From Bdellovibrionota bacterium (GTDB taxonomy: Bacteria > Bdellovibrionota_C > UBA2361), in the NCBI GenBank assembly GCA_044352465.1, contig JBILDU010000076.1, forward strand, positions 1 to 14,913: a stretch of 14,913 bases of DNA. The letters are read 5' to 3'. The notes below the pieces were generated by a model, which worked only from the letters and a program-made list of their open reading frames with translations, ran no database searches and was not told where the DNA came from. The number at the start of each line of letters is the position of its first letter. Position 1 is the stretch's first letter. A program made the position numbers and the translations under genes. Of the stretch, positions 1-14,913 are shown in pieces.

Positions 1-291
1 CGGTGGCATTTCTCGCCGGAGATAATCGCGGTCATCCGGGGCCACCACACCCCTCCAGACGAAGTCGGACTTACCACGATCGTCCACGCCGCCGATGCCT
101 TTGCCCACGCACTCGGCCTCGGCCACCCGCGGGGCTTCGGCAAGTTTCAAAATCGTGTCGCCGAAAATCTCCCCCACGTATGGGAGCGTCTCAAGATAAC
201 GACGGAGGAGCACCGTGGGCTGCTCCAGCGTTTTCAACAACGCTTCGATCTTGAATACGACCTGTATGCAGGCAAAGGAATCCCAGCGTGA
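1..291 (+). CDS. HDOD/HD-like signal transduction protein, 3' end (5'-partial)
   Basis: Frame 1 is open from base 1 to TGA at 289-291 and is absent from the ORF track: RWHFSPEIIAVIRGHHTPPDEVGLTTIVHAADAFAHALGLG...DLYAGKGIPA*. The W-x-F-x-x-x-I...HH-x-P...IVHxAD pattern is typical of HDOD C-termini. The stop overlaps the next start (GTGA). Confidence 0.75.
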   Translation, partial: RWHFSPEIIAVIRGHHTPPDEVGLTTIVHAADAFAHALGLGHPRGFGKFQNRVAENLPHVWERLKITTEEHRGLLQRFQQRFDLEYDLYAGKGIPA

Positions 292-1598
292 TCGACCTCG
301 GCGCTAGCATCCCCGCGCTTCTCACCGGCGTCGCCCTGGGCGGGACCGGTGCGCTCGGGGTCGTCTGGCTCGCTTGTCGGCGCATCGCTCGACACCTCGC
401 CACGGAGCTCCTCCCCGCACCTGCTGCTTCGATCGTCCCGGGACTCACCCCCCTCCTTCGACTCCACCACGAGAATATGCACACGTTGAGCGAGACCGTC
501 GCTCGGCTGAGCGAAGAGCGAGAGGTTCTCCATGAGCGCTACACCACTCTCACCGAGAACCTCGCTGCGGCGGTGATCATTCGTGACATGTCCGGGCGCA
601 TCATCTACGGCAGCCCCTACACCGAGGTACTGACCGGCTACGCAATGGAGGAGATCTACGCCTCACACAAGGATTTTTTCACGACGATAATCCACAAAGC
701 CGACCTCGAGAATTACCAACGAGCTCTCAAGGTGAGCGAGTTCGGCGAAGCCTTTCAATTTCGCTACCGCATCCTCCACAAAACCGGGATCGAAATGTGG
801 ACCGAGTCACGCACCGTGCCGGTTCTCGATGAAACTGGCGAGGTGGTTGCGTCGCTGTCGATTACCCTTGATGTCACCGGGACCGTGCGATATCAACGTC
901 AGGTCGAGGAACGCAATCGCGACCTGCAGGATTTTAGCTATATGGTCTCCCACGACCTCAAAGCGCCGATCTTCACGATCAAAGGGATGGTTGGCGTCAT
1001 CGAGGAGGACTTCATCACGAAGGTCGATCCAGAGCTCCGGGAGATTCTGGGTCATATTGGTCGAGCCGCCCACCGCCTCGAGGCGCTAGTGGCCGGCGTA
1101 CTTCAATTCTCGCGAGTAAGCTTTCAGGACAACGCCCTTGAACGATTCGATCTCGGCGCTATTTTTGATGAGATTCGGCGGGACACCGAACGGGTGCTCA
1201 GCGATGCCGGTGGTTCGTTGATCTATCCGACCGAGCGCCTCGAGATCCGCAGCGATCGTTTAAAATTATACCAGATATTCTCCAATCTGATCGGAAATTC
1301 GATTAAGTATCGGAGCCCTGTGCGCCCTCTTCGTATTACCCTGACGATCAACCCGCTCAGCGATCAGCGCGGGGTGGTGATAGCGGTCACTGACAACGGC
1401 GTCGGAATTCCGACGGATAAATTCGAGGCCGTTTTTCGCCCTTTTCAGCGCGCCCATAGTGGCGACGTCGAGGGCTCAGGAATCGGACTCGCCACGGTCA
1501 AAAAACTTGTGGAGAAACTTGGGGGCGAGGTCACGATTACGGAATCTTCCCCGACAGGAACGACGATTACAGTGAACCTCCGCGGAGGCGTCGTATGA
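288..1598 (+). CDS. PAS/PAC-domain sensor histidine kinase
   Basis: N-terminal hydrophobic segment; PAS/PAC region (IIYGSP...IIHKAD...YRILHKTG..MW); H-box FSYMVSHDLKAP; N-box QIFSNLIGNSIKY; G1 DNGVGI; F-box VFRPFQR; G2 GSGIGLA. Confidence 0.93.
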   Translation: MIDLGASIPALLTGVALGGTGALGVVWLACRRIARHLATELLPAPAASIVPGLTPLLRLHHENMHTLSETVARLSEEREVLHERYTTLTENLAAAVIIRDMSGRIIYGSPYTEVLTGYAMEEIYASHKDFFTTIIHKADLENYQRALKVSEFGEAFQFRYRILHKTGIEMWTESRTVPVLDETGEVVASLSITLDVTGTVRYQRQVEERNRDLQDFSYMVSHDLKAPIFTIKGMVGVIEEDFITKVDPELREILGHIGRAAHRLEALVAGVLQFSRVSFQDNALERFDLGAIFDEIRRDTERVLSDAGGSLIYPTERLEIRSDRLKLYQIFSNLIGNSIKYRSPVRPLRITLTINPLSDQRGVVIAVTDNGVGIPTDKFEAVFRPFQRAHSGDVEGSGIGLATVKKLVEKLGGEVTITESSPTGTTITVNLRGGVV

Positions 1599-1972
1599 TC
1601 GTAGCGCTTCTCGTCGATGATGATCCGGCGCATCGCCTCATGGCGCGACGAGCACTTATCAAAGCGCACACGGCGATAACGGTGGTAGAAGCCGAGTCGC
1701 TCGCCAACGGCACGCAGGCTTTCGATCAGAATTCGCTCCACCTTCTCGTCATCGATCTTAATTTGGCGGGCGCATCAGGCCTTGACCTCATTCGCTATGC
1801 CCGCGGGCGGAGCGGCACGATTCCGATAATCGCGATTTCGACCTCCTCGCTCGAGGCCGATGTGGCGGCGGCCTACAATGCCGGTGCGAATATATTTGTG
1901 TTCAAGGCAGATAGCTTGAGAAGCTTTCCGAGCGATCTCTCCGCCGCAGCCACCTACCTTCTACGCTTGTAG
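1595..1972 (+). CDS. Single-domain response regulator (receiver, Rcp1-like)
   Basis: LLVDDD acidic pocket, phosphoacceptor in VIDLNL, and PIIAISTS...AYNAGAN.FVFK. ATGA overlap with the kinase stop. Confidence 0.9.
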   Translation: MIVALLVDDDPAHRLMARRALIKAHTAITVVEAESLANGTQAFDQNSLHLLVIDLNLAGASGLDLIRYARGRSGTIPIIAISTSSLEADVAAAYNAGANIFVFKADSLRSFPSDLSAAATYLLRL

Positions 1973-2092
1973 CACTCAACTTCCGTGGCAACTCGCCTCT
2001 CCTGCTGCGTGAGGACCCTCACCTGACCGAGCTCTGTTCCGCGTACCAGCCGCTTCAGTGAACAAAATTTGGGTGACTGAGTCCTCGTGGGT

Positions 2093-2108
2093 TGGCACGT
2101 AACGTGCT
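2093..2108 (+). promoter_or_regulatory. sigma54 (RpoN) -24/-12 promoter
   Basis: TGGCACGTAACGTGCT versus consensus TGGCACG-N4-TTGCW (one mismatch). GG (2094-2095) and GC (2106-2107) are exactly 10 nt apart, and the site is 55 nt upstream of the ATG at 2163. Confidence 0.75.
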
Positions 2109-2162
2109 CTCTCTTCGGTGTGACCCAGGAAGGGTTATTTAGGACCAAGAGGACAAGGATCT

Positions 2163-3125
2163 ATGTACTCAGCAATTACCGGTGTAAAAGCATTGGCGGC
2201 TAGGGCACTTAGCCGGACAGCCCCCGCCACCCAGTCGACCGAAAACAATACCGCCCCGGCCCAAAGCTCCGATTTTAACTCGATGTTAAAGGGGCTTTTA
2301 AAGCCTGACTCGGCAAATAAGGTCAGCGAAGAGGAACTGTTTGCCGGTCTCACCTACGAGAGGATCAATAAGCTCAAGGGGAAGGAGGCCGCCGAAAAAT
2401 TCAAGGCGGCACTCGACGCCGAGCAAAACTCTCTGCGTAAAAGCGACGGCTATATTCCCCACGAGCAAGCAGCGATCAACGCCCTGACGAAACTGACCCA
2501 AGACGGCACCCTGACGGCAGAGGATGGGAACAAGGTCTACGCCCAGGCTTTCGCCGGGGCTCAACTCGACTCGAATAAAACGGCGCTCTTCGACAACCGG
2601 GGGGGGGCGAACGATCCCACCATGGCGGTTGAAAGCATGGAAACCGCGCTCGTCGCTGCGAAAGCGCTCGTGGCTGCTTTTGACGACGGCTCTAAAACGG
2701 CCGATCCACGCGCTCTGACCGGAGCGGCACCGACCGGCACGAAGGGTGTGGGTGGTACCAACTCATCCCCCGCAACAGCGACACCAGGAGGCGGGAGCGC
2801 TCCGGTAACACCGAGTGGCCAAACGATCGATGGCTCGGGTGGATTCTTGTGGAAGCCGGTCTCCGTGAACCAGGGGAAGCTGGCGGTCCTCCTTCCCCCG
2901 GAACTGACCGGTTCGATCCAGGCGCTCAAACTCCTCGATGCAAACGGCGCTGTGGTTGAAGAGGGCCGCTTCACCTCAGATGGAACCGGTGAGGGGGGGC
3001 GCACGAAGTATAGCTTCAATCGGCAAGGGGGAGATTACGGTGATAATTTAACGGTGCGACTTGAGCTTACCGACGGAAGCGTACGCACCTGGTCGATTCC
3101 GGACGGTTCGAAACGGTATGACTGA
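2163..3125 (+). CDS. Hypothetical two-domain protein (320 aa)
   Basis: Long ORF with an AAGGA ribosome-binding site just upstream, its own promoter and a terminator. It has a helical-looking N-domain, a G/T/P/S linker and a beta-rich C-domain starting GFLWKPVS..GKLAVLLP. No family recognised. Confidence 0.85.
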   Translation: MYSAITGVKALAARALSRTAPATQSTENNTAPAQSSDFNSMLKGLLKPDSANKVSEEELFAGLTYERINKLKGKEAAEKFKAALDAEQNSLRKSDGYIPHEQAAINALTKLTQDGTLTAEDGNKVYAQAFAGAQLDSNKTALFDNRGGANDPTMAVESMETALVAAKALVAAFDDGSKTADPRALTGAAPTGTKGVGGTNSSPATATPGGGSAPVTPSGQTIDGSGGFLWKPVSVNQGKLAVLLPPELTGSIQALKLLDANGAVVEEGRFTSDGTGEGGRTKYSFNRQGGDYGDNLTVRLELTDGSVRTWSIPDGSKRYD

Positions 3126-3223
3126 GACTCCTCCAGATAAACCTCCCCTCAGGCCTTGAATTGGGGGGGAGATAACACCGCTCCTCCGGGGGGCGGTAAC
3201 GCCCCCCGACTGGAGGGCGTTGG

Positions 3224-3260
3224 AAAAGCCTGCTACGATAATCTCGTGGCAGGCTTTTTT
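3224..3260 (+). terminator. Intrinsic terminator (possibly bidirectional)
   Basis: AAAAGCCTGCTACGA-taatc-TCGTGGCAGGCTTTTTT: 11-bp core stem with one G-U, followed by T6 and preceded by A4. Confidence 0.85.
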
Positions 3261-3470
3261 GTGGATATCAGGTGAAAAACCGGTCTCGGCCGAAACCAAC
3301 TGTTGATCTGAGTTCCGGTCTGGCTGGATTCTCTGGTCTCACCGAGCAGGTCTTGATCACAGACAGGCTGAGCTCTCCGTTACCGAATCCTACTCCCTTC
3401 GAGTCTCACGAACTCTTCGCCGTCACCAGCCTCGGAGATTCTTTCCCGAGAACGACACTCTAGGAAACGT

Positions 3471-4640
3471 ATGACGCTTGCGCCTCCTGAGATCTCCCCC
3501 CTTGAGCTCCGCCCCACAGTGATGGACATCGATCTCGACGCGCTCGGCCACAATTTCCAAGTGCTACGAGAACGGGTAGCTCCCGCCCGTTTCATGGCGG
3601 TTGTGAAGGCAAACGCCTATGGACACGGGCTTATCCGGTGCGCGAGCCATCTTGAAACACTTGGGGTCGATTACGTTGGGGTAGCTCTTGTGGATGAAGG
3701 GATCGCTCTTCGCCGGGCGGGTATCGTTACTCCGATTCTTATTTTCGGAGGGATCTTCGGAGGACAGATCGGACGATACCTTGATTTTGATCTCGAGCTT
3801 ACCGCGTCGTCGATCGATAAGTTGCGGGCTATCGACGAAGTCGCTCGTGGCCGGGGCAAAAAGGCGAAAGTGCATCTGAAGTTCGATACCGGTATGGGGC
3901 GCATCGGCGTCAGACCGGAACGAGCGGTGGAGTTGTGCCAAGCCGCCAAGGCACTCGATTTTATTGAGGTGCGCGGTATATTTTCTCATTTTGCCAGCGC
4001 CGACGCTGAGGATGACACCCAGACCCTTGAGCAGATCGAGGCTTTTCGGAGTTGCACTGATGCAGCGAATACGATTATCCCTGCTCCCCTCGCCCACATT
4101 TCGAACTCCGGTGCGGTCTTTCAACACGGCGAGGCGAGACTCGACATGGTTCGAGTGGGAATCTCGCTCTACGGTGTGCCCCCAGAGAAGCATCTCGTGG
4201 GGTACCTTCCCCTTAAACCGGTGATGTCGATCTCGTCGCGGGTGGTTTATTTCAAAGTCGTCAAACAAGGGGCCGGGGTGAGCTACGGCTCCACATGGCG
4301 AGCCCCTCACGATTCCCGGGTCGTTACCATTCCGATCGGTTACGGCGATGGCTATTCGCGATCGCTCTCAAACAAAGCGCATGTCCTGATACGCGGAGAA
4401 CGTCGTCCGGTGGTGGGGAATATCTGCATGGACCAGATTATGGTCGATATCGGACACGGCGAAGCTTTTAACGGCGATGAAGTGGTTATCCTCGGCACCC
4501 AAGGAGCCGAAACCATTACGGTCCTAGAACTCGCTGAGTTAAGCGGAACGGTCCCCCACGAGGTACTGACCGCGCTTAATCTTCGAATTCCGCGCCGCTA
4601 CCACCACGCCGGGTGCGTCACTATCGAGGCCCACGGTTAA
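3471..4640 (+). CDS. alr: Alanine racemase
   Basis: PLP-lysine motif AVVKANAYGHG, plus HLKFDTGMGRIG, SHFASAD, catalytic Tyr in VSYG, IGYGDG and ICMDQ. Confidence 0.97.
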   Translation: MTLAPPEISPLELRPTVMDIDLDALGHNFQVLRERVAPARFMAVVKANAYGHGLIRCASHLETLGVDYVGVALVDEGIALRRAGIVTPILIFGGIFGGQIGRYLDFDLELTASSIDKLRAIDEVARGRGKKAKVHLKFDTGMGRIGVRPERAVELCQAAKALDFIEVRGIFSHFASADAEDDTQTLEQIEAFRSCTDAANTIIPAPLAHISNSGAVFQHGEARLDMVRVGISLYGVPPEKHLVGYLPLKPVMSISSRVVYFKVVKQGAGVSYGSTWRAPHDSRVVTIPIGYGDGYSRSLSNKAHVLIRGERRPVVGNICMDQIMVDIGHGEAFNGDEVVILGTQGAETITVLELAELSGTVPHEVLTALNLRIPRRYHHAGCVTIEAHG

Positions 4641-4758
4641 CGCCCGTGGACCCGTTAAAATCGTCTCCCTTGAGCTCCCTGGCTATACCAGCGACGCTGG
4701 AGAGCCCTGGCACATCCGGCAACCCCCCGAGAACAAACAGGGTCTCACCATCTCCCCT

Positions 4759-4786
4759 TAAGTAAAAAGAGCTCCCCATCCGATAA
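4759..4786 (+). promoter_or_regulatory. Putative sigma28 (FliA) promoter for motAB
   Basis: TAAG-N16-TCCGATAA versus consensus TAAA-N15/16-GCCGATAA, 37 nt upstream of motA. motAB is a classical sigma28 target. Confidence 0.6.
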
Positions 4787-4823
4787 CTCTCCAGAGAACT
4801 CGTATGTAAGGGGCTCGCAGCAC

Positions 4824-5684
4824 ATGTTCGTAATACTCGGGTGTATTGGCGTCACGATCTGCGTCATCGTCGGTCTGGTGGGACCAGGCGGCGATGCGAC
4901 CATCTTGATGCAGCCCTATGAATTCATCGTTATCGCTGGTTCAGCCGGGTTTACCATCCTTATTGCTAACCCGACGTATGTTCTGAAAGGCCTGGGACCA
5001 GCAATCAAAGGAGCCATTAAGGGAAGCGGCATCGATGGGGACACGTTTAAAGACCTCCTGGGCCTCATGGCGTGCATCTTCGACATCATGCGCCGCGAGG
5101 GTGTCCTTGGAATCGAGGCTGACCTGAGCGACCCACACAAAAGCGCTCGCTTTAACAAGTATCCGAAAGCATCCCACGATCACCACCTGATGGAGACTTT
5201 CACCGGGGCGCTACGACTCTTCGTTGACGGCGTCGTGAACGCCTTCGATCTCGAGCGACTTCTTGATACCGAGATCGAGACCCACCACGAGGAAGCACTG
5301 ATCTATCCTGGTGTCGTCTCAAAGGTCGCCGACGGTTTCCCCGCGCTCGGTATCGTGGCCGCCGTGCTCGGAATCATTATCACGATGGGTCACTTAGATG
5401 GCCCCCCTTCCGAGATCGGTCATCACGTTGCGGCGGCGCTCGTCGGAACGATGTTGGGTATTCTTCTCTCGTACGGCTACGTTGCTCCGATTGCTCAAAA
5501 GATGGAGAGCGTCGTCCGCGATAACACCGCCACGATGAAATGCGTTAAAGCAGGGCTCGTATCGTTCGCTGGCGGCGCACCGCCACAAGTTGCCCTCGAG
5601 TTCGCGCGGAAGACCATCCCCTCATGTTTCCGACCGACAGCGGCTGAGCTCGAAGAGATCATTAAGAACGCCAAGAAGGTCTAA
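4824..5684 (+). CDS. motA: Flagellar motor stator protein MotA
   Basis: Four hydrophobic segments, torque motif RREGVLGIE, FPALGIVAAVLG, AALVGTMLGILLSYG and ALEFARKTIP. Confidence 0.96.
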   Translation: MFVILGCIGVTICVIVGLVGPGGDATILMQPYEFIVIAGSAGFTILIANPTYVLKGLGPAIKGAIKGSGIDGDTFKDLLGLMACIFDIMRREGVLGIEADLSDPHKSARFNKYPKASHDHHLMETFTGALRLFVDGVVNAFDLERLLDTEIETHHEEALIYPGVVSKVADGFPALGIVAAVLGIIITMGHLDGPPSEIGHHVAAALVGTMLGILLSYGYVAPIAQKMESVVRDNTATMKCVKAGLVSFAGGAPPQVALEFARKTIPSCFRPTAAELEEIIKNAKKV

Positions 5685-5689
5685 TATCT

Positions 5690-7126
5690 GTGGCCGACGA
5701 CAAGCCCATAATCATCATCAAGAAAAAGGGCGGTCACGGCGGCGCACACGGCGGCGCCTGGAAAGTGGCCTACGCCGACTTCGTCACCGCGATGATGGCG
5801 TTCTTTATGGTGATGTGGCTCGTCAACTCGGCTGACCAAAAGGCGAAGGCAAACATCGCCTCTTACTTTCGTAAACCCGGCATATTTGAATCGGGCTCAG
5901 GGACTCCCTTGCTGATTGGAGAAGCCGGTATCCTTCAAGATGGCTTCGTTCCGGCACACCCGGAGGATACAAAGCAACGTCACAAAGGCTCTCACGCGGA
6001 GCCGCTCCCTGAGAGGTCCGGCACCGATTCAACTGACGTGCTGAAGAAGCGGGTCACGACCGAAGGGGACCCCGGGGCGATCGGTAACCGTGAATGGCAA
6101 CAAGAGCAGCTCGACGGCTTTGCCAGCGAACCGATACCGGAGGATGAGCTTAATTTCGAACCTGAGCGGTTGAACCGGAAGCCCCAACAGGTGAGCGAGA
6201 CCGCTGAGAAGCAAAATCGAGTGCTCCCCGGGCCAGGCGGTCTGGCCGACAAGCATTCCCCCGGTGGAAAGGAGAAAAGTTTCGGCGAAAAAGAAAAGAA
6301 CCTCGCTGACCTCGACGGGAAAGCTGCGGCTGCGCTGAAGGCGATGCAAAATGCAGCCCAGGAGTTACAACAGGTCATCGCCAGTAGCCCCGAACTGAAA
6401 GAGATGCTCGGGATCGTCGACATCAAGGTCGAGGCGGATGGGCTGAACATCGAGATCATGGATACCGACAAGATATCGATGTTCGAACTCGGGAGCTCCC
6501 GCATCAACTCTGTAAGCGAAGCGGCTTTCCAAAAGATCGGCGCATTTATCGCCAAACTTCCCAACAACGTCGATATCGTCGGACACACCGATGCCAAACC
6601 GTTCGCCTCCCAACGCCGGGGGGGGTACAGCAATTGGGAGCTTTCCGCCGATCGAGCAAACGCAGCCCGTCGCCTCCTCGAAAAGGGAGGGGTGGATCCG
6701 AAGCGGTTTACGAGCGTGGTCGGAAGAGCTGACCAAGAGCTCCGCGTGCCAACCGAACCGTTCGCCTCATCGAATCGTCGTATAACCGTGAAGATGCGTT
6801 TTAATCCTGCGCTCGTACCCGCAGCACCACCGACGGCGCTCGAGGATTTCTCTCGGATCGAAAATCAGTTCCGCGATGGTCAAAGATCGATCGCTCCAGC
6901 AGCGGCATCGCCCCCTCAAGCGAAAGCAGCCGAAATCAGCCCTGAGGCCGCGGCGGCAACCGCAGAAGTTCTCCCCCCGAATGCGGTGGTGAGTTCGAAC
7001 CCGAATCAGAAGATTAAGCTTCCCCGCGAGGCTCCCCCGACTATGAATCCGAACATCATGCCTCGAGATAAGATCTTCGGTGATGTGCCCGGGTTCGTTC
7101 CGGTCGATCCATTCGCCACGCCGTAA
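5690..7126 (+). CDS. motB: Flagellar motor stator protein MotB (long form)
   Basis: HGGAWKVAYADFVTAMMAFF with the essential Asp; OmpA-like peptidoglycan-binding domain (GHTD, NWELSADRANAARR, NRRI); GTG start 5 nt after the motA stop. Confidence 0.95.
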   Translation: MADDKPIIIIKKKGGHGGAHGGAWKVAYADFVTAMMAFFMVMWLVNSADQKAKANIASYFRKPGIFESGSGTPLLIGEAGILQDGFVPAHPEDTKQRHKGSHAEPLPERSGTDSTDVLKKRVTTEGDPGAIGNREWQQEQLDGFASEPIPEDELNFEPERLNRKPQQVSETAEKQNRVLPGPGGLADKHSPGGKEKSFGEKEKNLADLDGKAAAALKAMQNAAQELQQVIASSPELKEMLGIVDIKVEADGLNIEIMDTDKISMFELGSSRINSVSEAAFQKIGAFIAKLPNNVDIVGHTDAKPFASQRRGGYSNWELSADRANAARRLLEKGGVDPKRFTSVVGRADQELRVPTEPFASSNRRITVKMRFNPALVPAAPPTALEDFSRIENQFRDGQRSIAPAAASPPQAKAAEISPEAAAATAEVLPPNAVVSSNPNQKIKLPREAPPTMNPNIMPRDKIFGDVPGFVPVDPFATP

Positions 7127-7177
7127 CGGTTCGCTGCCACCCTTGCGGCATTTGAGCGGTGTGATTACGGTGGGGGT

Positions 7178-7594
7178 ATGTATACCCGCATCGTTGCACT
7201 CGGAGCCCTTCTCACCGCACTTGGAATCATCATCGGTGCGTTTGGCGCACACGCTCTCAAAGGCTCGATTACCGAATACGGGACGGAAGTGTTTAAGACC
7301 GCGAGTCTCTACCACCTCGTCCATGGAGTTGGGATCATCGCCCTGGCCGCTCTGGGATCAGCCGGTGCTGTTCCCCACCGTATCGTCCAACGGGCGGTGT
7401 TTTTTTTCGTGCTCGGTATCCTCGTTTTTTGCGGTTCCCTCTACCTCCTGGCTATTACCGAGATCCGATGGCTCGGGGCTATAACCCCGCTGGGTGGGGT
7501 CTCCTTTATCGTAGGGTGGCTTCTCCTCGGTTTCGGTACCCTTTGCAGCCACAACGCCCCAACGCGAATTGACAATCCCCCCTCCGAAGGCTAG
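7178..7594 (+). CDS. DUF423 (YgdD/TMEM256) family membrane protein
   Basis: Motifs GAFGAHAL, YHLVH, FCGSLYLLA and GAITPLGG..FIVGW; four hydrophobic segments. Confidence 0.92.
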   Translation: MYTRIVALGALLTALGIIIGAFGAHALKGSITEYGTEVFKTASLYHLVHGVGIIALAALGSAGAVPHRIVQRAVFFFVLGILVFCGSLYLLAITEIRWLGAITPLGGVSFIVGWLLLGFGTLCSHNAPTRIDNPPSEG

Positions 7595-7597
7595 TTT
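7569..7597 (+). promoter_or_regulatory. sigma70 promoter for the tRNA-Val locus
   Basis: Perfect TTGACA (7569-7574), 17-nt spacer, TAGTTT (7592-7597). It overlaps the DUF423 stop codon and ends 13 nt before the first tRNA-like copy. Confidence 0.8.
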
Positions 7598-7606
7598 TAT
7601 AGCGTT

Positions 7607-7656
7607 TTTCGGGCGCTTAGCTCAGTTGGTAGAGCGTCAGCCTTACAAGCTGAATG
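7607..7656 (+). repeat. Exact 50-nt direct repeat: 5' part of tRNA-Val (nt 1-46 plus 4 nt of leader), second copy 7787-7836
   Basis: TTTCGGGCGCTTAGCTCAGTTGGTAGAGCGTCAGCCTTACAAGCTGAATG occurs at 7607 and 7787 (period 180). The first copy lacks the canonical T arm and 3' acceptor strand. Confidence 0.97.
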
Positions 7657-7741
7657 ACGCGGTTTATCGGACGGGAGCGAAGCGGACGGACGTCGTAACC
7701 GCGTAAAAGAGGGTCGATGCGAGCGAGCGAGCATCGAATCC
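7657..7741. repeat. Two adjacent inverted-repeat hairpins (REP-like)
   Basis: ACGCGGTT (7657-7664)/AACCGCGT (7697-7704) encloses GCGAAGC. TCGATGC (7714-7720)/GCATCGA (7731-7737) has the loop GAGCGAGCGA. Confidence 0.8.
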
Positions 7742-7790
7742 AAAAGTGACATTCAGTTCCCCGAAACTGGTGTCTATTTAACAAAATTTC

Positions 7791-7863
7791 GGGCGCTTAG
7801 CTCAGTTGGTAGAGCGTCAGCCTTACAAGCTGAATGTCACTGGTTCGAGTCCAGTAGCGCCCA
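7791..7863 (+). tRNA. tRNA-Val (anticodon TAC), CCA not encoded
   Basis: Acceptor GGGCGCT/AGCGCCC plus discriminator A; D arm GCTC-AGTTGGTA-GAGC; anticodon arm TCAGC-CTTACAA-GCTGA; T arm ACTGG-TTCGAGT-CCAGT. Confidence 0.97.
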
Positions 7864-8263
7864 TTCCTTCTTCCCCCCGATTAGAACTTCCCCCGATTCG
7901 ACCTTGGCGTCGTCCCTCGGCCGAGATTCGAATGACGGCCATGAAATACCTGACAGCCCAATCGTACAAACTTTAAGTCTATAACCAACGGGTGCAGCCC
8001 AAGCGTACTCCAGGTCTCCGCGCCTCTTTTACAGGGCATCTGACCAAACTGCGGAACTGTGCTCTGAGGATATTGCCGATGTTGAAGCACTCCCAAACTG
8101 CGGCTTTGGGGTCGTTCTAAAGCATTAAGAGTTTCTCTGTAAGAATTTTGTTTTGATTACTTGGCACCAACCGAGCGTCCTAATCTCTAACAACAAACCC
8201 ATCTTTCACGCCGACTTCCCATAGCCCCTGACCTCCAGGTCTCTGAGACTTTGAGAAGGGCAT

Positions 8264-8298
8264 AAAAAAACCCGGCCAAGGTTCTATTCCTGGCCGGG
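8264..8298 (-). terminator. Intrinsic terminator downstream of lon
   Basis: CCCGGCCA (8271-8278)/TGGCCGGG (8291-8298) stem with A7 at 8264-8270 (U-tract on the - strand). A second small hairpin GGCGCTC-act-GAGCGCC lies at 8305-8321. Confidence 0.88.
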
Positions 8299-8324
8299 CG
8301 TTAAGGCGCTCACTGAGCGCCGCT

Positions 8325-10787
8325 TTAGTGAGTCACATGACCCGAGGCTGGGGCCTTCTCTTTTCCGGCTCCCTCCTCACCCTCCTCACCACCAGCTTTC
8401 GGCTCGTGGAAGAGGTTCTCATCGCGGACTGACTTCCGATCGAGGAGCTTATCGAAGTCCTTTGCTGAGGTCGAAACGAGCGCCTCATAGAGGACCTCAT
8501 CGACGTGAGCAACCGGAATAAGCTCTAGATCTTTTCGCACCGTCGCTGGGATCTCCTCGATGTCGTTCTCGTTTTCTTTCGGAAAGAGGATCCGCTTGAT
8601 ACCGCCCCGGTGCGCCGCAAGCGCCTTTTCCTTAAGTCCGCCGATCGGAAGAACGTTACCACGCAGGGTGATCTCACCCGTCATCGCGACGTTCTTATCA
8701 ACCGGAATTCCGGTAAGCGCAGAGACAAACGAGGTCGCCATCGTAATACCTGCCGAGGGACCGTCCTTCGGGATCGCCCCTTCCGGAACGTGCACGTGGA
8801 TATCCACCTTGTCGTAGAAGTACCGCGGGAGCCCCAACATCTCTGCGCGCGAGCGCACATAGCTGAGGGCTGCACGAGCCGACTCTTGCATGACGTCCCC
8901 GAGTTTACCGGTGATCTGGAGTCGCCCCTTACCCGGCAGGATCGTCGTCTCGATAACAAGGAGTTCGCCCCCCTTATCGGTCCAGGCGAGGCCGGTCGTT
9001 GTACCCACGAGATTCTCCTCCTCCGACTTCCCGTAACGGAATTTCGGTTGACCCAAGAACATCGGGATATTATCAGCGGTGATCTTCACCACATGATCTT
9101 TCCCCTTCTCCACCACTTCCACCGCGGCCTTTCGGCACAACGTCGCGATGCACCGCTCGAGATTACGCACCCCCGACTCTCGGGTATACCGGCGCGCGAC
9201 CTCAATATAGGCACTGTCGTCGATTTCGACGTTCTTCGGCTCGAGACCGTTCTCAACAACCTGCTTCTCGTAGAGATACTTCTTCGAGATGGCAAGTTTC
9301 TCGAGCTCGGTGTACCCCGAGAGTCGGATGAGCTCCATACGGTCCATCAGCGGCTGAGGGATCGTATGCAGTGAGTTGGCGGTCGTCACAAACATCACCT
9401 TCGAAAGATCGTAGTCGCAATCGAGGTAGTGATCGTTGAACGAATCGTTCTGCTCGGGATCGAGTACCTCAAGAAGCGCTGAAGAAGGATCGCCTCTGAA
9501 ATCGGTCGACATCTTATCGATCTCGTCCAAGAGGAACACCGGGTTGCTCTTCCCCGCCTTCTTAAGCGACTGGATAATCTTTCCAGGCAAAGCGCCGATA
9601 TAGGTCCGCCGGTGACCACGAATCTCCGCCTCGTCACGCACACCGCCGAGGGCGACACGAACGAATTGACGATTGGTAGCCTTCGCGACCGACTTGCCGA
9701 GGGAGGTCTTACCCACGCCGGGAGGACCAACGAGACACAGAATCGGACCCTTCATCTTGCCAACGAGCTTTTGCACCGCCAGATATTCGAGGATGCGCTC
9801 CTTGACCTTCTCAAGCCCGTAGTGATCTTCTTCGAGCACTTCACGAGCCTTCTCGATATCGATCTGATCGTCAGACACCTCATTCCATGGAAGCGCAAGC
9901 ATCCAATCAACGTAGTTCCGCACAACCGTCGCCTCAGCTGACATGGGCGACATCATCTTCAGTTTCTTGATCTCCTTATCAGTCTTTTCGCGGGCATCTT
10001 CAGGCATATCCTTCGCCTTCAGCTTGTCCTCGAGCTCCTGAATCTCATTACGGAAATCATCTTTCTCGCCGAGCTCCTTCTGGATCGCGCGCATCTGCTC
10101 GTTGAGGTAGTACTCCTTCTGGGTCTTCTCCATCTGCTTCTTGACCCGATTACGGATGCGCTTCTCGACCTGAAGAATCTCGATCTCCGACTTCATGTGG
10201 CCAAGGATCTTCTCAAGGCGATCCTCAGGGTCGATCGTCTCGAGGATGTCCTGCTTGTCTTCGAGCTTTATGCTGAGCTGCACCACGATTGCATCAGCAA
10301 GGCGCGAAGGATCTTCGATCGCGTTTACCTGCATGATCATCTCGGGGTTAACCTTCTTGCCGAGTTTTACGTAGCTCTCGAAGGTGACGTTAACCGAGCG
10401 CATGAGCGCCTTAAGCTCAGTGGTGACCGCTGTGGACGGGATCAACTCCTCCGCCTCAACGAGCATGAAATCGTCCTCGGAGACGTAGCGCTTAATGCGC
10501 GCTCGGCTCTTCCCCTCCACCAGCACTTTAATCGGGCCATCCGCGAGACGGATGAGTTGAACCACCTCACCGAGGGTGCCTATCGTGTAGATATCTTTTT
10601 GCCCAGGGTTGCTTGTACGGGCATCTTTTTGCGCCGCAAGCATGATGTACTTATTCTCTTTTTGAGACTCCTCGATCGCTCGCACGCTCTTATCGCGTCC
10701 GACAAATAGCGGGACAACCTGTTGGGGGAAAACAACGAGCTCACGGAGCGCGAGCAACGGGACCGGATTAATCAAAGTCGCTTTCAT
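8325..10787 (-). CDS. lon: ATP-dependent protease La (LonA)
   Basis: Lon N-domain (LRELVVFP), Walker [10 protein letters not shown], Walker B LLDEIDK, catalytic KDGPSAG and GGLKEK; GAGAGG ribosome-binding site. Confidence 0.98.
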
Positions 10788-11299
10788 ATCCTCTCAAGAA
10801 CAAACAAAACAGGAGTTTCCAAGAACTTACAAACCACCCACGCCGTTACGATCAGGACTCAGAACCAACCACTGAGCGGGCTCTAACCCCTTAACTATTC
10901 GATGATTTGAGGATTCCCTCCTATAAACTACGATGCTAGTAGAGGGGGGATCAAACCACAATAATAAACCCGAATCGCAAATTATATATCGACCGGCGAT
11001 CACACTCACCACGGTCGGCCGTGATAACGATTTTACGGGGATTTGTTCAACTCAAGACACCCCTGACCTTCATGGATCGTAATCATCCCGCGCCCAATTT
11101 CCAAACCCAAGTTAGGACAGAGTCCACCCGAGGAGCTGACAAACTCGCACGCTCCCCCCTGGGGCAGAAGATCGCTGAGTTTGCCGAAAAGGAACCGGGG
11201 TAGCCACAAAAAGGTGTTCTATTCGGCGACGCGCACACGAGCCCCGCGGGACCAGAACTATGGGAGGACACCTAAGATAGACGGACTTTCGAAATGGAT

Positions 11300-12553
11300 C
11301 TAAGCGCTCTCCGCTTGGCTTTGATACACCACCAGCGGCTTCTCGCCCTTTAGTATCGTATCCTCGGAGATAATAACCTCCTTAATGTCAGGCTCAGAGG
11401 GAACCTCGAACATGACGTCGAGCATGATGCTCTCAAGGATAGCTCTCAGACCACGAGCGCCACACTTCCGCTCGATAGCCTGCTTCGCGATCGCAGCCAC
11501 AGCGCCCTCAGCGAACCGGAGCTGGACGTTCTCGTACTCAAAAAGCTTCTTATACTGCTTGGTGAGGGCGTTCTTCGGTTCTACTAATATCTTCTCCAGC
11601 GCCGCCTGATCGAGATCCTCAAGCGCAGCGAGGATCGGCAGTCGACCGATGAACTCCGGTATCAACCCAAACTTAAGGAGATCTTCCGGCTGAATCTTTG
11701 AAAGCAGCCGCTCCCCTTCTTTGGGCTGAGCCGCCGTTCCAGTGGAACCAAACCCCAACTTCTTCTCCCCTACCCGTCGTCGGATGATATCTTCCAGCCC
11801 AACAAAGGCTCCGCCAACGATGAAAAGGATATTGCTTGTATCAACCTGGAGAAACTCTTGTTGGGGGTGCTTTCGACCTCCCTTGGGTGGCACGCTTGTA
11901 ACCGTCCCCTCGAGCATCTTTAGAAGCGCCTGCTGCACCCCCTCGCCCGACACGTCCCGGGTGATGGAAGGGTTCTCGGACTTTCGAGATATCTTGTCGA
12001 TCTCGTCGACATAGACGATCCCCCGCTGCGCTTTTTCCACGTCGTAATCAGCGGCTTGGAGGAGATTCAAGATGATGTTCTCTACATCCTCTCCCACATA
12101 CCCCGCCTCGGTCAGGCACGTGGCATCAGCTATCGTGAACGGCACCTGCAATATCCGAGCAAGGGTTTGCGCTAGCAAGGTCTTCCCCGAGCCGGTGGGC
12201 CCGATCAGCAAGATGTTCGACTTGGCGATCTCGACATCAGCTGCGGAGCCCTTCGCATCAAGGCGTTTGTAATGGTTGTGGACGGCGACGGACAGAACAC
12301 GCTTCGCGTACTCTTGCCCGATGACATACTGATCGAGAAAAGTCTTGATCTCTTTCGGTCGGGGGATCTTGGACTGCGGAGCAAATGTCTCATCCTGCTC
12401 GACCTCTTCCGCAATAATGTCGTTACAAAGGTCGATGCACTCATCGCAAATATAGACCGACGGCCCTGCGATAAGCTTACGCACCTCCTCCTGAGAACGA
12501 TTACAGAATGAACAGACGAGGGTGTGGCGACTTTTATCAGAACCCTTACTCAT
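11300..12553 (-). CDS. clpX: Clp protease ATPase subunit ClpX
   Basis: Zn-binding CSFC...ICDECIDLC, Walker [21 protein letters not shown] loop and LGF ClpP-docking loop; GGAG ribosome-binding site. Confidence 0.98.
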
Positions 12554-12603
12554 GCAGACTCTCCGTCAAAAACATTCGCCCCACCGAAAAACGTGCCGGG
12601 CAA

Positions 12604-13206
12604 TCAAGCTTTTTTGTCCCCCGATACTCGCTTCTCGAACACCTCATCTATAACACCATACTCCTTGGCCTGAATACTGGTCATGAAGTAATCACGATCG
12701 GTGTCTTCGACAACTCGCTTAAAATCCTGTCCCGTGTGCTTCGCCAGGATATGATTCAGCTCTTCTTTAACCCGTAGCATCTCCCGCGCGTGGATCTCCA
12801 CATCGGAGGCCTGCCCCTGGAAGCCGCCGAGCGGCTGGTGAATCATAATCCGCGCGTGGGGGAGCGCCGACCGCTTCCCTTTCGCACCGCCCGCGAGCAG
12901 GACCGCACCCATACTCGCCGCCTGACCGATGCATACCGTCGCCACATCGGCGCGGATGTACTGCATCGTGTCGTATATCGCCATACCGGCGGAAACCGAT
13001 CCACCCGGGCTGTTAATATAGAGGTAAATATCCTTCTCTGGATCTTCGCTCTCGAGGAACAAAAGTTGCGCCGTGATGAGATTGGCGACGACATCGTTTA
13101 CCTCAGTGCCCAGGAAAACGATGCGCTCCTTTAGGAGCCGCGAAAAAATGTCGTAAGAACGCTCACCACGCCCGGTTTGCTCGATAACATAAGGAATATA
13201 ATTCAT
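12604..13206 (-). CDS. clpP: Clp protease proteolytic subunit ClpP
   Basis: [29 protein letters not shown], catalytic AASMG, IHQP and DRDYF. The start is placed at ATG 13206 (MNYIP..., 200 aa) rather than the track's 13296, because family similarity begins there. Confidence 0.97.
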
Positions 13207-13532
13207 AATATTTTTTCTCGCGGTCTTTGGAGACAATCGGTTCACCCCGTGTGAACTCAAGCTCCCGATCTTAGTCGGATTCGCGCCCGGTCGCAAACCA
13301 AAGGTTATCGCCGCGCCGTTTCGAATAACTTCTCATCGCGAATTACCGGACGCCGCAGGGCCGCCAAGCCGGTCTTTAAACTGTTATGCTTCGGGGGGCC
13401 GGAAAAGCAACCCGATAGGGAACCTCAAAGAGAAACAAAAAAAATCAAAAATTCAACCTGTTACCGCCTTCAGCATTTTCACACCCCCTGCCCGAATCGG
13501 TCGATAACCAATCGAAACTTGTCCGCACTCTC

Positions 13533-13573
13533 AAAAAAAAACCGCCCGGCACCACCGAAGTGGTCCGAGCGGT
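13533..13573 (-). terminator. Intrinsic terminator after tig
   Basis: On the - strand: a GC stem capped by ACCAC-TTCG-GTGGT (C-UUCG-G tetraloop), followed by U9. A T5 run on the other side suggests it may be bidirectional. Confidence 0.85.
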
Positions 13574-13605
13574 CTTTTTAAGAGGTTTCTATGGCAGCGG
13601 CCTGA

Positions 13606-14913
13606 CTATTTCTTCCCCTTCGAAGCCGACTTCTCAGCGCTCTCCTTACCAGCGCCCTTCTCCGGCGCCACAAACGAGACCTCTGCTTTCCCATGAAGGA
13701 AATCGAGAACCTTATTCCGACCAAGCTCAACAAAGAAACCGACATTCTGCTCGCTCTGCAGGAAGAACTTGCGGACTTCCTCGACCGGCAGTCCATTCTT
13801 GTCAGCGATATCTTTCAAAGCTGCGTTGATATCGTCATCCGAGGCTTTAATGCCCTCTTTCTTGCCCACCGCATCAACGAGGACGGCGGTCCGCACTCGC
13901 TTCTTCGCTACCTCGCCAAGGCGCTCACGGAAGGGCTCCATGTTGAGTTTCTCGATGTCAGCACGCTTCGGGTCGAGCACCCCATTCCGCACCAAAAGGT
14001 TGCGGATCTCGTCGTCGATCAGAACGTTTGGGACGGGGAACTCATTCTTCTCCAGCAGCTGATCGAGGATCGCCTGATGGGTCTTCTCCTTCAGCTCTTG
14101 GGCCGCTTGCTCTTCAAGCTGCTTCCGGGTCTCTATTCGCAACTCGAGCACGGTCTGAGGGCCGAAACTGAGCCCTTTGACGAAGTCATCGGTGAGTTCA
14201 GGCAGAACCCGCTCAGAGAGCCCGTTAAGGGTGACCTTATAGGTCGTCTTTTTACCCGCGATCTGCTTGTTCGGGTGCTCCGCCTCAACGACCGTGACGA
14301 TCTCCTTTGACTGGCCGACCTCCATTCCAACGATACCGTCCTCAAGCTCGACCGGAACCTTTCCCTCTCCAAGCCCCACCACTAACGGCTCAGGGCGACT
14401 CGGAGGCTCTCCTTCGAGTTCAACGAGCAACGCCGCATCAACCACATCACCTTTTTGAGCCACGTTTCGGAAGTCGAGTTTTTTGGTGGTTGCCTTCGAC
14501 TGACGAATCCGTTCAATCACCTGCTCGACATCTTCGTCGGTAATCTCACCTTTTGGAACAGACACCTTAAGGGAATCGTAACCAACGATCTCCGGCTTCG
14601 GAAACACCGAGACCTGGGCAGTGTACTCAATCTCCTTACCGGGCTCAAAGGAAGCCACGTCGATCTCCGGAGCACCGATCATGTCAATCGAATGATCCTT
14701 GACGAGCTTCGAGAGAGAGTTGGAGATAAGGCGATTGGCCACCTCAAGTCGCACCCGGGGTCCGTGAAGCTTCTCCACCATCGCGCGCGGTGCTTTGCCG
14801 GGGCGAAATCCTTTCAGGTTCGCCCGCGCAGCGAGATCGGTTATGGCGGAGCTAATCTCCTGCGTTACAGTTTCAGCGGGGATCGAAACCTTGATCTGCT
14901 TCGTCACCGGGTC
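13606..14913 (-). CDS. tig: Trigger factor (5'-partial)
   Basis: Ribosome-binding signature GFRPGKAP, FKBP-like middle domain and position upstream of clpP. The frame stays open to the window edge (DPVTKQIKVSIP...). Confidence 0.96.
   Translation of the reverse strand, partial: DPVTKQIKVSIPAETVTQEISSAITDLAARANLKGFRPGKAPRAMVEKLHGPRVRLEVANRLISNSLSKLVKDHSIDMIGAPEIDVASFEPGKEIEYTAQVSVFPKPEIVGYDSLKVSVPKGEITDEDVEQVIERIRQSKATTKKLDFRNVAQKGDVVDAALLVELEGEPPSRPEPLVVGLGEGKVPVELEDGIVGMEVGQSKEIVTVVEAEHPNKQIAGKKTTYKVTLNGLSERVLPELTDDFVKGLSFGPQTVLELRIETRKQLEEQAAQELKEKTHQAILDQLLEKNEFPVPNVLIDDEIRNLLVRNGVLDPKRADIEKLNMEPFRERLGEVAKKRVRTAVLVDAVGKKEGIKASDDDINAALKDIADKNGLPVEEVRKFFLQSEQNVGFFVELGRNKVLDFLHGKAEVSFVAPEKGAGKESAEKSASKGKK

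Follow-up and report, generated by a model that had tools for sequence, protein, structure and literature searches.

Why should a bacterial valine tRNA gene have its own 5' part copied just ahead of it? The question is raised by a stretch of 14,913 nucleotides, referred to here as the window, from an uncultured relative of the predatory Bdellovibrio, in which the gene for tRNA-Val follows a partial duplicate of itself and three hairpins. On balance, we favor the view that this is a single unit of a structured 5' leader of tRNA-Val(UAC), derived from the tRNA and specific to a lineage of uncultivated Bdellovibrionota. Such a unit would consist of nucleotides (nt) 1-46 of tRNA-Val, three hairpins (hp1, hp2 and hp3) and a short A/U-rich leader. 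Judged from sequence comparison, the arrangement probably works as an RNA leader, rather than having arisen by accident, through faulty assembly or as the scar of a mobile element.

Layout of the tRNA-Val locus

The order at the locus is tRNA-Val nt 1-46, a 134-nt spacer and the complete tRNA-Val(TAC) gene, all on the forward strand. The initial annotation of the window described an exact direct repeat that takes in four nucleotides of leader, and this proved correct: positions 7607-7656 and 7787-7836 are identical at 50 of 50 positions, with a start-to-start spacing of 180, and each copy consists of 4 nt of leader (TTTC) followed by tRNA nt 1-46. The tRNA part of the upstream copy (7611-7656) covers the 5' strand of the acceptor stem, the D arm, the anticodon arm and the first 3 nt of the variable loop. 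It gives a borderline match to the Rfam tRNA model at 7614-7679 (29.5 bits, where 29 is the cut-off), in which the T arm is unaligned. The downstream gene at 7791-7863, which does not encode CCA, was likewise found to be intact, as annotated, by both ARAGORN and Rfam (77.6 bits).

The spacer had been placed at 7657-7786 and called hairpin-rich; the description stands, and the end moves to 7790 if the four repeated leader bases are counted in the spacer. Hairpin hp1 (7657-7704) has an 8-bp outer stem, an internal loop, an inner stem and a conserved terminal loop with GAGCGAAGCG, and hp2 (7711-7741) has a stem of ~10 bp and a conserved 10-nt loop, GAGC-N-AGCGA. It is followed by an anti-tRNA segment of 12 nt (7745-7756) that is the perfect complement of tRNA nt 40-51 (7830-7841). 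This segment is overlapped by the 5' arm of hp3 (7748-7774, from fold and alignment), while the 3' arm includes ACTGGT, which is tRNA nt 49-54. The unstructured, A/U-rich proximal leader (7775-7790) completes the spacer, its last 4 nt (TTTC) being part of the repeat. The absence of any encoded enzyme, also remarked on earlier, is confirmed, as the 134 nt between the repeats contain only spurious open reading frames (ORFs). A small conserved ORF in the spacer was considered and rejected, since the frames are spurious and overlap tRNA sequence; differences in spacer length among loci are not multiples of three.

Upstream lies a gene for a DUF423 membrane protein (7178-7594, forward strand; Pfam PF04241, E = 4e-26), the last codons and stop of which overlap the putative promoter of the tRNA. 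Downstream and convergent with the tRNA is lon (8325-10787, reverse strand; Pfam), which served as the synteny anchor to relatives by tblastn.

The promoter was the weakest part of the earlier reading. The putative sigma-70-type promoter at 7569-7597, on the forward strand, consists of TTGACA (7569-7574), a 17-nt gap and TAGTTT (7592-7597). A consensus scan of 7300-8400 reported no promoter-like sites, missing this one because its second hexamer matches at only three of six positions. Nevertheless, 34 of 37 sources have a single match to TTGAC[AT]-N16-18-TAnnnT upstream of tRNA-Val, the other three being missed because their contigs begin <300 nt upstream, and at every array-bearing locus it stands upstream of the entire array. 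Nor did the same scan of 7300-8400 find anything resembling a terminator in the interval from the copy to the tRNA. From these patterns we infer that leader and tRNA may be made as one precursor. Transcription from the promoter at 7569-7597 would give a single RNA of ~260-270 nt, and an RNase P cut at 7790/7791 would then part the tRNA from a leader RNA of ~185 nt.

Recurrence and repeat dynamics among relatives

Species-representative genomes were scanned with the tRNA 46-mer, and 10 kb was kept on each side of every match. This gave 36 loci (designated here by L numbers), all of them in Bdellovibrionota-type assemblies. Six of the 36 have the architecture of the window, with two exact 46-mer copies 182-186 nt apart, and variant or multi-unit forms are found in L020, L033, L035, L032, L028 and L029. 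The spacer, whose recurrence the initial annotation had proposed to check, is homologous in several deeply diverged species, where it lies beside tRNA-Val and on the tRNA strand. The spacer of the window is 87% identical to that of L020 and 49-67% identical to those of nine others; Lon of the window is ~85% identical to all relatives, and the window falls outside a clade of 26 loci. A covariance model (R1) run on the 469,598 nt of the window and loci gave 26 matches, all on the tRNA-Val strand and 25 of them within ~600 nt of tRNA-Val, and no copies away from tRNA-Val in that sequence. There is no model match at E <= 0.014 in 21 of 37 sources, including the outgroup relatives L013 and L026, so the element is dispensable.

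The partial copy varies more than the window suggests. In L020 a module is inserted after nt 26, in L033 and L035 the D loop is replaced, and L029 keeps nt 3-18 alone; the statement that the copy retains an intact D arm is thus true of the window but not of these four loci. L016, L021 and L023 have only hp2 and hp3, with no tRNA-like part, and L016, L017 and L028 have modules on the downstream side of the tRNA, beside T-arm-like or nt 22-46 fragments. Every copy, disrupted ones included, has the anticodon arm and AATG next to hp1. Since the partial copy is disrupted in some relatives, its identity need not reflect selection on the copy; concerted evolution would be enough to produce it.

Between relatives, the number of units ranges from 0 to ~3. 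In the five genomes whose upstream segment is an hp3-leader copy, paralogous units share 91-100% identity, against a mean of 77% for orthologous units between species (78 pairs). There is also an empty allele, which had been predicted to be 180 bp shorter if it existed: L018 has the same promoter as L014 and L034 and lacks exactly 182/183 nt. It comes from the assembly that also supplied L011. The variable unit number, the excess of paralogous over orthologous identity and the exact 182-nt indel together describe a tandem array evolving in concert. Unequal recombination, slippage or gene conversion between the tRNA-derived repeats could gain, lose and homogenize units, and recombination or homogenization of this kind would account for both the perfect 50-nt identity and the 182-nt empty allele. 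Recent origin, gene conversion and selection had been offered as explanations of the perfect identity; the comparison of 91-100% with 77% resolves the choice mainly toward concerted evolution.

Hairpin structure and antisense segments

The forward strand of the spacer folds into three hairpins (-44.3 kcal/mol, z = -2.5; equalled by 5 of 200 shuffles), set apart by A-rich linkers, and the reverse strand has no such fold (z = -0.22). Pairing was assessed in alignment A1, which comprises 11 sequences with 34 base pairs scored. Its paired cells amount to 92.3%, against 84.5 +/- 1.0 in shuffles (0/500 as high), and double changes occur at 12 of 34 pairs, against 7.0 +/- 1.6 in shuffles (2/500) and 1-3 in slid controls, although so small a set of related sequences (effective number 1.49) makes the shuffle controls overstate the significance. 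Among the 26 model hits, in an alignment itself fitted to the model, double changes are seen at 29 of 34 pairs, against 12.2 (0/500).

Each hairpin contributes to this signal. The outer stem of hp1 is 97.5% paired, with double changes at three of its eight pairs; hp2, the most conserved module of the family, has double changes at four of 11 pairs and an upper stem and loop that are invariant in all 11 sequences; and hp3 is 89.9% paired, with several G-U substitutions. The loops of hp1 and hp2 have the motif GAGC-N-A(A)-GCGA in common. On the tRNA strand, G-U cells outnumber A-C cells by 17:7 in A1 (p = 0.06) and by 49:12 in alignment A2, and even paralogous modules within L020 differ by compensatory changes. 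The spacer thus has homologs in several species with pairs kept by compensatory changes, as expected of a structured leader or noncoding RNA in the generic sense. Rfam 15 at the gathering score returned only tRNA matches in the window and in L014, L016, L017, L020 and L028, and at E <= 5 it returned nothing but tRNA on 7500-8350. A functional tRNA-derived leader or noncoding RNA was one of two alternatives put forward at the outset, and it fits the conserved spacer, the compensatory hairpins, the invariant loops, the location on the tRNA strand and the single promoter.

Two parts of the leader are antisense to the tRNA itself. The loop of hp1 is complementary to tRNA nt 4-13 at nine of 10 positions, which is equalled in 5 of 5000 shuffles, and the 5' arm of hp3 is antisense to nt 39-51, the anti-tRNA segment spanning the complement of the end of the repeat at nt 46/47. 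Of 15 element-bearing loci, 14 have a perfect antisense match of 9-13 nt at this position (at least 11 nt in 1 of 2000 shuffles). The segment covaries with the T-stem of the clade's own tRNA, being ACGA/TCGT in the main clade and GTGA/TCAC in the window and L020. In L023, hp3 is kept by compensatory changes and the match to the tRNA is lost (5 nt left), so the local hairpin may be the selected feature. The hp2 loop matches the tRNA in antisense at 7 of 10 positions, which is not significant (930-1353 of 5000 shuffles reach this), and a local alignment of the spacer with the reverse-complemented tRNA is of modest significance on its own (21 of 1000 shuffles). Two alternative folds are predicted to lie 0-3.5 kcal/mol apart, and RNAfold does not give the cloverleaf.

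Several more specific structures were considered and set aside. An inverted tRNA pseudogene in the spacer does not agree with the non-colinear order of the antisense pieces (nt 4-13 and nt 39-51). A full cloverleaf, made of the copy plus hp1 and closed by AGCGC pairing with nt 3-7, requires a motif that is absent in the window; AGCGC occurs in some species only, where its bases belong to the hp2 stem. A hammerhead-like junction and a T-box-like pairing of the 5' strand of hp1 with the tRNA 3' end were rejected because the window has no supporting motif for either and Rfam gave no hit, and a look-alike of an antitermination box in the proximal leader of the window is unconserved even in L020.

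How such a leader might work can be sketched tentatively. It is possible, if rather doubtful, that it acts in cis on the folding or processing of tRNA-Val. In that case the leader would bring two antisense determinants to bear on the tRNA, one in the hp1 loop (nt 4-13) and one in the 5' arm of hp3 (nt 39-51), and its tRNA-like strands, those of the partial copy and of the 3' arm of hp3, could compete for them as mimics. A more elaborate form of the idea, which we regard as somewhat less likely, makes the leader an ‘anti-tRNA’ pro-sequence, that is, a switch on tRNA-Val maturation in which the number of units would tune folding and processing. The antisense segments would hold or guide the nascent tRNA, and tuning might, for example, distinguish the attack phase of a predatory life cycle from the growth phase. 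Our literature search found no described equivalent of a leader built from half a tRNA plus hairpins, nor, in the literature searched, cis-control of a bacterial tRNA by a leader built from its own sequence.

Competing explanations and known systems

The explanations that compete with a structured leader of tRNA-Val differ mainly in whether the RNA has a role and in where the extra sequence came from. One is a trans-acting noncoding RNA, a leader released by RNase P whose loops bind a protein or whose anticodon arm serves as a sponge or decoy, for instance for a toxin that cleaves tRNA or an enzyme that binds it. We think this rather unlikely. The three independent hairpins with A-rich linkers, the common motif of the hp1 and hp2 loops and the anticodon arm with AATG beside hp1 in all copies would suit it, but a candidate partner is lacking, three loci (L016, L021 and L023) have no tRNA-like part, and a comparison of flanks across loci revealed no conserved neighbor gene specific to element-bearing loci. 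It is unlikely, to a slightly greater degree, that we are looking at a neutral scar, a local tandem partial duplication homogenized by recombination and functionless, with hairpins that are ordinary or chance palindromes. Concerted evolution within the arrays, patchy presence (21 of 37 sources have no element), disrupted partial copies in four loci and the exact empty allele are all compatible with neutrality. Against this, the spacer is kept at 49-67% identity across ~15% Lon divergence with stems paired by double changes and loops invariant, the paralogous modules of L020 differ by compensatory changes, and G-U pairs exceed A-C pairs. An assembly artefact, such as a mis-join or a duplicated k-mer path at the tRNA gene, might be suspected because the contigs of five loci (L008, L011, L028, L032 and L033) start or end inside the array, that of L011 exactly at nt 46. 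It is nevertheless very unlikely, since this architecture recurs in six other independent assemblies, each with a diverged spacer of its own and a spacing of 182-186 nt, and a conserved, covarying 134-nt insert is not what such an error would be expected to produce.

The remaining explanations invoke mobility. An integration scar would represent remnant attachment sites left by recombination in the 5'-distal part of the tRNA (reversed orientation), the body of the element and its integrase having been deleted. The locus resembles this in having a direct repeat of a tRNA segment that includes the whole anticodon stem-loop, with one copy partial and one intact (50/50), and in having filled and empty alleles with exact boundaries, but recombination between the 50-nt direct repeats would explain the empty allele just as well. 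Among 100 flanking ORFs from 34 loci there is no match to an integrase, resolvase, transposase, HUH, GIY-YIG or reverse-transcriptase family, and the 11 window proteins include no match to an integrase, resolvase, transposase or other recombinase. No locus has its copies separated by a kb-sized insert: pairs of the 46-mer are at most 186 nt apart in the 36 loci with their 10-kb flanks, and no contig among the species representatives yielded two 46-mer loci. Across species the 134-nt body shows conservation and covariation of its own, and tandem arrays with homogenization within genomes suit repeat dynamics better; we therefore hold a scar of this kind to be improbable. A MITE-like or hairpin-end element, mobilized in trans and targeting the variable loop of tRNA-Val, is a shade more improbable still. 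It draws on the hp1-hp2 module at a second site, after nt 26, in the partial copy of L020, on the modules downstream of the tRNA beside tRNA fragments in L016, L017 and L028, and on the guide-like segment complementary to the insertion junction. Yet there are no copies away from tRNA-Val in the 469,598 nt of window and loci, the spacer ends have no terminal inverted repeats, the 50-nt repeat far exceeds the length of a target-site duplication, no transposase is nearby, and the spacers matched no phage or plasmid by blastn. With matches at tRNA-Val, no recombinases in 100 ORFs and no phage or plasmid hits, the other of the original alternatives, a minimal non-autonomous element mobilized in trans, finds no support. 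Nor does the locus qualify as a tRNA group I intron, as the tRNA at 7791-7863 is continuous and has no Rfam intron match.

A structured leader of tRNA-Val would have partial parallels in other bacterial RNAs. The 3' external transcribed spacer of an Escherichia coli tRNA operon is processed out and sponges small RNAs. Here too, by analogy, a non-tRNA part would be freed by tRNA-processing enzymes, but it would be a 5' leader with a copy of its own tRNA and segments antisense to that tRNA, all predicted from sequence. The leader of rRNA operons is a transient folding helper that pairs with the 5' part of 16S rRNA. The analogy lies in a leader segment that complements the mature RNA of the same transcript and would be removed by processing, with the difference that the pairing with tRNA is a prediction only; to our knowledge, a leader acting as a folding helper of the rRNA kind is undescribed for any tRNA.

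Other comparisons concern sequence tied to tRNA genes. Partial tRNA duplications flank integrated elements, a rare type of which uses the 5'-distal portion of the gene for recombination (Zhao and Williams 2002, as cited in the portion of PMC6563490 available to us). Like these elements, the locus has a repeat that covers the anticodon stem-loop and filled and empty alleles with exact boundaries. Unlike the examples given in the available portions of PMC6563490 and PMC9897764, in which 9-23 kb lies between the tRNA copies, it has 134 nt and no integrase nearby, the insert consists of conserved covarying hairpins, and the units stand in tandem and are homogenized within a genome. Bacterial tRNA genes have been called ‘surprisingly uniform’, with introns at position 37/38 as their sole significant structural diversity, that being the typical position of bacterial tRNA group I introns (from an extract of PMC4033280). 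The leader resembles such introns as a structured RNA tied to a tRNA gene, with a 12-nt segment that complements the tRNA on either side of the junction (nt 39-46 and 47-50) and is reminiscent of an internal guide sequence, but here the downstream tRNA is unbroken, the junction falls in the variable loop and not at the 37/38 given in that extract, and the module of ~90-130 nt has no recognized catalytic core and no Rfam intron match. Finally, tRNA-Other of Bacillus cereus is, according to the excerpted text of PMC3399842, a pseudo-tRNA with a non-translational role. As there, a tRNA-derived sequence unable to serve translation may be functional; tRNA-Other is described in the excerpt as near-complete and stand-alone, whereas here a 5' fragment with hairpins is placed inside the leader of a real tRNA.

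Half-tRNA copies of this kind are easily mistaken for pseudo-tRNAs or integration scars, and the arrays break metagenome assemblies, with 5 of the 36 loci beginning or ending within one. If the leader is transcribed and active, it would constitute a new family of tRNA-linked RNA, and leader-assisted or leader-controlled folding of a tRNA would become directly testable.

The repeat and its neighbourhood in the window

Reading of positions 7300-8200, together with a repeat finder, identified an exact direct repeat of 50 nt with a spacing of 180 nt (7607-7656 and 7787-7836), downstream of which the match continues at five of the following nine bases. The second copy leads into an intact tRNA-Val(TAC) gene at 7791-7863, called by ARAGORN and Rfam (77.6 bits), and the first consists of four leader bases and tRNA nt 1-46, ending three bases into the variable loop. 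With all 50 positions identical, the exact partial tRNA-Val copy described in the initial annotation is borne out. The upstream copy is a borderline Rfam tRNA match (29.5 bits, cut-off 29), with the D and anticodon arms aligned and the T arm not. The spacer (130-134 nt) is predicted to form three hairpins on the forward strand (z = -2.5), hp1 (7657-7704), hp2 (7711-7741) and hp3 (7748-7774), in agreement with the hairpin-rich structure proposed earlier; the reverse strand has no such fold (z = -0.22). We refer to the copy, the three hairpins and a short A/U-rich leader as a unit.

The tRNA-Val flanks are ordinary housekeeping genes, with a histidine kinase, a response regulator, a 320-aa ORF, alanine racemase, motA, motB and DUF423 on the forward strand, and lon, clpX, clpP and tig on the reverse strand. 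The 320-aa ORF (2163-3125, forward strand), upstream of alr and motA, has no Pfam match; among the tRNA-Val loci of relatives (L001-L036), homologues with 40-45% identity adjoin motA in L009, L010, L014, L015, L023, L027 and L036. Directly after lon (8270-8299, reverse strand) there is a strong hairpin with a T run that resembles a terminator, and its weak, sub-threshold likeness to Rfam anti-hemB (21.6 bits, cut-off 49.5) is most likely due merely to both being terminators. We compared synteny between 7178-10787 and L005, L014, L015, L023, L036 and others. Most relatives have tig-clpP-clpX-lon followed by a tRNA-Val of like orientation, beyond which DUF423-motB-motA runs the other way. The window and L020 have the tRNA and its array after DUF423 and convergent with lon, so that the tRNA-Val segment is inverted relative to both flanks.

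At the 3' end of the gene (7861-7866), CCA is not encoded and TTC follows, as in L020 and L012; CCA is encoded in all but one of the remaining loci with a whole tRNA-Val gene. Directly 3' of the tRNA (7870-7898), a C-rich motif of 12-13 nt occurs twice as short direct repeats. A related motif, tcccgctcg[ag]cgct, has at least one copy in L001, L006, L007, L013, L019, L020, L022, L024, L025, L030 and L031, and L030 carries at least three tandem copies of ~100 nt with a motif of this type 3' of tRNA-Val.

Distribution, promoter and turnover of the array

Scanning species-representative genomes, a set separate from the window's own genome, with tRNA nt 1-46 as a 46-mer query yielded 36 loci, taken with 10-kb flanks, whose assembly titles read Bdellovibrionota, Bdellovibrionales, 'delta proteobacterium' or unclassified Pseudomonadota. 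The nt 1-46 segment is invariant in all 36, and all carry an intact tRNA-Val(TAC) except L011, where the contig ends inside the gene. None of the 36 is identical to the window; the closest relative is L020 (spacer 87% identical, MotB 80%). The window's architecture, two exact 46-mers 182-186 nt apart, occurs in six loci of other assemblies (L005, L014, L015, L017, L030 and L034), and on this ground an assembly artefact is very unlikely.

A covariance model built on 11 full spacers was applied to the window and the loci. At least one match at E ≤ 0.014 was found in 16 of these 37 sources, leaving 21 without the element. All 26 matches lie on the tRNA strand and 25 within ~600 nt of tRNA-Val; the other (L013, 15.7 bits, E = 0.13, ~1.4 kb away) is probably noise. 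The forms of the array vary. L020 has four model matches, and its partial copy is split after nt 26 by an additional hp1-hp2 module. Two units are found in each of L033 and L035, where the partial copy has a replacement of 21-23 nt in its D loop; the L029 copy is reduced to nt 3-18; and L016, L021 and L023 have just hp2 and/or hp3 between promoter and tRNA. The L032 contig begins within a unit and the L008 array is cut off at the contig start. The intact D arm noted earlier for the copy thus holds for the window, where Rfam aligns it, but not for L020, L033, L035 and L029, where the copy is interrupted, replaced or shortened. L020 also has, between hp2 and hp3 of its promoter-proximal unit, ~175 nt of additional GC-rich sequence that forms hairpins (-480 to -305 before the tRNA) and is not present in the window.

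Module remnants also occur 3' of the tRNA, in L016 (+100 to +480 after the tRNA start, two tandem ~196-nt copies), L017 (+115 to +205) and L028 (+100 to +247). In the first two, T-arm-like sequence replaces hp3 after an hp2-like hairpin; in L028, hp1-hp2 at the contig end is preceded by a piece of the tRNA (nt 22-46) that has a single substitution in the anticodon loop. These remnants hint at an older tRNA-Val paralogue with a module in its variable region.

In 34 of the 37 sources, the 700 nt upstream of tRNA-Val contain a single occurrence of the pattern TTGAC[AT]-N16-18-TAnnnT, the other three sources being truncated contigs; in every array-bearing locus the pattern precedes the entire array (-222 relative to the tRNA in the window, ~-225 in L014, -630 in L020). 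The putative single promoter of the initial annotation is supported by conservation, although a generic scan did not call it, because its second hexamer matches at three of six positions in the window; that scan also found no terminator-like site between copy and tRNA. Leader and tRNA would thus be co-transcribed from this promoter, and the leader would presumably be released by RNase P. The promoter directly precedes the partial copy in the window, L005, L014, L030 and L034, and the junction falls in mid-hp2 in L016 and after an hp1 remnant in L020 and L035. This variability fits repeated deletions at the promoter-proximal end.

An empty-site allele, which the initial annotation had proposed looking for, was found in L018. 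It shares the promoter of L014 and L034, followed by a short leader and the intact tRNA, and aligns to them with a clean gap of 182/183 nt, the equivalent of one unit. L011, sister to L014 in the Lon tree, is a second contig of the same assembly; it stops exactly at tRNA nt 46, and its final 121 nt overlap L018, which starts 75 nt upstream of the intact tRNA. These ends suggest an assembly-graph branch at the repeat end; they could mean that the sampled population contains both filled and empty alleles, or just that the assembly broke at the repeat. Paralogous hp3-plus-leader segments are 100% identical within L015, L033 and L035 and 91% within L017 and L020, far more alike than orthologous ones (78 pairs, mean 77%, maximum 89%); concerted evolution of the units follows from this, with unequal exchange, slippage or conversion as the mechanism. 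The choice first offered for the perfect copy (recent origin, gene conversion or selection) is thereby settled mainly in favour of concerted evolution, which suffices for identity to an invariant tRNA segment.

Structural constraint and antisense relations

In a Lon tree of 29 rows, 26 loci form one strongly supported clade, with the window, L013 and L026 outside; Lon of the window is ~85% identical to all others. The two groups also have different T stems (nt 47-53), TCACTGG being the sequence of the window, L020 and L013, and TCGTAGG that of most other loci. Element-bearing loci, found both in the window/L020 lineage and in five or more large-clade subclades, are mixed with element-free ones, and the window spacer aligns unambiguously with nine large-clade spacers at 49-67% identity.

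Covarying stems and invariant loops are clear by eye in the alignment of the 11 full spacers (A1), where RNAalifold predicts 34 pairs across hp1, hp2 and hp3. In A1, 92.3% of cells are paired (84.5 ± 1.0 in shuffles, 0/500 as high) and 12 of the 34 pairs show both-side changes (7.0 ± 1.6, 2/500 as high). With partners slid by 1-3 columns, 24-39% of cells are paired and 1-3 pairs change on both sides. Across the 26 model matches, an alignment fitted to the covariance model with weak matches included, both-side changes occur at 29 of 34 pairs (12.2 in shuffles, 0/500). The controls overstate significance, because the set is small and its members are related (effective number 1.49). There are more G-U than A-C cells, at 17:7 in A1 (p = 0.06) and 49:12 in a second alignment (A2), a bias more consistent with RNA transcribed from the tRNA strand than with DNA hairpins or the opposite strand. 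A common terminal-loop motif, GAGC-N-A(A)-GCGA, is carried by hp1 and hp2 and is invariant or nearly so.

Positions 7745-7756 are perfectly complementary to tRNA nt 40-51 (7830-7841), across the repeat end at 46/47. A perfect antisense match of 9-13 nt to nt 38-51, 45-49 nt upstream of the tRNA, is found in 14 of 15 element-bearing loci; shuffles of one leader gave a match of at least 11 nt in 1 of 2000. In the 20 loci where no hp3 leader could be scored (19 devoid of model matches, and L028, with its module 3' of the tRNA), the best matches are just 4-8 nt at scattered positions. The antisense bases facing nt 47-50 track the tRNA by clade (ACGA/TCGT versus GTGA/TCAC), a difference of two pairs changed on both sides. 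The same segment doubles as the hp3 5' arm, and the 3' arm is tRNA-like, with GCTGAATG then GTAG in the large clade and ACTGGT (tRNA nt 49-54) in the window. In L023, the exception, both hp3 arms have changed together and the tRNA match is down to 5 nt; since hp3 is kept there without the match, the local hairpin rather than tRNA pairing may be the target of selection. Complementarity to the tRNA is also seen in the invariant hp1 loop, which matches nt 4-13 at nine of ten positions (10 and 5 of 5000 shuffles as good); the hp2 loop has no significant ungapped antisense match to the tRNA. The bases inserted into the D-loop variants of the copy (L033 and L035) form pairs with its free 5' acceptor strand. 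Predicted energies of leader paired with tRNA and of local hp3 plus folded tRNA lie 0-3.5 kcal/mol apart, which would permit a switch between the two folds, no more.

Identity and possible function of the leader

Passages of PMC9897764 describe partial tRNA copies as normally marking integrated elements that are 9-23 kb long and encode an integrase, with the gene's 3' part as the usual site, and part of PMC6563490 describes recombination at the 5'-distal part as rarer. The tRNA-Val array differs in missing the defining integrase and cargo. No mobile-DNA enzyme was found among the window's flanking genes. A Pfam scan of 100 ORFs at -2.3 to +3 kb of tRNA-Val in 34 loci gave housekeeping families only (among them Dam-type methylase, TatD, enoyl-CoA hydratase, AI-2E transporter, DUF423 and MotA/B), with no integrase, resolvase, transposase, HUH or reverse-transcriptase family. 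The spacers had no blastn match in phage and plasmid collections, and no Rfam family was found for them. With no recombinase nearby and the matches in the window and loci, one probable noise match apart, confined to tRNA-Val, the mobile element first considered and an integration scar are both improbable on present evidence. Bacterial tRNA introns, in the portion of PMC4033280 concerned with them, are group I or II and lie at 37/38, whereas the window's tRNA-Val is uninterrupted. No published tRNA leader with a copy of the tRNA's own 5' part was found in the literature searched, which lay mostly outside subscription journals. Functional RNAs derived from the spacers of tRNA operons, and leaders that assist rRNA folding, are the nearest functional analogies.

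The array is real and conserved, is under structural constraint of the RNA type and has the dynamics of a repeat array; in the window and loci, it is restricted to the tRNA-Val leader. An essential role is argued against by the 21 element-free sources and by the disruption of the partial copy in several relatives. That the array is a functionless scar seems improbable, and a role of the leader in trans is doubtful. The feature in the window is best read as a single unit from a family of structured leaders that derive from the tRNA and are specific to tRNA-Val(UAC) within these bacteria. As a tentative hypothesis, such a leader might act in cis on the folding or processing of tRNA-Val through its antisense segments, with the tRNA-like strands as competitors.

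Follow-up and report, generated by a model that had tools for sequence, protein, structure and literature searches.

A target-matching antisense in a small protein-less element lodged in a bacterial tRNA-Val gene

Upstream of the tRNA-Val(UAC) gene in a contig of a Bdellovibrionota genome lies a short segment that is, with good support, the target-matching antisense of a small, protein-less structured element lodged in that gene at position 46/47. The make-up of the element is equally well supported: a module of two hairpins (89 nt) is followed by the antisense and by a third hairpin, all set between two direct copies of the gene's 5′ part, so that the tRNA after it is intact. So, too, is the conclusion that the module family occupies exposed loops of many tRNA genes in the order. 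tRNA genes are classic landing sites for mobile DNA, and every such landing that we know of relies on a protein recombinase reading DNA. In contrast to these recombinase-dependent landings, the element described here is protein-less and carries a base-pairing copy of its own junction that changes with the host tRNA. As the overall explanation we lean, with somewhat more confidence than doubt, towards an antisense that acts as an address or splint for junction-specific recognition by a protein-less, co-transcribed element lodged in tRNA genes.

Results

The tRNA-Val locus and its partial copy

The window, that is, the whole stretch of DNA that was analysed, is a complete contig of 14.9 kb (14,913 nt) out of a 3.1-Mb assembly (G000); the features of the locus are collected in Table 1. 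The tRNA-Val(UAC) gene at 7791-7863 is the sole full copy found in the assembly, and the remaining matches there, 75-78% identical, are other tRNAs. A repeat search of the window returned a direct repeat (7607-7656 and 7787-7836) whose arms are identical through 7656 and 7836 and diverge afterwards. The breakpoint of the partial copy accordingly falls after tRNA position 46 (46/47), in the variable loop, with an exact 46-nt suffix, and Rfam gave a weak tRNA match on the partial copy (7614-7679). A second copy of the tRNA 3′ part was searched for in the window, and none was found. The partial copy and the intact gene are separated by 134 nt, and this spacer (7657-7790) is unique in the assembly, where other copies were searched for genome-wide; the assembly holds one copy of the module only. 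The portion of the spacer immediately ahead of the intact gene (7775-7790) is not conserved between tRNA types.

Ahead of the partial copy, the promoter-like sequence and the DUF423 stop codon overlap. A promoter scan of 7450-8350 returned no site at the thresholds of the tool, and in relatives TTGAC(A/T)-17-TAATCT is found at the corresponding place, always 5′ of the partial copy. The neighbouring genes are housekeeping genes, with DUF423, motA/motB and alr on the plus strand and lon, clpX, clpP and tig on the minus strand; no integrase, transposase, reverse transcriptase or island gene was found among these neighbours, and no open reading frame inside the element. When 7550-7900 was searched against Rfam at E values up to 10, tRNA was the only match, with no intron or ribozyme core and no family for the module. 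Directly 3′ of tRNA-Val, two tandem 16-nt units (CCCCCGATTAGAACTT / CCCCCGATTCGACCTT) occupy 7874-7905.

Table 1 Features of the tRNA-Val locus in the window
Feature	Position	Strand	Remarks
Promoter-like TTGACA (7569-7574), 17 nt, TAGTTT (7592-7597)	7569..7597	+	by eye
Partial copy: 4 leader nt + tRNA-Val positions 1-46 (7611-7656)	7607..7656	+	100% identity to 7787-7836
Two-hairpin module, 89 nt	7657..7745	+	folds; covariance model R1, 107.6 bits
Antisense (putative "address"): exact complement of tRNA positions 40-51 over 12 nt (38-51 over 14 nt, with one G-U)	7745..7758	+	
Hairpin 3: antisense paired to degenerate sense-like target copy (7765-7774)	7748..7774	+	-9.9 kcal/mol, z -3.13
Spacer ahead of intact gene	7775..7790	+	last 4 nt (7787-7790) part of direct repeat
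Intact tRNA-Val(UAC)	7791..7863	+	ARAGORN; Rfam 77.6 bits
Antisense target in tRNA: anticodon-stem end, variable loop, T-stem start	7828..7841	+	straddles 7836/7837

The antisense and its possible partners in the window

The word AGTGACATTCAG at 7745-7756 is complementary at 12 of 12 positions to 7830-7841 in the intact tRNA-Val. With up to one mismatch allowed, it occurs at just these two places in the 14,913-nt window; shuffling gave an expectation of 0.03, and two or more occurrences were seen in 0 of 200 shuffles. Two further pairs, T7757-G7829 (G-U) and T7758-A7828, lengthen the duplex to 14 bp, and all 14 pairs are drawn in the fold of the 267-nt stretch. An earlier note on this DNA had proposed such an exact antisense, extendable to 14 bp with one G-U, and both the inverted-repeat search and the 267-nt fold bear it out; its placement of the target across the divergence point 7836/7837 also holds, since the direct repeat ends there, at tRNA position 46/47. 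The alternative 9-bp pairing that it described with 7648-7656 of the partial copy exists as well, formed by 7750-7758 with one G-U, and its closing stem belongs to the minimum-energy fold of the leader alone (7607-7790). When the piece 7640-7780 is folded alone, the antisense enters a local hairpin, without the closing stem to 7648-7656.

Of the two halves of the antisense, the left one corresponds to the end of the partial copy, and the right one finds its match in the intact gene only. Because of this division, we read the segment as a candidate junction-specific address.

The antisense duplex is predicted at -21.5 kcal/mol when its partner is the intact tRNA, at -14.4 kcal/mol when it is the partial copy's end and at -11.2 kcal/mol when it is the sense-like arm of hairpin 3, values that ignore tRNA tertiary structure and modification. 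The whole precursor reaches -98.9 kcal/mol with the antisense on the tRNA, compared with -89.2 kcal/mol for leader and tRNA folded apart, again ignoring tertiary structure.

A conserved two-hairpin module

Hairpin 1 of the module (7657-7704, apex GCGAAGC) begins right at the tRNA breakpoint, and hairpin 2 (7711-7741) carries the loop GAGCGAGCGA. One low-depth metagenome contig (run X8, depth 2.9) lacks 4 bases of this GAGC-repeat loop, at 7719-7722. Five copies of the module were used to build a covariance model of its two hairpins, model R1. Across 33 distinct copies, 20 of the 25 pairs have changed on both sides, and 92.7% of the module cells are paired, compared with at most 45% when the partners are slid, in an alignment that was fitted to model R1. 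The G-U pairs of the module lie on the tRNA-sense strand, and the plus strand folds better than the minus strand. These strand signals, drawn from predicted folds, point to a module that may act as RNA, or as a single strand, with the polarity of the tRNA.

A local hairpin takes in the antisense in the minimum-energy folds of 12 of the 12 homologous spacers folded, with 5-11 antisense bases paired downstream and modest z-scores of -3.0 to +0.8.

The antisense follows its tRNA across loci

The test that the earlier note had called decisive was whether, in homologous spacers next to other tRNAs, this segment co-varies with the cognate tRNA. Hits whose bit scores equalled those of already collected places were omitted beforehand, being presumed the same records; of the 51 model R1 hits that entered the tally, two identical ones were dropped, leaving 49 distinct hits. 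A same-strand tRNA adjoins the module in 24 of the 49, where the module lies either no more than 150 nt upstream of an intact tRNA (17 hits) or downstream of one (7 hits). In another four hits the only tRNA is distant or on the opposite strand, and for 21 the sequence stretch examined contains no intact tRNA, many of these being at contig ends, in tandem arrays or beside masked bases.

Every one of the 17 upstream cases contains an exact antisense of 9-13 nt to the downstream tRNA, and in 13 of them the longest exact block spans the breakpoint. The four exceptions comprise a partial copy cut by the contig end, a tRNA-Pro case with a substitution beside the breakpoint, a tRNA-Met case in which a 20-nt antisense has a 2-nt central mismatch, and a module whose start was misplaced by the model. 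Three further loci, either farther upstream than 150 nt or newly fetched, were checked separately: a tRNA-Ile (14 nt, positions 40-53), a tRNA-Asp with a D-loop breakpoint (14 nt, positions 18-31) and a second tRNA-Asp (9 nt), in each of which the antisense spans the breakpoint. Taken together, an antisense of 9-14 nt is present in 20 of 20 modules upstream of an intact same-strand tRNA, and the block lies over the breakpoint in 16 of 20. Eight tRNA identities are represented (Val, Pro, Met, Trp, Thr, Ala, Ile and Asp), and three loops hold the breakpoints, namely D (20/21), anticodon (37/38) and variable (46/47).

In 3400 shuffles of the 17 homologous spacers, an antisense of at least 9 nt arose in 0.97%, the longest being 10 nt. 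Non-cognate pairings of spacers and tRNAs gave a mean of 5.95 nt and a maximum of 10 nt; this maximum probably stems from pairings between tRNA-Trp and tRNA-Thr, which by eye share that stretch. The predicted co-variation was thus found in 20 of 20 cases and across eight tRNA identities: judged by these comparisons of sequence, the antisense co-varies with its tRNA, and chance is excluded as its source.

Some module copies carry no antisense, namely a copy inside the partial tRNA of the same-genus genome G001 (copy B), a copy at the 3′ end of a tRNA (L046) and three interrupted pseudo-tRNA copies (L034, L058 and L185).

Conservation of the antisense after insertion

The tRNA-Val locus is syntenic across another set of genomes, the genus g11, in which the loci that include the tRNA are of three kinds: filled loci, deletion derivatives (L107 and L119) and loci with a different leader. 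The two deletion derivatives have kept the antisense or its local hairpin, together with hairpin 2, and have no partial tRNA. Among the nine filled syntenic loci, the mean pairwise identity is 0.95 for the left half of the antisense and 0.94 for its right half, followed by the 3′ strand of hairpin 2 (0.83), the sense-like arm (0.82), the spacer (0.70), the loop of hairpin 3 (0.69) and the tail of the module (0.54). The right half pairs with the intact tRNA only and with nothing within the element. Two of the three antisense substitutions in g11 are A-to-G changes that preserve a G-U pair with the tRNA. The T stem reads TCACT in the genus of the window and TCGT in g11, and the antisense changes accordingly. 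In most g11 loci the partial copy is identical to the tRNA.

A strain variant recovered on lake metagenome contigs differs from the window by 16 substitutions and one indel in 7688-7816 (12% diverged), none of them in 7745-7756; taken alone, this unchanged antisense is weak evidence, the chance of sparing 12 of 103 positions being estimated at ~14%. In the same variant, T7758C together with A7765G preserves a pair of hairpin 3. Hairpin 3 is also preserved in L119, there by a C-G to T-A change that weakens the complementarity to the tRNA. On these sequence changes, L119 would count against pairing with the tRNA as the sole constraint on the antisense.

Other repeated sequences accompany these loci. 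A conserved motif (TCCCGCTCG[G/A]CGCT...) lies downstream of tRNA-Val in L004 (1760-2089), L108, L109, L114, L117, L118, L121, L125 and L003 (~560-630). Many g11 genomes, and G001 as well, carry the TCCCGCTCG motif and tandem units of ~100 nt after tRNA-Val irrespective of an upstream module; the window lacks the motif, whose reverse complement is similar to the AGCG-rich loops of the module. In the partial tRNA-Val copies of L029, L039, L168, L115 and L122, a ~19-nt insert (CCCGTG.TTTAGGGTGAGG-like) replaces part of the D arm, and in L126 a partial copy of positions 1-19 is followed by an insert similar to this one.

Distribution of the module

Within the same order, model R1 detected the module in 25 of 91 genomes, MAGs labelled Bdellovibrionota, or in 17 of 55 among the high-quality ones, and the copies in these genomes are nearly always at tRNA genes. 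None of the 33 genomes sampled from other orders of the phylum carried it. A pattern scan of contigs from one genome per species returned 45 loci, of which the model confirmed 21; most were in records titled as Bdellovibrionota, Bdellovibrionales or Deltaproteobacteria MAGs, and a weaker, related form of the module occurs in records titled Candidatus Falkowbacteria and Gammaproteobacteria. A scan of metagenomes gave 41 loci, 13 of them model-confirmed. Phage and viral contigs gave two pattern matches, neither of which was confirmed by model R1 or had a tRNA.

The whole architecture is present at 77% identity in G030, a genome of another family. A form labelled as CPR is mirrored, the order being an intact tRNA-Glu, a terminator, a 15-nt antisense across a T-loop breakpoint, the module and a 3′ partial copy. 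G001 carries the tRNA-Val unit and two more modules (L003, 854-942 and 1000-1272, minus strand). The second module is nested in the partial tRNA after position 26, without an antisense; the third, farther upstream, is truncated at its 5′ end and has ~190 nt of GC-rich hairpin sequence inserted between hairpin 2 and the antisense. On the metagenome contigs L134, L135 and L129, the 5′ flank of the module has no recognisable tRNA and shows a conserved CAGGGGTCGATTTGCGGAGCAAATCGG[C/T]GGG stretch instead; an Rfam search of these three copies without an adjoining tRNA found nothing.

Spread within genomes and the ends of the duplication

The tRNA-Met and tRNA-Pro modules of genome G008 are mutual best matches at 84% identity, compared with only 66% between the Pro modules of two genomes, and a third module of G008 lies at tRNA-Ile (L183), its hairpin-2 core alike by eye. 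The Met, Pro and Ile copies differ in insertion loop and have entirely different antisenses. Because these siblings are alike and yet each has its own antisense, the module has spread within the genome, with the antisense apparently re-specified each time. The Ile copy is at a tRNA-Ile(GAU), which is followed by a tRNA-Ala-like start and may sit in the spacer of a ribosomal RNA operon; the duplicated promoter-leader copy there has diverged, and its tRNA part is identical.

The upstream end of the duplicated 5′ part varies, lying at -4 in the window and, by eye, at about -3, -14 and -15 elsewhere. At the tRNA-Ile of G008 the duplication reaches at least -57 (by eye), diverged, back to a promoter-like TTGACT. 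The idea that the duplicate corresponds to a transcript fragment, running from transcription start to a cleavage site, was dropped because this duplication passes the promoter-like sequence. The reach of this duplication also argues for a duplication or recombination at the DNA level, with one precise end, at the junction of loop and module, and one loose end.

Neither an empty or joined form skipping the 180-nt unit nor an extra form was found among the contigs of four lake-water DNA metagenome runs. Among RNA data, two sludge runs contained 0.06 of the sequence words sought. Reverse transcriptases (PF00078) are not enriched in carriers of the module, being present in 7 of 25 carriers and 32 of 66 non-carriers among incomplete MAGs, and PF00078 was not found in the likewise incomplete MAGs G000, G001 and G030.

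Discussion

The earlier note had left two interpretations side by side, a cis switch controlling the folding or processing of tRNA-Val and a record, inverted-repeat or guide-like in form, of the site that a tRNA-inserting element targets. The guide-like record is the one that fits best, given the block over the breakpoint in 16 of 20 cases and sibling modules with different antisenses; the switch fares less well and is weighed below. Under the address or splint explanation, the module would move among tRNA genes and, on moving, would have its antisense written from the new target, a step that we infer, while the 5′ part of the gene would be duplicated from a variable upstream point. The whole unit would be transcribed with the tRNA, on the same strand, as the leader of its precursor, and selection would then keep the antisense complementary. 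Precisely at the junction, the antisense may keep the element, whether RNA or single-stranded DNA, aligned with the uninterrupted tRNA sequence. The address would in that case serve insertion or homing, and any effect on precursor folding would be secondary. Several points temper this explanation. No enzyme gene was found in the element or among its neighbours, reverse transcriptases are not enriched in carriers, this genome has a single copy, the lake-water contigs showed no empty form, some module copies carry no antisense, and in L119 hairpin 3 is preserved at the expense of pairing with the tRNA. Moreover, a pre-existing guide alone cannot explain the new antisenses of the siblings, which counts against the address reading, and conservation in place fits a cis RNA function as well as an address.

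Such a function could be that of a cis-acting RNA switch, in which the antisense would alternate between the partial copy as a decoy, the local hairpin and the nascent tRNA, would time or limit the folding of tRNA-Val and its processing by RNase P, and would be the function for which the element is kept. The three partners of graded predicted stability are in keeping with this, as is the predicted gain of 9.7 kcal/mol for a precursor with the antisense on the tRNA over parts folded apart; the right half of the antisense, which pairs with the intact tRNA only, is conserved in place, the element and its G-U pairs are on the strand of the tRNA, and the partial copies are still identical to the tRNA in most g11 loci. 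However, a regulator needs no placement of breakpoints in three different loops, and the family is patchy, occurring in 25 of 91 genomes and being lost or truncated in many species of one genus. Moreover, L107 and L119 retain the antisense or its hairpin without the decoy, and the fold energies ignore tRNA tertiary structure and modification. We therefore regard a switch as unlikely, if still to be reckoned with. A purely passive origin appears less likely again. By that account, a one-off template switch or break repair at the hairpin-rich insert copied bases of the opposite strand and duplicated the 5′ part, leaving an antisense with no present role. It would account for the distinct antisense of every new site with no need of a guide, and it would also accommodate the variable upstream end of the duplication and the internal mismatches of some antisenses, such as that at tRNA-Met (20 nt, 2 mismatches). 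A relic of this kind is hard to reconcile with the best-conserved non-tRNA block in g11 (0.94-0.95, against 0.54-0.70 elsewhere), with G-U pairs retained by A-to-G changes at two of three substitutions, with an antisense unchanged in a strain variant that has diverged by 12%, or with an architecture that recurs in 20 of 20 cases.

The locus might also be a remnant of a classical integrase-borne island, that is, an attL/attR scar at a tRNA gene. A partial tRNA copy beside an intact gene is a hallmark of such islands, and Williams reportedly described it in 2002 as the hallmark of integration. An att scar typically consists of a duplicated tRNA 3′ part with integrase or island genes between or beside the repeats. 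Here, however, it is the 5′ and not the 3′ part that is duplicated, the copies are only 134 nt apart with no open reading frame between them, no integrase or island genes lie nearby, and the spacer holds a structured module that is conserved and recurs at many tRNAs. The att scar was rejected on these grounds, and we consider an island remnant highly improbable.

Returning to the address or splint explanation, an antisense rule that holds for eight sorts of tRNA gene in related bacteria suggests a poorly understood means of targeting such genes or of controlling them. Should its role lie in insertion, the address would represent a new guide-directed form of DNA movement; should it lie in the precursor RNA, the address would represent a new class of cis-antisense control of tRNA maturation. 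A bolder idea, possible although on the doubtful side, is that a gene-less, structured RNA or DNA module forms a programmable element targeting tRNA genes, with its antisense rewritten for each target and with reliance solely on host enzymes or its own catalysis, which would also explain the tRNA-linked repeats (TLRs) of Escherichia coli, unexplained since 1978, and the CPR units.

Comparison with known systems

In elements with tyrosine integrases, attP carries part of the tRNA. Like these integrative elements, the element in the window replaces the displaced part of the gene, so that a complete tRNA survives and a partial copy stays behind. In contrast to them, it replaces the 5′ part, has no integrase or cargo and amounts to an insert of 134-180 nt, and it carries a junction antisense, for which att sites have no need. 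A miniature inverted-repeat element (MITE) was also rejected. MITEs have terminal inverted repeats, a short target-site duplication of fixed length and many copies per genome, whereas G000 has one copy, the duplication is 50 nt long in the window and by eye of other lengths elsewhere, and the sole inverted repeat is derived from the target.

Guide-bearing elements offer a closer parallel. The EBS-IBS pairings of group II introns, the bridge RNA of IS110 and the guides of IS200/IS605 each use a short segment complementary to both flanks of the target. These elements encode a reverse transcriptase, a recombinase or a transposase, and they cause no target duplication of tens of bases. The family in the window shares with them a segment that is complementary across the insertion point and co-varies with the target, as seen in 20 of 20 cases; in contrast to them, no encoded or linked enzyme was found for the element by open reading frames, by neighbouring genes or by the PF00078 test. 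A group I or group II intron, or another known self-cleaving or self-splicing RNA, was rejected because Rfam finds no such core in 7550-7900 at E values up to 10 and an intact tRNA follows; hammerhead-like and intron readings made by eye were dropped for want of Rfam support.

In disrupted archaeal tRNA genes, exon sequence at the junction is paired with stretches of the intron or leader. The excerpted text of two articles on disrupted archaeal tRNA genes describes bulge-helix-bulge introns at non-canonical positions as well as split and permuted genes (PMC3978253, PMC4033280). Disrupted archaeal tRNAs and the family in the window have in common insertions at several loop positions of tRNAs. 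Unlike the archaeal cases, the element in the window resides in a bacterium, where an uninterrupted tRNA adjoins and no splicing is needed, and its duplex is a perfect one of 12-14 bp with no apparent bulge-helix-bulge geometry.

The nearest relatives in form are the TLRs of E. coli. As excerpted, the article on these repeats counts 22 TLRs at ten loci, states that the final 18-19 bp of a TLR exactly repeat the 3′ terminus of the tRNA or rRNA ahead of it, and names in those passages no known function except for the rrn-linked RrA/B/F (PMC8144298). Nothing found in the literature searched describes a duplicated tRNA 5′ part accompanied by an antisense of the junction; the TLR article was the sole related item. 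TLRs and the element in the window are alike in being non-coding, hairpin-rich, located on the tRNA strand of a tRNA operon, bounded by a part-copy of the cognate tRNA and often in tandem. A TLR lies downstream and copies the 3′ end, whereas the unit in the window lies upstream and copies the 5′ 46 nt; the window thus lacks a 3′-end copy, which the mirrored CPR-labelled form does have, and it shares with TLRs the position within a tRNA operon, on the same strand.

An antisense to the cognate T arm, at or over the boundary of the copy, was found in several E. coli units. In K-12, one of 10 nt (68-77) is present in three of the three tyrV units (L127), and the tyrT-tyrV spacer (L127) has T-arm antisenses of 10 and 8 nt. 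Both ends of the lysine operon (L174 and L175) have a 13-nt antisense (49-61) spanning 58/59, and proK (L173) has a T-arm antisense of 9 nt. No antisense of at least 8 nt was found in any of the four short internal TLRs of the lysine operon or in two of three argV-type TLRs (L176). By eye, the E. coli units further resemble the module of the window in an antisense/sense-like hairpin and AGCGA-rich motifs. Model R1 gave no significant match at the E. coli tyrT locus (E 0.28). The Rfam family RF00391 (RtT RNA), which scores 101-137 bits at E. coli loci, has no match in the window at E values up to 10, nor in L004, L037, L079 and L160 at E values up to 1. As far as these sequence likenesses go, the element in the window looks like a 5′-side counterpart of the TLRs that stands outside that family. 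Whether the address acts in insertion or in the precursor, it provides a testable handle on the unexplained TLRs of E. coli, a tractable organism, because several TLRs show the same antisense rule.
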